Assembly: GCA_035593545.1 (NCBI GenBank)
Contig: DAOSWK010000001.1
Location: forward strand, 1 to 58,906
DNA length: 58,906 nt
Direction: 5' to 3'
From: Oscillospiraceae bacterium
GTDB lineage: Bacteria; Bacillota; Clostridia; Oscillospirales; Ruminococcaceae
Notes under the pieces: model-generated
The model's input: only the letters and a program-made list of their open reading frames with translations
The model's database searches: none
What the model was told of the DNA's origin: nothing
Program-made: the position numbers and the translations under genes
In this document: positions 1-58,906 of the stretch, piece after piece
Layout: each line of letters opens with the position of its first letter
Position numbering within the stretch: the first letter of the stretch is position 1

Positions 1-232
1 TGGAAAATTCAAGCCCGATCTCGGCGTATTCGCCTTTATGAATACGGACGGTGCGCTGATGGCCTTCCTGATCTTCAATAACCAGAGAGACAAGGCGGTT
101 CACCATATAAAACCGGTAATCCAACACGTCGTTAATTGCTCTGCCGTTGATGGAAACGAGCGTCTCGCCCGGCAAGATCCCGGCACGCTCCGCATGGGAC
201 CGCGCCGCAATGGAAGAGATGACAACCGGCAA
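1..232 (-). CDS. N-terminal part (runs off the window) of a PDZ-domain protein, DUF512 / radical-SAM-associated type
   Basis: Not in the ORF track because there is no stop in the window. The minus frame from TTG at 232, preceded by AGGAGG with a 7-nt spacer, reads LPVVISSIAARSHAERAGILPGETLVSINGRAINDVLDYRFYMV. This is a PDZ-like N-terminus as remembered for clostridial DUF512 proteins. Confidence 0.5.
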   Translation of the reverse strand, partial: MPVVISSIAARSHAERAGILPGETLVSINGRAINDVLDYRFYMVNRLVSLVIEDQEGHQRTVRIHKGEYAEIGLEFS

Positions 233-530
233 ATGCCCGCCTCCTTTTTTAGAATATGACTTCCTGCGACGGAAATGCGCCCACTTTGGCAAAATTGCGC
301 GCCGGCGTTTCCGTGAGTTTTCGTATGCGAATGGCGGAAATCCCCTTTAAGGAAAATGCGCGCCGCGCTCAAAAAAGCTTTAAACTTTTGTTCCGGCAGA
401 CCGCCCAAAAACGCAGGCGGTTTCTTCATCGCTTCGGCAAAACGGCGAAAGGCTTTTGTATGATTTCCTGTCAAAACGAACGTCCCACATGCCCTGAAGA
501 CGAAAGAACCGTTCCCTGCCCTCTTTCCGC

Positions 531-1511
531 TTATTTCGCGGAGAATTCCCAGACGGTTTTATGCTCGTACCAGCCGTCCGGCATCAACAGCGTGGATGGG
601 AATTCCGGCTGATGCGGGGAATCCGGGAAAAACTGCGTCTCGAGGCAGAGGCCGGAATTCGGTCCGTAGACGGCGCCGGTTTTGCCTCTCTCTCCCTCCG
701 GAATATGCCCGCCGCAATAGAGCTGAAGTCCGGGCAGATCCGTCCATACTCTGAGCAGCCGCCCGGAAGTCTCCTCATAGAACTCGGCGGCCGGGCCTTC
801 TTTATATAAAACAAAATTATTGTCGCAATCGGCTGTGACCGGGCGCGGCTCCCGGAAATCCAGCTCCGTACCCGCGACCAGAAAAATTTCGCCGGTGGGG
901 ATCTGTTCCCCATCGACCGGCGTATAGGAATCCGCATGGAGGCAAAGCTGATGGCCGAGAATATTTCCCTTGCCGGCGAGGTTAAAATACGTATGATTCG
1001 TCAGGTTGACGAAGGTCGGCGCATTCGTCGTGGCGGAATAGCCGATCTCGAAGTTGCCGTCGTCGTTGAAGCCGAAGCGCACCGTGACGAAAAGCTCGCC
1101 GGGGAAGCCGTCCTCCCGGTCGGGAGAGACATCGCTCAGATAGAGCCAGCCGGGCGTTTCGGTGGCCTTCCAGAGCTTCTTATGAAAGCCTCCGCCGCCG
1201 TGGAGCGTATTCCTGCCCTCGTTGGCGGTCAGACGGAAGGTGTGATCCTCAAGATGAACCCGCGCGCCTTTAATCCGGTTGGCATAGCGCCCGATCGTTG
1301 CGCCGAAAAAGCAGCCGCCCGCAAGATATTCCTCCGGCGTATCGTAGCCGAGGACGACATCCGCCGGCTCCCCGTTCCGGTCCGGGACGGAGAGGGACTG
1401 CACGGTGCCGCCGAGGTCGGAAACCGTCACGCGGATGCCGCCGCTCTCAAGCATATAGAGATGAACGTCTCCCTCCGGCAAAGTCCCCCAGAGGATCTTC
1501 TCCAGTTTCAT
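531..1511 (-). CDS. galM: aldose 1-epimerase (galactose mutarotase)
   Basis: ORF 531..1532. Start moved to ATG 1511 (AAAGGAGG upstream). GATIGRYANRI and LHGGGGFHKKLW motifs; length typical of the family. Confidence 0.9.
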   Translation of the reverse strand: MKLEKILWGTLPEGDVHLYMLESGGIRVTVSDLGGTVQSLSVPDRNGEPADVVLGYDTPEEYLAGGCFFGATIGRYANRIKGARVHLEDHTFRLTANEGRNTLHGGGGFHKKLWKATETPGWLYLSDVSPDREDGFPGELFVTVRFGFNDDGNFEIGYSATTNAPTFVNLTNHTYFNLAGKGNILGHQLCLHADSYTPVDGEQIPTGEIFLVAGTELDFREPRPVTADCDNNFVLYKEGPAAEFYEETSGRLLRVWTDLPGLQLYCGGHIPEGERGKTGAVYGPNSGLCLETQFFPDSPHQPEFPSTLLMPDGWYEHKTVWEFSAK

Positions 1512-1596
1512 GGTACGCCGCCTCCTTTTCATAAAAAAGAAAAAGAATTATAAAAACTATACCATGCGGGGGAAAAAACTGCAACAATCCGGGACA

Positions 1597-1635
1597 GAAA
1601 AAAAGCCCTGACAGGCAAGTTTGCCCACCACGGCT
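1597..1635 (-). terminator. rho-independent terminator after rpmF (A-run and T-run on both sides)
   Basis: AGCC...GGCAA/TTGCC...GGCT imperfect hairpin at 1604-1635. It is followed on the minus strand by seven T (complement of 1597-1604). Confidence 0.55.
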
Positions 1636-1663
1636 TTTTCGGAAAGCAATTTCGATCGGAGGT

Positions 1664-1852
1664 TCAGGCCTCTTCTTCGACTTTGACGATCTCTTTGCCT
1701 TTGTAGTATCCGCAATTCTTGCAGACGACATGCGGGAGCTTCAGCTCGCCGCACTGCGGGCATTTGCAGAAGCCCGGAACGGCAATCTTCCAGACGTTGG
1801 AACGTCTTTTATTCTTTCTTGCTTTGGAAACTTTTCTCTTCGGTACTGCCAT
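1664..1852 (-). CDS. rpmF: 50S ribosomal protein L32
   Basis: [18 protein letters not shown] with CPQCG...CKNCG zinc ribbon. Start taken at the 4th codon of ORF 1664..1861. Confidence 0.95.
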
Positions 1853-1879
1853 GAAGAGCACCTCCTTAACTCATGATCC

Positions 1880-2380
1880 TCAGCTGTCGAGCAGCTCTTT
1901 TAATTTTGCCAGGCGGGGGTCGGTCTGTTCTCTTTGGCATCCGCACTCCGTCTCATTGAGATCGGCGCCGCAAATCGGGCAAAGCCCCTTGCAGTCCTCC
2001 TTGCACAAAAAACGGAAAGGAAGCTCAAGCGTGACGTCCGTCATGACAAGCTCATCCATGTTGAGCATTCCGTCCGGAACCACGAGGAATTCGTCGTTCT
2101 CGTTCCCGCCGGAGAGTTCCCTCGCCAGCATATGCTCAAAAGAATAGGTCACGCGCTTTTCCGTTTCTTTTCGGCAGCGGTCGCATTCATACTTCAGCAG
2201 AACATCTGCCGAATACTGAAGCGACACGATGCCGGCCCGGTTCCGGAGCAATCCATTGATCCGCACGGGAGCGCCGAAGACACGCTGTCCCCAGATCTCC
2301 ACATTGGCAAGATCGATCTCCCCTTCGACCGGAATGGTCAGATCGGGCGCCTCAAACAGATTTTTAATATCAATCAGCAT
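1880..2380 (-). CDS. yceD: YceD/DUF177 family protein (large-subunit rRNA accumulation protein)
   Basis: Last 166 codons of ORF 1880..2614, from ATG 2380. CDRC...CKEDCKGLCPICGADLN cysteine pattern. Lies directly upstream of rpmF, as is typical. Confidence 0.85.
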   Translation of the reverse strand: MLIDIKNLFEAPDLTIPVEGEIDLANVEIWGQRVFGAPVRINGLLRNRAGIVSLQYSADVLLKYECDRCRKETEKRVTYSFEHMLARELSGGNENDEFLVVPDGMLNMDELVMTDVTLELPFRFLCKEDCKGLCPICGADLNETECGCQREQTDPRLAKLKELLDS

Positions 2381-2408
2381 ACCAATCCCTCGCAACGCCA
2401 CGGAGAAT

Positions 2409-2437
2409 ATTATATAGATATCGGTTTGGTTTGTCAA
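2409..2437 (-). promoter_or_regulatory. sigma-A type promoter for yceD-rpmF
   Basis: Minus strand TTGACA (2437-2432), 17-nt spacer, TATAAT (2414-2409), about 30 nt upstream of ATG 2380. Confidence 0.6.
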
Positions 2438-2573
2438 GCGATTTTTCTCCCGTATCAAGGGCAAAAAAACGCCGTGGCACAACATTTTAATTTTAGCAGA
2501 AACGGAGAGAATATGCAAACCTTTCCTTTGCAATCTTTCCGAAAATCTTTTTTTCGACTTCTGCGCCGGCGCC

Positions 2574-3257
2574 TCAGGTGCTGAGGAAATAACCGCTTGC
2601 GGCCATGGAGACATAGTCGTCGTTCGCCACGATGATATGGTCGATCAGCTCGACGCCGACCTCCCGGAGCGTCTTGCGAAGCTGCAAGGTCAGATCGATG
2701 TCCTCCTGCGAGGGCACGGCGTACCCCTGCGGATGATTGTGCGCGAGGACCGCGCGGGTCGCCTTTGTGCGGAGGACCGTCTCGATCACCGCGCGCTTCG
2801 TGACGTTCACCCGGCCGATATCCCCTTCCGCGAGCTGATCGCAGGAGAGGATCCGGCCTTTGTTGTCAATTGAGACAAGCAAAAGCCGTTCATTTTTCCG
2901 GCCGACAAACCGCGGCAGCAGATACTTTCCGAGGTCGGAGAGGCCGCCGACGAGACTGTCCGTGGCATTTTTTGCCTCCAGATAGCGGCGCGCGGCCTGC
3001 GGAATCAGGCTGAGCAGAACCGCCGCATTTTCCCCGACGCCTTGGACGGTCATCAGCTCCTCCACCGGAGCATCCAGCACCGCGTCGAGGCTGCCGAAGC
3101 GTTCGATCAGGCGGTGCGCGATCGGGTTGGTATCCGCCCGCGGATTGGAATAGAACAGCAGCAGCTCCAGAACCTGATGCGGCTCAAAGCCGTCCAGCCC
3201 CTCGCTGCGGTATCGGCTACGGAGACGCTGTCTGTGACCTTCGTGTTCGCCCGGCAT
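2574..3257 (-). CDS. radC: RadC-family JAB/MPN domain protein
   Basis: LAHNHPQGYAVPSQEDI JAB motif, helix-hairpin-helix N-terminal half, 227 aa. Confidence 0.9.
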   Translation of the reverse strand: MPGEHEGHRQRLRSRYRSEGLDGFEPHQVLELLLFYSNPRADTNPIAHRLIERFGSLDAVLDAPVEELMTVQGVGENAAVLLSLIPQAARRYLEAKNATDSLVGGLSDLGKYLLPRFVGRKNERLLLVSIDNKGRILSCDQLAEGDIGRVNVTKRAVIETVLRTKATRAVLAHNHPQGYAVPSQEDIDLTLQLRKTLREVGVELIDHIIVANDDYVSMAASGYFLST

Positions 3258-3342
3258 GAAATCCGCTCCCTTCGCTTTTTGTTGCGTATCCCTCTTAAAA
3301 GTATTATACTAAATCAAAATAAAAAAGAAAGCCCGTGACGGT

Positions 3343-4302
3343 ATAAAAAGTTTCACGATCTCCGAAAACGACGCAGGGCAGCGCCTCGATAAGTTTCTGA
3401 CAAAAAGCGTCCCGAAACTCCCAAAGTCCCTGCTCTATAAATATATCCGCATCAAGCGCATCAAACGAAACGGCAAACGCTGCGACATCGCCGACCATCT
3501 GGAGACCGGCGATCTGATCGAGTGCTATGTCTCCGACGAATTTTTTGAGGAGGAGCCGAGCAAACCGGCCTGTTTCTATGCGCCTTCCGCCGTCGACGTG
3601 ATCTATGAGGATCAGAATATTCTGCTCACCAACAAGCCCGCCGGACTGCTCGTCCACGAAGGCGACGAGTGGTCCGCCGACACGCTGATCCTGCGCATCC
3701 AGCACTACCTCTATAAAAAAGGCGAATACGATCCGGAAAACGAAAATTCCTTCGTGCCGGCGCTCTGCAACCGGATCGACCGCAATACCTGCGGCATCGT
3801 GATCGCCGCGAAGAACGCCGCGGCCCTTCGCTACCTGAACGACAGCATTAAAGAACGCACCGTTGAGAAAAAATATCTCTGCGTCGTCAGCGGCACCCCG
3901 GCAAAGCGCTCCGGCACCATCGAGAGTTTCCTCCGGAAGGACGAAAAAACCAACACGGTCGAAGTCTTCAAAACTCCCGTCCCCGGCGGCCGGACCGCAG
4001 TGACGAAATACTATGTGCTCGAATCCAAAAAGGGCATGAGCCTCGTGGAGGCGGAACTTTTGACCGGCCGAACCCACCAGATCCGCGCCCAGTTTGCCTC
4101 CATCGGCTGCCCGCTCGTCGGCGACACAAAATACGGCAAGGCAAAGGACGGCCGCGGCCTCACCTGGCAGGCGCTCTGCTCCTACAAAGTCACGTTCCGC
4201 TTCGGCGGAGAGGGTCCGCTCGCCTACCTCGACGGGAAGACGTTTCAGGTACAGGATGCGTGGTTCCTCAAAGAGCTCGGCTTCGCGATGCCGAAATCCT
4301 GA
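3343..4302 (+). CDS. RluA-family 23S rRNA pseudouridine synthase (RluC/RluD-like) with N-terminal S4 domain; start codon non-canonical or unresolved
   Basis: Catalytic part is ORF 3598..4302 (NRIDRNTCGIVIAAKN, GRTHQIRAQF). The same frame is open back to the stop at 3310 and encodes an S4-like KSFTISENDAGQRLDKFLTK. That stretch has no in-frame ATG, GTG or TTG. ATA 3343 is used as a provisional start. Confidence 0.75.
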   Translation: MKSFTISENDAGQRLDKFLTKSVPKLPKSLLYKYIRIKRIKRNGKRCDIADHLETGDLIECYVSDEFFEEEPSKPACFYAPSAVDVIYEDQNILLTNKPAGLLVHEGDEWSADTLILRIQHYLYKKGEYDPENENSFVPALCNRIDRNTCGIVIAAKNAAALRYLNDSIKERTVEKKYLCVVSGTPAKRSGTIESFLRKDEKTNTVEVFKTPVPGGRTAVTKYYVLESKKGMSLVEAELLTGRTHQIRAQFASIGCPLVGDTKYGKAKDGRGLTWQALCSYKVTFRFGGEGPLAYLDGKTFQVQDAWFLKELGFAMPKS

Positions 4303-4611
4303 CGCGGCGGCCCTTTTTCCCTCGTGTAGCACAGAGAAACGACCGGTTTCCTCGGTAAACATCGGCTTTTTTACGCCGACATCAGAATTTTCTCTGTCTC
4401 CGCACAAACTGCTGGAAAGGGTTCTGGGACGTCATACCGGGATGCCCCTGCGGCATTTACCGATACCAGCTCTTGCTGAAACAGACGGCAACGATTCTTC
4501 GTTCTTGCTTCTGCGAAAATTGTCGAAAAACGTATAGGCCGGGACCGGGCAGAGCCTTTCTCCGGAGATTTCCGGCCCGATATGCCGACATTTCTTTTCA
4601 AAATTCATCTG

Positions 4612-4653
4612 TAAAATAAAATGGCGGTCCTTAAAAAGGGCCGCCGTTTTTTT
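4612..4653. terminator. bidirectional rho-independent terminator
   Basis: GGCGGTCC (4623-4630) / GGGCCGCC (4638-4645) stem with a T-run at 4647-4653 and an A/T-rich run on the other side. It abuts the stop of the minus-strand gene at 4652. Confidence 0.65.
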
Positions 4654-5596
4654 ATTCCATTTCTTTCAGAACCGTCTCCAGCGACTCGACCGCGACGTCG
4701 TTTTCCGCCCGGTTGCCGGCGAAGACACAGAGATAGTCCCCGTCCCTCCGGACGGCGATGCCCAGCTCTTCCAGCCCCGCCGCAATCCGTTCCGCGCCGT
4801 CGGTTCTGAAAAACACGCAGTCTGCTTTGGTGCGATAGAGCCGCTCCGGCGCGCGGTATTTCACCGCCAGCTTCTTGATGCGGAGATAGAGGCTCTCCCG
4901 GCTGTCCATGAGCTTCCGCTGCGCCGTTTTGAGCACGGCCGGATGCTTAAAGATGATCTCCGCGGCGGCCTGATTGGAGGCGGAGATTCCCCCGTCGAAC
5001 TCCGGCAGATCCGCTCCCGCGGCATAGACCGGATTTCCGCCGAACCAGAGCTTTTTGAGCACGACAAGATTTGGGGTCACGCCGGCATCTTTGAGCACAG
5101 ATTCCTTCGGATCGGCCATATGGCTCTCATCCACGAGAACCAAGCCCTTCGCCGCGGAGGTAAGGCTTCTCACCTCGGCCACGGAAAGTTCCAGAGACGC
5201 CGGGCAGGCCGGGTTGGTGAGGAAAATCACGCTCCCCGGCTCCTTTTCCGCCGCGGCAAGCAGGGCGTCGGCGTCGATCTTCATATCTTTCGTCCGTGAA
5301 ACGACGCTCAGCCCGTTGTCCGGAAAAGCGGCGCGGAATGCCTCGGCGGAACAGTCGTACTCCGGGATCACCGCCGCCGTATCGACAGGAAGAATTCCGC
5401 GCAGAAGCGTTTTGTAATCCGCTCCGGCGCGCACAAATTCAGGCTTTGTCCCATAGACCTCGGCAAAGCCGCCGCAGAGACCTTTCGCAAAAGGATCACC
5501 GGGCGTTCCGGCGTTCTCCCCGCGGGCGACGCCGATCAGCCGGCTGAAGGCCTCCTCAATATCAAAGAAAAAGACGCTCCCGTCCAGATAAAACAT
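4652..5596 (-). CDS. class I/II aminotransferase-fold protein (HisC-like, divergent motifs)
   Basis: ORF 4652..5611. Start set at ATG 5596, which shares its A with the polC TGA (TGATG) and has GGGGAGG upstream. VIFLTNPACPAS, LVLVDESH and PNLVVLKK segments align by eye with the NPNNPTG, DEAY and SK regions of HisC-type enzymes. Confidence 0.6.
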   Translation of the reverse strand: MFYLDGSVFFFDIEEAFSRLIGVARGENAGTPGDPFAKGLCGGFAEVYGTKPEFVRAGADYKTLLRGILPVDTAAVIPEYDCSAEAFRAAFPDNGLSVVSRTKDMKIDADALLAAAEKEPGSVIFLTNPACPASLELSVAEVRSLTSAAKGLVLVDESHMADPKESVLKDAGVTPNLVVLKKLWFGGNPVYAAGADLPEFDGGISASNQAAAEIIFKHPAVLKTAQRKLMDSRESLYLRIKKLAVKYRAPERLYRTKADCVFFRTDGAERIAAGLEELGIAVRRDGDYLCVFAGNRAENDVAVESLETVLKEME

Positions 5597-8500
5597 CAGG
5601 AACCTCCCCACATTTCAAACAAATTCATCTGCGTGGTTTTTGGCAAACCGCTCAGCACGCCGGCCGCCCGCAGAATATCCATGACGCCGCTGCCGACCGA
5701 GTTGCGCGCCATAATGTCGTCCTCCGAAAGATACGGCCCCTTTGTCCCGCCCACCTGCAAGCTCCGCGCCGCGGTTTCGCCGAGCCCCTTGAGCGCGGTG
5801 AACGGCAGGCGCAGTTTTCCGTCCTCCGGCACATATTTGACTGCATCCGAACGGTAGAGATCGACCGGCAGGCATTCGATGCCGCGCGCCAGCATCTCGT
5901 TGATGATCTGAAGCGTGGTCAGGGAATCCTCTTCCTTTGCCGTCGGATTCGACAGATCTTCGAGTTCCTTGATCTTCCGCTCTACGGCCGCTTTCCCGGC
6001 AAGCGCGGATTCCGCATCAAAATCGCCGCCGCGGACCGTGAAGAACGCCGCGTAGAATTCCAGCGGATAATAAACCTTAAAATAGGCGGTACGGATGGCG
6101 CCGATGTCGTAGGCCACGGCATGCGCTTTCGGGAACATATACTTGATTTTCAGGCAGGAATCGAGGTACCAGTCCGGCACGCCGTGTTCCTTCATCGCCT
6201 GTTTATGCTCGTCGGTCAGCAGCTTCGTCGCCTTGCCTTTACGAGTGATCTCCATGATCTTAAAGGCCATGGAAGGCTCGAGCCCATAGCGGATCAGCGT
6301 CGTCATGATACTGTCGCGCGTGCCGATGACGTTGGAAATCGTGCAGGTGCCGTTTTTGATCAGATCCTGCGCGTTGCCGAGCCAGACGTCCGTACCATGG
6401 GAAAGGCCGGCGATCTGAATAAGGTCTGCAAAGTTCTTCGGCTTTGCATCCATCAGCATCTGACGGACGAAAGGCGTGCCCATCTCCGGCAGCGCGAAGG
6501 TGCCGGTCTTGCAGTCGATCTCCTCCGGCGTGACGCCCAATGCCGCTGGGGACTGCAATAGGCTGTAAACCTTCTCGTCGCTCATCGGCACATCCAAGAC
6601 GCGGATGCCGGTCAGGTCCTCCAGATGTTTATAGAGCATCGGAACCTCGTGTCCGAGTTCGTCGAGCTTTAAGATCGTATCGTGAAGCGAATGGAAGTCG
6701 AAATGCGTCGTCAAGACCTCGGCATCCGGGTCGTCGGCCGGGTGCTGGATCGGGCAGAAATCGGTGACGTCGTGATCCGCCGGGATGACGACCATACCGC
6801 CCGGGTGCTGGCCGGTCGTGCGCTTGACGCCGATGCAGCCGCCGGCAAGTCTCGCCTCCTCCGCTTTATGTAAGGTGATACCGCGCTCCTCGCAGTATTT
6901 CTTGACATATCCATAGGCGGTCTTTTCGGCGATGGTGCCGATGGTGCCGGCCTTAAAAACATGGGATTTCCCGAACAGCTCCTCCGTGTAGCGGTGGGCT
7001 CTCGTCTGATATTCGCTCGAGAAATTGAGGTCGATATCCGGCTCCTTGTCGCCATGGAAGCCAAGGAACGTCTCGAACGGGATTTCGTGGCCGTCGCGGC
7101 GGTATTCCGCGCCGCAGATCGGGCATTTTTTCGGCGGAAGGTCGAAACCGGAACCGACAGAGCCGTCCTCGACGAATTCGCTGTGTTTGCACTTCGGGCA
7201 GACGTAGTGCGGCGGCAGAGGGTTGACCTCCGAGATACCGCTCATCGAGGCCACGAAGGACGAGCCGACCGAGCCTCTCGAACCGACGAGATAGCCCTCG
7301 CTCTCGCTCTTGGAGACGAGCTTCTGCGCGATCACGTACAATACGGCATATCCGTGCTTGATGATCGAGCTAAGCTCATGCTCCAATCGCTCCGAAACCT
7401 GCGGCGGCAGAGGGTCGCCGTAAATCTCGTGGGCGCGCTTCCAGCACATCTTCTGAAGATCTTCCTCCGCGCCCTCGATGGAAGGCGTAAAGGTGCCCTC
7501 CGGAATCGGCCGCAGGAAGTCGACGGAATCGGCGATCCGGTTCGGCACGGTGATAACCACCTCGCGGGCCTTTTCTTCGCCGAGGTAGGAGAACTCGTCA
7601 AGCATCTCCCGGGTAGTCTTGAAATAGAGGGAGGGCTGCTCCTCCGCATGTTCAAACCCGACGGCGTTCATGATGATCTTGCGGTAATCCGCATCCTCCG
7701 GGTTAAGGAAATGCACGTCTCCGGTTGCCACAACGGGGATGCCGAGTTCCTCGCCCAGCGCGACGATCTGCCGGTTCCAGTTGCGGAGCTGCTCGTCGTT
7801 CTCGGCCATTCCCTCCCGAACCAGAAACCGGTTGTTGTCGAGCGGCTGAATCTCCAGATAATCGTAAAACGAGGCAAGCCGAACCAGTTCTTCATGCGGC
7901 TTTCCCTCGCGGATCGCTGTGTAAAGTTCTCCTGCTTCACATGCGGATCCGACGATCAGTCCCTCCCGATATTGAGTCAGGATGCTCTTCGGCACGCGCG
8001 GATGCCGGTGAAAATAACGGATATGCGATAAGGAAATCAGTTCGTAGAGGTTTTTCAGCCCCTTCTGATTTTTGGCGATCAGAATCAGGTGGTAGGTCGG
8101 AAGTTTTTTCGGATCCGTGCCGCCCAAAAGCCCGTTGAGCGCCGAAAAGTTGTCGGCGTGCTTCTCCGTCTCGATCTTTTTAAGCATCTCGAGCAGGATC
8201 AGCGCGAGCTCTTTCGCATCGTCGCTTGCGCGGTGGTGATTGAAGGGCGCGAGCTTCAGGTGGTTTGAGAGCGTATCAAGTTTGTGGTTTGTGAGCTCCG
8301 GATAAAGCGACCTCGCCATTGTGACCGTATCGGCAAAGGAATTGCAAAAGCCCAGATGATGCCGGTCGGAGACCATGCGTAGGAAGCCGGTATCGAACCC
8401 GGCGTTGTGGGCGACGAGGAAGGCGTCCGGCCCGCAGAAGTCCATAAACTTCCGGTAGGCCTCCTCCTCCTTCGGCGCGCCCCGTACCATGCTGTCGTTG

Positions 8501-9879
8501 ATGCCGGTGAGCTCGGTGATGCGCTCGGGAATATGCTTCTCCGGATCGACGAAGGTGCAGAATTCCTCCCGGATCTCGCCGCCTACAATACGGACCGCGC
8601 CGATCTCGGTGATGCGGTCCATCGTGGCGGAGAGGCCGGTGGTTTCGAGGTCGAAGGCGATGATCTCGCCGTTAAAAGGCACAGCCGCGTTTCCGGTGAC
8701 GGATTGCACCGTATCGTCCACATAGTAGGCCTCGACGCCGTAGATCGGCTTGAAATACGGATCCTTGAGGGCGGCGACGGCGTTCATCACATCCGGAAAG
8801 CCCTGCGCGACGCCGTGATCCGTGATGCCGACGGCCCTGTGGCCCCAGCGGTGCGCCGTCTCGACGAATTTTCCGGCCTCGGTCACGCCGTCCATCTGCG
8901 ACATGTTGGTATGCAGGTGCAGTTCAACGCGCTTCTCCGGCTCGTCGTCCTGCCGGTAAAGGCGTTTGACCGTAGAAATATCATAGGGCCGAATCGTGAT
9001 ATCATGATCGTATTTATCATAGGAGGCGTCGCCCCGGGCCATGATCGTCATGCCCTTTTTGAGATCAAAAAGCGGCCCGGCCTCCTCTTTTTTCTTGATG
9101 ACTTTAAGAATATTGGAACCGGTGTAGTCCGTAATCATAATGGAAAGGATGACGCTCTCCCCATCGCGGGTTTCCCGGCTGTCGATGCTGAAGATGTCGC
9201 CCCAGACCGTGACTTTTCCGCTCTGCTGGTCGATATGGGAGAGCGGCTCCGGGCGCTGGCGGATCGGTTTTCCGATCAAAACCTCCATCTCGGAGGCGTC
9301 GATGGGCAACCCCGAGCAGTCGAAGCCACCCTTTTCCTTTGCCGCATGGGTTCGCTGCTTTGCGGATTCTTTATAAACCGAGGGCTTCGGCTCCGGCAGC
9401 GGCGCCGTGAACTCCGTGACCGCCGTGACGCCGCAGAACTCCACTGCGCAATCGAGGCCGAATTCCTCCCGGATGATCTCTCGGAGCGTCAGGTCGGCGC
9501 GCATTTTTTTGAGCATCTCCTCGCCGCCGTGGGCAAGGCGGATGCGGAGCCGGTTTTCGCAAAATGTTGCCTCCGCGCCGTCAAAAAAGCCGTTGATCGC
9601 GACGCCGCGGCGCTGGGCCTCCGTCAGAAGCTCCGTGAAATAATCCTCCGTCAGCAGTTCCGGTGGATAAACGGAAATAAGCCGGACGTCTTCCACGCCC
9701 AGTCTGACGGCAAGCGCCCGTTCCAGCGCATACAAATCCGATTTTCCCACCGTCTGTTTCGGAGCGATCTCCACCTTGATGCTTTGGCCCTCCCGGCCGA
9801 GCATGACCGAGCGCACCTCCGCTTCCGCCAGAACCGTTCCGGCGGAGATCCCGAAAATTTCCGACAGGGTCTTCCCCAT
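5596..9879 (-). CDS. polC: DNA polymerase III alpha subunit, PolC type
   Basis: 1427 aa with a 3'-5' exonuclease block (FDLETTGL, HNAGFDTGF), a PHP domain, a zinc finger (CPKCKHSEF...CPICG) and a polymerase core. Typical Firmicutes PolC. Confidence 0.98.
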   Translation of the reverse strand: MGKTLSEIFGISAGTVLAEAEVRSVMLGREGQSIKVEIAPKQTVGKSDLYALERALAVRLGVEDVRLISVYPPELLTEDYFTELLTEAQRRGVAINGFFDGAEATFCENRLRIRLAHGGEEMLKKMRADLTLREIIREEFGLDCAVEFCGVTAVTEFTAPLPEPKPSVYKESAKQRTHAAKEKGGFDCSGLPIDASEMEVLIGKPIRQRPEPLSHIDQQSGKVTVWGDIFSIDSRETRDGESVILSIMITDYTGSNILKVIKKKEEAGPLFDLKKGMTIMARGDASYDKYDHDITIRPYDISTVKRLYRQDDEPEKRVELHLHTNMSQMDGVTEAGKFVETAHRWGHRAVGITDHGVAQGFPDVMNAVAALKDPYFKPIYGVEAYYVDDTVQSVTGNAAVPFNGEIIAFDLETTGLSATMDRITEIGAVRIVGGEIREEFCTFVDPEKHIPERITELTGINDSMVRGAPKEEEAYRKFMDFCGPDAFLVAHNAGFDTGFLRMVSDRHHLGFCNSFADTVTMARSLYPELTNHKLDTLSNHLKLAPFNHHRASDDAKELALILLEMLKKIETEKHADNFSALNGLLGGTDPKKLPTYHLILIAKNQKGLKNLYELISLSHIRYFHRHPRVPKSILTQYREGLIVGSACEAGELYTAIREGKPHEELVRLASFYDYLEIQPLDNNRFLVREGMAENDEQLRNWNRQIVALGEELGIPVVATGDVHFLNPEDADYRKIIMNAVGFEHAEEQPSLYFKTTREMLDEFSYLGEEKAREVVITVPNRIADSVDFLRPIPEGTFTPSIEGAEEDLQKMCWKRAHEIYGDPLPPQVSERLEHELSSIIKHGYAVLYVIAQKLVSKSESEGYLVGSRGSVGSSFVASMSGISEVNPLPPHYVCPKCKHSEFVEDGSVGSGFDLPPKKCPICGAEYRRDGHEIPFETFLGFHGDKEPDIDLNFSSEYQTRAHRYTEELFGKSHVFKAGTIGTIAEKTAYGYVKKYCEERGITLHKAEEARLAGGCIGVKRTTGQHPGGMVVIPADHDVTDFCPIQHPADDPDAEVLTTHFDFHSLHDTILKLDELGHEVPMLYKHLEDLTGIRVLDVPMSDEKVYSLLQSPAALGVTPEEIDCKTGTFALPEMGTPFVRQMLMDAKPKNFADLIQIAGLSHGTDVWLGNAQDLIKNGTCTISNVIGTRDSIMTTLIRYGLEPSMAFKIMEITRKGKATKLLTDEHKQAMKEHGVPDWYLDSCLKIKYMFPKAHAVAYDIGAIRTAYFKVYYPLEFYAAFFTVRGGDFDAESALAGKAAVERKIKELEDLSNPTAKEEDSLTTLQIINEMLARGIECLPVDLYRSDAVKYVPEDGKLRLPFTALKGLGETAARSLQVGGTKGPYLSEDDIMARNSVGSGVMDILRAAGVLSGLPKTTQMNLFEMWGGS

Positions 9880-9902
9880 TCTTTTCCCGTCCTTCTATGT
9901 TT

Positions 9903-10955
9903 TCAGGGCCGCCCCTGTTCTATTTTTTCGATTTCCTCGAGAAGCGCCGCAAGCAGCTCGTTTTCCGGCACCTTATGGACGATCTCGCCCTTCCGGAAGA
10001 CGAGTCCGCAGCCGATGCCGCCCGCGATGCCGACGTCGGCCTCCCTCGCCTCGCCCGGCCCGTTGACCGCGCAGCCCATGACCGCCACTTTGATGGGCTT
10101 TTTGCAGCCCCGTAGTGCATCCTCCACCTCGTTCGTGAGCTTAATGAGGTCGATGCGCGTCCGGCCACAGGTCGGGCATGAGACGATGTTGACGCCCTCC
10201 TGACGCAGACCGATCGCCTTCAGAATGTCTTTCGCCGCATAAATTTCCCGCACCGGATCGGCGGTCAGCGTCACGCGGATCGTGGAGCCGATGCCGTCAA
10301 GCAACAGGCTCCCGATGCCGACGGCGTTTTTAATAAGGCCCATGCGCTCCGTCCCGGCCTCGGTCACACCGAGATGCAGCGGATAGTCGAAGCGCGCCGC
10401 GGCGAGGCGGCAGGCCTTCACCATGGTGCCGACGTCGCTCGATTTGATTGAGACGACGATGTCGTGAAAATTAAAGCCCTCCAGCATGCGGACATATTCT
10501 TCGGCGCTCTCGGCAAGGGCTTCGGCCGTCGGGGCGCCGTATTTTTCGAGCAGATGTTTTTCGAGCGAGCCGCTGTTGACCCCGATGCGGATCGCGGCGC
10601 CCGCTTTTCCACATGCCTCCGCGACCGCGCGGGTACGCTCCTCGCCGCCGATGTTGCCGGGATTGATCCGGATCTTGTCGGCGCCGACCTCCACCGCCGC
10701 CAGCGCAAGCCGATAGTCGAAGTGGATATCCGCGACGAGCGGAATATGGATTTTCTCTTTGATCGCAGGAATCAGCCGCACGGCGTCCATATCCGGAACG
10801 GCCGCCCGGAGAATCTCACAGCCGGCCTCTTCCAGCTCCACAGCCTGCGCGACGCTGCCCTCCAGATCGGTGGAAGGGATGCTCAGCATCGACTGGATGG
10901 CGACGGGATGGTTTCCGCCGATCGTGACGTTTCCAATTTTAACTTCCCTTGCCAT
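9903..10955 (-). CDS. ispG: 4-hydroxy-3-methylbut-2-en-1-yl diphosphate synthase
   Basis: MAREVKIGNVTIGG, ADKIRINPGNIG, CPTCGRT and GCAVNGPGE motifs. Confidence 0.95.
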   Translation of the reverse strand: MAREVKIGNVTIGGNHPVAIQSMLSIPSTDLEGSVAQAVELEEAGCEILRAAVPDMDAVRLIPAIKEKIHIPLVADIHFDYRLALAAVEVGADKIRINPGNIGGEERTRAVAEACGKAGAAIRIGVNSGSLEKHLLEKYGAPTAEALAESAEEYVRMLEGFNFHDIVVSIKSSDVGTMVKACRLAAARFDYPLHLGVTEAGTERMGLIKNAVGIGSLLLDGIGSTIRVTLTADPVREIYAAKDILKAIGLRQEGVNIVSCPTCGRTRIDLIKLTNEVEDALRGCKKPIKVAVMGCAVNGPGEAREADVGIAGGIGCGLVFRKGEIVHKVPENELLAALLEEIEKIEQGRP

Positions 10956-10957
10956 AC

Positions 10958-11983
10958 TCAGCCTCCATTGACGAGTTTCATGATGTCGTTCGCCGTGACG
11001 TAAATCATCAGCAGAATCAGCAGAATGAAACCCGCGCTATGGATGGCGGACTCCACTTTCTGATTGATGGGTTTCCCGCGGATCGCCTCCAGCAACATAA
11101 AGAGAATGCGTCCGCCGTCCAGCGCGGGCAGCGGCAGCAGGTTGACGACGCCGAGGTTGACCGTGACCAGCGCGACGATAAACAGCAGCGAATCGAGGCT
11201 CTGGGAGCTTGCCTCGGAGATCACCTCCGTGACGCCGACCGGCCCCGAAAGCTGGCTGATCGTGAACGTGCCTTTCAGCAGATCGCCGAAGCCGTGCCAC
11301 GCGAGTTTTACCAGCGCAAACGTCCAACCCGCCGAATATTTCACGACGCGCCAGACCGTCGGCTCCAAGCCGTAGACGCTGAAATCCAATACAATCGAGG
11401 AGACGCCCTCATAGTCCTTCATCTCAAAGACCACGCGGTCGAGCTCCACCTTTTCCCCATCCCGCAGAACCTCCATGCTGACGACGCCGTCCGGATCCCG
11501 GATCAGGGAATACACGATGTCGTTGTCGATCAGAACCTGCTCCCCGTTGACGGAGAGAATTCGGTCGTCCACTTTCAGATATTCTGCGGAGGAAGCCCCT
11601 TCGCTGAACCCGGCGATGACCGGCGTGCCGATCAATTCCTGACCGGAGGTCAAAATCACGGCCAAAATAAAGCCGAGCAGGATGTTCATGAACGCGCCGG
11701 CGGCCGTGACAAGGATGCGCTTCCAGACCGGACAGGCCATAAAAGAGCGCTCGGTCGGGATTTCACTCCCGTCGTCCTCGCCCTCCATGGCGACAAACGC
11801 GCCGATCGGAAATAGGCGCAGGCTGTAGGCCGTCTCTCCCTTTTTGACAGAAAAGAGCTTCGGCCCCATGCCGATTGCGAATTCATTCACTTTTATGCCG
11901 GCCCACTTGGCGGTCAGAAAATGACCCAGTTCGTGGAAAATCAGCATCACCGCAAAGCACAGGACTGCAATCAAAATACTCAT
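10958..11983 (-). CDS. rseP: RIP site-2 zinc metalloprotease (RseP/RasP)
   Basis: HELGHF zinc motif, internal PDZ region, multiple TM segments, C-terminal NLLPLPALDGG. Confidence 0.9.
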   Translation of the reverse strand: MSILIAVLCFAVMLIFHELGHFLTAKWAGIKVNEFAIGMGPKLFSVKKGETAYSLRLFPIGAFVAMEGEDDGSEIPTERSFMACPVWKRILVTAAGAFMNILLGFILAVILTSGQELIGTPVIAGFSEGASSAEYLKVDDRILSVNGEQVLIDNDIVYSLIRDPDGVVSMEVLRDGEKVELDRVVFEMKDYEGVSSIVLDFSVYGLEPTVWRVVKYSAGWTFALVKLAWHGFGDLLKGTFTISQLSGPVGVTEVISEASSQSLDSLLFIVALVTVNLGVVNLLPLPALDGGRILFMLLEAIRGKPINQKVESAIHSAGFILLILLMIYVTANDIMKLVNGG

Positions 11984-11992
11984 GATGAACGA

Positions 11993-13144
11993 TTATCTCC
12001 TAATTTGGTCTGTCAGGGAGGCGGCGAAAGCGCGTGCCTCCCGGTCTGCGGCAAAGACCGCTTCGAAGGAATCCTCCTCCGGAAGCGGCATCTCCACCGT
12101 CTTTTCGAGCACGGACGGAATGTCGTTGAAACCGATCCTCCCATCCAGAAAAGCGGCGACGGCGACCTCGTCCGCGGCATTGAACGCGGCACCCGCCGTA
12201 CCGCCGAGAGAAAGCGCCCGCCTCGCGATGCGCATAGAGGGGAACGCCTCATCGTCCGGCCGATAAAAAGTCAGCGCGCCGATCTCTGTAAGGTCAAGCT
12301 GCTTTACAATACTCGGCAGGCGTTCCGGCCACGTCAGCGCATACTGAATCGGCGTGCGCATATCCGGGACGCCAAGCTGGGCGAGCACCGAATGGTCGAC
12401 AAATTCAACCATCGAATGCACAACGCTCTCCCGATGAACGATTACCTCTATTTTATCCTGCGTCACCCCAAAAAGATGCGCCGCCTCCATAATTTCAAGT
12501 CCTTTGTTCGCCATGGTGGCGGAATCGACCGTCACCTTGCGGCCCATCGTCCATGTGGGATGCCGGAGCGCGTCCTCCAGGCGGACGAGGGTAAGTTCCT
12601 CCCGGCTCTTTCCGAAGAACGGGCCGCCGGACGCCGTCAGAATCAGTTTCCCGATCCGGCCGGGATCGCCCTTTGCCTGTAAGCACTGAAAGATCGCCGA
12701 GTGTTCGCTGTCCACCGGCAAAATTGTTACCCCATGTGCCGCCGCGTAATCCATCACGCGCTTTCCGCCGGCGACCAAAGTCTCCTTGTTGGCGAGCGCA
12801 AGCGTGTTTCCGGCTTCAATCGCGGCGAGCGAGGGCGCGAGGCCGGCGATCCCGGTGACGGCGTTGAGCACGATGTCGCAGGGATAAGCCGCCGCCTCCC
12901 TGACGCCCTCCGCGCCGGAGACAACTTTGATCTCCGTATCCGCGAGCGAAATTCGAAGGGCCGCGGCAGATGTTTCATTAAAGACGGCGACCAGTTCCGG
13001 GCGGAATTCCCTCGCCTGTTCCTCCAGCAGCGCCGTATTGCTTCCGGCGGCAAGAGCGGCGACCGAAACACCCATGCGGCGGCAGACATCCAGCGTCTGG
13101 GTGCCGATCGAGCCGGTGGAGCCGAGAACGGAAATTTGTTTCAT
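11993..13144 (-). CDS. dxr: 1-deoxy-D-xylulose 5-phosphate reductoisomerase
   Basis: VLGSTGSIGTQTL NADPH motif, LANKETLV, PVDSEHSAIFQC. Confidence 0.95.
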   Translation of the reverse strand: MKQISVLGSTGSIGTQTLDVCRRMGVSVAALAAGSNTALLEEQAREFRPELVAVFNETSAAALRISLADTEIKVVSGAEGVREAAAYPCDIVLNAVTGIAGLAPSLAAIEAGNTLALANKETLVAGGKRVMDYAAAHGVTILPVDSEHSAIFQCLQAKGDPGRIGKLILTASGGPFFGKSREELTLVRLEDALRHPTWTMGRKVTVDSATMANKGLEIMEAAHLFGVTQDKIEVIVHRESVVHSMVEFVDHSVLAQLGVPDMRTPIQYALTWPERLPSIVKQLDLTEIGALTFYRPDDEAFPSMRIARRALSLGGTAGAAFNAADEVAVAAFLDGRIGFNDIPSVLEKTVEMPLPEEDSFEAVFAADREARAFAASLTDQIRR

Positions 13145-13210
13145 AGGATGCCTTCTAACAAATATGCCGCTCTTTCGTGCGGCACAGATTTTATCCGATA
13201 TTCATGTCGG

Positions 13211-14041
13211 TCAGATGATGGGGAAGAAAAGATTCCAAAGATAGAGCAGCGGCGCGACAAAGAGCCAGCTGTCGAAGCGGTCCATAATCCCGCCGTGCCC
13301 CGGCATGACGTTGCCGTAATCCTTGATCCCGGATTGCCGCTTGATGACCGAAGCGCAGAGATCGCCGAGGATCCCCGCGGCCGCCCCGATCGGCAGAAAC
13401 AGGCACAGGGAGAGCCAGCGGATGGAAAGCGGTTCCCCGATCGCCGGCACGGCATATGACACATAGACCCAGCTCAGCAGGAGACTCAGGGCGATGCTTC
13501 CTATCACGCCGCCGACCGCGCCCTCGACCGTCTTTTTGGGACTGATCGTCGGGCAGAGCTTGCGCCGGCCGAACAGACGGCCGCTGAAGAACGCAAACGT
13601 ATCGTTGAGCCACGCGGCCGCAAAGCTCAGGAGGATGAGATAGAGGCCCTGAACGGTACTGAATTCCTCCCGGAAGACGAGCAGCATGGAGAATCCGAGC
13701 GGCACCGCAACCGAGACGAAAAACGCATAGCCGGCAGACGTCGCCCCGAACTTTTTCGGATCAAAAAGAACGAAGAGCATCAGAATTCCGCCAAAGACGA
13801 GGCAAACTTCCCTCAGGCCGACGGTCTTTGTGAAAACGAGCAGCGGGATGGCCGCCGCTGTGGCAAGACAAACCGGGATCACCGACGTATACCCGCAGAG
13901 ATGCTCGGCATGGAGCAACTCCCATACCGCCATCACGGAGAGCAGCGTCACCGCAGCGGGAAGCAGGAGCGTATGATAAAAATAAAGCACAACGCCGAGC
14001 AGCAAGAGCCCGACGAACGAAGTAATCAGGCGTTGTTTCAT
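13211..14041 (-). CDS. cdsA: phosphatidate cytidylyltransferase
   Basis: ORF 13211..14161 trimmed to ATG 14041 (MKQRLITSF). Signature SVIKRQSGIKDYGNVMPGHGGIMDRFDS; polytopic membrane protein. Confidence 0.9.
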   Translation of the reverse strand: MKQRLITSFVGLLLLGVVLYFYHTLLLPAAVTLLSVMAVWELLHAEHLCGYTSVIPVCLATAAAIPLLVFTKTVGLREVCLVFGGILMLFVLFDPKKFGATSAGYAFFVSVAVPLGFSMLLVFREEFSTVQGLYLILLSFAAAWLNDTFAFFSGRLFGRRKLCPTISPKKTVEGAVGGVIGSIALSLLLSWVYVSYAVPAIGEPLSIRWLSLCLFLPIGAAAGILGDLCASVIKRQSGIKDYGNVMPGHGGIMDRFDSWLFVAPLLYLWNLFFPII

Positions 14042-14072
14042 GAATTCCGTCCGTACCTTCCGTCTGTCAAAT

Positions 14073-14777
14073 TTACACGCCGCCGAAGCGCCGGTCCCTG
14101 CCCGCATATTCGGCCAGGGCTTTTTCCAGATGCGCAGGCGTAAAATCCGGCCAGAGCACATCCATGAAAATCAGTTCGGAATAGGCGCTCTCCCAGAGCA
14201 GGAAATTGGAGAGGCGCTCCTCCCCGCTGGGCCGGAGAATTAGATCCGCATCCGGCACCGCGGAATAGAGGTTCGCCGAGATCCGTTCCTCCGTGATCTC
14301 TTCCGGCGCGAGCTTTCCTTCCCGGACCTGCCGCGCGATCTCCCGCACCGCATGCAGGATTTCGTCCCGGCCCCCGTAGTTGAGCGCGATCTGAACGGTC
14401 AGCTTCACGTCGCTCACCTTGGCCGTTTCCGCCTTCTCCATCAGCGCGCGCAGATCGTCGGCCAGAGGCGCGCGGTCTCCGATAAACCGGATGGCGATAT
14501 GCTCTTTCGTCATGCCGTCCATCCGCCGGAGATAGCTGCGCATCAGCTCCATGACATCCTCGACTTCCTGTTTCGGGCGGCGCCAGTTTTCCGTGGAAAA
14601 GGCATAGACGGTGAGATAACGGATGCCGATGTCCCGGCAGTACCGCGCGATCGTCTCAAAGACCTCCGCGCCTTTTTTATGCCCGGCGCTCCTGGGAAGC
14701 CCCTTTTTCTTTGCCCAGCGTCCGTTGCCGTCCATGATGATGCCGAGATGCGCCGGCAGGATCCGCTCGTTTTTCAA
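14073..14777 (-). CDS. uppS: isoprenyl transferase (undecaprenyl-diphosphate synthase)
   Basis: GIIMDGNGRWAKKKG and ERLSNFLLWESAYSE motifs. Confidence 0.95.
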   Translation of the reverse strand: MKNERILPAHLGIIMDGNGRWAKKKGLPRSAGHKKGAEVFETIARYCRDIGIRYLTVYAFSTENWRRPKQEVEDVMELMRSYLRRMDGMTKEHIAIRFIGDRAPLADDLRALMEKAETAKVSDVKLTVQIALNYGGRDEILHAVREIARQVREGKLAPEEITEERISANLYSAVPDADLILRPSGEERLSNFLLWESAYSELIFMDVLWPDFTPAHLEKALAEYAGRDRRFGGV

Positions 14778-14814
14778 AATCCGGTTCCGCCTTTCGATAG
14801 AATTTCGCGGCAGA

Positions 14815-15369
14815 TCAGAGTTCCATGATCTCCGTGGATTTGCCTTCGGTCATGTCGTCGATCTGTTTGGTAAAATCGTCGGTCAGCTTCTGGCAGTCCT
14901 TCTCGATGTCCTTGCGGTCGTCCTCCGTGATGACTTTGTCTTTTTCTTGTTTCTTAATAAATTCATTGGCGTCGCGGCGAATGTTTCGCACGGAGATCTT
15001 CGCCTCCTCGGCATGTTTGTGGACCTCCTTGGAGAGCTCCTTGCGGCGCTCCTCGGTCAGCGGAGGGAAAACGAGCCGGATGCAGGTTCCATCGTTCTGC
15101 GGCGGGATGCCGATATCGGAGAGATTGATCGCTTTTTCGATCAGCTTGAGCGCGGAACGGTCCCAAGGCTGAATGACGAGGATCCGGGCTTCCGACACGG
15201 ATACGGCCGCCATCTGGTTGACTTTGGTCGGAGTGCCGTAATAATCGATGACCAGGCGGTCCAGCACGCCGGGGTTGGCGCGTCCGGCGCGGATGGAACC
15301 GAAATCCTCCTGAAGGGTTGCGATGATTTCTTCCATTTTCTCGTTAAAAGAGATGAGCTGTTCTCTCAT
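14815..15369 (-). CDS. frr: ribosome recycling factor
   Basis: 184 aa with IRAGRANPGVLD and VRNIRRDAN motifs. Position between pyrH and uppS. Confidence 0.95.
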   Translation of the reverse strand: MREQLISFNEKMEEIIATLQEDFGSIRAGRANPGVLDRLVIDYYGTPTKVNQMAAVSVSEARILVIQPWDRSALKLIEKAINLSDIGIPPQNDGTCIRLVFPPLTEERRKELSKEVHKHAEEAKISVRNIRRDANEFIKKQEKDKVITEDDRKDIEKDCQKLTDDFTKQIDDMTEGKSTEIMEL

Positions 15370-15468
15370 AGTTTTCCTCCATTTCTCCGGCTGAACAAAT
15401 ATTTTTTGAAAGATACGGACGCGCGCCGGAAAACGCCGTATCCAAAAAGCAAAGGTAATTTTGGCGGA

Positions 15469-16176
15469 TCAGCCTTTGACCAGCGTACCGATCTCCTCGC
15501 CGACAATGGCGCGGCAAATGTTGTCCGGATCGCTGAGGCTGAAAACAAGGATGGGAATGTGGTTGTCGCGGCACATGGCGACGGAGGTGGCGTCCAGAAC
15601 CCTGAGATCCTTCTCCAACACCTCGCCGAAGGTGAGGCTGTCGTACCTGACGGCGTCATCGTACTCGTTCGGATCCTTGTCGTAGACGCCGTCGACCAGC
15701 GTCGCTTTAAAAATCACATCGGCGTTGATCTCCGCCGCACGGAGGGAACTTGCGCTGTCGGTGGAGAAATAGGGGTTTCCGGTACCGCAGCCGAAGATGA
15801 CGATCCTGCCCTTTTCCAGATGGCGGATGGCTCTGTTGCGGATAAACGGCTCCGCAATCTCCGGCATGGAGATCGCGGTCATGACCCGCACCGGAACGCC
15901 CAACTGATTGAGCGTATCATAGAGCGCGAGCGCGTTGATGACGGTGGCCAGCATCCCCATGTGATCGGCCGTCGTGCGGTCCATGCCGCCGCTGGAACGG
16001 CCGCGCCAGAAGTTGCCTCCGCCTACAACAATTGCGATCTCCGCGCCCAAATCCGAGCATTTTTTGATGCTTTTACAGATGGTTTGTACGGTATGAAAGT
16101 CGATCCCGGTCTTTTGCCCGCCGGCAAGGGCTTCTCCGCTGAGCTTCAGAAGCACGCGCTTGTATTTCAGTTCCAT
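15469..16176 (-). CDS. pyrH: UMP kinase
   Basis: [33 protein letters not shown]. Confidence 0.95.
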
Positions 16177-16211
16177 TGGTGCACAACTCCCCTTTTCCCC
16201 ATTTTAGCTTT

Positions 16212-16240
16212 ATTTTACATGATTGAATCAAAGAAGTAAA
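16212..16240 (-). promoter_or_regulatory. sigma-A type promoter for pyrH-frr
   Basis: Minus strand TTTACT (16240-16235), 17 nt, TAAAAT (16217-16212). A short leader follows with AAGGGGAG ahead of ATG 16176. Confidence 0.45.
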
Positions 16241-16288
16241 GGTTATTTTTATAAAAGGAAAGGGAATTCCGGCTCCGTGCCGCCCGAC

Positions 16289-16325
16289 AAAAAAGAAAAA
16301 GGCCGCGCCCTTCCGGGTACGGCTC
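16289..16325 (-). terminator. rho-independent terminator directly after the YxjI-like gene
   Basis: GGCCGCGCCC (16301-16310) / GGGTACGGC (16315-16323) stem with loop TTCC. Minus-strand T-run is the complement of 16289-16300. Confidence 0.6.
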
Positions 16326-16329
16326 TTTT

Positions 16330-16869
16330 TTAGGATTCCACTTTTTTATCCTCTTTTTGCCCGCTTTCGCAGGAAAAACAGTTGTCCCCGCAGTCCAACA
16401 AAACCGCCAGAACAAGAGCCTGAATCCTGTCTTCGGAGCCCCGGAGCGTGATCATATAATCGTCCTCCCAAGGGTTCCATTTTTTGCGGACAACGGAGAT
16501 TTCCCGTCCGTTTTTTCGCATTTCATAGACATGCTCAAGCAGGCTCCGATGCAGGACCCAACCGGTCGTCACATATTCCTCGCCCGTCAGGGTAAACCGT
16601 CTGTGAAGCTCCATCATCTGCCCGCCGCAGTCCAGACGGTATTTCCCCAGACCGATCTGTCCGACTTTTGCGACGATAGCGCCGTCCGCATCGTAAAAAT
16701 CCAGCTTTTTCTTCAGAAAACCACCGGAAAGATCCGCTTTCAGCAGCAGCTTTCCGTCTTTATCCATGATCCTGCATCCATGCATGCGAAAGATCATGGA
16801 AAGTTCTTCCGAATCCTCTATGTTTTCCATGGCTTCGATCCACTTATCAGTATGCTGACCCTTTCTCAA
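16330..16869 (-). CDS. LURP-one-related / YxjI-like (tubby C-terminal-like fold) protein; start uncertain
   Basis: The C-terminal ISVVRKKWNPWEDDYMITLRGSEDRIQALVLAVLLDCGDN matches the KKW..RD.Y.I...AL..A.D pattern remembered from B. subtilis YxjI / DUF567. Possible starts are 16869 (TTG), 16830 and 16797. Confidence 0.6.
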   Translation of the reverse strand: MRKGQHTDKWIEAMENIEDSEELSMIFRMHGCRIMDKDGKLLLKADLSGGFLKKKLDFYDADGAIVAKVGQIGLGKYRLDCGGQMMELHRRFTLTGEEYVTTGWVLHRSLLEHVYEMRKNGREISVVRKKWNPWEDDYMITLRGSEDRIQALVLAVLLDCGDNCFSCESGQKEDKKVES

Positions 16870-16893
16870 TAGTTGCGGAAGAAAGGTTTTTCA

Positions 16894-17205
16894 TCAACAC
16901 CGCAGGATGCGGATCAGAGAATTTCTCTTTCCGGCGGTATCGCCGATGAGTTTGCGCTCCGCTTTTAAGGCGGAAAAACCGGACATTCGCCTTTTCCGGG
17001 CGGAGGATTCCTGCTTTTCTTTCCGGATTTCCTTCTGCTCCTCCTGCCCCACGGCAAGATCGCCGGTGACCTGAGCATCGTGGCCGCCGTCGTCGGTGGG
17101 GATGGTCGGCGCGTTACAGATCATTCGGCCCTCCAGAAACACGGCAAGGATCAATATCACGAGAAAAAACGCCCGCAGGCGGTCGTTTCCGAACCTGTTT
17201 TCCAT
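16894..17205 (-). CDS. hypothetical membrane-anchored protein
   Basis: ORF 16894..17244 (GTG) trimmed to ATG 17205, which has AAGGGA 6 nt upstream. One N-terminal TM segment (AFFLVILILAVFL) followed by a charged Lys/Glu-rich tail. No family recognised. Confidence 0.4.
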   Translation of the reverse strand: MENRFGNDRLRAFFLVILILAVFLEGRMICNAPTIPTDDGGHDAQVTGDLAVGQEEQKEIRKEKQESSARKRRMSGFSALKAERKLIGDTAGKRNSLIRILRC

Positions 17206-17283
17206 CGTCAATCCCTTTTCTAAAACGAAAAAAAGACTCTTCACAGTACGGTCCGCGAAAAAGCCCTTTTCATAATACGGATT

Positions 17284-17311
17284 ACTATACCACCTTTTTC
17301 GGCTTTGTCAA
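17284..17311 (-). promoter_or_regulatory. sigma-A type promoter for the two-gene unit inserted between tsf and pyrH
   Basis: Minus strand TTGACA (17311-17306), 16 nt, TATAGT (17289-17284). Confidence 0.5.
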
Positions 17312-17340
17312 GGGTGTAAAAAGCAAAGAATTGTCTTATC

Positions 17341-17376
17341 AAAAAAGCCGCAGGAATCAATCCCGCGGCCTTTTTT
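17341..17376. terminator. rho-independent terminator after tsf (bidirectional shape)
   Basis: GCCGCAGGA (17347-17355) / TCCCGCGGC (17361-17369) stem with one mismatch. Six A lie before it and six T after it. Confidence 0.7.
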
Positions 17377-17394
17377 CTTCCGTTTGATCCGGAA

Positions 17395-18330
17395 TCAGTC
17401 TTTCTTTTGCGCCTGAGCGATCTGTTTTGCGACCTCGTCGGCGAGGTTTTCCTCAGCCTTTTTCTCAAGGCCTTCACCTTTTTCAAAGCGGACGAATTCG
17501 GCAATTTTGATGCTGCCGCCGAGCTCTTTAGCAACTTTTTCCGTATAGGCCTCGACGTCAATATCCGGATCCTTGATGAAAGCCTGACGGATCAGACAAT
17601 TTTCTTTATAATATTTGCCGATCTTGCCTTCGAGCATCTTTTCCTTAACGGCATCCGGTTTGCTGGCCATCTTGGGATCCTCGTTGATCTGGGCAAGAGC
17701 GACTTCCTTCTCATGATCGAGAACGGATTCCGGCACGCACTTCGGGCAGACATACAGCGGCTGGGAAGCGGCGATCTGCATGGCGATGTCCTTGCCGTAT
17801 TCGGCAAAACCGTCCTTATCGGCCACGTCGGCATCAAAGCGAACCAGCACGCCGATCTTTCCGCCCATATGGACGTAAGAGGCGCAGTCGCCCTCGTAAC
17901 GGACGAAGCGGCGGATTTTCAGGTTTTCGCCGATGACGAGCACGTTGTCCTGAAGGATCTGTTGGAGGGTGCGCCCCTCCACATCGCAGGCAAGCAGGGC
18001 GTCTACGTCGGCCGGATTCTGTTCCATGACGGCCTTGAGGCAGACCTTGACAAAGGCGAGGAATTTGTCGCTCTTCGCGGCAAAGTCGGTCTCGGAGTTG
18101 ACTTCGATCACCGCGCCAACCTTGCTCTTCTGGCAATAATCGGCCAGAACGGCGCCTTCCGCGGCGATGCGGGAGGACTTTTTGGCGACGGCGGCGAGGC
18201 CCTTTTCACGAAGAAAATCGATGGCCTTATCCATATCGCCGTCGGTTTCCGTCAGAGCTTTTTTACAGTCAAGCATGCCGCATCCGGTGGTCTCCCGGAG
18301 GGCCTTGACATCAAGAGCGGTAAACGGCAT
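17395..18330 (-). CDS. tsf: translation elongation factor Ts
   Basis: VKALRETTGCGMLDCKKAL UBA-like N-terminus; 311 aa; directly follows rpsB. Confidence 0.95.
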   Translation of the reverse strand: MPFTALDVKALRETTGCGMLDCKKALTETDGDMDKAIDFLREKGLAAVAKKSSRIAAEGAVLADYCQKSKVGAVIEVNSETDFAAKSDKFLAFVKVCLKAVMEQNPADVDALLACDVEGRTLQQILQDNVLVIGENLKIRRFVRYEGDCASYVHMGGKIGVLVRFDADVADKDGFAEYGKDIAMQIAASQPLYVCPKCVPESVLDHEKEVALAQINEDPKMASKPDAVKEKMLEGKIGKYYKENCLIRQAFIKDPDIDVEAYTEKVAKELGGSIKIAEFVRFEKGEGLEKKAEENLADEVAKQIAQAQKKD

Positions 18331-19083
18331 TTATTTTTCCTCCCCTTCCGTCTCTGCGTCGGTTTCGTCGATCTTTTCCTGCGCGGCCGGCGTCATCTGC
18401 TCGCCCTGATGGCCTTCGATAATCGCGTCGGCCATGGTTCCTGCGATCAGTTTGACGGCGCGGATGGCGTCGTCATTGCCCGGGATCAGATAGTCGATCT
18501 CGTCCGGGTCGCAGTTCGTGTCCACGATCGCGACGATCGGGATACCCAGTTTACGGGCTTCGGCGACGGCGATCTTCTCTTTTCTGGAGTCGACGATGAA
18601 GAGTGCGCCCGGAAGACGATCCATGTCCTCGATGCCGCCGAGATACTTCTCGAGCTTCTCGATTTCAAGGGTCAACTTGCTGGCTTCTTTTTTAGTCAGG
18701 CGCTCGAACGTGCCGTCCTCTTCCATTTTGCGGAGCTGAGTCAGGCGGGCGATACGGCTGCGGATGGTTTTGAAGTTGGTGAGCATACCGCCGAGCCAAC
18801 GGGCATTGACATAATAAGCGCCGGCTCTTTCGGCTTCTTCACGGATGGAATCGGCGGCCTGCTTCTTGGTGCCGACAAAGAGAATGGACTTGCCGTCCGC
18901 AGAGAGATCGCGGACGAACATATAAGCCTCTTCAATTTTCTTGACGGTCTTTTGCAGGTCGATGATGTAGATGCCGTTGCGCTCGGTAAAGATATAGGGC
19001 GCCATTTTCGGGTTCCAGCGGCGGGTCTGATGGCCAAAATGGACACCGGCCTCAAGCAGCTGTTTCATGGATACGACAGACAT
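18331..19083 (-). CDS. rpsB: 30S ribosomal protein S2
   Basis: ORF 18331..19140 trimmed to ATG 19083 (AAAGGAGG upstream). [22 protein letters not shown]. The TAA abuts the tsf ATG. Confidence 0.95.
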
Positions 19084-19218
19084 TGGATTTTTCCTCCTTT
19101 TGTTATTCCTCCACCCCACGCATCTCGAAAGAGCGGCCATTTCTGGTACATCGCCGGAACGATTGTGGGATGTGCGGATTTGCTTTGCGGAAACGGATTG
19201 CGATTCCGCAGCTTTTTG

Positions 19219-19247
19219 ATTATATCACGGGACGTTTTTCATTGCAA
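19219..19247 (-). promoter_or_regulatory. sigma-A type promoter for rpsB-tsf
   Basis: Minus strand TTGCAA (19247-19242), 17 nt, TATAAT (19224-19219). Leaves a leader of about 130 nt. Confidence 0.6.
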
Positions 19248-19271
19248 GATTTTTCTATATTATTTTTTTCT

Positions 19272-19568
19272 TTATGGGGATTTGAAAAAGCTCGCAAAGA
19301 AGCCTTTCTTCTTCGGTTCTCGGATCACGTCCGAGCGGATCAGGATGGTATCCCGCCCGATGGACTCCACCTTTTCCCAACCGATCAGGATCTCCTCCTC
19401 CCTGCCCAGCAACCCGAAAAACCGGAGTCTTCCGCCGATCACCAAAGCCAGCACTTTTTCGCTTTCCGTATCGACCAGCATGTCGTCGATGTAACCGAAA
19501 CTTGCGCCGTCGTTGAGGTTGATGACCTCCTTCGCGCGCAGTTCCTGCATGCGGATTCTCGTATACAT
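19272..19568 (-). CDS. ylmC: YlmC/YmxH-family PRC-barrel sporulation protein
   Basis: ELRAKEVINLNDGASFGYIDDMLVD...IGWEKVESIGRDTILI matches the YlmC/YmxH pattern. An alternative start is ATG 19550. Confidence 0.8.
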   Translation of the reverse strand: MYTRIRMQELRAKEVINLNDGASFGYIDDMLVDTESEKVLALVIGGRLRFFGLLGREEEILIGWEKVESIGRDTILIRSDVIREPKKKGFFASFFKSP

Positions 19569-20018
19569 TCCCCCTTTGGGAAAATCTATTCCGTTCAGAG
19601 AAAAAATCTGTCTGTCCGCTCATGCTCAAGCCGTTTTTCTTCGTGCTCAGAAAACCCGTTTCGGCGTTTCCCGATGGGTTTGGCTATGGCTCGTCCATCC
19701 GCCTCTCCATGCTCGATTGGGCCGAGCCGTCCCCAAAAACAGTCTCGCGGCAAAGGCTCCGGCATTCGGCATAGAAGATACGGCGGCTCCCGGGGAACAG
19801 CCGCCCGTATCTGCGGAGCATCCGTATTTCGGCCGGCAAAACCAGAGTGGATCCTCCCTGCTCTCTCCCCAACTCCATAGGCTTTCCCGGTTTTTTTCAT
19901 GAATTTCTTTTCCCGAAAGACAGACGCTTTTTTATGGATTTTTTCTTTATGCGTGCGGCTACTTTTGAAGAAAATATTCTTATATCCGCGATTGACAAAA
20001 TTTCACTCACGCAAAAGT

Positions 20019-20049
20019 GCATAGGGCTTTCCACTTTCGGACATGCTCA
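20019..20049 (+). promoter_or_regulatory. possible forespore (sigma-F/G type) promoter of sigG
   Basis: GCATA (20019-20023), 18 nt, CATGCTCA (20042-20049), compared with the remembered consensus GnATR-18-CATnnTA. Lies 35 nt upstream of ATG 20084. Confidence 0.3.
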
Positions 20050-20083
20050 TTTCGCAAGTATTTTTTGAGCGGGTGGTGCGGAA

Positions 20084-20854
20084 ATGTATTACGGAAAAGT
20101 GGAAATCTGCGGCATCAATACTTCCCGGTTGCCCGTGCTCAAAGAATCGGAAAAAATGGACCTTTTGCGGAAAATCAAAGAGGGGGATTCCTCCGCCCGC
20201 GAGCAGATGATCAGCGGAAACCTCCGCCTCGTGCTCAGCGTTGTGCAGAAATTCACGGGGCGCGGAGAGAACCCCGACGACCTGTTCCAAGTCGGCTGTA
20301 TCGGCTTAATCAAGGCGATCGACCACTTCGATCCGGGGCTCGACGTGCGCTTCAGCACCTACGGTGTGCCGATGATCGTCGGGGAAATTCGCCGGTTTTT
20401 GCGGGACAACAACGCGGTTCGCGTCAGCCGTTCCATGCGCGACACGGCCTATCGCGCCATGCAGGTCAAAGAGGATTACCTCAGCAAAAAGGGCCGGGAG
20501 CCGACCATGGATGAGATCGCACAGGAGCTCGGCATGGCACGGGAACAGGTGGTCATCGCGCTCGAATCCATTGTCGAGCCGGTTTCGCTTTACGAGCCGG
20601 TCTATTCCGACAGCGGCGACACGATTTACATGCTCGACCAGATCGGTGACAAAGAATGCGAGACCGGATGGCTCGAGGAGATCGCGCTCAAGGAGGCCAT
20701 GAGCAACCTCTCTCCGCGCGAAAAGAAAATCCTTGCGCTGCGTTTCTTTTCCGGGAAAACCCAGATGGAGGTCGCCTCCGAAATCCACATCAGCCAAGCA
20801 CAGGTCTCCCGGCTGGAAAAGGGCGCCCTCGATAAAATCAAAAAGCAGCTCTGA
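20084..20854 (+). CDS. sigG: RNA polymerase sporulation sigma factor SigG
   Basis: Near-colinear with B. subtilis SigG as remembered: KVEICGINTSRLPVL, GNLRLVLSVVQKF, DDLFQVGCIGL, GKTQMEVASEIHISQAQVSRLEK. Confidence 0.85.
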   Translation: MYYGKVEICGINTSRLPVLKESEKMDLLRKIKEGDSSAREQMISGNLRLVLSVVQKFTGRGENPDDLFQVGCIGLIKAIDHFDPGLDVRFSTYGVPMIVGEIRRFLRDNNAVRVSRSMRDTAYRAMQVKEDYLSKKGREPTMDEIAQELGMAREQVVIALESIVEPVSLYEPVYSDSGDTIYMLDQIGDKECETGWLEEIALKEAMSNLSPREKKILALRFFSGKTQMEVASEIHISQAQVSRLEKGALDKIKKQL

Positions 20855-20972
20855 CGGACGGCCCCGCGAACAAACGGCCCGCCGCATGGATGACCGCCTG
20901 ACGTCATTTTTCTCTTTACGATCGGATTTATCCCGGCGGCGGACCTGACAATGGTAAAAACCAGCAAAAAAA

Positions 20973-21020
20973 AGACCGGCGCTCCTCGAATATCGGGGAT
21001 CTCCGGTCTTTTTCTTTTTA
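20973..21020 (+). terminator. rho-independent terminator after sigG
   Basis: AGACCGG (20973-20979) / CCGGTCT (21003-21009) with inner TCCTCGA/TCGGGGA pairing, then TTTTTCTTTTT. Confidence 0.6.
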
Positions 21021-21164
21021 GAAAATAAAGGATACCGTAAAATTCAAATACGGGCGAAACACCGGACCGCGGCGGCTGGGCGAGCTAAAAAAGACGAGCG
21101 GCCGTACTTTTTCCCGAAAATAAAATTACCGTTCTGCACCCCGCTTTTCCCGTCGAAAGGCCCG

Positions 21165-22181
21165 TCACTCTCCGTAGCCGAAAGGATTTTTGCTCTGCCA
21201 GTTCCAGCAGTCCCGGCACATGTCCGCAAGCGAGCGTTCGACCTTCCAACCAAGCTCTTCGACGCTCTTATCCGGCGAGGCATAAAAGATATCCAGATCG
21301 CCCGGACGGCGCGGCTCGATCTTATAGGGAATCCTGACGCCGCTCGCCTTTTCAAAGGCGGAGACCACTTCGAGAACGCTGTGGCCGCACCCGGTGCCGA
21401 GATTGAAGGCGGACTCGCCCGGATGATGGTCCATGTATTCCATCGCGGTGAGATGGCCTTTCGCGAGATCGACAACATGGATATAGTCCCGCACACCGGT
21501 GCCGTCCGGCGTCTGATAATCGCCGCCCCAGACGTTGAGATACGGGTACTGCCCGACGGCCACCCGGCAGATGTAGGGCATCAGGTTGTTGGGAATCCCT
21601 CTCGGATCCTCCCCGATCAGCCCGCTCTCGTGGGCGCCGACCGGATTGAAATACCTCAGCAGCATGACCGACCACTCCGGATCCGCCTTTGCGGTATCCC
21701 GGAGAATCTGCTCGACCATGTATTTCGACCAGCTGTACGGATTTGTGCAGTTGCCGCGCGGGGACGTTTCACGGATCGGCAGTTCTTTGCCGATGTCGTA
21801 CACGGTCGCCGAGGAGGAGAAGAGAATTTTCTTCACCGCGTGCGCGCGCATCGACTCGCAGAGCGTGATGGCCGCGCCGAGGTTGTTGTCGTAATATTCG
21901 AGCGGCATCGAAACGGATTCCCCCACCGCCTTAAGCCCGGCGAAGTGGAGGACGGCGTCGATGCGGTTTTCCTCAAAGATACGGTCCAAGGCCGGACGGT
22001 CTCTGAGGTCGATCCGATAAAATTTGACAGGCTTCCCGGTGATCTGCCGCACCCTGTTTCCCGCCTCCGCGGAGCTGTTGGAGAGGTTGTCCGCAACGAC
22101 CACTTCCCTGCCCGCGTTCAGAAGCTCCACGCAGGTGTGGCTTTCGATATAGCCCATCCCTCCGGTCACAAGAATCGACAT
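21165..22181 (-). CDS. galE: UDP-glucose 4-epimerase
   Basis: ORF 21165..22262 trimmed to ATG 22181 (GGGAGG upstream). [10 protein letters not shown] Rossmann motif, YxxxK region ([11 protein letters not shown]), 338 aa. Confidence 0.9.
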
Positions 22182-22264
22182 AATTCGGCCTCCCATCCCG
22201 TCTGATCCGTTGAATCTCTGCCGAAAACATGGTATCATGAATTTGGACTTATTGCAACGCAAAA

Positions 22265-23656
22265 ATGTCTCGGATGAAGAAGGTGGCTCTTTTGCGTCTC
22301 CATGGAATCGGGTTTGAAGTCCGGTATTCGCCGGCGCTGGAACCCGACTTTATGCCCATTCTGAAATTCAATCGGGCTTATCTGGAAAAAGCCTCCGTTC
22401 CGCTCGGGATCGCCCTGATGCGCCCGGACGGACAGACTTTTTGCTATGAGACAAAACTCCGCGGCACGCCGGAATCCTCTGAGGCGGACCGCTTTTATGT
22501 CGACCGCCTTGTTAAATCCCTGCTCTGGATGAAAGGTGGCTCGCGGCTTCTTGTGCGCGGCAGCGAAGAGATCTGCGAATCCCTAAAAGCCGCCTATGCG
22601 GAGAACGGCAGCCGCGCCTTTGATGCGAACTTCATGGCCGGAATTTACGGGCAGCCTTTTGAAGTTGTCTCCTGCGAGAATCTGCCGGAGGAAAAACTCG
22701 TCTCCCTGCCCGTCGGCGGGCATTTTGACGGGTGCCGGATCGGATTCGACGCGGGCGGCTCGGACCGGAAAGTCTCCGCCGTCATCGACGGCCGGCCCGT
22801 CTATTCGGAGGAGATCGTCTGGAATCCGAAGGAAAATCCGGACCCAGATTATCATTTTCGCGGGATCGTCGCGGCGCTCAAAACAGCCGCCTTCAAAATG
22901 CCCCGGGTCGACGCGGTCGGCATCTCCTCCGCCGGCGTTTTTATCGGCAACCGCACAGTATTTGCCTCCCTGTTCCGCAGTGTGCCGAAAGCGCTTTTTG
23001 AAAGCAAGGTAAGGGATATCTATCCGCGGGCAGTGAAGGAGATCGGGGACATGCCGGTCACGGTCTGCAACGACGGAGATGTCTCCGCGCTCGCGGGCGC
23101 CATGAATCTTGGGCGGAACAACCTGCTCGCCGTCACGATGGGTACGAGCGAGGCGGGCGGCTACATCGACGCATCCGGAGGCCTCACCGGCTGGCTGAAC
23201 GAACTGGCGACCATGCCGGTGGACCTCAATCCGCAAAACGGCCCGGACGGCCGGAGCGGGGATGTCGGCTGCGGCTCCCGCTATTTCAGTCAGGAGACCG
23301 TGATCCGACTCGCACCGGCCGTGGGAATTCGGTTCAGGGGATCCCTTTCCCCGGCGGAAAAGCTCCGGGAGGTGCAATGCCTGCTCGCGGAGGGACATAC
23401 CGGGGCAAAACGGATTTACGAATCCATCGGCGCCTTCCTCGGTCACTCTCTCGCCTATTACTATGACCTTTACGGGTGCGGCACCATCCTGCTGATGGGG
23501 CGCGTCGTCTCCGGAATGGGCGGCGAAATCGCCCTTAAAAAAGCGAACGAGGTGCTCGCCGGGGAATATCCGGAGACGGCGGAGAGGCTCTCCGTGATTC
23601 TGCCGGACGAGACCTCGCGCAGGGTCGGACAGTCGGTCGCGGCGGCGAGCCTCTAA
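22265..23656 (+). CDS. ASKHA-fold sugar kinase-like protein (ROK-family-like) with extra N-terminal domain; start uncertain
   Basis: [14 protein letters not shown] phosphate-1 motif, [29 protein letters not shown]. Divergent from galE. Confidence 0.6.
23606..23650 (+). repeat. direct repeat copy 1 (last 15 sense codons of the ROK-like gene)
   Basis: GACGAGACCTCGCGCAGGGTCGGACAGTCGGTCGCGGCGGCGAGC. Matches 23735-23779 at 43 of 45 positions. Confidence 0.9.
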
Positions 23657-23734
23657 ATTCTCTTTCACAACCGTTTTGGCCGTGTGGATTCCGAGGCGGA
23701 TGTTTTTTTCCCGGTCTGTCCGCTCCATTTCAAA

Positions 23735-23779
23735 GACGAGTCCTCGCGCAGGGTCGGACGGTCGGTCGCGGCGGCGAGC
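23735..23779 (+). repeat. direct repeat copy 2 (non-coding duplicate 129 bp downstream)
   Basis: GACGAGTCCTCGCGCAGGGTCGGACGGTCGGTCGCGGCGGCGAGC. Confidence 0.9.
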
Positions 23780-23921
23780 TTTCAAGCCGCCGGGCGGCTG
23801 GGTTTCAAAAGTGAAAGCTTGCAAAACTTCATGCTAAAATTTTTTCCGCCTGTTATTTTTGCCGGTGAAACAACAAATACTATTTTCGCTCAGGTTTCCA
23901 TTATTTTTTTCTCATTTTTCA

Positions 23922-23950
23922 TTGACAGCATCCGTTTCCCGCCTTATGAT
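23922..23950 (+). promoter_or_regulatory. near-consensus sigma-A promoter with no downstream protein gene
   Basis: TTGACA (23922-23927), 17 nt, TATGAT (23945-23950), with an A/T-rich UP-like tract upstream. Confidence 0.55.
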
Positions 23951-23956
23951 GAATTA

Positions 23957-24116
23957 GATTCCAGAAATGTTTCTAAACGGCCTGAAACCGCCCAAGAACA
24001 TGAAACCAGAATCATCCCGCACGGAACAACCTTTTATAATGGTACCGGATATCAAGATGATTGTTTCTGCTTATGAAAAAACCGCCATGACCCAAAATCA
24101 TGACGGTTCTTTTTTA
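23957..24116 (+). ncRNA. candidate small RNA (promoter-to-terminator unit, about 160 nt)
   Basis: Bounded by the promoter above and the terminator at 24081-24116. Internal long helix GAAACCAGAATCATC (24002-24016) / GATGATTGTTTC (24056-24067). No SD-preceded ORF. Confidence 0.3.
24075..24116. terminator. bidirectional rho-independent terminator
   Basis: ACCGCCATGA (24081-24090) / TCATGACGGT (24098-24107), 9 of 10 bp, with T-runs on both strands. It overlaps the TAA of the CNNM gene. Confidence 0.7.
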
Positions 24117-25340
24117 TTCCGTTTTCTGAATCAGGATCTCCGAGGCACGCATGCCCTCCGTCTCCAAAACGGTGAAACGCATTCCGCTGTGGATGAAACT
24201 GTCTCCCTTTTCCGGAACCTTGCCCAGCTCATCCATCACCCAGCCGCTGACCGTTGCGGAATCGACCCGTTCTTCCAGACCGAGATATTCAAACATCTCC
24301 TCCGGATCGGCGCCGCCGGAAATGTGATAGCCGTCCTCTTTCTTCACAAAATCCTCGATCACTTCGTCGTGCTCATCCCAGATTTCGCCGACCAGTTCCT
24401 CGAGAATATCCTCCATCGTGACGACGCCGAAGGTCCCGCCGAATTCGTCCGTCACAATGGCCATATGGCATTTCGCCTTCTGCAACAGCTTGAGCAGGAC
24501 TCCAATTTTCATCGTACAGGGCACAAAAAGCGGCTGCTGGAGGATCTTCTCCAACGTGAGATCCGGGTCCTCCGTCATCCGGTGAAAATCTATTTGGTGG
24601 ATAAACCCGACGATGTCGTCGATGCTTTCCCGGTAGACCGGCAGACGTGAATAGCCGGATTCAAAGAAGACCTTCTCGATCTCCTCCTTGGTGGCGTCGA
24701 GCGGAACCGCGGCCAGATCGACGCGCGGCGTCGCGATGTCGGCGGCATCCTGATCGTTAAACTCCAGTGCGGAACGGATGAGTTCGCTCTCTTGACTGCC
24801 GATGCCGCCCTCCTCCTCCGCCACCTCGACGATGTTCATCAGCTCTTCCCCGGTCATCCCGCGCTGATCCCCGCCGCTGACGAGCTTGGAGATGAATTTT
24901 TTCCACATCGAAAAGATCCAGTTGACCGGCGTCAGCAGGAGCATAATTCCATGAAGGATCGGCGCGGAGAATTTGGTAAACGTCTCCGGATATTCCTTAG
25001 CCAGACTTTTCGGCGTGATCTCGCCGAAAAGCAGCACCAGCACCGTCATCACGACCGTGGAGACCGTCGCGCCGGAATCGCCTATGTAGTTGACAAAAAA
25101 GACCGTGGCGATGGCCGTCAAAGCGATATTTACAATGTTGTTGCCGACGAGGATCGTGGAAAGGAGTTTATCGTAACTGTCGAGCAGCCGCAGCGCCAAC
25201 GCGGCGTTTCCGTTTCCCTTGTCCGCCTCGATCTTCAATTTGGTCTGGCTTGCGGTATTGAAAGCGGTCTCCGTCGCAGAAAAATAAGCGGAAAACGTCA
25301 GCAGAACCAGCATGACCAAAATTGTTGTCGTGGTATCCAT
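24114..25340 (-). CDS. CNNM/HlyC-CorC family transporter (DUF21 + CBS pair + CorC_HlyC)
   Basis: ORF 24114..25421 trimmed to ATG 25340 (GGGAGG upstream). FSATETAF DUF21 start, CBS region, C-terminal transporter-associated domain. Confidence 0.85.
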   Translation of the reverse strand: MDTTTTILVMLVLLTFSAYFSATETAFNTASQTKLKIEADKGNGNAALALRLLDSYDKLLSTILVGNNIVNIALTAIATVFFVNYIGDSGATVSTVVMTVLVLLFGEITPKSLAKEYPETFTKFSAPILHGIMLLLTPVNWIFSMWKKFISKLVSGGDQRGMTGEELMNIVEVAEEEGGIGSQESELIRSALEFNDQDAADIATPRVDLAAVPLDATKEEIEKVFFESGYSRLPVYRESIDDIVGFIHQIDFHRMTEDPDLTLEKILQQPLFVPCTMKIGVLLKLLQKAKCHMAIVTDEFGGTFGVVTMEDILEELVGEIWDEHDEVIEDFVKKEDGYHISGGADPEEMFEYLGLEERVDSATVSGWVMDELGKVPEKGDSFIHSGMRFTVLETEGMRASEILIQKTE

Positions 25341-25374
25341 GAATAAAAAATCGACCTCCCGTTTTGTTTCAAAA

Positions 25375-25416
25375 CGCAAAAAAGCATAACCTTTCCGTGA
25401 AGCGCAAAGGTCATGC
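25375..25416 (-). terminator. intrinsic terminator inside the 5' leader of the CNNM gene (attenuator or expression platform)
   Basis: Minus-strand RNA GCAUGACCUUU / AAAGGUUAUGC forms 11 bp. Its only irregular pair is G.U on this strand and would be A-C on the other strand. Followed by UUUUUUGCGUUUU, ending about 35 nt before ATG 25340. Confidence 0.6.
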
Positions 25417-25509
25417 CTCAAAAATTTTTATTTGCTGAGCACCCTCCGGGGTCTCCGTCATCCATAAAATAAGCCCTTTCCAGCGGTCCGGTCCTCGCTT
25501 GACCATTTT

Positions 25510-25538
25510 ATTATACAAAAAAAGGAAAGCCCCGTCAA
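25510..25538 (-). promoter_or_regulatory. sigma-A type promoter of the CNNM leader
   Basis: Minus strand TTGACG (25538-25533), 17 nt, TATAAT (25515-25510). Confidence 0.55.
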
Positions 25539-25545
25539 GAGGCTG
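25517..25545 (-). terminator. rho-independent terminator after mnmA
   Basis: Minus strand AGCCUC / GGGGCU (one G.U pair), loop UUGAC, then UUUCCUUUUUUU. Overlaps the promoter above. Confidence 0.45.
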
Positions 25546-25551
25546 CGTCTC

Positions 25552-26568
25552 TCAGAGGATGATGCCGCCGCCCAACACCTCGTCGCCGCGGTAAAGCACC
25601 GCGGACTGGCCCTTTGTGATGGCGCGCTGCGGCGTGAGAAACACCACGCGAACCGTGCCGTCCGGCAGCACCTCGGCGCAAGCTTCCGACGCCTTATGCG
25701 CATAACGGATCTTGCACTGCACCCGAAGCGGCTTCTCCGGCGCATGACCGGAAATCCAGTGAAAGCCGCCGGCCAGCAGTTCCCGGCCGAACAGCTCCTC
25801 GTTTTTGACAAGTAAAACTTTCCGGCTCGCCGGATCGATCCCGCCGACATAAAGCGGCTCCGGCAGAGAGAGACCGAGCCCTTTCCGCTGGCCGATCGTG
25901 TAATGCGCGACGCCCTTATGACGCCCGAGAACGCTCCCGTCCTCCGCCACGAAATCCCCGGGCTCCGAGCCGCAGCCGTGCCTCAGGAGGAATCCGCCGG
26001 TGTCGCCGTCCGGGATGAAACAGACATCCTGAGAATCCGGCTTCTCCGCGACCGGGATTTCGGCCTCCGCGGCGATCTGACGGATTTCGGCTTTTGTCCG
26101 CTCCCCCAACGGAAAAATGATGCGGGAAAGAAGTTCCCGCGTCAAATTATAAAGCACATAGCTCTGGTCCTTTTCCAAGGCGGCGGCGCGGAAGAGCCTG
26201 CCCTCCGCGATCCGGGCGTAGTGGCCGGTCGCGATCTTTTCGCAGCCCAGCTTCTCCGCTTCCGCGAGAAAGGCCGGAAATTTGATAAACCGGTTGCACC
26301 GGATACAGGGATTCGGCGTCCGCCCAGCCTCATATTCGGAGAGAAAATCGCCGACGACCTTCTCCGCAAACAGCTCCCGGAAATCGAACACATGGTGCGG
26401 GATGCCGAGAAAGTCCGCGACCTGTTTCGCGTCCTCGGCGGCGGCAAGCCCCGCATCGCCTTCATTCAGAAGGAAGGTCGCGCCCTCGATCTCCCATCCC
26501 TGATTTTTCAGAAAAAGAGCGGATACGGCGCTGTCAACCCCCCCGCTCATCGCAATCATGACCTTCAT
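25552..26568 (-). CDS. mnmA: tRNA 2-thiouridine(34) synthase
   Basis: AMSGGVDSAVSA PP-loop, TPNPCIRCN, ATGHYAR. Confidence 0.95.
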   Translation of the reverse strand: MKVMIAMSGGVDSAVSALFLKNQGWEIEGATFLLNEGDAGLAAAEDAKQVADFLGIPHHVFDFRELFAEKVVGDFLSEYEAGRTPNPCIRCNRFIKFPAFLAEAEKLGCEKIATGHYARIAEGRLFRAAALEKDQSYVLYNLTRELLSRIIFPLGERTKAEIRQIAAEAEIPVAEKPDSQDVCFIPDGDTGGFLLRHGCGSEPGDFVAEDGSVLGRHKGVAHYTIGQRKGLGLSLPEPLYVGGIDPASRKVLLVKNEELFGRELLAGGFHWISGHAPEKPLRVQCKIRYAHKASEACAEVLPDGTVRVVFLTPQRAITKGQSAVLYRGDEVLGGGIIL

Positions 26569-26669
26569 GCCGCCAGCAGCGTATAGATCCCGTACGCGAT
26601 CGTCGGGAGCAGCATTGCAAGGATAAGGATAGCCACCATGATGCGCACCATTACTTTTTTTCCATTCAT
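26565..26669 (-). CDS. 34-aa hydrophobic micro-protein (not in the ORF track)
   Basis: ATG 26669 with GGAGGG 7 nt upstream. Product MNGKKVMVRIMVAILILAMLLPTIAYGIYTLLAA. Its TGA overlaps the mnmA ATG (ATGA). Confidence 0.45.
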   Translation of the reverse strand: MNGKKVMVRIMVAILILAMLLPTIAYGIYTLLAA

Positions 26670-26686
26670 CGGAAATCCCTCCGTTA

Positions 26687-27289
26687 CTAAATCACGCCGA
26701 AATCGGCGAGCGGCCAGAAGATAAAAATCGCCTTACCCATGATGTCCTCTTCGGAAATATACGGGTCGTCCCAATAGCGCGCATCCAGCGAGTCGCCGCG
26801 GTTGTCGCCGAAAAAGAGATAGCAACCCTCCGGCACCTCAAAGTCGCGGGAGACGCGGGAATCGGAGCTGACGTAGTCCTCTTCAAGCTTCTCCCCGTCG
26901 ATATAGACGGAGCCGTTCTTTTTGACCTCAACTTCTTCTCCCGGCAGGCCGACGCAGCGTTTAAAGAGGATCTTGTCCAGTTCCTCCGAATAAAAGACGA
27001 CCACGTCGCCGCGCCCGATGGAGGCCTCCGGATCCCGCACACGGACGGCAAGCGTCCAGTCTCCGGGATTCACGGTCGGCATCATCGAACCGGTCGGCAC
27101 ATAGGCGATGATGAAAAAATAATTAAAAAGCAGCACCGGAATGACGCAGTAAAACAGCAGCGCCTTGCACCAATCGATGATCTCTTTCTTTATTGCGGCC
27201 CGTTTTGCCGCCTTTTTTTCCGCAGAAACCGCATCGGCTTCCTGAATTTTTTCTTCCTGATTCTCTTCCATAAACTCCTCTTGTCTCAT
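26687..27289 (-). CDS. lepB: signal peptidase I (paralog 1); start uncertain (27289 or 27271)
   Basis: PTGSMMPTV (catalytic Ser), KRCVGLPGEEV (Lys), GDNRGDSLDARYW box. ATG 27289 overlaps the upstream stop (ATGA). ATG 27271 has GAGGAG just upstream. Confidence 0.85.
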   Translation of the reverse strand: MRQEEFMEENQEEKIQEADAVSAEKKAAKRAAIKKEIIDWCKALLFYCVIPVLLFNYFFIIAYVPTGSMMPTVNPGDWTLAVRVRDPEASIGRGDVVVFYSEELDKILFKRCVGLPGEEVEVKKNGSVYIDGEKLEEDYVSSDSRVSRDFEVPEGCYLFFGDNRGDSLDARYWDDPYISEEDIMGKAIFIFWPLADFGVI

Positions 27290-27816
27290 TCCAGAGTACC
27301 GAAACTGCCGATCGGCCATAGCACAAACAGCGCCTTACCCATCAGCTTGTCTTCGGAAATATAGGGTTCCTGCCAGTAGCGCGCATCCAGCGAATTGCCG
27401 CGGTTGTCTCCGAAAAAGAGATAGCAGCCCTCCGGCACCTCAAATACGCCCGAATAGTCGGAATCCGAGCTGACATAGGGCTCCGCCAGAAGGTCGCCGT
27501 CGATCCGGACGCTCCCGTCGGATCCGACCGTCACCGTCTCCCCCGGCAGACCGATGCAGCGCTTAATCAGCACCTTGCCCGTCTCGTCGGAACGGAAAAC
27601 CAAAATATCCCCGCGTTCGATGTTCTCTTTGTAGAAAATCCGGGTGGAAAAGAGGGCGCTATGGGTCGGCAACGTCGGCCACATGGATTCGGTCGGTACA
27701 AAATTGATCATAAAGATAAATTTGAGAAGGACAAAAAGTACCAACGCCTCCGTTCCCAGCGGAAGCACCCATTCCCGGAAAAAGCTTTTCATTGTCAGCG
27801 GCTCCGGCGGTTCCAT
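27286..27816 (-). CDS. lepB: signal peptidase I (paralog 2); start uncertain (27816 or 27792)
   Basis: PTESMWPTL, KRCIGLPGETV, GDNRGNSLDARYW. ORF 27286..28074 trimmed because its upstream part overlaps the divergent DUF421 gene region. Confidence 0.85.
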   Translation of the reverse strand: MEPPEPLTMKSFFREWVLPLGTEALVLFVLLKFIFMINFVPTESMWPTLPTHSALFSTRIFYKENIERGDILVFRSDETGKVLIKRCIGLPGETVTVGSDGSVRIDGDLLAEPYVSSDSDYSGVFEVPEGCYLFFGDNRGNSLDARYWQEPYISEDKLMGKALFVLWPIGSFGTLE

Positions 27817-28042
27817 CTGTTTTTTGATCTTTTCATGGCCGCTCTTCAGCAAGATGATCCCTCCGGCATAAAAATCCGCACCCTTATTATAGGTCTGTGA
27901 TTTTTTTATTATATCACAAATCCGCGTGTTGGCAAGCGGCCTCTTATTTTTTAAAGAACCATCCCATGCCCGAAAGAAAGGAATAGAACGGCGTACGCGG
28001 CGGCATACTAAATCAGAATGCTGTACCGCGGGAGAGATCTTC

Positions 28043-28738
28043 ATGTATATCGTGCTTTTCCGTACCATTATCATCTACATTTTAATTATTATCTGCCTCC
28101 GCATCATGGGAAAACGCCAGCTCGGCGAACTGCAGCCCTCCGAATTCGTCATCGCCATCCTGATTTCCAACATCGCGACTATCTCCATCGAGGATACGGA
28201 TATTCCGCTGCTCTCCGCCATCGTGCCGATCGTCACGCTGATGAGCTCCGAGGTGCTGCTCTCCGCCGTCGCGATGAAAAGCAACAAGGCGCAGGTCGTC
28301 ATCTCCGGAAACCCGGTGGTGATCATCCGCAACGGAACGATCGATCAGGCGCGGATGCGGGAACTGCGCTTTTCCATCGAGGACCTGATGAGCCAACTCC
28401 GCATCAACGGCATCTTCGACATCCGGGAGGTGGGCTGGGCGATTGTGGAGACAAACGGCAAGCTGACCGTCTATCCAAAATATTACGCGCGCCCCGTCAC
28501 GGCGGAGATGCTCGCCCTGCCCGCCAAGGCAAACGAAAACACGCCCCCGCTGGTAGTCATCAGCGACGGCGTGCTCATGCCGGAAACTTTGGAAATCTGC
28601 GGCCTCGGCCAAGCTTGGCTGGACCGCGTGCTCAAAGAAAATCAGGTCACGCCGGAAAAGGTATTCCTGATGACCTGCGACTCGTCGGAAACATATTATC
28701 TTGTAAAAAAGGAGACCGATCCGAAATGGGAAGAGTAG
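28043..28738 (+). CDS. DUF421 (YetF-like) membrane protein
   Basis: ORF 27926..28738 trimmed to ATG 28043 (GGGAGAG upstream). GKRQLGELQPSEFV and LRINGIFDIREVGWAIVETNGKLTVY motifs. Confidence 0.85.
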   Translation: MYIVLFRTIIIYILIIICLRIMGKRQLGELQPSEFVIAILISNIATISIEDTDIPLLSAIVPIVTLMSSEVLLSAVAMKSNKAQVVISGNPVVIIRNGTIDQARMRELRFSIEDLMSQLRINGIFDIREVGWAIVETNGKLTVYPKYYARPVTAEMLALPAKANENTPPLVVISDGVLMPETLEICGLGQAWLDRVLKENQVTPEKVFLMTCDSSETYYLVKKETDPKWEE

Positions 28739-29106
28739 CGCTCGCAGCGGCTCTGCTGGCCGTGATGGTCGGCATGAGCGGCTGGGGCCTTCATACCCTC
28801 GAAAATAACAAGGACATTCTCCTTTCCGAAATGGAGGAATTGTCGGTGCTGGCGGAGGAGGGTGACAATAAAAAAACTGCGGAGGCCGCCGCCATCCTTA
28901 CGGCCGACTGGATTGAACGACACCGCACGCTCTGCCGGATCGTCCGCCATACCCAGCTTGACCAAGTTACCCTCGCCGTTGCGAGACTGGAAAAGCTGGC
29001 GGAACATGGCGATATCGGCGAGCTGACTGCGGAAATCGACCGCTGTAAAATTCTTTTGGATGACATTTATGACTCCGAGTTACCGCTCTTCCGAAATATC
29101 GTGTGA
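28726..29106 (+). CDS. DUF4363-like small membrane-anchored protein
   Basis: In-frame tail of ORF 28018..29106, from ATG 28726 (AAAAAGGAG upstream). Overlaps the DUF421 stop. The usual partner of DUF421 in Clostridia, from memory. Confidence 0.65.
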   Translation: MGRVALAAALLAVMVGMSGWGLHTLENNKDILLSEMEELSVLAEEGDNKKTAEAAAILTADWIERHRTLCRIVRHTQLDQVTLAVARLEKLAEHGDIGELTAEIDRCKILLDDIYDSELPLFRNIV

Positions 29107-29197
29107 CGGCCTTTTTCTCCGGCCGAAACACCTCGTATTCGATTTTTTCGGGATGAAACCCTCACTTTGCCGGCGGATCATGTCTCCCTTCTATTTT

Positions 29198-29422
29198 CTA
29201 ATCGTTGGCCGCAAGAAAATCTTCCAACACGTCGTGAAGATGAACCGGGCTGACGGAGTTTCGGAGGCAGAGCTCTGCGAAACGCTTCGCCAGCCCTTGA
29301 TTAATTGAAATATCGGGAAAATAAACCACCTCTTTTTCTTCTTCCATAAAAGCAACTCCCCAAACTTTTGCGCTGATTCCGTCCTCTGTAACGATTGTCC
29401 TTTCCCTCAAACGATAATTCAT
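29198..29422 (-). CDS. small conserved-looking hypothetical protein (74 aa)
   Basis: The ORF ends ...SPVHLHDVLEDFLAAND. This pattern resembles small clostridial proteins I recall but cannot name. Weak SD. Confidence 0.45.
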   Translation of the reverse strand: MNYRLRERTIVTEDGISAKVWGVAFMEEEKEVVYFPDISINQGLAKRFAELCLRNSVSPVHLHDVLEDFLAAND

Positions 29423-29596
29423 GAAACCGCCGCCTACTCATCGAAGTGTTTTCATTTTAACATTCGTTCATGTCGTTTTTTGTCGAATTAAGTACAAATA
29501 TTTATCTTGCACAATATTTTTTATTTTATTTAGGATAAAGTGTATAATTTATTCTCTTCTTTCTCTTTTTCAGTAGAAATTTTTCTTTTTCACAAA

Positions 29597-29634
29597 AAGA
29601 AAGGCCCGTGGGCGTTCCCCATGGGTCTTTTTGT
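29597..29634. terminator. hairpin terminator, better formed on the plus strand
   Basis: GGCCCGTGGG (29603-29612) / CCCATGGGTC (29618-29627). Two pairs are G.U on plus-strand RNA and A-C on the minus strand. A-run before and T-run after. Confidence 0.45.
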
Positions 29635-29704
29635 ATCCAATTTCCGGATAAGGAACCCCCGGCTATGAAAGATCGACCGCGGCAAGGGCGCTTTCCGGAC
29701 CGGC

Positions 29705-30208
29705 TTACTCGACGGCGAGTCTGATATTGACGTCGATGGAGCCCTTGCTCTCCTCCGTCTCCGGGTCGAAGCCCTCAAAAACGGCGACTCCCTGATAGGT
29801 GCCCGGATCAAGCGGAGTATCCAGCGTATCGGAAAGAATATATTGGCCGGGCTTCAGGTAGCCGGTTTGGTAGATCTGTTTCTCGCCGACGGTAATGGTA
29901 ACGGTCATCAGCAGCACATTTTTGCCCGGATTCTCGATCTTCAGCGTAGCGGTGTTGTCTTTGACCTTGATCTCCTCCGCGATGGAATACGAGAGCGTGG
30001 CGGCGTCGTTGCGCTTTCCGGAATCGGACTCCCCGGAGAGCGAGCCGCTGACGGCCATTTCGTCCGCCTCGACCCAAGGATACTCATCCTCCGACACGTC
30101 GCTTTCGGTAAAATACGGGATCGTCCACGCCGCCGCCACGGCAACAATCACAAACAGGATCGTCACCAGCAGGGGCGCGGAACTGTTTTTTCGTTTATAT
30201 CCGGCCAT
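29705..30208 (-). CDS. hypothetical membrane-anchored extracytoplasmic protein (167 aa)
   Basis: ORF 29705..30499 trimmed to ATG 30208 (GGAGGAAGG upstream). N-terminal TM segment (LLVTILFVIVAVAAAW), then a beta-rich domain. No family recognised. Confidence 0.55.
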   Translation of the reverse strand: MAGYKRKNSSAPLLVTILFVIVAVAAAWTIPYFTESDVSEDEYPWVEADEMAVSGSLSGESDSGKRNDAATLSYSIAEEIKVKDNTATLKIENPGKNVLLMTVTITVGEKQIYQTGYLKPGQYILSDTLDTPLDPGTYQGVAVFEGFDPETEESKGSIDVNIRLAVE

Positions 30209-30287
30209 TCGGACCTTCCTCCAGTTTCCAAAGAAAGAATAACGAAAATAGTATATCAGAGAACTTGTTTTTTGGCAAATCCTTGCA

Positions 30288-30316
30288 TTGCATCCATCGC
30301 CTTTTTCAAGTAAAAT
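30288..30316 (+). promoter_or_regulatory. sigma-A type promoter of the phosphofructokinase gene
   Basis: TTGCAT (30288-30293), 17 nt, TAAAAT (30311-30316). Confidence 0.5.
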
Positions 30317-30359
30317 ATTGGCAGGGTACTTTTTAAATGTTTGAAAGGATGGGGATTCC

Positions 30360-31601
30360 ATGAGTGAACTCAGAGGAGCCTGCCTGATCGGGCAGTCCGG
30401 CGGACCCACTTCCGTTATCAATTCCAGCGCATACGGAATGATGAAAACCGCATTGGAGACTCGCTGCATCACCCGTGTCCTTGCCGCCCGCCATGGCATT
30501 AAAGGCGTACTATCCGACGATATCGTCGATATGGGAAAAGAAGATCCGGCCGAACTGGAGCTTTTTCTGAATACGCCTTCCTCCCTGATCGGAAGCTGTC
30601 GGTATAAAATGAAGAGCCCGGAAGAGGACGATACGGATTACCGCCGCATTCTTGAAATCTTTAAAAAATATGACGTCCGCTATTTCTTTTACAACGGCGG
30701 CAACGACAGCATGGACACCTGCAACAAGATCTTCCTGTATATGCAGAGCTCCGGCTGGGAGTGCCGGGTGATCGGCGTTCCGAAGACCATCGACAACGAC
30801 CTTGTCTGCACCGATCACTGCCCCGGTTTCGGCTCCGCGGCCAAATATATCGCCACCTCCGTCGCCGAGGTTATCAGGGACGCCGAAGTATATGATAAAG
30901 AGACGCTTGTCGTCATCGAGACCATGGGCCGCCACGCAGGATGGCTCGCCGCGGCCTCCTCCCTTGCCTCCATTTCCGGAAGGGGGCCCGCTCTCGTCTA
31001 TCTGCCGGAAGTGACGTTTGACCTTGAAACATTTTTCCGCGATGTCGACGCCTACCGCAGGGAACATCTACACACCGTGATCGTCGCCTCCGAGGGTATC
31101 CACGACGCGGGAGGCAGGTTTATCAGCGAATACGGCAGCGACCTTGCCAAAAATATCGATTCCTTCGGACACCGCCAGCTCGGCGGACTTGCGGCCACGC
31201 TCGCTCAGTTTCTTCACGGCCATACCGGTGCCAAGGTCCGCGGCATCGAGTTCTCCCTGCTTCAGAGATGCAGCGCGCACTGCGCATCCAAGACCGACAT
31301 CGAAGAAGCGTTTCTTGCGGGAAAGGCCGCCGTGGAGGCAGCCGTCGCCGGCGCTACCGGAAAAATGGTCGCGTTCGCACGTCCGGAATCCGGCGAATAC
31401 CGCTGTATCACAAAACTGATCGATCTCACCGGCGTCGCCAACGCGGAAAAGACCGTTCCGCGCGAATGGATCAACGAGGCCGGAAACGGCATGCTTCAGC
31501 CATATTTCGATTATGCGCTCCCGCTCATCCAAGGAGCACCGGAAAATATAACCGAAAACGGCATGCCGAAATATCCGAAACTGAAATGGATTCATGCCTG
31601 A
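30360..31601 (+). CDS. 6-phosphofructokinase, long (~410 aa) PfkA-family clade; GGNDS motif suggests the PPi-dependent type
   Basis: GQSGGPTSVINSS, YNGGNDSMDT, GVPKTIDNDL, ETMGRHAGWLAA. Confidence 0.9.
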   Translation: MSELRGACLIGQSGGPTSVINSSAYGMMKTALETRCITRVLAARHGIKGVLSDDIVDMGKEDPAELELFLNTPSSLIGSCRYKMKSPEEDDTDYRRILEIFKKYDVRYFFYNGGNDSMDTCNKIFLYMQSSGWECRVIGVPKTIDNDLVCTDHCPGFGSAAKYIATSVAEVIRDAEVYDKETLVVIETMGRHAGWLAAASSLASISGRGPALVYLPEVTFDLETFFRDVDAYRREHLHTVIVASEGIHDAGGRFISEYGSDLAKNIDSFGHRQLGGLAATLAQFLHGHTGAKVRGIEFSLLQRCSAHCASKTDIEEAFLAGKAAVEAAVAGATGKMVAFARPESGEYRCITKLIDLTGVANAEKTVPREWINEAGNGMLQPYFDYALPLIQGAPENITENGMPKYPKLKWIHA

Positions 31602-31721
31602 TCTCGCCATACCGGGACCCGTTAAAATCCACCGAGCCGCCGAGACACTCTTTCGCATGACGATTTGCCGGACATCTTCGGGATTTCCCGGAGATAAACA
31701 CCGGACCACATATTCTTAAGA

Positions 31722-31772
31722 AATAAAAAAGCCTCCGCCTGTTCTTAAAGAACGGACGGAGGCTTTCCTTAT
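31722..31772. terminator. bidirectional rho-independent terminator between convergent genes
   Basis: GCCTCCGCCTGTTCT (31731-31745) / AGAACGGACGGAGGC (31749-31763), 13 of 15 bp, with an A-run before and a T-rich run after. Confidence 0.7.
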
Positions 31773-31796
31773 TCCGAATATCATTTTGTATGCATG

Positions 31797-32276
31797 TCAC
31801 TCGGGCTGTTTCCGGTAGGAGACGCCCTCCAGATCGAGCAGAAACTCCTTTTTCTCAAGTCCGCCGCCGTAGCCGGTCAGTTTTCCCGAGGCGCCGAGCA
31901 CCCGGTGGCAGGGGATCACGATCGAGACGGGGTTATGGTGACAGGCCGAGCCGACGGCCCTCGCGGCACCGGGTTTCCCGACGGCCGCAGCGATCTCCCC
32001 GTAAGTTTTCGCCTCGCCGTAAGGGATCTCCCTTAGCGCATTCCAGACGGCCTTCTGAAACACCGTCCCCTCCGTCCGGACCGGAAGATCAAAGTCCCTC
32101 CTCTTTCCGGAAAAATACATCTGAAGCTGCCGTTCCGTCTCTTTGAGCACGGCAGAATCGTTTGAGTACGCCTCCGTTTCTTTTTCGCGCACAAAGTCGA
32201 GCTCCGTCAGAAAGCCGTCCTGATCGGCCGCTCTGATCAGGCCGATAGGCGTTTCCAGATACATCACGTTCATCAT
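31797..32276 (-). CDS. ogt: methylated-DNA--protein-cysteine methyltransferase
   Basis: IVIPCHRVLG active-site motif. The start ATG overlaps the mutS2 TGA (ATGA). Confidence 0.9.
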   Translation of the reverse strand: MMNVMYLETPIGLIRAADQDGFLTELDFVREKETEAYSNDSAVLKETERQLQMYFSGKRRDFDLPVRTEGTVFQKAVWNALREIPYGEAKTYGEIAAAVGKPGAARAVGSACHHNPVSIVIPCHRVLGASGKLTGYGGGLEKKEFLLDLEGVSYRKQPE

Positions 32277-34657
32277 TTTAGCTCCACAATGGTCACGCCG
32301 GTTTCCCCCTCGCCATAGACGCCGAGGCGGTAAGTCCGGACCGATTTATTTTTCTTCAGCGCCTGCTGGACGCCCGCACGGAGCGCGCCGGTGCCTTTGC
32401 CGTGAATGATCGAGACGGTCTTGAAATTCATCAAGACACATTCGTCGATGAAGCGGTCGAGCTCGAGCAGGGCGCTTTCCACATCCATGCCGCGCAGATC
32501 GAGTTCGGAGGCCGCCGCCCGTCGGGAGGCGCTTTCGATGGTCTTGGTGACGCTCCCGCCGCCGAGGGTCGTCTTTTTCGCCCTGTTTTCGACGAGCCGT
32601 AGCTCGCTGATATTCACTTTCGTCTTGACGATACCGGTCTGCACGGTGCAGTAGCCCGCGCCGTCCGGATCGCTGAGCACGGTTCCCTCCTTGGTCAGGC
32701 CGTTGATGCGCACCGTATCGCCGCGTTTCAGCGCCCGCGGCAGGACATAGCCGTCGTCGCGGTTCATCACCGGATCGGCGATATCCTGAATTTTCTTCAT
32801 GCCGTCCTTCATCTGTGCCCTTGCACGCGAGGCCATGTCGACGGCGTTTTCGGCGTTGACCTGCTTTTTGGTGTCGTTGATCTCGTCGACCAGCTTCTGG
32901 GCCTCGTAACGGGCCTTTTCCATCACTTTTTTCGCCGCGAGGCGGGCCTGCTCCATCTCCTTCTCCCGGTCGGCCTCAAACTGTGCCTTCTGCTTCTCGG
33001 CCTCTTTCTTGATGCGCTCGGCTTCCGCCCGGAAAACGACCGCCTTGGCCTTTTCCTCCTCGACTTCGCGGCGGCTGTTTTCGAGCTTCGTCACAACCTC
33101 CTCGAAACGGATATTTTCTCCGTTGATGAAATCCTTTGCCCGCTCGACGACGGAGGAATCCATGCCGAGGCGCTCGGAGATCGCGAAGGCGTTGCTCCGG
33201 CCCGGGACGCCGATCAGTAGCTTGTAGGTCGGGGAAAGCGTCTGCACATCAAATTCACAGCAGGCGTTCTCGACGCGCGGTGTCTGGAGGGCGTAGACCT
33301 TGATCTCGGGAAAGTGCGTCGTGGCCGCGAGTTTGGCGCCATAGAGTTTGAGCCGCTCAATGATCGCAATCGCGAGAGCCGCGCCCTCCGTTGGGTCGGT
33401 GCCCGCGCCGAGTTCGTCGAGCAACACAAGACTCCGGTCGTCGGCCTCGGCCAGAATATGGATCGTATTATAAATATGAGAGGAAAACGTGGAAAGGTTT
33501 TGTTCGATGCTCTGTTCGTCGCCGATGTCGGCAAAGATAGAACCGAAGACGGAGACGGAGCTGGATTCTCCGGCCGGAATCATCAGGCCGCACATGGTCA
33601 TCAGCGTCAACAGGCCGAGCGTTTTAAGAGCGACGGTCTTGCCGCCGGTATTCGGGCCGGTGATGACGAGCACGTCGAAATCCTTGCCAATCGAAATATC
33701 CACCGGGACGATCTTTTTGGCGTCGATCAGCGGATGGCGGGCGCGGACCAGCTTGATGATGCCGTCGTCGGTCAGGGACGGGACGTTCGCATCCATCGCG
33801 TCGGCGAGGCGCGCCTTCGCAAAATAGTAATCCAGCTCGATCAGCGCGGAGTAATCGGCGGTCAGCCTGTCCGCATCCGCGCCGACCTCCTGCGAGAGAT
33901 TGTAAAGAATCCGGCGGATCTCCTCCTGCTCCTTCGCTTTCAGCACGCGGGTCTCGTTGTTTTCCTCGACGACGGAGGCCGGTTCGATGAAGATCGTCGC
34001 GCCGGACCCGGAGGTGTCGTGCACCATACCCTTGACCTCCGCGCGATATTCGGATTTGACCGGGATACAGTAGCGGCCGTCCCGCATGGTGACGATCGGA
34101 TCCTGCAAAAATTTGGCGTAGGTCTGGGAATGGATCATGTGATCGAGCGACTCCCGGACCTTCGCCTGCGAATTCTTGATCTTCCGGCGGATGTCGGCGA
34201 GCTCCGGACTCGCGGTGTCGCTGATCTCCTCCTCCGAGACGACGACGAAGCCGATTTTTTCCTCCAGCGCGCGGTTCGGCGACAGGCTCTCGAAGAGCGG
34301 ATCGAGCGTGGTCGTCTCGTCCTTATCGGAATTGCCGCGGAACGCCTTCATTTCGCGCAGGGCGGCAAGAAACCGCTCCACATCCAAAAACTCCGTTAGC
34401 GTCAGTACCGCGCCCATCTGTGCCCGGCGCAGCGTTCCGCAGACGTTCTTCAGCCCGCGAAGGGACGGCGCCCCGTATTCATTATTCAGTCTATGCGCGT
34501 CGGCTGTGAAGCCCATCTGCCGCGAAACTTCGCGCAGCGTCGTTGCGGGCTCGGTATTGAGCGCCATCGTCCGGCTGTCCTCACATCCGGCGAGATCGGC
34601 GAGCTTCTCTAAAATCTTGTCCAGCTCCAGCGCATGGTAATGTCTGTTTTCAGTCAT
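32273..34657 (-). CDS. mutS2: endonuclease MutS2
   Basis: 794 aa with a Walker A motif (GPNTGGKT), a coiled-coil middle region and a C-terminal Smr domain (LDLRGM...IIHGKGTGALR). Confidence 0.95.
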   Translation of the reverse strand: MTENRHYHALELDKILEKLADLAGCEDSRTMALNTEPATTLREVSRQMGFTADAHRLNNEYGAPSLRGLKNVCGTLRRAQMGAVLTLTEFLDVERFLAALREMKAFRGNSDKDETTTLDPLFESLSPNRALEEKIGFVVVSEEEISDTASPELADIRRKIKNSQAKVRESLDHMIHSQTYAKFLQDPIVTMRDGRYCIPVKSEYRAEVKGMVHDTSGSGATIFIEPASVVEENNETRVLKAKEQEEIRRILYNLSQEVGADADRLTADYSALIELDYYFAKARLADAMDANVPSLTDDGIIKLVRARHPLIDAKKIVPVDISIGKDFDVLVITGPNTGGKTVALKTLGLLTLMTMCGLMIPAGESSSVSVFGSIFADIGDEQSIEQNLSTFSSHIYNTIHILAEADDRSLVLLDELGAGTDPTEGAALAIAIIERLKLYGAKLAATTHFPEIKVYALQTPRVENACCEFDVQTLSPTYKLLIGVPGRSNAFAISERLGMDSSVVERAKDFINGENIRFEEVVTKLENSRREVEEEKAKAVVFRAEAERIKKEAEKQKAQFEADREKEMEQARLAAKKVMEKARYEAQKLVDEINDTKKQVNAENAVDMASRARAQMKDGMKKIQDIADPVMNRDDGYVLPRALKRGDTVRINGLTKEGTVLSDPDGAGYCTVQTGIVKTKVNISELRLVENRAKKTTLGGGSVTKTIESASRRAAASELDLRGMDVESALLELDRFIDECVLMNFKTVSIIHGKGTGALRAGVQQALKKNKSVRTYRLGVYGEGETGVTIVELK

Positions 34658-34706
34658 GTTTGATTTCCCCCGATGACGAAAAACGGCGTTCTCCCAACGC
34701 CATTTT

Positions 34707-35477
34707 CTATGTATTCATCCCCTCGATGCCTTTCAGGAAATCGAGGGTTTTGTAAGTTCGTTCCATTCTGCAAATCGTATACTGCTCCGCAGCCGCCGCA
34801 AGTTCCTTGAGCGCCTCCCCGCCGACTGTAAAGGAAAACAGCTTTTCATCCGGCGCATAGGCGATATGGCGCGCCGCAAAGAAGGCGCTTTTTGAGAGCG
34901 GCAGTCTCCCCGGCTCCGCTTCCGGCATACAGTCGCCGCAGCAGACCTTGCCCTCCTCCGGCGAAAACCAGAAGAACTCCTTTTCGTACTCGCCGCATTC
35001 GCTGCACGCGACGAGATCGGGCCGGAAGCCGGAGATGCTCATCAGGCGCAGTTCGTAGATCGCTTTGAGCTGCTCGGGCGGGCGCTTTTTGTTCTCCAAC
35101 ATATAAAGGGTGTTGAGCGTCAGCCGCAGAATCTCCTCCGAAGGCTCCTCGGCCGGAATACAACTCATGGCAAGTTCACTGAAATAGCTCGCATACGAAA
35201 GGCTCATGAGATCCTCGCGGATGCCAAAGAAAAGTTCTTTCGGTTCGGCGCTGTCGACGGTGCATTTATCCCGGTTCCGAAACAGGACAAACTCGGCATA
35301 ACACAGCGGCGACGCACAGCAGGAAAAGCGATTTTTGAGTTTCGAGGCGCCGCCGGCATAGGCCGTCACAATGCCGGCATCCTTTGTCAGGATGGTCAGC
35401 AGCTTATCGCTCTCTTTATAATCCTGTGTCCTGAGAATCAGGCCCTCCGTCTTGATCTGCACGCTTGATCTCCACAT
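34707..35477 (-). CDS. recO: DNA repair protein RecO
   Basis: KTEGLILRTQDYKESDKLLTILT OB-fold start and a CxxC...CxxC zinc motif (CSECG...CCGDC). GTG 35462 (GGAG 7 nt upstream) is an alternative start. Confidence 0.9.
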   Translation of the reverse strand: MWRSSVQIKTEGLILRTQDYKESDKLLTILTKDAGIVTAYAGGASKLKNRFSCCASPLCYAEFVLFRNRDKCTVDSAEPKELFFGIREDLMSLSYASYFSELAMSCIPAEEPSEEILRLTLNTLYMLENKKRPPEQLKAIYELRLMSISGFRPDLVACSECGEYEKEFFWFSPEEGKVCCGDCMPEAEPGRLPLSKSAFFAARHIAYAPDEKLFSFTVGGEALKELAAAAEQYTICRMERTYKTLDFLKGIEGMNT

Positions 35478-35658
35478 CCTCCGCGAGCGCCGGCTTAATC
35501 ATGGTGGTGTCGCTTTTCCCTACTTCTTCGGCGAGCGCGGGTTTAATTTCCCCATTGTTGTATTTGGCATGAAGGCTCTTGTCCTTCGAGGCGCTGTAAT
35601 GGATATAATCCGAAACCTTTCCGGTTTTAAAGAAATTGTCCCAACTGTTGTTTTCCAT
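35416..35658 (-). CDS. YqzL-like small protein with extended repeat-containing C-terminus
   Basis: Last 80 codons of ORF 35416..35805, from ATG 35658 (GGAGGG upstream). The WDNFFKTGKVSDYIHY start resembles YqzL, which sits between era and recO in Bacillus. The tail overlaps the recO start. Confidence 0.55.
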   Translation of the reverse strand: MENNSWDNFFKTGKVSDYIHYSASKDKSLHAKYNNGEIKPALAEEVGKSDTTMIKPALAEDVEIKRADQDGGPDSQDTGL

Positions 35659-35821
35659 GGATTTTCCCTCCGAATCGCAAATTTGTTCAAAAACAGTGTA
35701 TGTCTTTTTCACTTCGCTATGTGAGGGAAAATCCGTTAATTCAAAAAGTCGGCCCCGGGCGTCTGTGAAAATGCAAAATCCGCGGCCTATGAGCCGGTGC
35801 CTCATTTTATTTTATGACGAC

Positions 35822-35878
35822 GTTTCGTGTGGGCTTGACGAAGCCAAAATCCCGGCCCTCGGCCGGAAAACACGAAAC
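35822..35878. repeat. Y-element A (three-way-junction-forming unit)
   Basis: P1 GTTTCGTGT/ACACGAAAC; P2 GGCTT[GACG]AAGCC; P3 CCGGCC[CTC]GGCCGG. All pairs Watson-Crick. Flanks TTTATGACGACG and CTCGCAAC. Confidence 0.8.
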
Positions 35879-35939
35879 TCGCAACACTTTTATCAGTACT
35901 GCGGTATATCACCCGGCACCCTGTTTCGTTTATGACGAC

Positions 35940-36002
35940 GTTTTGCGTGGTTCCGCCGAAGGCGGAATCCGGGCCGTGCTTTTCGGCCCGGAAATGCAAA
36001 AC
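35940..36002. repeat. Y-element B
   Basis: P1 GTTTTGC/GCAAAAC; P2 TTCCGCC[GAA]GGCGGAA; P3 CCGGGCCG[TGCTTTT]CGGCCCGG. Same flanks as A. Confidence 0.8.
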
Positions 36003-36063
36003 TCGCAACACTTTTATCAGTACTGCGGTATATCACCCGGCACCCTGTTTCGTTTATGACGAC

Positions 36064-36126
36064 GTTTTGCGTGGTTCCGCCGAAGGCGGAATCCGGGCCG
36101 TGCTTTTCGGCCCGGAAATGCAAAAC
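36064..36126. repeat. Y-element C (identical to B)
   Basis: Exact copy of 35940-36002, followed by CTCGCAGC and the era terminator hairpin. Confidence 0.8.
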
Positions 36127-36131
36127 TCGCA

Positions 36132-36161
36132 GCATATGATCCGGCACTCCGGAACATATGC
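36132..36161 (-). terminator. hairpin directly after the era stop (possible terminator; weak U-tract)
   Basis: GCATATG...TCCGG/CCGGA...CATATGC long hairpin, overlapping the TAG by 1 nt. Followed on the minus strand by TGCGAGTTTTGCATTT. Confidence 0.4.
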
Positions 36162-37060
36162 TATTTCTCTGTGAATCCGAAATTGCGCAGAAGGCCCTCG
36201 CGGTTGCGCCAGTCCTCTTTCACCTTCACCCAAAGCTGAAGGTTGACCTTGCAGGCGAGGAAGCGTTCCAGCTCCTCACGGGCCTCGATACCGATTTTTT
36301 TGAGCATGGCGCCTTTCTTGCCAATAATGATGCCTTTGTGGCTATCCTTTTCGCAGTAAATCGTGGCCTCAATGTCGATAAGCTCCTTGTCCTCCCGCTC
36401 TTTCATGCTCTCGATGCCGACCGCGATGCCGTGCGGCACCTCGTCGGAGAGATCGGTCAGCAGCTTTTCGCGGATCAACTCCGCCGCGACGGCCCTTTCC
36501 GGCATGTCGGTGAGGATGTCGTCCTCAAAAAAATGCGGGCCGGGCTGAGCATATTTGCCGATTTCCTCAAGCAAAATGTCGAGGCCGTCGCCCGTCAGCG
36601 CGGAGATCGGAACCACCTGATCGAAATCAAATTCTTTGGAGAAAGCGGCGATCTTCGCGAGCATGGCCTCTTTATTTTGCAGGAGATCGATCTTGTTGAT
36701 GCAGAGAATCGCCGGCAGGCCCTGATCCCTGAAACGCTGCATCAGGTCAAGTTCCGCTTTAGCGATTTCCCCCAGCGGCTCCGTGACGAGCACCGCAAGA
36801 TCCACATCCGCCACGGATTCGCCGACCTGTTTCACCATGTACTCGGCGAGCTTGCTGCGCGGCTGGTGCAGGCCGGGCGTATCCAGAAAGACAAGTTGCA
36901 GCGGGCCTTTGGTGAGAACGCCGGTGATCCGCGTACGGGTCGTCTGGGGCTTCGCCGAAACGGCAGCGACCTTTTCGCCGAGAAACGCATTCAGTAAAGA
37001 GCTTTTTCCGACATTCGGCCGGCCGACGATGGCGACAAACGCGCCTTTGGTTTCTTCCAT
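36161..37060 (-). CDS. era: GTPase Era
   Basis: ORF 36161..37105 trimmed to ATG 37060 (MEETKGAFVAIVGRPNVGKSSL). G1-G4 motifs and a C-terminal KH domain. Confidence 0.95.
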   Translation of the reverse strand: MEETKGAFVAIVGRPNVGKSSLLNAFLGEKVAAVSAKPQTTRTRITGVLTKGPLQLVFLDTPGLHQPRSKLAEYMVKQVGESVADVDLAVLVTEPLGEIAKAELDLMQRFRDQGLPAILCINKIDLLQNKEAMLAKIAAFSKEFDFDQVVPISALTGDGLDILLEEIGKYAQPGPHFFEDDILTDMPERAVAAELIREKLLTDLSDEVPHGIAVGIESMKEREDKELIDIEATIYCEKDSHKGIIIGKKGAMLKKIGIEAREELERFLACKVNLQLWVKVKEDWRNREGLLRNFGFTEK

Positions 37061-37126
37061 CCGATGAAAAATCCTTTCTTTGCCGAAAAATCCTTCCGGC
37101 CTCATGTCCTCCGGTTTCGCGGCGGC

Positions 37127-37633
37127 TTATTCTTCCTCCACGTCCACATAGGAGGCGTCCCGCTGAAGGCCGAGCTTCGCAAGAACGGTCTCCTCGCGCT
37201 CCCTCATGCGGACCTGCTCCAGCCCGCCGTCCACATGGTCGTATCCCAGCAGATGCAGCACGGAATGGACGGTCAGATAGGCGACCTCACGCTGGAGGGA
37301 ATGGCCATAGAGATCGGCCTGTTCCTCGGCCTTCTGCATGCAGAGGACGACGTCGCCGAGCATCAGGGCGCCGGTCTCCGGGTTATGATCGTAGTTTCCG
37401 TTCTCGCCGAGCGGGAAGGAGAGCACATCCGTGACGGCATCCACTCTGCGAAATTCCGCGTTGAGCTGCCGGATCTCCTCCTTCGAGACAAAGCTGAGGC
37501 TGATCTCCGCCGTCTCCGGGAAGCCCTCGGTCTGGAGAGTGGCCTCACAGCAGCGCCGGATCAGTAACCGTATTCCGGTTGGGATTTTAACTTCCTTCTG
37601 CCGATTTGAGATGATAACTTTTGCGAGTGCCAT
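37127..37633 (-). CDS. ybeY: rRNA maturation endoribonuclease YbeY
   Basis: ORF 37127..37771 trimmed to ATG 37633. HSVLHLLGYDH zinc motif. Overlaps the phoH end. Confidence 0.9.
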   Translation of the reverse strand: MALAKVIISNRQKEVKIPTGIRLLIRRCCEATLQTEGFPETAEISLSFVSKEEIRQLNAEFRRVDAVTDVLSFPLGENGNYDHNPETGALMLGDVVLCMQKAEEQADLYGHSLQREVAYLTVHSVLHLLGYDHVDGGLEQVRMREREETVLAKLGLQRDASYVDVEEE

Positions 37634-38567
37634 TCTCTTTATTTCTCCCTTCGTCATACTTCTCGTAAGCCCTGATGATATTCTGTACGAGCCGGTGGCG
37701 CACGACGTCCCGCTCGGTGAATTTGATAAATCCGATGTCTTCGACGCCTTTGAGCACCTTGACCGCCTCAATCAGGCCGCTGCGCTTGATGATCGGCAGG
37801 TCGATCTGCGTGATGTCGCCGTTGACAACGATCTTTGAATTATATCCAAGGCGCGTCAGAAACATCTTCATCTGCTCGGGCGTGGTGTTCTGGGCCTCGT
37901 CGAGGATGATGAAGGAGTCGTCCAGCGTGCGGCCGCGCATATAAGCGAGCGGCGCGACCTCGATGTTACCCTTCTCCACAAACCTCTGGTAATTCTCCGG
38001 CCCCACCATCTCAAACAGGGCGTCGTAAAGCGGCCGCAGATAAGGGTCGACTTTATTTTGAAGATCGCCCGGCAGGAAACCGAGCTTCTCTCCGGCCTCC
38101 ACCGCAGGGCGCGTCAAAATGATGCGGTTGACCTCCTGCCCCCGGAACGCGCGGACCGCCATGGCCACGGCGAGATATGTTTTTCCTGTGCCGGCCGGCC
38201 CGACGGCCATCGTGATCGTATTGTTGCGGATGGTGTCGACATAGGCTTTCTGCGCGAGCGTCTTTGCCTTGATCGGCCGGCCTTTCGCCGTGATGCAGAT
38301 GCAGTCCCCGGAAAACTCCCGGATCTTCTCCTCCCTGCCCTCCGAAACAAGCGTCATGACGTAGCGAATGTTCTGATCCGTCAGCTGCTCGCCCTGCTCA
38401 ATCAGGGAAAGCAACCCCTGCACGGCGCGGACGGCTGGAGCAACATTCTCCGGCTCTCCGGTCACCTTGACCTGCGTGCCCCGACAGACAATCGCGACGT
38501 TATATTCTTTCTCCAGCAGCCGGACATTTTCGTCGAAGCTCCCAAACAGCTCCACCGCATGCTCCAT
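37587..38567 (-). CDS. phoH: PhoH-family ATPase
   Basis: [16 protein letters not shown] Walker A, ILDEAQN Walker B, 326 aa. Confidence 0.9.
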
Positions 38568-38655
38568 CCGGTCGATATCGACAATTTGTTCCGTTTTCTT
38601 TTCTCCCTTTCGGAAAGGATGCGCATCCGCATGATCCCGTAAATTTATTTATTTA

Positions 38656-38664
38656 ATTATAACA
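38656..38664 (-). promoter_or_regulatory. extended -10 promoter candidate for phoH-ybeY-era
   Basis: Minus strand TGTTATAAT (TGnTATAAT form) inside a short AT-rich tract. No good -35 element. Confidence 0.35.
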
Positions 38665-38730
38665 GAAATATTCTTTCTTTTCTATATCATTTTAATTTAC
38701 AAATGCAAAAATATGACGCCTTCCGTAGGA

Positions 38731-38761
38731 AATCCCGGCATCCGCAATCCGGGATTTTTTG
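38731..38761 (+). terminator. orphan plus-strand terminator-like hairpin
   Basis: AATCCCGG (38731-38738) / CCGGGATT (38749-38756), then TTTTT. No plus-strand gene lies upstream. Confidence 0.35.
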
Positions 38762-38837
38762 CCGCTTTTTCGTCGATCCGCGGCGTCGGAATCGGGAAAT
38801 ATCTTTCCCCGCCCGACCCGGATCTTTCGGAAATTCT

Positions 38838-38871
38838 CAAAAAAAGCCGGCAGGTCGTCAAACCCGCCGGC
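38838..38871 (-). terminator. rho-independent terminator after ilvE
   Basis: GCCGGCAGG (38846-38854) / CCCGCCGGC (38863-38871), 8 of 9 bp. Minus-strand U-run is the complement of 38839-38845. Confidence 0.65.
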
Positions 38872-38887
38872 GGAAAAGCGATCCAAA

Positions 38888-39952
38888 TTATGCAATCACG
38901 CGGCTCCAGTCGAACGGATCCTCAAGGCGGCCCCACTGAATCCCGGTGAGGGTATCGTAGAGCTTCTGGGTCAGCGCGCCGATCTCGCCGTTGTTGACGA
39001 CGGCCTTTTGTCCTTTATAATAGAGCTCTCCGACTGGAGAGATGACCGCCGCGGTGCCGGTGCCGAAGGCCTCCTCCAGCTTTCCGGCGGCGGAGGCAGC
39101 CATCAGATCGTCGATGGCGAGGTTCTCCTCGCGGACGGTGTAGCCCCATTTCTTCAGCAGCTTGAGGCAGGAGTCACGGGTGATGCCCGGCAGAACGGAG
39201 CCCTCGCACGGAGCGGTCCAGATCTCACCGTTAATCTTGAACATCATATTCATGGCGCCGACTTCCTCAACATACTTTCTGTTGACGCCGTCGAGCCAAA
39301 GGACCTGATGATAGCCAAGCGCCTCGGCCTTTCTCTGCGCGGCAAGGGAGCCCGCATAGTTGCCGCCGCATTTGGCAAAGCCCGTACCGCCGCGGACCGC
39401 GCGGACATATTCGTCTTCCACATAAATTTTAACCGGTGCAAGTCCGGTTTCATAATAGGCGCCGACCGGGCTGAGCACGATGATAAACATATAGCTTTTC
39501 GCCGGATGGACGCCGACGGAGCTCTCCGTTGCAAAGATGAACGGACGGATATAAAGGGAAGTATCCGGCTCGGACGGGACCCAGTCCTTTTCGATCTTGA
39601 CCAATTCCTCGACGGCCTGTACGAAATCGTCGATCGGCACCTGCGCCATGCAGAGGCGGTCGTTGGAATTCCACATGCGCTTCGCATTCATTTCCGGACG
39701 GAACAGACGGATGTGATTCTCCGTATCCCGATAGGCTTTCAGCCCTTCAAACGTCTCCTGAGCATAATGGAGCACCATGCACGCCGGATCCATCGGAATC
39801 GGCGCATAGGGCACAATTCGGGCGTCATGCCAGCCGATATCCTGATCCCAGTTATACAAAAACATGTGATCGGTAAAATATTTTCCGAAACCGAGGGCCT
39901 TCTGATCGGGTTTTTCCTTCAGTTTTGTCGCTCTTTCGATACGGATTTCCAT
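38888..39952 (-). CDS. ilvE: branched-chain amino acid aminotransferase
   Basis: ORF 38888..39973 trimmed to ATG 39952. GFGKYFTDHMF, EGLKAYR, GGTGFAKCGGNYA. Confidence 0.9.
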   Translation of the reverse strand: MEIRIERATKLKEKPDQKALGFGKYFTDHMFLYNWDQDIGWHDARIVPYAPIPMDPACMVLHYAQETFEGLKAYRDTENHIRLFRPEMNAKRMWNSNDRLCMAQVPIDDFVQAVEELVKIEKDWVPSEPDTSLYIRPFIFATESSVGVHPAKSYMFIIVLSPVGAYYETGLAPVKIYVEDEYVRAVRGGTGFAKCGGNYAGSLAAQRKAEALGYHQVLWLDGVNRKYVEEVGAMNMMFKINGEIWTAPCEGSVLPGITRDSCLKLLKKWGYTVREENLAIDDLMAASAAGKLEEAFGTGTAAVISPVGELYYKGQKAVVNNGEIGALTQKLYDTLTGIQWGRLEDPFDWSRVIA

Positions 39953-40090
39953 TCTTTCACCCCAAATTCCCAAAAAATATATTAAAGAACATTATACCAC
40001 CGGACTTAAGAAATACAATGATTTTTCTGATGCACGGCACGATTCGTTTTTTTGCTTCATAGAATGGACTGAGAAAAAGGAGGTATTTTT

Positions 40091-40831
40091 ATGCCCATTA
40101 TTTACTTAAGCCCCTCCACACAGGAAGCCAACCAATATGTCAGCGGCGGCACGGAAGAATATTGGATGAACAAGCTGGCCGACAATCTGGTGCCGTGGCT
40201 GCGTTCTTCCGGCATCCGCTACGTCCGCAACACGCCTGAGATGACCGCGGGATCCTCCCTGCGCGCCTCCAACGAAGGAACCTACGACCTGCATATTGCG
40301 CTCCACTCCAATGCCTCTCCAGAAGGCAAATATGGTACAAACCGCGGCATCATCGTGTTTTATGCGCCGGGCAGCACCAGAGGAAAACAGATGGCCGAGA
40401 TCTTCGCCAAAAACCTGCGTACCATCTACCCCCTGCCCGATCAGGTAAAGACCATGCCCACCACCAATCTCGGCGAAGTGACCAAGACAAGGGCGCCCGC
40501 CAACCTGCTGGAGCTCGGCTATCACGACAACGCGCAGGACGCGGCATGGATCACCGGAAACCTTCCGGAAATCGCAGAAAACCTCGCTCTGTCGCTGACG
40601 GAATATTTCGGCATCCCGCTGATCTCCCCTCAGCCGGAACGCACCGGCCGGGTCAAGCTGCACAGCGGCAATCTCAATATCCGCAGCAAGCCGAATCTAA
40701 GCGCCCCCGTGCTGATTCTTGCTCCGAACGGCGCCATGCTCACGGTGCTCGGCGAATGGAACGGCTGGTATCTCGTCAATTACGACGGCACCATCGGCTA
40801 TGCCAAAAAAGAATATATTTTGGTTGCATGA
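40091..40831 (+). CDS. N-acetylmuramoyl-L-alanine amidase (Amidase_3) with C-terminal SH3-like domain
   Basis: LHIALHSNAS and LLELGYHDN amidase motifs. C-terminal LNIRSKPNLSAPVLILAPNGAMLTVLGEWNGWYLVNY resembles SH3b. No signal peptide. Confidence 0.8.
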   Translation: MPIIYLSPSTQEANQYVSGGTEEYWMNKLADNLVPWLRSSGIRYVRNTPEMTAGSSLRASNEGTYDLHIALHSNASPEGKYGTNRGIIVFYAPGSTRGKQMAEIFAKNLRTIYPLPDQVKTMPTTNLGEVTKTRAPANLLELGYHDNAQDAAWITGNLPEIAENLALSLTEYFGIPLISPQPERTGRVKLHSGNLNIRSKPNLSAPVLILAPNGAMLTVLGEWNGWYLVNYDGTIGYAKKEYILVA

Positions 40832-40921
40832 AAGTTGCCATTTCTAAAAATTCAGATTTCTCTTGATTATCTTTTCAAATCGGGATAAGATGAAAGAAGA
40901 ATGGAAATCAGGAGGCTATGA

Positions 40922-41560
40922 ATGATGTCCGTATCCGAACCGATTCTGCTTGAAACATCCGTCCGCCATGTTCACCTTTCCAAGGAGCATTTGAAAGTGC
41001 TGTTCGGCAACTCCGAAGATGTGCTCCACAGCAAACGTGCCCTCTCCCAGCCGGGACAGTTCGCTTGTTATGAGAAAGTCGACGTCGTCGGGCCGAAGCG
41101 CACGCTCTCCGGCCTCACCATCGTCGGTCCGGCCCGCAGCCAGACCCAAGTGGAGCTCTCCATCTCCGATGCCCGCGCCGTCGGCCTCGATCCGCCGGTA
41201 CGCCTCTCCGGAGATCTCGAAGGCAGCGCCCCCTGTAAGATCATCGGACCCTGCGGCGAGATCGAGCTCAAAGAAGGCGTCATCATCATGCAACGGCATA
41301 TCCATATGACGCCGGCGGATGCGGAACATTTTGGCCGCAAAAACAACGAGCTGGTCTCCATCCGCGTGGAGAGCCCGACCCGTTCCCTGACCTTTGACGA
41401 CGTCATCATCCGTGTCAGCACGAGCGCAGGGCTCGCCATCCATATCGATACCGACGAGTCCAACGCGGCAGGAGGCACCGCCACCACCGCCGTGATCGTG
41501 GACGCTCGCCGGGAGGAAGAGGATGCCGCTCCGGAATACGATTTCAGTTTACAGGAATAA
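40922..41560 (+). CDS. pduL: PduL-type phosphate acyltransferase (phosphate propanoyltransferase)
   Basis: Duplicated PduL signature: SVRHVHLS...GQFA and QRHIHMTP...IHIDTDESNAAG. Confidence 0.85.
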   Translation: MMSVSEPILLETSVRHVHLSKEHLKVLFGNSEDVLHSKRALSQPGQFACYEKVDVVGPKRTLSGLTIVGPARSQTQVELSISDARAVGLDPPVRLSGDLEGSAPCKIIGPCGEIELKEGVIIMQRHIHMTPADAEHFGRKNNELVSIRVESPTRSLTFDDVIIRVSTSAGLAIHIDTDESNAAGGTATTAVIVDARREEEDAAPEYDFSLQE

Positions 41561-41605
41561 TCCGCTCACCGATACATAGCTTCTCAGGGGCCACATCCGG
41601 CTGCT

Positions 41606-41650
41606 GCGACGAGTTTTCGTGTGCGCGAAGCAACACCGACGGCCATTTTG
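41606..41650. repeat. Y-element D (5' fragment only)
   Basis: GCGACGAG-TTTTC, P2 GTGTGC[GCGAA]GCA(A)CAC, and the P3 5' arm CGACGGCC. The partner arms are missing and are replaced by element E. Confidence 0.7.
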
Positions 41651-41658
41651 TCCGGGAT

Positions 41659-41720
41659 CGAATATTCCGGTTCCGTTTACGGAATGCCGGTCCGGCTCTT
41701 GGACCGGCAGGGAATATTCG
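41659..41720. repeat. Y-element E
   Basis: P1 CGAATATTCC/GGAATATTCG; P2 TTCCG[TTTA]CGGAA; P3 GCCGGTCC[GGCTCTT]GGACCGGC. Followed by CAGCCCTTTTAGGGCGGT. Confidence 0.8.
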
Positions 41721-41756
41721 CAGCCCTTTTAGGGCGGTTTTAGGCTAATCGTACGA

Positions 41757-41815
41757 CGAGTTTTCGTGTGCGCGAAGCACACCGACGGCCTGCTTTTGGC
41801 CGTCGAGAAAACTCG
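41757..41815. repeat. Y-element F
   Basis: P1 CGAGTTTTC/GAAAACTCG; P2 GTGTGC[GCGAA]GCACAC; P3 CGACGGCC[TGCTTTT]GGCCGTCG. Junctions are 0-1 nt. Followed by CAGCCCTTTTAGGGCGGT. Confidence 0.8.
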
Positions 41816-41856
41816 CAGCCCTTTTAGGGCGGTATAAAAAAGAAAGGAACTAAAAA

Positions 41857-42429
41857 ATGAGTGAATTGGACACGCTGCGCCGGGAATGCCTCGACTGCCG
41901 GAAGTGCGGCCTGTGCGAAACCAGGAACAACGTGGTCTTCGGTACGGGGAATCCGAATGCAAGGGTGATGTTTATCGGCGAAGGCCCCGGCGAACAGGAG
42001 GACCTGACCGGCCAGCCTTTCGTCGGGCGTGGCGGTATACTTCTGGACAAGATGCTGGCGGCGGTGGATCTCTCGCGGGATAAAAATATTTACATAGCAA
42101 ATATGGTCAAATGCCGCCCTCCGAAAAACCGTGATCCGGAGGAGGAAGAGGTTCAGGCCTGCCGCGCGTGGCTGCGGGAACAGATCCGTCTGATCGACCC
42201 GAAATTGATCGTCTGCCTCGGCAGGATCGCGGCGTTTCGTTTCATTGGGCCGGATTTTCGCGTCACAAAGGAACATGGGCAGTGGAAAGAGGTCGACGGC
42301 CGGCTCGTGATGGGTACTTTCCGCCCTGCCGCCCTGCTGCGCAACCCGCATCAGAAACCGGAAGGCATGGAGGATTTTTTCGCTCTCGAAGAAAAAATCC
42401 GGGAGGTCTGTCCGGAAACCTACGAATGA
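41857..42429 (+). CDS. uracil-DNA glycosylase, family 4
   Basis: CRKCGLCETRNNVVFGTGNPNARVMFIGEGPG and NMVKCRPPKNRDP motifs. Confidence 0.9.
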   Translation: MSELDTLRRECLDCRKCGLCETRNNVVFGTGNPNARVMFIGEGPGEQEDLTGQPFVGRGGILLDKMLAAVDLSRDKNIYIANMVKCRPPKNRDPEEEEVQACRAWLREQIRLIDPKLIVCLGRIAAFRFIGPDFRVTKEHGQWKEVDGRLVMGTFRPAALLRNPHQKPEGMEDFFALEEKIREVCPETYE

Positions 42430-42504
42430 TTCTCATCGTTTCAAGCTTCAGTGGCTCGCCAAAAGCGGTCTGCTCAAGACCCGAGACTTGCTTCACAAAA
42501 CATT

Positions 42505-42541
42505 AAAAAAGGGGAAGCGCCGTTCCGCTTCCCCTTTTTTT
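42505..42541. terminator. bidirectional rho-independent terminator
   Basis: GGGGAAGCG (42511-42519) / CGCTTCCCC (42526-42534), perfect 9 bp, with six A before and seven T after. Confidence 0.8.
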
Positions 42542-42600
42542 GAAATCAATCCTGTGAAAAAAGATATTTTTTGCTTTCGGCGCATAGCTTTTTTGCGGTG

Positions 42601-42771
42601 ATGCTTATGAATTCCTGCGAAACCGCAGCGGCAGTGACGGCGCTGGCCATCCTCCTCCATCAGAATCTTTCGTCTGAGGCGGCAGCCTATCTGTCGGCCG
42701 TCCTTGTCTCGATCGGCGACCAACTGACCCTTCTGGCGGCCGCGGAGGCCTGCTTTGAGCAAAAGGAATAA
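42601..42771 (+). CDS. small Ala/Leu-rich hypothetical protein (56 aa)
   Basis: ORF 42571..42771 trimmed to ATG 42601. Possible promoter TTGAAA (42540-42545), 17 nt, GATATT (42563-42568). No SD. Helical-looking ...AAAVTALAILL...LLAAAEAC. Confidence 0.4.
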   Translation: MLMNSCETAAAVTALAILLHQNLSSEAAAYLSAVLVSIGDQLTLLAAAEACFEQKE

Positions 42772-42970
42772 TTTTTCCCCTTCGACCGGAATCCGCCGTT
42801 TTAAAGAAAAGCCCGTTCCGCCGTGCCCCATTCTCCGGCGCCAAAAATCTCTTCGCTGTCTCCGGTCTCGTGCTTATGATCTTTCCGGCGCAAAGAGAAT
42901 TTCCCCGGTCGCCGTCGGCTTCACGCCCATGATTTCCCCTCATTTTCCGATGCAAAAAGAATCCAAAACG

Positions 42971-43007
42971 GAAAAAGACCTCCGCCGAAAAGCAGGGGTC
43001 TTTTTTT
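42971..43007. terminator. bidirectional rho-independent terminator
   Basis: AGACCTC (42976-42982) / GGGGTCT (42995-43001) with A-run and T-run flanks. Serves the convergent small genes. Confidence 0.6.
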
Positions 43008-43054
43008 AATATGTAGGAGCAGTGGAAAGCGCGCCGGATTCTTATCGGAACCGA

Positions 43055-43243
43055 TCAGCGTTTCTTTCCCAGAAGAATAAAAACGAGAATACCGAGCGCG
43101 GAAAAAACCGCGACGCCGATGACGATGAATAGCAAGGTACGATTGCCGCCGGTATCGGGATTGAGCGGCACCGCACAAGCGTTTATCACGCCGGCCAGGA
43201 GCAGAATCAGAGTCTCATACAGAGCGAAAAACCGTTTTTTCAT
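43055..43243 (-). CDS. 62-aa ORF consisting only of a signal peptide plus a sortase-type cell-wall sorting signal
   Basis: MKKRFFALYETLILLLAGVINACA | VPL | NPDTG | hydrophobic LLFIVIGVAVFSALGILVFILLG | KKR. AAGGAGAG SD 4 nt from the ATG, with its own promoter and terminator. Confidence 0.55.
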   Translation of the reverse strand: MKKRFFALYETLILLLAGVINACAVPLNPDTGGNRTLLFIVIGVAVFSALGILVFILLGKKR

Positions 43244-43287
43244 AGCTCTCCTTTCCGGGGTATGCAGATACTCCCAAACGCAGTTCC

Positions 43288-43316
43288 ATTTTACAGGATA
43301 TACGCCTCGTTGTCAA
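43288..43316 (-). promoter_or_regulatory. near-consensus sigma-A promoter of the mini sorting-signal ORF
   Basis: Minus strand TTGACA (43316-43311), 17 nt, TAAAAT (43293-43288). Confidence 0.6.
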
Positions 43317-43571
43317 ACCTCCGCCGAAAAAACGGCCTGTTTTTTTGCCGTGTGCGGCACGGGATTTTCGCTTCCTCTTCAGCGGACGCCTCCGGCCTTC
43401 TTTCGCCGCAAAGAAAGACAGGCCGGTTTTTCTCCGGCCTTATTTTTATTCATAAAAAATTTACCCGCCTTTCGTCTGCGCGGCCGGGACTCATGCCCCT
43501 TTGAACCGGCCGTGCGGACGAACCCCCGGATGATGCCCGGCAGGACCTGGATCGGCAAAAGAGAGACTCTT

Positions 43572-44252
43572 TTAAAGAACCTGAATTCGGAAGGCGGTGG
43601 TCTGCGGCGGAATGCTCATCGTCTGAAAATTGGCATGCGTGATTTGAACCCACTGCCCGGGTCGCAGGGAACCCAGTTGGATCCGGTTGCCGTTTCGGTT
43701 CAGAATCACCGTATCGTCCGTGACGATGAACCTTTTCTGCCGGTTGATGTCGTTGGGATTCCCTGTCACGAGCATGTGATTCCGGGTATCTACGCCGGCT
43801 ACCCGGTCCGTTGTCGTGACGCTCGGAGGGAGAGGCGGGGATGGAGGACCCGGCGGGGATGGCGGAGACGGTGGGAACGGTTGGATGGGGAAAAGCGGTG
43901 GGATTGGAATTGAGGTGTTTTGCAGAACGGTGATGCGAAACGCATTTGTCTGAGGCGGGATGCTTCTGGTCATGGCCGGGGAAAAAAAGGCGTTGACCCA
44001 CATGCCGGGACGGATATCGGATAAGCGGACCGTGCGGCCGAATTGGTTTGTGATGATGGTATTTCTCCCGACATTTAATCTCAAAAGCTCGATCATTGTC
44101 AGATTGTTCGGCGCTATGACCGCGTAGGAGACCAACAGGTAGCCGGTTCTCCCATCCCTTGTGGACACATCCTCGACAAAGGCGTTGTTGATCTGCCAGA
44201 CATTGCCGCGGCGCACCATCGTTCCTCTGGCTTCTGCGTTTATGTTGGCCAT
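43572..44252 (-). CDS. hypothetical protein with two homologous domains joined by a proline-rich linker
   Basis: Domain ends RPGMWVNAFFSPAMTRSIPPQTNAFRITVL and RPGQWVQITHANFQTMSIPPQTTAFRIQVL. Linker PPSPPSPPGPPSPPLPP. No signal peptide. No family recognised. Confidence 0.6.
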   Translation of the reverse strand: MANINAEARGTMVRRGNVWQINNAFVEDVSTRDGRTGYLLVSYAVIAPNNLTMIELLRLNVGRNTIITNQFGRTVRLSDIRPGMWVNAFFSPAMTRSIPPQTNAFRITVLQNTSIPIPPLFPIQPFPPSPPSPPGPPSPPLPPSVTTTDRVAGVDTRNHMLVTGNPNDINRQKRFIVTDDTVILNRNGNRIQLGSLRPGQWVQITHANFQTMSIPPQTTAFRIQVL

Positions 44253-44659
44253 TTACATGATTCACTCCTTTTTATCTAAAAAGAGGACGGGTTGTTCGGT
44301 AGAAGCGTGTTTTCTTTAGAAAACATTTAAAATTGAAATTAGAACGGAGCTTCCGGAATCCGATGTTTCCAATAAAATCATTCGATTCCGTTTTATTATA
44401 TCGTACCGCCGTCCCCGGTGTGACACGCCCGGGGACTCGCCGAGCATTCGGTTCCCACCAACAGGTTTTTGCCCAGCCGAATGCGGATGCCGACACAGGC
44501 AAAAAAAGTGGCTCCCCACAAAGTGAGGAACGCGGAGGACGATGTTCCATCGCAGTCCTTTCAAGCGTTTGTCGGCATACGGATGTCTGAAAAGGCAAAG
44601 GAAGTTCACGTCCTCGTAGCGAAGCAATTTTAAAAAGCGGTGTCGCTTCCGGTATCCCC

Positions 44660-44704
44660 TTAAAAATAAAAAGACCAAACGCCGCATCATTAAGCGACGT
44701 TTGG
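44660..44704 (-). terminator. rho-independent terminator after tRNA-Gly
   Basis: Minus strand CCAAACG / CGTTTGG stem (44704-44698 / 44681-44675), followed by UCUUUUUAUUUUU. Confidence 0.7.
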
Positions 44705-44714
44705 CTCAGTCTGC

Positions 44715-44788
44715 TGGAGCGGATAACGGGAATCGAACCCGCCTATCCGGCTTGGGAAGCCGGTGTTCTACCAATGAACTATATCCGC
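44715..44788 (-). tRNA. tRNA-Gly (anticodon CCC), CCA encoded
   Basis: Minus strand GCGGATATAGTTCATTGGTAGAACACCGGCTTCCCAAGCCGGATAGGCGGGTTCGATTCCCGTTATCCGCTCCA. It has a 7-bp acceptor stem, anticodon loop UUCCCAA, and T-loop GGTTCGATTCC. Confidence 0.95.
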
Positions 44789-44831
44789 GATTTCCCGTCT
44801 ATTATGCACGAAGAAAGGTCAAATGTCAAGG

Positions 44832-47114
44832 TTAAACCCCGGCAAAATCTTCGTCGATTTTGCGGCAGGAGAGCGCGCCGTCCCAGTCGCAGAAGACCCG
44901 ATCGCCGCGGGAAAGCCCGCCGGAAAGAATCTGTTCCGAGAGCGGATCTTCCACATTGTCGCGCAGAAATTTTTTCATCGGGCGGGCGCCGTTTTCCTTT
45001 TCCGAGCAGAGCTTTGCCATCGCCTCGACGAGATTGGACGAAAAAGAGGCGTCGATGCCGGAAGCGGACAGGCGCTCCCGGAGACCGGAAAGCATCTTAT
45101 GGGCGATCTGCTCCGCAACACGGTAGCCAATCTTGTCAAACGGCACGACCTCGTCGAGCCGGTTAAGGAACTCCGGACGAAACGCGGCCCGGAGCTCGGC
45201 CATCACGGCCGGCCTTACGGCATCCGGCACGGTACCGGCCTTATTCGTCACGGAAAAGCCCATGGGACCGGAGTTGAGGATCGCCTTCGCGCCGACATTG
45301 GAAGTCAGGATCATCACGCAGTTGCGGAAATCCACCTTCCGTCCGTGGGAATCGGTCAGGCGCCCCTCGTCGAGGAGCTGGAGCAGCAGATTGAGCACAT
45401 CCGGATGCGCCTTTTCGATCTCGTCGAACAGGACGACCGAATAGGGCCGCCGCCGGATCTTCTCCGTCAGGCCGCCGGCATCGTCGTAGCCGACGTATCC
45501 CGGCGGCGAGCCGATCAGCTTCGCCACCGAGCCCGGCTCCGCATATTCCGTCATGTCGAGCGAGATCAGCGACTCCTCCGTCCCGAAAAGCGCCTCCGCG
45601 AGCGCCTTCGTCAGCTCCGTCTTGCCGACGCCGGCCGGTCCGACAAAGAGAAACGACCCGATCGGGCGCTTCGGCTCGCGCAGGCCCGCGCGGTTTCTTC
45701 GGATGGCCCTTGCCACGGCGGAAACGGCTCTCTCCTGCCCCGCGACACGGCGGTGAATTGTCTCCTCCAGCCTCATGAGCATGGCACTTTCGTCCTCAGT
45801 GAAGCGGCCGGCGTCGATCCCCGTGCTCAAAGAAAGAACCGCTGCGATGTCCTCCGCCGTCACCTCCGGAAGACAACCGCTCTCCTCGCGGCAAGGCTTC
45901 ATCCCCGCGCGGGAGCAGGCCTCGTCCATCAGGTCGATGGCCTTATCCGGGAGACGATGCTCCGGCAGATAGCGAATGGAGAGCTTTACCGCCGCCTCCA
46001 CCGCCTCCTTGGTGACGCAGACGTGATGGAAGGTTTCATATCGTTCCTTTAACCCGTTGAGAATGGAGATTGCCGCCGCCTCGTCCGGCTCAGGCACCAT
46101 CACGCTCTGGAAACGCCGCTCAAGCGCCTGATCCTTTTCAATGAAACGGCGGTATTCCTCCGTGGTGGTGGCGCCGATCAGCTGAAATTCCCCGCGGGCA
46201 AGCTGCGGTTTGAGCAGATTGGAGGCGTCCACCGCCCCCTCGGCCGCGCCGGTTCCGATCAGGGTATGAATTTCGTCGATAAAAATGATGACATTCCCCG
46301 AATGGGCAACCTCGTCCATCACGGATTTCATGCGCTCTTCGAAATCGCCGCGGTATTTCGCGCCCGCGACCATCAGCGGCAGATCCAGCGCAATGACCCG
46401 TTTCTGACGGAGCGCCTCCGGCACGTCTCCGGCGACGATCTTCTGCGCCAGCCCTTCCGCAATCGCGGTCTTGCCGACGCCGGCGTCCCCGATCAGACAG
46501 GGATTGTTCTTGATCCGCCGGGCAAGGATCTGGACCACCCGGGCCAGCTCCTTCTCCCTGCCGATCACCGGATCGAGCCGGCGTTCCTTCGCGAGCCGCG
46601 TGAGATCCCGCCCGAATTTATCGAGATTCGGCGTGCGGGTCTGCTTCTGCTGCTTTTTGGTCTGATATTCGGTCAGTTCGGCCGTGATGCCGCTGAGTTC
46701 CCGCATAAGCCCCTCCAAATCACAGTCGGTCTGCTTCAGAAAACGAAAGGCGTAGCTGTCCTGTTCTTTGAGAATGGAAAGAAGAATCTGTTCCGTATCC
46801 GCCTGTAAAAGGCCGGAGAGCTTCGCCTCCATCAGCGCGTTCTCCAGAATGCGGCGCGCTTTCGGAGTGAAGTTTTCCGGGGAAAGCTCGGTTCGGGAGC
46901 CGCGACCGACCGTCTCCAGCAGCTTTGCGGTGATGACCTCGCAGCTCGCGCCGCTTCTCCGCACCTGCGCATAGACCATGATGCTGCCCTCCCGCAAAAG
47001 GCCGCAAAGCAGATGCTCGCTGCCCACATAGGTATGGCCCAGCGAACATGCCTGCGCGATGGCCGCATTGACGGCGTTGTTGGCTTTTTGGGTGAATCCG
47101 GTAAATTTAAACAT
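44832..47114 (-). CDS. Clp/Hsp100 ATPase with two AAA+ modules and a Clp_N domain (ClpC/ClpA-type)
   Basis: ORF 44832..47132 trimmed to ATG 47114 (GGAGGA upstream). Two Walker A motifs ([16 protein letters not shown]), a Clp_N repeat, and no obvious UVR linker. Confidence 0.9.
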
Positions 47115-47210
47115 GAGATCCTCCGCATGCAATTCCTTTTTCTGAAATTAATATTGGTCCGACACGGTTCATTATACGACAAATCCGTTCCTACTTTCTG
47201 GAAATCGCAA

Positions 47211-47235
47211 AAAAAGCCGAAAAAAAGAGGCGGCT
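47211..47235 (-). terminator. weak-stem terminator after the P-loop ATPase gene
   Basis: Minus strand AGCCG / CGGCU 5-bp stem followed by UUUUUUUGCG. Confidence 0.35.
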
Positions 47236-47263
47236 TCCGTCGTCTCTCTCCTTCTAATGAAGA

Positions 47264-48352
47264 TTATTCCGGGATGCTCGAAATGACTTTTTTGAGCAGT
47301 CGCCCGACCTTTTCAAAATCCATGGCCGGAATATAATACTGCTCCAGCCGGTCGTGCTCATCCCGTGCCTCCTTCATACAGGAGGCGGCCTCCCGAATCA
47401 ACTCCGTGACGGCCCGCAGGGTGAAGCGGATGCGGAATTTATGCGCGGCAAGGCGCTCTTTATTGGTGAAGCGCCGTGCGTGGATCACGCGGTAGGGCGT
47501 GACCTCCGGTTGGTGGCGTTTGTTGGACGTCAAAAAGGCAAGCCCCAGTTCCGGGATCAGGATATGTTCGTATTTGCTGTCCGGGAAAAGCGTGCAGCGG
47601 CAGGAAATGATGTTCTGACCGGCATCCAGCGCGAGCCTGCGCACGGCCGCCATGAACAGTTTCGAGACGGCGCCGCAGTCGTCCTCAATGACATAGATTT
47701 TCCGGCAGAGCAGACGCACGGTGCTGCTCCAGAACCAGACGCCGTCCGCCGTCACGGCACTGAGAAAGCGCTGTTCTTCCTTTCCTGGGCCGGGACGTTT
47801 TTTCCGTGAAAATTCCGCGGCGCAGATCCTCGCCGCACAGGCAAGCACTTTTTCCTGAGAGATACAGGCGTTTGCGATGGCGAGGACCTCGTTCATCAGG
47901 TCCCCGGCCGCCGCAAGGTAGCTGATCGCCCGCATCTGCAGCGCATGGCACGCCCGAAACTCTCCGATAATTTCCGCCCTGGATGCTTTGAGCATATGTT
48001 CATCCCAACAGTTTCCGATCGGCACCAGCGTCTCGCAGGCACCGGGATACTGCGGCTCCATCATATGCGGCGGCGTCGCGTCCAGCATGGAGATTCCAAG
48101 CTCCGGCGCGAGGACGCCGTCCAGAGAGCGCAGATCCGACGAGCAGTAAATCAGCTCGGGTCTCGCCCCTCTCCGGACCAGCTCCGCAGCAAACTCTTTC
48201 ATAAATGTGGATTTTCCGGAACCCGGTCCACCTTTTAATAAATAACAGGCCCGGTCGTTTTCATAATCCGGGACCTGATCAAATCGGGAAACAAATCCCC
48301 GGGGCGTATTGGCTCCGAGGAAAAAGCGCGGCAGTTTTTCCGTTTCTGTCAC
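47264..48352 (-). CDS. P-loop NTPase of unknown function (resembles the PRK06851-type ATPases of sporeformers, from memory)
   Basis: FFLGANTPRGFVSRFD...YLLKGGPGSGKSTFMK Walker A; 362 aa. Confidence 0.65.
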   Translation of the reverse strand: MTETEKLPRFFLGANTPRGFVSRFDQVPDYENDRACYLLKGGPGSGKSTFMKEFAAELVRRGARPELIYCSSDLRSLDGVLAPELGISMLDATPPHMMEPQYPGACETLVPIGNCWDEHMLKASRAEIIGEFRACHALQMRAISYLAAAGDLMNEVLAIANACISQEKVLACAARICAAEFSRKKRPGPGKEEQRFLSAVTADGVWFWSSTVRLLCRKIYVIEDDCGAVSKLFMAAVRRLALDAGQNIISCRCTLFPDSKYEHILIPELGLAFLTSNKRHQPEVTPYRVIHARRFTNKERLAAHKFRIRFTLRAVTELIREAASCMKEARDEHDRLEQYYIPAMDFEKVGRLLKKVISSIPE

Positions 48353-48482
48353 AGGAATTCCTCCTTCCGTCAGTTCAGCTTATGCGAAACCCGCTTCGGG
48401 CGTCACTTCTCTGATGACAAAAGGGGCAAAACATGATACAATGACCCTATCGGAAATCTGTAACTTCAGGCGGTGAGGTAAG

Positions 48483-49217
48483 ATGAAAAAATGCGCGGCG
48501 CTGATCCTGATTCTATGCGTCCTGCTCTCCGGATGTTCCGGCCGGAAAGCCACCGTGGAAGGCCTGAATGAGCTTGGAAAAGATGAGGAAACAACTGTCG
48601 TGATTACGCCGGATTCCGGTACGTCGGAGGCCTCCGAGTCCTCCGCGGAGACGGAGCTTTCCTCCGCCGAAGAAGAATCCTCCGCGGAATCCGCCGAAAG
48701 CTCCTCCGCCGGGACTTCCGAATTGGAATCCGCTTCGGGCGGCGGTTCGGAACCGGAATCCTCCGCGCCCGAACCATCGGGCGCCGGGGAAAGTTCCTCC
48801 ATATCGGAATCCTCGGCTTCCTCCGGCTGGGATACGGCCGACGCCGACGGCTATGCGAAGGACTTCGGCACGCTGATCAATAATCTTCGGACGAGCAACG
48901 GCCTCTCCGCGCTCGAATATGTAACGGATCTGGAGGACCCCGCCTTCGAACGGCTGACCGAGATCGAGCAGTCTTTCAGCCACACGCGGCCCGACGGCAG
49001 AAACTGCTATACGGTCATGGACGATTACGGCATCTCCTATCAGGCCTTCGGGGAAAACCTCGCCCTCAACTATTCCACCGCGCAGGATGTGTTCGACGCC
49101 TGGATGAGCTCCCCCGGCCACTATGCCAACATGATCCGCGCGGACTTCACCGGATATTATCTTATTTCCGGGTCGTCCGGCGGCTCTCAATACTGGGTAC
49201 TTCTGCTGGTCGCATAA
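48483..49217 (+). CDS. lipoprotein with Ser/Glu-rich linker and C-terminal CAP/SCP (YkwD-like) domain
   Basis: Lipobox LLSGC after MKKCAALILILCV. Low-complexity SSAE repeats. CAP-like ...FSHTRPDG...GENLA...WMSSPGHYANM. Confidence 0.8.
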   Translation: MKKCAALILILCVLLSGCSGRKATVEGLNELGKDEETTVVITPDSGTSEASESSAETELSSAEEESSAESAESSSAGTSELESASGGGSEPESSAPEPSGAGESSSISESSASSGWDTADADGYAKDFGTLINNLRTSNGLSALEYVTDLEDPAFERLTEIEQSFSHTRPDGRNCYTVMDDYGISYQAFGENLALNYSTAQDVFDAWMSSPGHYANMIRADFTGYYLISGSSGGSQYWVLLLVA

Positions 49218-49227
49218 TTTATCCATA

Positions 49228-49266
49228 GGAAAAGAGCTTCCCCCGGATGGGAAAGCTCTTTTTTGC
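49228..49266. terminator. bidirectional rho-independent terminator
   Basis: AAGAGCTTCCC (49232-49242) / GGGAAAGCTCTT (49249-49260) with one bulge, then TTTTTTG. Lies between convergent genes. Confidence 0.75.
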
Positions 49267-49271
49267 TTTGG

Positions 49272-49484
49272 TCAGAAGGTTTCCTTTCGGCCAGTTTCGG
49301 AATCCCGCATTGATGCGACGAAATCCTGCATTTCCCGTTTGGAACCGATACTGTGAACCATCGTGATCATGCGTTCCCGTTCTGCATCAGAAAGGGAGGC
49401 GAAATGCTTGAGCGCCTTCTGATCCTGTGCCAAAGCCATGCCGAGGCCGAGCGGTACATCTCCCGCCCCATTGTTTTCGCTCAT
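49272..49484 (-). CDS. small hypothetical protein (70 aa)
   Basis: The ORF reads GLGMALAQDQKALKHFASLSDAERERMI...SKREMQDFV. Pattern seen in small clostridial proteins. No family name recalled. Confidence 0.5.
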   Translation of the reverse strand: MSENNGAGDVPLGLGMALAQDQKALKHFASLSDAERERMITMVHSIGSKREMQDFVASMRDSETGRKETF

Positions 49485-49526
49485 TCTATCTTCACCTCGT
49501 TCATAGTTTTGCCGGGTCGGGACCGA

Positions 49527-49922
49527 TTATGCACCCGGCAAGGTTTTCCGGCGGGCGGCACGATCCGTAAAAAGAGCGACCGGTACGCAGAGCAGGCACC
49601 AAAAGAAAGAATAGAGCGGACAGATCTGGCCGAGGAAATTTCCGGGTACGGCGGAATAATCCCAGACATGCAGGCGCAACATCCGGTTGAAAATCAGCCC
49701 GAACGCCAGCTCCACGCCGGTGACGACGCCTCCGCCCGCCGCGGACCGCACCAAGAGGGAAAATCCCCGGAGCCTATGAAACAGTCCGGTCAGCAAAAGC
49801 AGCGACATGCCGCCGGCCGCAGCCATGCTCCAGTGCGTCCTGCCGCGCCAGAGGAGCTCCAGCAGGCAGTAGCCCGCCGCGCCGGAGCAAAAAAGAAGAG
49901 ATCGTTTTCCGATTTTTTTCAT
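49527..49922 (-). CDS. small polytopic membrane protein (DUF1113 / putative ABC-transporter type IV-like)
   Basis: ORF 49527..49967 trimmed to ATG 49922. WDYSAVPGNFLGQICPLYSFFW motif. About four TM segments. Confidence 0.55.
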   Translation of the reverse strand: MKKIGKRSLLFCSGAAGYCLLELLWRGRTHWSMAAAGGMSLLLLTGLFHRLRGFSLLVRSAAGGGVVTGVELAFGLIFNRMLRLHVWDYSAVPGNFLGQICPLYSFFWCLLCVPVALFTDRAARRKTLPGA

Positions 49923-50082
49923 ATTCAACACCGAACTTAGATTTCCCGCTGAAGCGCCAATTATCAAAAGGCGGACCTGTTCGGCTTCGAATTTTGTCTT
50001 ACAAAGAATTTACAGAAATTTCATTGTAGATTTTACGTTTTTCCATTATAATAAGACAATTGAGAAGTAAGGAGATGATATC

Positions 50083-50877
50083 ATGGAAGTAGATATCACG
50101 GCGCTGCAGTCGAAAAAAGTTTTTATCATCGATATGGACGGCGTCATCTATCACGGCAACCGCATCATTCCGCATGTGGCGGAATTTGTTGACTGGCTGC
50201 AATCCAACAAGAAAGAGTTTTTATTCCTGACCAACAGCTCGGAACGCTCCCCTCGGGAACTTTCCCAGAAGCTGGAACGGATGGGGCTTCGCGTCGACGA
50301 AAAGCATTTTTATACCAGCGCGCTCGCGACGGCCTCTTTCCTCAAAAGCCAGCATGACCACGGCTCCGTCTATGTGATCGGCGAGCCGGGCCTGACCTTC
50401 GCCCTCTATGAGGCGGGCTTCAGCATGAACGACGTCAACCCGGACTATGTGGTGTTCGGAGAGACAAAATCCGTCAACTATGAAAAAATTGAGCGCGCCG
50501 TCAAGCTCGTTCAGAACGGCGCAAAGCTCATTGGCACCAACAGCGACCTCACCGCGCCGACGGAGAACGGCTTTGTCCCAGCCTGCCGCGCCCTGATCGC
50601 GCCGATTGAACTGACCACCCAGAAACAGGCCTACTTCGTCGGCAAACCGAACCCTCTGATGATGCGGCACGGACTTAACAAACTCGGCCGCCGGGAAGAG
50701 GATGCCGTCATCATCGGCGACCGGATGGATACGGACATGATCGCCGGCATCGAGAGTGAGATGGACACCGTGCTTGTCCTCTCCGGCGTCAGCACGATGG
50801 AGACGGTCGATCAGTTCGCCTATCGCCCCAAATATATTCTGCCGGATGTGGGCGCCATCGCCGGCATCACCGACTGA
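50083..50877 (+). CDS. HAD-IIA family hydrolase (NagD-like sugar phosphatase)
   Basis: IIDMDGVIYHG motif I, LFLTNSS motif II, GDRMDTD motif IV. Confidence 0.85.
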   Translation: MEVDITALQSKKVFIIDMDGVIYHGNRIIPHVAEFVDWLQSNKKEFLFLTNSSERSPRELSQKLERMGLRVDEKHFYTSALATASFLKSQHDHGSVYVIGEPGLTFALYEAGFSMNDVNPDYVVFGETKSVNYEKIERAVKLVQNGAKLIGTNSDLTAPTENGFVPACRALIAPIELTTQKQAYFVGKPNPLMMRHGLNKLGRREEDAVIIGDRMDTDMIAGIESEMDTVLVLSGVSTMETVDQFAYRPKYILPDVGAIAGITD

Positions 50878-50892
50878 GCAAGAGGATATTTT

Positions 50893-51660
50893 ATGCCGAA
50901 ACAAGTTTGGAAACCCTCGACCCTGCTGACCCCTACGCCTGCGGCCCTCGTCACCTGCGGTACCATGGAACACCCGAATGTGCTGACGGTCGCGTGGACG
51001 GGCATCGTCTGCTCCACGCCGGCCATGACCTATGTCTCGATCCGGCCGGAGCGGTTTTCCCACCATCTGATTCAGGAATCCGGTGAATTCGTCATCAACG
51101 TCACCACCGCCGAGCTTGTGCGCGCCGCGGATTTCTGCGGCTGCCGCTCCGGCGAGGATACCGATAAATTCGCCGAAATCGGGCTGACTCCGATCCCCGC
51201 CTCGCAGGTTGCGCCGCCGCTGATTGAGGAGAGCCCCGTCTCCCTCGAATGCCGGGTTGTCGAGGTAAAACACCTCGGTTCCCACGACCTGTTTCTTGCG
51301 GAGATCGTCGCCGTAGATGTGGACGACACCTGCGTCGAGAGCGACGGAAAACTGAATCTGCGGAAGTGCGGCATCGTCTTTTACTCCCATGGGGAATATT
51401 TCGGCCAGGGCAAAAAACTCGGCCAGATGGGCTATTCCGTTCGCAAAAAGCGCCCGAAAAATCCGGGCCGGGGTTCCGTGGAACGTCCGCAGAAGCCCGC
51501 AGACACACAGCGGCCCGCAAAGGCGCAAAAGCCCGCGAACGCGCAGAAATCTATGAAAGCGCCGAAACCTGTGAAGTCGCCGGCCGAAAACAAGAACTCC
51601 TTCCCGACCGAATTCCGAAACGGCAAACCGGTCTTTAAAAGGCAGGAAAAACGGAAATAA
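50893..51660 (+). CDS. flavin reductase-like FMN-binding split-barrel protein with Lys/Pro-rich C-terminal tail
   Basis: PAALVTCGT...NVLTVAWTGIV flavin-reductase core (about 180 aa), followed by the tail RKKRPKNPGRG...PAKAQKPANAQKSMKAPKPVKSP. Confidence 0.8.
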   Translation: MPKQVWKPSTLLTPTPAALVTCGTMEHPNVLTVAWTGIVCSTPAMTYVSIRPERFSHHLIQESGEFVINVTTAELVRAADFCGCRSGEDTDKFAEIGLTPIPASQVAPPLIEESPVSLECRVVEVKHLGSHDLFLAEIVAVDVDDTCVESDGKLNLRKCGIVFYSHGEYFGQGKKLGQMGYSVRKKRPKNPGRGSVERPQKPADTQRPAKAQKPANAQKSMKAPKPVKSPAENKNSFPTEFRNGKPVFKRQEKRK

Positions 51661-51666
51661 AAAAAA

Positions 51667-51703
51667 CGGGGGTCTGTTTTGGAAACGGGCCTCCGGTTTT
51701 TTC
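51667..51703 (+). terminator. rho-independent terminator after the flavin reductase gene
   Basis: CGGGGGTC (51667-51674) / GGCCTCCG (51689-51696), 8 bp including two G.U pairs that are valid only on plus-strand RNA, then GTTTTTTCT. Confidence 0.5.
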
Positions 51704-52003
51704 TCCGGCTTTCATCCGTCCCGATTTAACGAGGCGGAAGATATGAAACAGAAAGGCCGGAATGCGTCTAAAAGCGGGTTTCAGCTTTCTCTTTGGCTCT
51801 GAGCGTCTCGTTTTATATAGAAAAGAAAATAGGAACCATGGAAACCGGGAGTATGTTTAAAAAACAGATTCCCGGCTTTTTTTCGTCCGGCCAAGTTCCC
51901 GCGCCGCCGTAGAATCCGGAATTTTCCTGAATCTGTGGAAGGCCGCGCGGTTCCGGACGGTGCCGGTCATAGGGATACGCCGGGCCGAAAGCGGAACGGC
52001 AAG

Positions 52004-52033
52004 GCATGAAAAGCACTGCCTTTCTCATACCTT
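52004..52033 (+). promoter_or_regulatory. possible mother-cell (sigma-E type) promoter of ylbJ
   Basis: GCATGAA (52004-52010), 15 nt, CATACCTT (52026-52033), compared with the remembered consensus kmATATT-14-CATACAnT. Lies about 58 nt upstream of ATG 52091. Confidence 0.25.
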
Positions 52034-52090
52034 TTTCTGCGGAAACGCGGCGTTTTGCCAAAGCGTTCCGGCAAAAAAAGGAGGCCCCCC

Positions 52091-53245
52091 ATGAAAGAAA
52101 AAGGCTGGTTTCGGAGCATCTTCTGCGCCGTACTCACTGTTGCGGCCGCATCCGTGCTCATTCTGCGTTCCTCGGAAGCCGCGGCCGGGGCAAGATACGG
52201 CCTCTCCCTCTGCGCGGGCACGGTGATCCCGGCCGTTTTTCCTTTTATGGCGCTCTGCGTGTTCGCCTGCGAGAGCCCCGCCGCCCCGTTCTTCTCCAAG
52301 CTGCTCTCCCTGCCGGCAAGGCTCTTTCGCCTGCCGGGAAACTGCGGGGGTATTCTGCTCGCCTCGCTGATCGGCGGCTATCCTTCCGCAGCGAAATGCG
52401 CCGGCGATTATTACAAATTCGGGCTGATCGACCGGGAGACCGCCGAGCGCCTGCTGACCTTCTGCGTCAACGCGGGGCCTCCCTTCCTGCTCTTCGCCGT
52501 CGGGCAGGCGGCCTTCGGCAGCATCCGCACCGGGGCGTTCCTCTGGATCTCCCAGCTCGCCTCCTCCGCGGTGATCGGCCTCCTCGGCGCGCTCTTCGCG
52601 AAGAAGCCCGCGAGAACTTCCGATACGGGCCCGTTCTCCGGCAGGAGCGCCGCCTCCTCCGCCACGCATGCCGTAATCACCGCCGCGGACGCCTGTTTCA
52701 CGATGTGCGCGTTCATCACGGCCGCCTGCGCGCTGACGGAGCTTTTCGATGCCGGAACGCTCTCCGGCCTTTTTCTGAAATACCCCGTCTCCCGCGTGCT
52801 CTTCGACGGGCTGTTTGAGGTCACTTCCGGCTGTACGGAGGCGGGTAGGCTCGGCGGAATGGTGGGCATCCTCGCGGCGGCCGGGATCGCCTCCTTCTCC
52901 GGTATCTCCGTCATCCTTCAGGTGGCGGGCATCCTTGAAGGCAGCGGGATTCGGCTCGGAAAATTTCTGCTCTCCCGGCCGTTCCATGGGGCGCTGACCG
53001 CGGCGTTCTGCTGGGTTCTGCTTCGGATGTTCCCGGAGGCGGTCGAAAGCGCCGTCTCTTTCGACGGGGTGACCGAGGCCGCCGTCTCCGCCTCCGCGCC
53101 CGCGGCGGTGAGCCTGCTGTGCATGATGGCGCTCTTTCTCGTGGCGGCCGTACCAGAAAGAGAGGCGGGAAAACCCGTCTTCGTCTCTCTTCTGGCGAAA
53201 TATTCAAAAAAACGACATGGAAATCCCAACCGCACTCTGATATAA
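52091..53245 (+). CDS. ylbJ: sporulation integral membrane protein YlbJ (nucleoside-recognition domain family)
   Basis: ORF 52055..53245 trimmed to ATG 52091 (AAAGGAGG upstream). GLSLCAGTVIPAVFPFMAL, GGYPSAAK. About ten TM segments. Confidence 0.75.
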   Translation: MKEKGWFRSIFCAVLTVAAASVLILRSSEAAAGARYGLSLCAGTVIPAVFPFMALCVFACESPAAPFFSKLLSLPARLFRLPGNCGGILLASLIGGYPSAAKCAGDYYKFGLIDRETAERLLTFCVNAGPPFLLFAVGQAAFGSIRTGAFLWISQLASSAVIGLLGALFAKKPARTSDTGPFSGRSAASSATHAVITAADACFTMCAFITAACALTELFDAGTLSGLFLKYPVSRVLFDGLFEVTSGCTEAGRLGGMVGILAAAGIASFSGISVILQVAGILEGSGIRLGKFLLSRPFHGALTAAFCWVLLRMFPEAVESAVSFDGVTEAAVSASAPAAVSLLCMMALFLVAAVPEREAGKPVFVSLLAKYSKKRHGNPNRTLI

Positions 53246-53295
53246 TAGAGACGGTTAAAAGATAGGGGCAAAACCCCGGAAAGGCCGGTGAATCG

Positions 53296-53511
53296 ATGAG
53301 AACGTTTTTTGACAGGAACATTGAGCACCGCTGCGAATACTGCACGGAGGGATGGCTCTCCTCCGACGGCAAAAACGTGCTTTGCAGAAAAAGGGGCGTG
53401 GTCGCCCCGGGATATTCTTGTTCTGCATTCCGGTATGACCCGCTGCTCCGCATACCGAAAATCCCCGCGCCGATCCGGGAGACCTACAGCCCGGAGGACT
53501 TTCAGCTCTGA
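53296..53511 (+). CDS. small Cys-rich hypothetical protein (71 aa)
   Basis: The ORF has a CxxC...C...C pattern (CEYCTEGW...LCRKRG...YSCSAFRYDP). Lies between ylbJ and the amidase gene. Confidence 0.5.
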   Translation: MRTFFDRNIEHRCEYCTEGWLSSDGKNVLCRKRGVVAPGYSCSAFRYDPLLRIPKIPAPIRETYSPEDFQL

Positions 53512-53552
53512 GGGGATCTCCCCTCTTTTTTACGAAAACCCGGAGGACATCT

Positions 53553-56030
53553 ATGAAACATGGTCTGATCGCTTTTGCTGCGGCAATGCTGCTGCTGACC
53601 GCCCTTGCCGTTCCCGCCTTCGCGGAGACGGACAGTGTGGAAAATCTGTTTCTCCTGCAGTATGACGATGATGTCTCTGAAAAGGAGGCTCTTGCCTACG
53701 CCATAAACAACGGTTTCTCTCAGGTGGTTCTGGAAGATTTCCCCGCCGGTGCGGCCGGAGATTTCTGCAATGCCGCCGCGGAGGTGGATGTGGGCGTCTT
53801 TATCCGACAGAGCGGCGACACCGAAATCCAAACGAGCACCGCGGAATCTCCCGCTTTTTCCGGCGTACTGGTCGATTGGACCGGGGACGCTTTCGAGACG
53901 ATGACCGCGCTCTCCTCCGCCGCCGGCGAATACGGCGCCGCCGGAGTCTGGTTCGGAGACTCGGTTTCCGACCTGCCGGAAGATCTCGCCGCCTCGGTGG
54001 AACAATGGCGGGAAAACGGAATCTGCGGCTGGGTCTTCGCGGAGATCGACCGCTCGGTCTACTCCGAAACCGGCTACTCGGACGAACTGACTGCGTGGAT
54101 CTCGATTGCCGGAGAGACGCCGCTTGTGACGGTAAACGACCTTGGCCGGGTGCTCATGCCGGTCGTCTCCGGCGATTTCTACGGGGACGAGACCGAACTC
54201 TGTTATCAATATGTCGCCGACCGGATGCTGGGCGTTTGGGGCTTCGCCGTCGACGACTATACTGCCCTTCAGCGTAACGCCTACGGCAGCGCCTCCTCTC
54301 TGCTCGCGGAATTCGGCTCCGAGACGCTCTTTGACGTCAGCGAGTGCCTTGCGATCTCTTCCGACTTCGACATCACCCGCCCCGTAAACTATGACGTGAC
54401 CTTCAGCGGCTCGAAATATACGATCATGGGCACCTCCGACCCGGACCTTCCTCTTTATATGGACGGTACGGAGATCGAACGGATCAGCACGACCGGTCTC
54501 TTCACCGTCAACGTGCCGCTCGACTATAAAACGAATACCTTCGTCTTTTCACAGGACGGAAAAAGCATCACCGTGACGATCCGGAAACCCTCCTCCGATA
54601 CGGTCTCCACCATCAGCAAGATCACCTCCTGCTCCCCTTCCGCCGACCTGATCGTGACCGAGGGCGAGGAGATCACGCTCTCCTGTATCGCGCCGAGCGG
54701 CGGCACGGTCACTGCGACCGTCGACGGCCAGACCGTTCAATTAACCCAAGCCGCGGCGACCGCCTACGACGGCGTTCCGGCGACCTTTAAAAAGACCTTT
54801 ACCTTTATCGGGTGCGGCGATTACCCGGCCGGAGAGACCTCTGAGGCGGGTACGGTCGTCTTTACGCTCACGTATAACGGCAGCACCTCCACGAAAGAGA
54901 GCGCCGGAAACGTCTACGTCAGCGACGGCACCACGCCGGTCCTTGTCCGCGTGATCAACGACAACGCCGGCATCGAACCGGAGGCGGAGGATTCCGGTGC
55001 CTACCTCACCACGCTGCGGAAAGGCTGCACCGACGAAGTGCTGGATTCCACCGACAGCTGGTATCTGCTCTCCTGCGGCGGATATGTCAAGAAGGCGCAT
55101 GTCGAGGTTGTGACCGGCGCGGCGGAGCTCGACAACTCCGTCTCCTCCGCCGTCTACACGGATGGAGGAAATTATGAGGCGGTTACGCTCTCCTGCTCCG
55201 TACTGCCGGCCTACGAGGCGGAATTCTACGGCCGTTATCTGAAAGTGAAGCTCTATCACACGTCGATGGACTGCGACGTGACGGCGCTCAACGATTCCAG
55301 CCGCCTGTTCTTCCGTCTCCGCACGGAGACCGATGAGACGGACGGCAGCGTCACGCTATTTCTTTACTCGAGAGACCCGCTCTGGGGATACGACGTCAGC
55401 ACGGACGAGGAGGCGAACACCCTGCGCATCGCGCTTAAACCGTATCCGACGCTCTCCGACGATCTGTCGAAGCCGCTTGAGGGCGTGACGATCGCGGTCG
55501 CCTCCGGACACGGGGGTGTCGATCCCGGCGCGCTGAGCATCATGGGCGAAAAGGGCGTCTATGAATCGGAGATCAACTATGCGACCTGCGCCGTTCTGGT
55601 GGACAAGCTCATGGAGCTCGGCGCCGACGTGACCTTCATCTATACGGGCGACGAGAAGCTGGATGCCGAAAGCCGGATGTCGCCGGCGCGCGACGTGATG
55701 GCAGACTTTTATATCTGCATCCATGCCAACTCCATCGTGGAGAGCGCGGACGCCAACCTCTACTGCGGCACGGAGGTCTATTATCATGAGGAGACCTCCC
55801 GGCGCTTCGCCGAACTGCTCGCCGCATACATCAGCACCGCTACCGGGCGCGACAATGAGGAGGCCCATCAGGATTACTATACCGTCACGCGGATGACCTA
55901 CTGCCCCTCCGTGATGATCGAGGCGGGCTATGTTTCCAATCCGACGGATCTGGAGAGCCTGACCGATCCGATGATGATCGAGCGCACCGCATGGGCCATC
56001 GTCCGCGCGGTGACGGAGATGCTGGAATAA
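53553..56030 (+). CDS. secreted multidomain N-acetylmuramoyl-L-alanine amidase (C-terminal Amidase_3)
   Basis: Signal peptide MKHGLIAFAAAMLLLTALAVPAFA. C-terminal IAVASGHGGVDPGA, ICIHANS and MIEAGYVSN motifs. The large N-terminal region is unassigned. Confidence 0.8.
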   Translation: MKHGLIAFAAAMLLLTALAVPAFAETDSVENLFLLQYDDDVSEKEALAYAINNGFSQVVLEDFPAGAAGDFCNAAAEVDVGVFIRQSGDTEIQTSTAESPAFSGVLVDWTGDAFETMTALSSAAGEYGAAGVWFGDSVSDLPEDLAASVEQWRENGICGWVFAEIDRSVYSETGYSDELTAWISIAGETPLVTVNDLGRVLMPVVSGDFYGDETELCYQYVADRMLGVWGFAVDDYTALQRNAYGSASSLLAEFGSETLFDVSECLAISSDFDITRPVNYDVTFSGSKYTIMGTSDPDLPLYMDGTEIERISTTGLFTVNVPLDYKTNTFVFSQDGKSITVTIRKPSSDTVSTISKITSCSPSADLIVTEGEEITLSCIAPSGGTVTATVDGQTVQLTQAAATAYDGVPATFKKTFTFIGCGDYPAGETSEAGTVVFTLTYNGSTSTKESAGNVYVSDGTTPVLVRVINDNAGIEPEAEDSGAYLTTLRKGCTDEVLDSTDSWYLLSCGGYVKKAHVEVVTGAAELDNSVSSAVYTDGGNYEAVTLSCSVLPAYEAEFYGRYLKVKLYHTSMDCDVTALNDSSRLFFRLRTETDETDGSVTLFLYSRDPLWGYDVSTDEEANTLRIALKPYPTLSDDLSKPLEGVTIAVASGHGGVDPGALSIMGEKGVYESEINYATCAVLVDKLMELGADVTFIYTGDEKLDAESRMSPARDVMADFYICIHANSIVESADANLYCGTEVYYHEETSRRFAELLAAYISTATGRDNEEAHQDYYTVTRMTYCPSVMIEAGYVSNPTDLESLTDPMMIERTAWAIVRAVTEMLE

Positions 56031-56359
56031 AGCGCTCCTACACATAGAATCAAGACGCGGTCCGAAGAAATCCTCCGGGCCGCGTTTTTCTGTCTATGGA
56101 AAAGCCGGATGCCGAAAAATCACCCCGGCGAAGAAAAATCGGAATCCCATAAAACAACCGCTTTAAAATTCGGAGGAACGGCGGCCCCCGGCATCATAAA
56201 ATACGGCCCGTGGATTTTTTCCCACAGGCCGTGTTCGTTTATATCGGTTTCTTACACCGGACGAAACGGCCCATCACAATGCCCGTTTCATTCCGCAGAT
56301 AGGAGGTTCCCGGTCGGGACCGTTCTTCGGAAAGCACCCGGCCGCATCTTCGCCGATTC

Positions 56360-57490
56360 TCACTTAAAATACATATAGAGCTGGCATTTGATCATGCCGT
56401 TATAGAGCTTGCGGCGGCGGTCGGCTTTCCGGCCGAAGAGCCGCTCGAATTCCTCGTCCGGCGAGATGACCGCGAGGCTCGCGCCGTCTCCGGCATGAAG
56501 AACCGTGCCGAGCGCCTTGTAAAGCTCTTCGGCGGCCTGAATATCCAAAAGACGCTCGCCGTAGGGCGGGTTGCAGAGAACGATCAGCCGGCCCTGCTCC
56601 GGCGGCTCCGGCTGGTGAAAATCATGGATGTCACCCTGTTTTGCCCGGATCCTTCCGGCGACGCCCGCATTCGCGGCGTTTTCCATTGTGAGCGCGACGG
56701 CCGCGGGATCGATGTCCCAGCCGTAGCCCATGAACGGCGCATCCTGCCGTACTTCCTCAAGGCAGAGGCCGCGCTGCTCCGCCCAGATTTCAGGCGGGAA
56801 GCAGCCCCACTGTTCCGCTGTAAAATGGCGGCGGATTCCCGGAGCAATATTGAGCGCCTTCAAAGCCGACTCGATCAGCAGCGTCCCTGAGCCGCACATC
56901 GGGTCGCAGACGACGCTGTCCGGATAGACGTGCGCAAGATCCGCGATGCCGGCGGCGATGGTCTCCTTGATCGGCGCTTCGACCGAGTTGACCCGGTAGC
57001 CGCGCTTATGCAGGCCGGTGCCGCTGGTGTCGAGCATCAGCATCACGCGGTCCTTCAGCAACATGAACTGCACCTGAAAAACCGACCCGGTCTCCTCAAA
57101 CCAACTCTGGTGGTAAACGCCCTCCAGCCGCTTCACAATGGCCCGTTTGATGATGGCCTGACAGTCCGACATGCTGTAAAGCTGGCTCTTGACCGTGCGC
57201 CCCTTGACCGGGAAAGCGTCCTTCCGGGAGAGAAACTCCTCCCACGGAATGGCAAGCGTGCCCTGAAACAGTTCCTCGTACGTTCTTGCCTCGAAGGTGG
57301 AAAGTACGATCTGCACGCGCTCGGCCGTACGGAGGCGCAGGTTCGCCCGGGCGACATCCGCAAAGCTTCCGGTGAAGGAGACGCGGCCGTCCTCGGAGAC
57401 GATATTTTCGGCGCCCATGCGTTTCATCTCGCCGGAGAGCACGCTCTCGAGGCCGAAGAGGCACGGGCAGGATATAGTCAACTCGTTCAT
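56360..57490 (-). CDS. THUMP-domain class I SAM-dependent RNA methyltransferase (RlmL/YpsC-like)
   Basis: N-terminal THUMP domain, DPMCGSGT SAM motif, NPPYGERL motif IV. Confidence 0.85.
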   Translation of the reverse strand: MNELTISCPCLFGLESVLSGEMKRMGAENIVSEDGRVSFTGSFADVARANLRLRTAERVQIVLSTFEARTYEELFQGTLAIPWEEFLSRKDAFPVKGRTVKSQLYSMSDCQAIIKRAIVKRLEGVYHQSWFEETGSVFQVQFMLLKDRVMLMLDTSGTGLHKRGYRVNSVEAPIKETIAAGIADLAHVYPDSVVCDPMCGSGTLLIESALKALNIAPGIRRHFTAEQWGCFPPEIWAEQRGLCLEEVRQDAPFMGYGWDIDPAAVALTMENAANAGVAGRIRAKQGDIHDFHQPEPPEQGRLIVLCNPPYGERLLDIQAAEELYKALGTVLHAGDGASLAVISPDEEFERLFGRKADRRRKLYNGMIKCQLYMYFK

Positions 57491-57493
57491 GAA

Positions 57494-58045
57494 TCAGTTC
57501 CCTTCCGATTGGTTCCCGTTGGGGACGTAGCGCGGCGGCTCCTTGATGCGGGACATCAGGTATGTATCCACATATTGCCCGTCCCGAAGGACCGCCATGC
57601 GCTTTCTGCCTTCGATTTCAAAGCCGAATTTTTGATAAAGATGGATGGCGCGGTCGTTGTCTACGTCGACTTCCAGCTCGATGCGCGTGAGCCCCAGCCA
57701 GTTGTCCGCCAAATCGATAATCTGCCGGAGCAGCGCCGTGCCGACGCCCTGATCCTGATAGTCCTTATGGACGCAGATGCCGAATTCCGCAGTGTGCGCG
57801 GTGCGGGGACGAGCTCCCTGCTCCATGCCGGCCATGCCGATGACTCTCTCACAGCCGCAGGCCTGTGGAACGACCGCGACGAATTCATAGTTATTTGGTC
57901 TCAGGTTATTGATAAAATTTTCCGACTGCTCGATGCGCTCGGAGGGTATCGCAAGCATGAAGCGCGCGGTCTCCGGCTGACGGCGGATGATATTGATGTC
58001 GTCGGCATCCTCCGGACGAACCGGTCGGATCAGATAATCCAACAT
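57494..58045 (-). CDS. GNAT-family N-acetyltransferase
   Basis: VHKDYQDQGVGTALL acetyl-CoA motif A; 183 aa. Confidence 0.85.
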   Translation of the reverse strand: MLDYLIRPVRPEDADDINIIRRQPETARFMLAIPSERIEQSENFINNLRPNNYEFVAVVPQACGCERVIGMAGMEQGARPRTAHTAEFGICVHKDYQDQGVGTALLRQIIDLADNWLGLTRIELEVDVDNDRAIHLYQKFGFEIEGRKRMAVLRDGQYVDTYLMSRIKEPPRYVPNGNQSEGN

Positions 58046-58124
58046 GGCAAAACCCTTCTCTCATAAAAAGCAACAGACCGGCAAACCGCCGGCCCGTCTT
58101 TGGAATTTGTCTCTCCGGCGCGGA

Positions 58125-58874
58125 TCAGCCGGTGATTTTCGCCTTCAAATCGGCGATCTTTGCCGATACCTCCCGCGCGATCTCCTCACAGCGCTGTTCC
58201 GCCTCGTCGTACTTCGCGGTCTGTTTCGCGGCAGGGATCTTGGCGCGCTCGGCGGCCTTATCGATATAATCGAGCCGCTGGCCGAGCACCGTCAGCGAAT
58301 CCTGAAGGAATTTTCGCGTCTTGCCGAGCTCCTCGCGGAAATGCTCAAGATCGGTATTGACGCTCTCGGCGGATTCCTGCGCGCCCGCGATCATGCTCTG
58401 AGCACCGTTCTTTGCGCCCGTGAGCATGGATTTTGCGGAGGCCTCCATGTTGTCGAAACCGTCGAGCCAGCGCTGTTTCTGTCCATCGTGCTCGCGGCTT
58501 TCGGCCAGAAAGGCATCCACTTTATCTTCGAGCTGACGGTTCAGCTCCTTTGCGATGGTGAGTTCCTTTTCCGTGTCACCGTTTTTTCTCTTCAATGCGT
58601 CCAACTGGTCCTCAAGGTTCCCACAGTGCTCCTTGAGGGACATATAATGCCCGCGGAGCTCCTCATATGCGGCGGAAAGCTCCTGAAAATTCTTTTCTCC
58701 CAAAGCGAGCGTGTCGTTTTTTTCCTTGAGCTGGGAATCCAGCTGCCGGATCTCGAGATCCGCCTTCTCTTGAGATGCCGTATGCTCCGCATTGAGGCTG
58801 TCGATGTACTTCAGCACTTCCTCTTTGTTGAAGCCGCCAAAGGTGGATTTTGAGAAAATAACCTGTTCGGACAT
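58125..58874 (-). CDS. DivIVA-domain-like coiled-coil protein
   Basis: The N-terminal FSKSTFGGFNKEEVLKYIDSL resembles the DivIVA N-domain. The rest is heptad-rich coiled coil. Confidence 0.55.
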   Translation of the reverse strand: MSEQVIFSKSTFGGFNKEEVLKYIDSLNAEHTASQEKADLEIRQLDSQLKEKNDTLALGEKNFQELSAAYEELRGHYMSLKEHCGNLEDQLDALKRKNGDTEKELTIAKELNRQLEDKVDAFLAESREHDGQKQRWLDGFDNMEASAKSMLTGAKNGAQSMIAGAQESAESVNTDLEHFREELGKTRKFLQDSLTVLGQRLDYIDKAAERAKIPAAKQTAKYDEAEQRCEEIAREVSAKIADLKAKITG

Positions 58875-58906
58875 GGAGGTCTCCCCTTCCGCATGAATGA
58901 TGTTGC

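Follow-up and report, generated by a model that had tools for sequence, protein, structure and literature searches.

Tandem three-way-junction units between era and recO of an Oscillospiraceae bacterium: a probable lineage-specific structured repeat

The spacer downstream of era in an uncultured Oscillospiraceae lineage harbors a tandem array of Y-shaped units that are, on balance, probably a lineage-specific, tandemly amplified, non-coding structured intergenic repeat, broadly like the BIME/REP, BOX and MITE elements. The repeat is real and undescribed, and it behaves as a young, unstable genomic repeat, not as a widely conserved RNA gene. It was found in a stretch of 58,906 nucleotides, in the following referred to as the window. 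The Pfam matches in the window are to housekeeping proteins, i.e. PolC, IspG, Dxr, MnmA, MutS2, RecO, Era, PhoH and ClpC.

In the window, era, a small ORF and recO are encoded on the minus strand. An earlier note on this DNA described about 500 nt of non-coding sequence between era and the small ORF, and a check of the gene frame in the window bears this out. In relatives with 73-77% Era identity the same spacer is 77-99 nt long and contains just an RBS-sequestering hairpin, in agreement with the proposed insertion into an otherwise compact operon. The small ORF does start at 35658 as described, while its designation as yqzL-like comes solely from its position; searches of Pfam and NCBIfam gave zero matches. 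The features of the locus are as follows.

34707..35477, minus strand: recO.
Start at 35658, minus strand: small ORF downstream of era.
35659..35744, minus strand: leader of the small ORF, context outside the repeat; a 12-bp helix GGATTTTCCCTC / GAGGGAAAATCC sequesters the Shine-Dalgarno sequence.
35748..35787, minus strand: decayed remnant, the 5' part of a further unit and nearest to the small ORF, GCCGCGGATTTTGCATTTTCACAGACGCCCGGGGCCGAC, recognized by eye in comparison with the unit consensus.
35811..35885 (core 35822-35878), minus strand: unit A, with a shorter P3 loop and P2 in a different pairing register.
35886..35928, with an identical copy at 36010-36052, minus strand: linker between units, a degenerate H0-like hairpin.
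35929..36009 (core 35940-36002), minus strand: unit B, member of an exact 124-nt duplication (TRF).
36053..36133 (core 36064-36126), minus strand: unit C, the era-proximal Y, base GCTGCGAG...CGTCGTCATAA included (perfect-Y scanner).
36132..36161, minus strand: hairpin H0, GCATATG(T)TCCGG AGTG CCGGATCATATGC, adjoining the era stop codon, with the last base common to both.
36161..37105, minus strand: era.

The leader at 35659..35744 is ancestral spacer. It is 100% identical among the window and the related loci L024 and L037, and an equivalent helix of other sequence sequesters the Shine-Dalgarno in L029, L045, L046 and L027. All relatives have the small ORF, whether they carry the array or lack it, so the ORF and the array are not linked; a type III antitoxin array was rejected on this observation.

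The three units were located where they had been reported, are 57-63 nt long and all fold as three-way junctions. A perfect-pair scanner recovered exactly the helices listed before, with P1, P2 and P3 of 9, 5 and 6 bp in unit A and of 7, 7 and 8-9 bp in units B and C. The flanks TTTATGACGACG and CTCGCA are the same in A, B and C, as stated earlier, and the cores of B and C are identical. Our covariance model R1 scored C, B and A at 106.9, 105.3 and 73.5 bits, respectively. Unit A is the homologue of unit V3 in L024 and can be aligned with the other units. The exact duplication of a 124-nt block was recovered by TRF (period 124 nt, 2.1 copies, 100% identical, 35875-36131), and that it stems from a single recent event is borne out by L002 and L003, two contigs with an identical Era protein in which the block is single. 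Both the right arm of H0 and the L024 and L037 linkers can be aligned to this linker. One unit is thereby about 105-124 nt long and consists of a small variable H0-like hairpin followed by the 57-63-nt three-way junction. The junction base, GCTGCGAG-TTTT...AAAA-CGTCGTCATAA, behaves like a terminal inverted repeat, and the P1 base forms an inverted repeat of 9-13 bp in each intact unit (GCGAGTTTT... / ...AAAAC(G)TCG(T)C). The remnant at 35748..35787, which R1 did not detect, is also found in L024 and L037.

Two plus-strand ORFs, 35814..36059 and 35932..36174, run from ATGACGACG, and there are ORFs on the minus strand as well. It is extremely improbable that any of them encodes a small protein. 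ORFs of 80-84 aa do exist, and an ATG lies inside the most conserved flank motif, but the ATG has no Shine-Dalgarno upstream and is lost in units V1 and V4. With unit periods of 118 and 124 nt the reading frame changes at each new unit, ORF length varies with copy number, and no Pfam match was obtained even at E = 1. As successive units differ in frame, relatives have lost the ATG and Pfam gave no match, we agree with the earlier note that the array is non-coding and that its ORFs are not credible.

The fold is far from what chance would give. RNAfold returned the three-way junction as the minimum-energy structure of every unit on both strands, with z-scores of -3.9 to -5.9, and none of 200 shuffles folded as well; DNA folding parameters gave the identical fold. 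Six perfect Y folds are found in the window, five of them at the two sites where the repeat occurs, and a mean of 0.15 in 20 dinucleotide shuffles, an excess of about 40-fold over shuffled sequence. The claim of stem covariation is sound: 12-14 of the 27 pairs are changed on both sides, well beyond both controls. In the covariation alignment 91-94% of the cells are paired, a level reached by none of 500 shuffles, and slid controls stayed at or below 51%. A test for strand polarity, using wobble pairs and folding energies, found no asymmetry (wobble pairs 20/304 on one strand vs 16/301 on the other).

Two claims of the earlier note went too far. Units A and B were said to differ at most helix positions with every pair compensated. 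They are homologues with a common P3 core, CCGG(G)CC, just two or three P1 pairs are truly compensated, and the difference in P2 is a change of pairing register. The notion of selection on structure and not on sequence is likewise overstated; the sequence homology among all units is plain, and both the loops and the base GCTGCGAG...CGTCGTCATAA are conserved. It should be added that the fold is lost in three or four units, including V4, X2506 and X2610.

The repeat also occurs in the PTAC-UDG spacer at approximately 41.6-41.8 kb, where copies had been indicated at 41.6 kb. These are genuine, and we located the following.

41606..41644, minus strand: truncated D-like copy that matches one P1 arm, P2 and one P3 arm in direct comparison with unit D.
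41652..41724 (core 41659-41720), minus strand: unit E', 49.2 bits with R1, a perfect Y with a 10-bp P1.
41750..41819 (core 41757-41815), minus strand: unit D, 52 bits with R1 (E = 4e-10), a perfect Y.

Unit D and the era-site units have TAAAAG.GCTGCGAG, the AAAAGCA loop and CTCGTCGT in common. In E' five of the seven P1 pairs are replaced and all five are compensated, and its fold as DNA has a z-score of -6.4. The PTAC-UDG spacer is 296 nt long with the units, compared to 64-115 nt in L024, L025 and L027, which lack them; the second-site units are absent in relatives with 90-94% Era identity. The second site is located approximately 5.5 kb from the era array. Both sites have the same chromosomal orientation while their flanking genes are opposed. 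At 41.7 kb the units run antisense to the genes on either side, and the two sites lie opposite relative to transcription.

The number of units at era differs between close strains: two in L002 and L003, three in the window and L001, four in L024-L026, and at least four in L037 and L022, which have an assembly gap. L027 (90% Era identity) retains only remnants, and the array is absent from L029, L045 and L046 (73-77% Era identity). We scanned larger collections with a flank pattern that requires exact flanks, so that divergent members elsewhere would escape. Among 185,579 species genomes, true matches were limited to a single MAG, from the Oscillospiraceae, and again lay at era; 11 of the 12 loci were chance matches. 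The metagenome scan gave 12 matches as well, 11 by chance and one true, again at the era locus. Two scans of viral contigs gave nine matches, all by chance and without the fold, and a blastn search in distant mode found no match in plasmid and phage records. The covariance model R1 scored the family copies and gave no additional copy over the other loci searched, approximately 210 kb in total. No further copies were found in 10 kb of extra sequence beyond the window. The range of the family is very narrow, a single species-level clade.

Could the units be non-autonomous mobile elements of the MITE or REP-like kind, inserted into the spacer and then amplified locally, with folded single-stranded DNA recognized by a transposase encoded elsewhere? 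The P1 base, a terminal inverted repeat of 9-13 bp of the MITE type with conserved outer motifs, would suit such an element, as would the presence/absence differences at two orthologous spacers (PTAC-UDG and era), the same chromosomal orientation at both sites despite opposed flanking genes, and a fold that is equally good as DNA. The conserved bulged bases in the P1 base are reminiscent of hairpins recognized by HUH enzymes, which also counts for a mobile element. We nevertheless consider it unlikely. Just two sites, 5.5 kb apart, are found in the approximately 69 kb of this genome searched with the model, and in the GTDB representative MAG the flank pattern matches nowhere besides the era locus. 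We saw no direct repeat where the units begin and end, and the empty spacers of relatives are too diverged to align, so that a target-site duplication is not definable. Pfam gave no transposase or integrase match among the window ORFs scanned, the era loci of near relatives and this strain's neighbour tables, the lone exception being an IstB_IS21 gene approximately 9 kb upstream of era in L024. The 5' GTAG tetranucleotide of REP elements is absent, the 5' motif of the units being GCTGCGAG or TTATGACGACG.

Hairpin H0 is informative on how the stems evolve. Its fold as DNA has an energy of -12.8 kcal/mol (z = -6.05), and its AGTG loop and flanks are unchanged in L024 and L037. In L024 six of its 13 stem pairs are replaced, and all six are compensated (GCATTTCAACAAC AGTG GTTGTTGAAATGC). 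Template switching during replication can create, repair and maintain perfect stems without selection (PMC8794818). Taken to its limit, this would make the array a pure mutational by-product, generated as replication slips and switches template in a quasi-palindromic spacer, and neither functional nor mobile. Such an origin is quite improbable for the array as a whole, since it leaves the conserved first unit, the loops and the base unexplained, as well as the homologous unit 5.5 kb away, and a single template switch cannot alter both arms of H0. Several features would fit the documented mechanism (PMC8794818). Clustered multi-base changes extend complementarity, as in V1, where ACGC became GTGT and the other arm has a single change; homologous bases switch partners between units, GTGTG belonging to P1 in A and to P2 in D; the register of P2 in A departs from that in V3 and U2; and the two strands are equivalent.

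No Rfam family accounts for the units, as the earlier note had suspected. At the gathering threshold of Rfam 15 the sole match in the whole window is a tRNA at 44718-44788, and in E-value mode both sites and the L024 array gave noise only (E >= 0.36, with scores far below gathering). CRISPR repeats were discarded, with the sole match at E = 0.77, and so were junctions of the hammerhead or purine-riboswitch kind, for which there is neither a conserved core nor a cmscan match. A loose terminator consensus gave three matches vs 1.6 expected. Terminator-like features are P3 of unit A, which is followed by UUUUGG, and weak linker hairpins at 36027-36004 and 35903-35880; H0 is followed by UGCGAGUUUU, not directly adjacent, and has no direct U tract. 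A scan for sigma-70-like promoters in the array found none on either strand, and the idea of a small RNA with its own promoter in the linker was dropped after the scan found none there on either strand.

A functional cis-acting RNA in the era mRNA is possible, though doubtful. It could regulate from the 3' UTR or from inside the operon, bind a protein or a ligand through its three-way junction, or act as a stabiliser. Selection would act on its structure, and the further units would have been duplicated recently from a first, functional one. Strong stem covariation argues for such an RNA, as does the position of the array, which is fixed directly after the era stop codon. Unit C is 93-96% identical to the first unit of L024 and L037, compared to 76-83% at four-fold sites (P about 1e-4 to 5e-4). 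The era-proximal unit is conserved above the neutral rate and is the sole unit to show sequence constraint; the H0 loop and flanks likewise exceed the neutral rate. The sole SNP between L001 and the window over 6.9 kb changes a G-C pair to G-U on the era-sense strand. Against a cis-acting RNA, the array is absent in all relatives with at most 77% Era identity and decayed at 90%, the fold is lost in V4, X2506 and X2610, and the 41.7 kb units run opposite to the genes around them. Folding is equally good on the antisense strand, and several variants, among them TTCCGTC/GGCGGAA in L037 and L022, have a G-U pair on the antisense strand only. The junctions are nearly free of unpaired bases and lack the conserved nucleotides typical of ligand pockets, and Rfam gave no match.

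A young structured repeat fits these data better than a conserved functional RNA, owing to the sequence homology of the units, the loss of the fold, the symmetry of the strands, the opposite orientation of the two sites, the restriction to one clade and the known effects of template switching. As sequence constraint is seen in the era-proximal unit alone, most units are probably dispensable by-products. Several findings run counter to the preferred reading. The analysis turned up no target-site duplication, transposase or parent IS that would account for the second site. A purely selfish repeat would not predict an era-proximal unit and an H0 loop above the neutral rate, and the six compensated pairs out of 13 in H0, beside invariant flanks, exceed any single template switch.

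The distribution of the units shows that one entered the once compact spacer in an ancestor common to a narrow clade of Oscillospiraceae, where it lies between the era stop codon and the RBS-sequestering leader hairpin of the small ORF. Copy number varies among near-identical strains and units decay, and in this strain only, a copy also occurs 5.5 kb away in the PTAC-UDG spacer. The array would expand and contract via replication slippage or unequal recombination of tandem units. The pairing of the stems was probably kept both by selection for a stable fold and by intra-strand template switching that copies one arm from the other. The array, without a promoter of its own, most likely forms part of the era-smallORF-recO transcript. 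Its junctions, of -33 to -43 kcal/mol, would be barriers to 3' exonucleases or sites of processing or pausing, and era may thus be partly uncoupled from the downstream genes, by analogy with what has been proposed for REP and BOX. Such an effect on the co-transcribed mRNA is probably incidental only.

If the units are indeed such a repeat, they offer a clean, datable birth of a structured repeat in a compact housekeeping operon, with amplification, stem maintenance and decay all inside one species-level clade. They would be a useful case for weighing compensatory evolution vs template switching, and a warning that covariation alone is no proof of a functional RNA. The array explains a run of N in the assembly of the GTDB representative MAG, and its copy number may act as a strain marker in anaerobic-digester metagenomes. 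Should the era-proximal unit turn out to have a function, Oscillospiraceae would have in it a new cis element for the control of era/recO expression. A further reading is that the three-way junction represents a new class of functional element. This could be an operon-internal RNA module after era that sets the era : recO ratio or is protein-bound, or the recognition structure of a mobile element that moves as folded single-stranded DNA via a junction, not a hairpin. The odds appear to be well against it. If it were true, the recognized features would be the hypervariable, always paired stems together with the invariant loops and base.

Among known systems, integron attC sites resemble the units in several respects. 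Their structure is conserved more than their sequence, they have a conserved base with bulged bases and a variable terminal structure that may branch, and they form arrays recognized as folded single-stranded DNA. Folding of attC is strand-specific, whereas both strands are equivalent here, and the base here is GCTGCGAG / CGTCGTC. We rejected an attC assignment since the base G(C/T)TGCGAG ... CGTCGTC lacks the core RYYYAAC / GTTRRRY; GTTGCGA departs from RRRY at positions 5 and 7, and the majority of copies begin with GCT. There is no integrase among the window ORFs scanned with Pfam, and there are no gene cassettes. The hairpins produced by template switching (PMC8794818) likewise have perfect stems, multi-base compensated changes, switched partners and no strand polarity; template switching is a mutational mechanism and not an element family, and it leaves the conserved loops and base and the second site unexplained.

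The MITEs Correia, ERIC and RUP (PMC3184786, PMC2229807) have terminal inverted repeats around a short non-coding body, show insertion polymorphism among close relatives and fold as RNA when co-transcribed, all of which resembles the present repeat. Copies of a MITE normally have a common internal sequence, whereas here the internal stems differ yet stay paired, and neither a target-site duplication nor a parent IS was identified in the sequence covered here. The REP, BIME and REPIN elements (PMC3116915, PMC2817692) are extragenic, palindromic, lineage-specific and clustered in composite arrays. Their stem changes are compensated, and they are sited between co-transcribed genes, where they can stabilise the upstream mRNA. 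REPs are simple hairpins of 20-40 nt with a 5' GTAG, hundreds of copies and a RAYT transposase. The present units are three-way junctions of 57-63 nt at two sites, with no GTAG and no RAYT in the available sequence. BIMEs alternate in orientation, whereas all units here are direct tandem repeats with the same orientation at both sites.

Finally, BOX (boxA-boxB(n)-boxC), RUP and SPRITE (PMC3049150) are, like the present family, small non-coding Firmicute repeats with extensive predicted secondary structure. BOX is in addition modular, with a variable number of tandem internal modules, and close strains here have 2, 3, 4 or at least 4 units. BOX has more than 100 dispersed copies per genome and its architecture lacks a three-way-junction unit, whereas this family is apparently low-copy and local; the likeness is one of analogy, and no sequence relationship is expected. 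BOX, RUP and SPRITE have a narrow distribution and were judged parasitic, with a secondary structure expected to affect co-transcribed genes (PMC3049150).

The interval between era and the small ORF ahead of recO holds about 500 nt of non-coding DNA with three Y-shaped units, A, B and C, each a three-way junction of helices P1, P2 and P3. They were located with a custom scanner for three-way junctions of Watson-Crick pairs only, which recovered exactly the helices described in the earlier note.

34707..35477, minus strand, recO
35416-35658, minus strand, small ORF, starting at 35658 and overlapping recO
35748-35787, remnant of a further, decayed unit
35822-35878, unit A, perfect junction, P1 9 bp, P2 5 bp, P3 6 bp
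35940-36002, unit B, perfect junction, P1 7 bp, P2 7 bp, P3 8-9 bp
36064-36126, unit C, perfect junction, P1 7 bp, P2 7 bp, P3 8-9 bp
36132-36161, H0, a small hairpin abutting the era stop codon (10944-10973 in relative L024, 2171-2200 in relative L037)
36161..37105, minus strand, era

The window contains six perfect junctions, whereas 20 dinucleotide shuffles averaged 0.15. The junction is the minimum-energy fold of each unit on both strands (RNAfold, -33 to -43 kcal/mol, z -3.9 to -5.9), and DNA folding parameters gave the identical fold. The Y units are confirmed, far beyond chance. Tandem Repeats Finder (TRF) reported a 124-nt period with 2.1 copies, 100% identical, at 35875-36131. The sixth perfect junction, in the polC coding region (9034-9080; P1 6 bp, stems of 5 and 7 bp), does not resemble the repeat family in sequence and is not matched by the family's covariance model, R1; it is probably due to chance.

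The ORFs inside the array were rejected as genes, in line with the earlier note, having no Pfam match even at E = 1 and a frame that changes between units. No sigma-70-like promoter was predicted in the array, and terminator-like matches in it are weak. The Pfam families of the window are housekeeping ones (PolC, IspG, RseP-like, Dxr, CdsA, sigma factor, MnmA, signal peptidases, MutS2, RecO, Era, YbeY, PhoH, PTAC, UDG and ClpC), UvrAB lies just outside, and Pfam gave no transposase or integrase match in this strain's sequence. A 45-nt direct repeat (family D16, 96% identical, 129-nt spacing) occupies 23606-23650 and 23735-23779, the first copy at the end of an ORF call without Pfam match and the second in the next ORF call. 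The 300-nt direct repeat at 26697-27598 (73% identical, 602-nt spacing) reflects a pair of neighbouring signal-peptidase (Peptidase_S26) paralogues and is an ordinary tandem gene duplication.

The copies that the earlier note places at 41.6 kb were found by the same scan as two units in the PTAC-UDG spacer.

41659-41720, unit E', perfect junction
41757-41815, unit D, perfect junction

With these units the spacer measures 296 nt, versus 64-115 nt in relatives L024, L025 and L027, indicating that the site is specific to this strain's lineage. The 41.7-kb units lie in antisense orientation to PTAC and UDG; the era-site units have the sense orientation of their operon. Each second-site unit is followed by the hairpin GCCCT TTT AGGGC and then GGT (41724-41736, 41819-41831); read on the opposite strand, this segment matches the H0-like hairpin and the TAAAAG.GCTGCGAG motif found ahead of the era-site units. 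The repeat unit proper thus extends beyond the Y core. The two insertion sites are only 5.5 kb apart. DNA-repair genes adjoin both (recO and mutS2 at 34707-36161, family-4 UDG at 41561-42429), which, for no more than two sites, may be a coincidence.

A cmscan of the whole window against Rfam 15 matched only a tRNA, and Rfam searches in E-value mode of both sites and one relative's array returned noise only, consistent with the earlier note, which recognised no Rfam family. Plasmids and phages gave no match (blastn, distant mode). The proposed covariance model, R1, was built from ten units and recovered every unit at both sites (E 1e-9 to 1e-24); it found no further copy in about 210 kb of other loci, including 10 kb beyond the window, and its coverage of this genome is about 69 kb. 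Collection scans, which demand exact flanks, used the pattern TTATGACGAYGTTT-N26-56-AAACT-N0-1-GCA. Among 185,579 species-representative genomes it hit 12 loci, with the fold only in L037, a GTDB representative MAG; metagenomes gave 12 loci, one of them true (L022), and two viral scans gave chance matches only.

The Era homologues are named Oscillospiraceae, and the relatives' contigs come from anaerobic-digester metagenomes. Among contigs whose Era protein is identical, L001 has three units, and L002 and L003 have two; the 124-nt block simply occurs twice or once, as expected from the single block duplication proposed earlier. L024-L026 (94% Era identity) have a 535-nt spacer with four units.

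V1, B-like, with a compensated change in P1
V2, a single long hairpin on the same base
V3, A-like, P2 pairing in another register
V4, B-like, with P1 and P3 broken

L037 and L022 have four or more units. The array of L037 is interrupted by 100 N (2373-2472), where the tandem repeat probably broke the assembly; in L022, of the same lineage, the sequence is continuous between the units on either side of that gap. L027 (90% Era identity) retains remnants only. In L029, L045 and L046 (73-77% Era identity) the spacer measures 77-99 nt, all of it a hairpin in which the small ORF's Shine-Dalgarno sequence is paired. It follows, in agreement with the earlier note, that the array was inserted into an operon whose ancestral form was compact; it is young and unstable.

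All units align on one consensus, in era sense GCTGCGAG TTTTGCA TTT CCGGGCCG AAAAGCA CGGCCCGG A TTCCGCC TTC GGCGGAA CCA CGCAAAA CGTCGTCATAAAC, and A and B are thus homologues rather than unrelated sequences with a common fold. In a MAFFT alignment both partners were changed in 12 of 27 pairs, and pairing held in 91% of cells; none of 500 shuffles did as well, and pairing in slid controls stayed at or below 49%. When 15 distinct units were aligned with the model, the figures were 14 of 27 pairs and 94%. All changes were compensated in P1 of E' (five of seven pairs) and in P3 of D (three pairs).

Other units, V4, X2506 and X2610, have lost much of the fold (-20 to -27 kcal/mol, versus about -40). 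Sense and antisense strands fold equally well, with G-U pairs equally frequent (20/304 versus 16/301). A SNP in L001 is wobble-compatible only on the era-sense strand, and the TTCCGTC/GGCGGAA variant of L037 and L022 only on the opposite one. Homologous bases switch pairing partner between units, GTGTG forming an arm of P1 in A but of P2 in D, and V1 has three adjacent clustered changes that extend P1. Clustered changes and partner switching are products of replication template switching (PMC8794818). The proposal of a novel structured element under selection for structure has only partial support: stem covariation is strong, but fold loss, the remnant, strand symmetry, site orientation and partner switching count against simple selection on one RNA.

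In H0, 6 of 13 stem pairs are replaced between the window or L037 and L024, all compensated and mostly by transversions, and the AGTG loop and both flanks are identical in all three. In the window lineage one mismatch, T.T, is uncompensated. Changes in both arms of H0 are more than a single template switch can produce. Four-fold degenerate sites (era, recO, mutS2, phoH) are 74-80% identical between the window and L024 and 79-87% between the window and L037. The era-proximal unit exceeds this, at 93% and 96% (binomial P 6e-5 and 5e-4), and its identity is similar to that of flanking coding DNA. This indicates some constraint on, at a minimum, the first unit, the H0 loop and the base motif.

The 88-nt leader before the small ORF is 100% identical in the window, L024 and L037, compared with differences of 17-24% at four-fold sites. 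It contains a helix, located as follows.

35659-35744, minus strand, window
10916-10991, L029
4931-5015, L045
4853-4950, L046
about 10970-11050, L027

In the window its arms are GGATTTTCCCTC and GAGGGAAAATCC, right before the ATG, and the Shine-Dalgarno sequence is paired. More distant relatives keep an equivalent helix of other sequence; the helix thus covaries. Rfam gave no match over the leader. The leader may serve as a conserved element controlling translation of the ORF in the yqzL position. This ORF is present in all relatives examined and has no Pfam or NCBIfam match even at E = 1; the label yqzL-like comes from its position between era and recO and a presumed short N-terminal resemblance.

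The finding is real, and the anatomy given in the earlier note is accurate. We suggest that the junctions would be transcribed within the operon mRNA, where they could block exonucleases or serve as sites of pausing or processing. Such a mode of action is most likely incidental, and the first unit has possibly been co-opted. The element is unlikely to be more than this, whether an RNA module with a function inside the operon or a mobile element that recognises junctions.

By comparison, the element behaves like the small structured intergenic repeats found in many bacteria, such as REP/BIME/REPIN, the pneumococcal BOX, RUP and SPRITE, and MITEs. It shares with them a non-coding nature, a strong fold, a conserved inverted-repeat base, polymorphism in presence and copy number, a very narrow taxonomic range and decaying units. 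From the same kind of evidence, Croucher et al. regarded BOX, RUP and SPRITE as parasitic, yet likely to affect co-transcribed genes via their structure (PMC3049150). We do not assign the element to any of these families. Unlike REP/BIME, its units have no GTAG and no alternating orientation, and no RAYT was seen in the sequence searched; no target-site duplication or parent IS, as expected of a MITE, was found; and unlike integron attC, the units lack the core sites. What sets the element apart is a unit built as a three-way junction, an arrangement in direct tandem, a copy number that is low and local, and its insertion in the era-recO operon.

Follow-up and report, generated by a model that had tools for sequence, protein, structure and literature searches.

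Tandemly repeated Y-shaped palindromes in two intergenic spacers of an uncultured Oscillospiraceae species

Introduction

REP sequences are defined by an unpaired GTAG (or CGTC) at the 5' foot of a 20–40-bp hairpin (PMC3733652). In the SMAG arrays of Stenotrophomonas, a REP is tandemly reiterated together with 26–31 bp of flank, unit numbers define strains, and related repeats replace units (PMC2613905).

The window analyzed in the current study, a stretch of 58,906 nt, comes from an uncultured Oscillospiraceae bacterium of anaerobic digesters. To our knowledge, small structured intergenic repeat families have been little described in the phylum of this host. Units folding as a Y, i.e. as a three-way junction of helices P1, P2 and P3, occur in two of its spacers, and the closest described behaviour is that of the SMAG arrays. 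As at SMAG loci I–XII, a palindrome and its flank are amplified head to tail, strains differ in unit count, and related repeats take the place of units (PMC2613905). Like REPs, BIMEs and SMAGs, the units are small GC-rich extragenic palindromes with an unpaired foot tag, are foldable on either strand (PMC2613905, PMC2817692, PMC3733652), and are located between co-directional housekeeping genes.

The differences from REPs are equally clear. The Y unit is a three-way junction of 60–75 nt, whereas a REP is a single hairpin of 20–40 bp. Its tags are ATGACGACG and CTCGCRGC instead of GTAG or 5'-CGTC (PMC3733652), and CGTC is present in the Y element at the 3' end of the complementary strand only. 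REPs exceed 100 copies per genome, while Y elements were found at two loci in approximately 70 kb of the genome, in which no RAYT gene was seen. The units come from a Clostridia MAG, and tagged REPs from Clostridia are not described in PMC2613905 or in the abstract and CGTC section of PMC3733652. Since tags, size and architecture all differ (PMC3733652), the Y element does not fall in the GTAG- or CGTC-tagged REP superfamilies.

Results and Discussion

The array between pduL and udg

The original prediction had placed two complete units (E and F), a partial unit (D) and a repeated 3' motif with a hairpin between pduL and the uracil-DNA glycosylase gene (udg), and all of these were confirmed in the sequence. 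The spacer is 297 nt long and contains D, E and F, approximately 2.5 units (locus 2):

40922–41560: pduL (PF06130)
41607–41644, plus strand: D, a truncated unit with the 5' tag CGACG, the P1 5' arm, P2 with an extra A and the P3 5' arm, without the 3' arms
41659–41720, plus strand: E, a complete Y element (P1 10 bp, P2 5 bp, P3 9 bp)
41718–41738, plus strand: first copy of a direct repeat, with the 3' tag TCGCAGC, the tail hairpin GCCC[TTTTA]GGGC and GGT, after E
41753–41758, plus strand: the 5' tag of F (ACGACG), which varies little or not at all among 15 distinct units
41757–41815, plus strand: F, a complete Y element (P1 9 bp, P2 6 bp, P3 8 bp, junctions 0–1 nt)
41812–41835, plus strand: second copy, with the 3' tag CTCGCAGC, the tail hairpin GCCC[TTTTA]GGGC and GGTAT, after F
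41857–42429: udg (PF03167)

E and F are three-helix palindromes (three-way junctions) with junctions of 0–2 nt. The P1 arms of F are CGAGTTTTC (41757–65) and GAAAACTCG (41807–15), its P2 is GTGTGC[GCGAA]GCACAC and its P3 is CGACGGCC[TGCTTTT]GGCCGTCG, the loops being bracketed. In E, the corresponding sequences are CGAATATTCC (41659–68) and GGAATATTCG (41711–20) for P1, TTCCG[TTTA]CGGAA for P2 and (T)GCCGGTCC[GGCTCTT]GGACCGGC(A) for P3. The string CAGCCCTTTTAGGGCGGT is present twice in this spacer, and the second copy of the 3' tag and tail stops approximately 7 nt 5' of the udg ribosome-binding site.

D matches the first 37 nt of the F unit save for one extra A, and then stops. Its positions 41607–41632 and 41633–41644 are exact direct repeats of 41754–41779 and 41779–41790, respectively. 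As D copies the start of F exactly apart from this A, it represents the 5' half of F. The earlier reading of D as a recombined copy fits these data, and strain L185 (see below) holds three similar truncated or chimeric units.

The array between era and yqzL/recO

Locus 1 lies 6 kb away, between era and yqzL/recO, both of which are minus-strand genes:

35814–36133, plus strand: three-unit array of the same family as E and F, period 118–124 nt
35814–85, plus strand: unit A
35932–36009, plus strand: unit B
36056–36133, plus strand: unit C
36131–36162, minus strand: 14-bp hairpin beginning at the era stop codon, then GCGAGTTTTGC on the minus strand

A small ORF of 80 aa at this locus overlaps recO and has no Pfam match; from synteny, position and our own reading of the sequence, we take it to be YqzL-like. 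The sequence GCGAGTTTTGC, 3' of the era-stop hairpin on the minus strand, is the first P1 arm of unit C, and parts of this hairpin have been copied into the unit spacers of sister strains. The 5' tag at locus 1 reads ATGACGACG, and two G·T pairs give the tail hairpin better pairing on the minus (era-sense) strand. The fold had been described as entirely Watson-Crick with no G-T. This is true only when P1 of B and C is limited to 7 bp; the minimum-free-energy (MFE) fold extends this helix by one G·T pair (GCGT/ATGC), which is A-T in a sister strain.

Unit plan and family membership

The plan TCGCARC-MCTTTTA-...-GCGGTAT is common to both loci. In each unit the 5' tag, (A)TGACGACG, is asymmetric. 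At the base of P1, CGA(C)GTTT.../...AAACTCG is conserved and effectively forms an 11-bp terminal inverted repeat; the arms CGA(C)GTTTTGC and GCAAAACTCG are conserved in A, B, C and F, and also in L079, a distant MAG described below. Most units have a C-GAA-G apex on P2, and the P3 loop TGCTTTT is conserved. The conserved 3' tag CTCGCRGC is followed by the tail, a small hairpin with a TTTTA-type loop, and then by GCGGTAT. The arms of P1, P2 and P3 vary in sequence across units, yet remain complementary. The interior usually consists of two hairpins, giving the Y shape, but may shrink to one hairpin or a triloop, and L185 holds a unit with a single inner hairpin.

MAFFT gave no structural alignment across subfamilies; covariance model R1 was therefore built from B-type (locus-1) units only, and the remaining units were aligned to it. 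R1 recovered E at 37 bits and F at 36 bits (E~1e-8), the exact values for E being 37.4 bits and E 1.5e-8. With model R2, E scored 58.6 bits and F 63.4 bits (E 4e-14). In pairwise alignments all units proved to be sequence-homologous, with z of 3–10. The two loci therefore carry one repeat family, as had been proposed from their shared flanks. Within this family, E is slightly closer to units B and C (alignment z 5.7–6.1) than to its neighbour F (4.5), and its P2 and the start of its P3 are closer to the B type of locus 1 than to F.

Fold and covariation

The Y fold was the MFE structure on both strands (RNA z -3.9 to -6.3), which bears out the earlier statement that it is equally good on either strand. 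DNA folding gave z of -6.0 and -6.4 for F plus its tail, and -4.9 for the D/E stretch on the plus strand only. The predicted energy of the three-way junction is -33 to -41 kcal/mol per unit. A strict descriptor of an all-Watson-Crick three-way junction had three matches in the 58.9-kb window (A, E and F), as compared with six unrelated weak matches in 1.3 Mb of DNA from relatives and one in 1.3 Mb of shuffled DNA.

Among 15 distinct units, 95.3% of cells pair and both sides have changed in 18/28 pairs, numbers that are somewhat inflated as the alignment was fitted to the structure. None of 500 shuffles reached the observed values, and partners slid out of register paired in just 23–51% of cells; these controls, together with the independent RNAfold results, make the fold secure despite the fitted alignment. 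In L182 and L185, a double change (GCCTC..GAGGC) preserves pairing of the tail hairpin.

Variation between strains

In assemblies of the same species, locus 2 was identical in 4/4 (100%) and locus 1 was found in 3/3, with one mismatch in two of them. Such agreement among up to four independent assemblies rules out an assembly artefact. Insertion polymorphism, for which the original prediction had suggested a comparison of the spacers, was found in strains with 98% PhoH identity, whose pduL-udg spacer is 174 or 507 nt against 297 nt here, and in relatives with 93%, whose spacer of 162 or 113 nt has no Y:

Window: pduL-udg 297 nt with D, E and F; era-yqzL three units
L182–L184, L186 and L187 (98% PhoH): pduL-udg 174 nt with one F-like unit and a duplicated tail hairpin; era-yqzL three units in L183 and five in L184 (array broken by an assembly gap in L182; L186 and L187 end within theirs)
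L185 (98% PhoH): pduL-udg 507 nt with three truncated and two complete F-like units, period ~89 nt; era-yqzL five units
L188, L189 and L211 (93% PhoH): pduL-udg 162, 113 and 114 nt, respectively, no Y; era-yqzL 294 nt without a Y element in L211
L204–L210 (80% PhoH): no pduL; era-yqzL 77–99 nt, no Y

No match to R2 was obtained at the equivalent spacers of L188, L189 and L211 (locus 2) or of L211 and L204–L210 (locus 1). L189 has an ordinary terminator hairpin ahead of the udg ribosome-binding site. Short remnants resembling the 5' end of a unit occur in the 93% clade, GACGACGATAAGTTTTTC in L188 and GACAGCGTTTTGCATGG in L211. The locus-1 arrays of sister strains include decayed units and chimeric units with an A-type 5' arm and a B-type 3' arm. 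Several of these assemblies break or show N-gaps inside the arrays, and the arrays would explain why assemblies of the source species break or gap at these spacers.

Two weak relatives were found outside this group. L079, a distant Eubacteriales MAG (59% PhoH identity, 45% GC), has a 56-nt tandem repeat with the same tags, TATGACGACG-TTTGC[GCA]GCAAA-CTCGCGGC plus 25 nt, in which the tags and a plain 6-bp stem alone remain. L040 has a weak Y with the 3' tag, and a hairpin with the loop GTGCTTTTT. Apart from L079 and L040, the strain comparison indicates that the arrays are recent, unstable in unit number and limited to one species-level clade.

The strains thus show the array to behave as a VNTR, with unit numbers that vary between close strains: 1, 2.5 or 5 units at pduL-udg and 3 or 5 at era-yqzL, at 98–100% PhoH identity. 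The units share with MIRU/VNTR repeats a unit of 50–125 bp in operon spacers and a copy number that differs between close strains. In contrast to MIRUs, they are strongly palindromic with covarying arms, and they are not in frame or translationally coupled, with periods of 89, 104, 118 and 124 nt, none of which is a multiple of 3.

Census of copies

All copies in approximately 70 kb of the source genome, including the window and ~8.5 kb beyond its right end (L191), fall in the two tandem arrays, with no third locus. The left half of the window in other strains had no further copy. In the PhoH neighbourhoods of relatives (1.36 Mb from 80 related species), R2 found nothing above 25 bits; the weak relatives L079 and L040 apart, there was no further locus.

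An Rfam scan of the window at the gathering threshold detected the tRNA at 44718–44788 alone. Permissive scans of both loci (E<=10) returned only noise (E 0.4 or worse, with scores far below gathering), and a scan of L040 and L079 returned nothing. This agrees with the earlier argument that the element is not a gene-specific riboswitch.

Viral contigs gave chance matches without a Y fold for the tail pattern and the Y-flank pattern, and zero matches for two tag-to-tag patterns. A metagenome scan with the tail pattern TCGCARCMCTTTTAN{2,8}GCGGT retrieved 91 stretches, of which the 25 best-folding had no upstream Y fold; we take them all as chance matches. This pattern was too lineage-specific, and the window's own contigs were absent from its matches. 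BLAST searches against plasmids (both loci) and phages (locus 2 only) gave no match. At the protein level, an exhaustive HMMER search with an array pseudo-ORF against 1.84e9 representatives returned only a pair of spurious ORFs from the same type of locus, plus two eukaryote-like repeat proteins that match by chance. The L079 pseudo-ORF had no match.

DNA level or RNA level

If the element were selected as an RNA of one strand, an excess of G·U over A·C mispairs would be expected. On the tagged strand, G·T and T·G together amount to 12 and A·C and C·A to 9. This ratio is near 1:1, as for unselected transitions, and argues against a strand-specific RNA. The half-compensated states run both ways. 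P2 of the B type passes from C-G through T·G to T-A, with T·G in L182 resolved to T-A in L185; one P2 pair of the orthologous F copies passes from T-A through C·A to C-G, with C·A in L182 resolved to C-G in L185.

Relative to the genes beside them, the elements of locus 1 and locus 2 point in opposite directions. A search for sigma-70-like promoters gave no match, and on the plus strand of locus 2 neither the Y nor the tail hairpin is followed by a T-run. The few terminator-like matches are weak; most are at locus 1, and there they lie opposite to the tagged strand (a minus-strand hairpin plus GTTTTG). The C-GAA-G apex is the d(cGNAg) motif of unusually stable DNA mini-hairpins. The opposite orientations, mispair ratio, two-way intermediates, promoter and terminator scans and C-GAA-G apex point to the DNA level.

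Proposed origin of the arrays

The reading that we favour, with a probability of about 0.5, is that of a lineage-restricted, REP-like palindromic unit that was amplified in tandem together with its flank, whose arms are homogenised at the DNA level, and which forms a passive stable structure once transcribed. The Y elements would be a young family of palindromic intergenic DNA repeats, each built from an asymmetric 5' tag, a base helix, a self-complementary interior and a 3' tag with its hairpin. The strains show unit and flank repeated head to tail, with whole units gained, lost and shuffled by slippage or unequal crossing-over. A quasi-palindrome may keep its arms perfect through intrastrand template switching or arm-to-arm gene conversion, rather than through selection on an RNA of one strand. 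Homogenisation of inverted-repeat arms by template switching has precedent (PMC7202029, PMC8604942).

When transcribed in either orientation, a unit would form a very stable three-way junction. It would probably hinder exoribonucleases passively, or insulate pduL from udg, at a site where an ordinary terminator hairpin is found in relatives; it would be neither a ligand sensor nor a trans-acting RNA.

Three observations fit this origin less well. L079 shares the tags while closer relatives are without the family, which counts against purely local duplication, and horizontal movement explains such a patchy distribution more easily. The similarity of E at locus 2 to the locus-1 type implies transfer between loci 6 kb apart. 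Finally, the conserved asymmetric single-stranded tags and the TGCTTTT loop look like recognition sequences, which neutral slippage leaves unexplained.

Alternative explanations

These points lead to the possibility, which we consider real but rather unlikely, of a non-autonomous MITE- or REP-like mobile element moved by an enzyme encoded elsewhere (Y1/HUH RAYT-like or another transposase). The enzyme would recognise the folded single-stranded Y and its unpaired tags and copy it to new sites, and tandem arrays would result from repeated insertion beside an existing copy. Such a mechanism would account for the conservation of the asymmetric tags at the hairpin foot and of the 11-bp terminal inverted repeat around a varying interior, for the tags with an 'empty' interior in the distant, low-GC L079 and the one-hairpin unit of L185, for the patchy phyletic distribution, and for the B-like unit E inside an F-type array. 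The tagged strand is also the C-rich strand at both loci of the window and in L079 (n=3, not significant), which, as with IS200/IS605 and REPs, would assign a fixed strand to the lagging-strand template.

Mobility had been one of the readings preferred to a riboswitch in the original prediction, another being an orientation-independent RNA stabiliser; the stabiliser may hold, whereas mobility is not borne out by the data. Target-site duplications are absent, as ATGA.. and ..CARC on the flanks do not duplicate each other, and there is no clean empty site, since the element-free spacers of relatives are too diverged to define one. No transposase or integrase is present among the called genes of the window, or was detected by a Pfam scan of a few flanking ORFs in L079 and L040. 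Two loci 6 kb apart in ~70 kb, no strong match in 1.36 Mb from 80 related species, the negative metagenome, viral, phage and plasmid searches, and a pseudo-ORF search that returned the same locus only all argue against dispersal. Nor are the tags GTAG or 5'-CGTC (PMC3733652). The variation between strains is mostly gain and loss of tandem units, which is the behaviour of a VNTR and not of transposition.

With MITEs and with ERIC, BOX, RUP, Correia and bcr1 repeats (PMC3184786) the Y elements share terminal inverted repeats around a variable interior and stable predicted RNA or DNA folds. They also share an intergenic position and presence/absence polymorphism between strains. Unlike these dispersed repeats, Y copies lie in direct tandem arrays without target-site duplications, and we know of no parent insertion sequence with ends that match them.

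A related proposal, which we regard as doubtful, is that the Y is the substrate of an undescribed single-strand DNA transaction of Clostridia, in which the folded T- or Y-shaped hairpin with its tags is copied by a domesticated HUH or other nuclease. The tags, 5'-GYTGCGAG...CGTCGTCAT-3', would then be unpaired on the lagging-strand template. Such a process could amount to a REP/RAYT-like system, with three-way-junction recognition resembling that of the AAV ITR, and could involve movement between distantly related Oscillospirales. We know of no described REP/RAYT-like system whose substrate is a three-way junction. The T-shaped hairpins of parvovirus/AAV ITRs are single-stranded DNA structures that are recognised by HUH endonucleases. 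By analogy only, the Y element likewise has two small palindromes nested in a longer one, all Watson-Crick and with a strand-symmetric fold, and a conserved single-stranded motif beside the stem. In contrast to an ITR, it is approximately half the size, chromosomal and tandem rather than terminal, and has no Rep/HUH gene nearby.

It also appears improbable that the units are functional structured RNAs, either three-way-junction elements acting in cis (processing, 5' or 3' stabilisation, protein binding) or sRNAs, selected as RNA and duplicated in tandem in the manner of multicopy sRNAs. The strong covariation and very stable predicted folds, the conserved C-GAA-G and TGCTTTT loops with the GTGCTTTTT-loop hairpin of L040, the end of the udg-adjacent copy ~7 nt before the ribosome-binding site and the better pairing of the locus-1 tail hairpin on the era-sense strand would all suit such a role. 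They are set against the opposite orientations to the flanking genes, a G·U count with no excess over A·C, the lack of any sigma-70-like promoter match, and the lack of an intrinsic terminator after the Y on the tagged strand. Moreover, chimeric or decayed units are numerous, near-identical strains differ freely in copy number, relatives having the same genes are without the element, and Rfam scans as permissive as E<=10 gave no match.

An array of binding sites on double-stranded DNA, e.g. for a centromere-like or nucleoid-associated protein with the inverted repeats as dyad operators rather than folds, would recall partition sites in its tandem direct units with internal dyads and in tags conserved across species, but is highly improbable, as the arrays lie in chromosomal housekeeping operons, copy number falls to one without apparent harm, and the arms differ between units yet stay complementary, which indicates a folded structure or arm-to-arm copying and not a fixed operator sequence.

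Other known element classes were rejected on more direct grounds. An integron attC site is an imperfect palindrome adjoining cassettes and intI, whose 5' end carries the core site R'' (RYYYAAC) and whose 3' end carries R' (GTTRRRY). In the Y element this order is reversed (5' arm GTTTT, 3' arm AAAAC), and the element sits among housekeeping genes with no integrase. An antitoxin array of a type III toxin-antitoxin system, in which tandem RNA repeats precede a ToxN-like or other toxin gene, does not fit the downstream genes, udg at locus 2 and the 80-aa ORF and recO at locus 1, with no toxin domain. In a CRISPR array the spacers would be unique; here whole units repeat, including the inter-unit DNA. 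Intrinsic terminators were discarded since the plus strand of locus 2 has no T-run and locus 1 has only weak minus-strand matches of a hairpin plus GTTTTG. A riboswitch or ribozyme had no Rfam match, a promoter array no sigma-70 match, and a coding minigene is inconsistent with periods that are not multiples of 3.

Significance

The three-way-junction unit and the new tags set this apparently undescribed family apart from other small structured intergenic repeats. Its structure and evolution are neat, but it belongs to a familiar class, seems to be present in few copies, and has no evident function or partner enzyme. If the favoured reading holds, the arrays are a clean, young example of the birth, amplification and upkeep of a palindromic repeat in a Gram-positive anaerobe, with units in sister strains that show compensatory changes midway, and do so for both strand senses. 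The family would matter much more if the tags prove to be recognition sites for a dedicated enzyme.

A length difference of 155 nt between strains near window positions 4300–4650 was traced to a scaffold gap of Ns. Array length provides a ready strain-typing marker for this uncultured digester Oscillospiraceae species. The ORFs of 80–140 aa called across the arrays are spurious, and annotators should treat them with caution.

Related elements in other genomes

A minimal form of the Y-shaped repeat was found in a distant Eubacteriales MAG (L079; 59% PhoH identity, GC 45%), where a terminator hairpin immediately precedes a tandem array bounded on one side by the contig end.

L079:1-205, end of contig JAZNWS010000022.1, minus strand: array of 56-nt tandem repeats

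The repeat unit, TATGACGACGTTTGCGCAGCAAACTCGCGGCAGTGAGCGCACGAAGTAAGCGAACG, is present in at least 3.5 tandem copies, and its 5' and 3' tags are the same as those of the Y family in the window, with a 6-bp hairpin only between them.

Two elements lie in the 580-nt pyruvate kinase-queT spacer of another relative (L040).

L040:2886-2910: hairpin, TTTTTGCGCC[GTGCTTTTT]GGCGCAAAAA
L040:3034-3094: weak Y element, ending in AAACTCGCAGC

The hairpin loop is the same as the P3 loop of the Y family, and the weak Y scored 22.9 bits (E 0.012) with the covariance model of the family (R2).

No Y element was detected in the pduL-udg spacer of a relative with 93% PhoH identity (L188:2123-2286). This spacer includes GACGACGATAAGTTTTTC and AATCCGCGGCC, which are similar to the family 5' tag plus P1 arm and to a motif at window 35774-35788, on the left side of unit A; they may be an old, decayed Y copy.

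Gaps and open reading frames at the arrays

In assemblies of the window's species, the era-yqzL array is a site of breaks or N runs. An apparent 155-nt strain indel near window 4300-4650 was rejected, being an N-gap unrelated to the array. Breaks or gaps were recorded at the following places.

L182:12617-12745: assembly gap in the era-yqzL array
L186 and L187, locus ends: assembly ends inside the era-yqzL array
L195:18888-18986: break or N run

ORFs of 77-142 aa span the arrays in the window and in L184, a strain with 98% PhoH identity.

Window 35932-36174, plus strand: array-spanning ORF
Window 35893-36147, minus strand: array-spanning ORF
Window 41729-41962, minus strand: array-spanning ORF
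L184:12614-13042: array-spanning ORF, annotated as a protein by gene callers

Two further pseudo-ORFs of the same array type (P0178 and P0181) are deposited in protein collections. All of these are the repeat translated in shifting frames and were rejected as genes.

A small ORF is flanked by the era-yqzL array and recO, and overlaps the recO start.

Window 35416-35658, minus strand: 80-aa ORF

It is preceded by a strong RBS (GGAGGG) and had no Pfam match; from its position and N-terminal sequence it looks YqzL-like. In some assemblies it is annotated at 98-129 aa, having been lengthened into unit A by gene callers, and this extension is spurious.

Window-wide features

Compared with Rfam, the window gave a single match, a tRNA gene (70 bits).

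Window 44718-44788, minus strand: tRNA gene

GC skew of the plus strand is negative over the whole window (1-58906; -0.035 to -0.068), and the minus strand encodes the majority of the housekeeping genes (polC, rpsB-tsf-pyrH-frr, dxr, era, recO, mutS2); the window therefore lies wholly within one replichore, with the minus strand leading.
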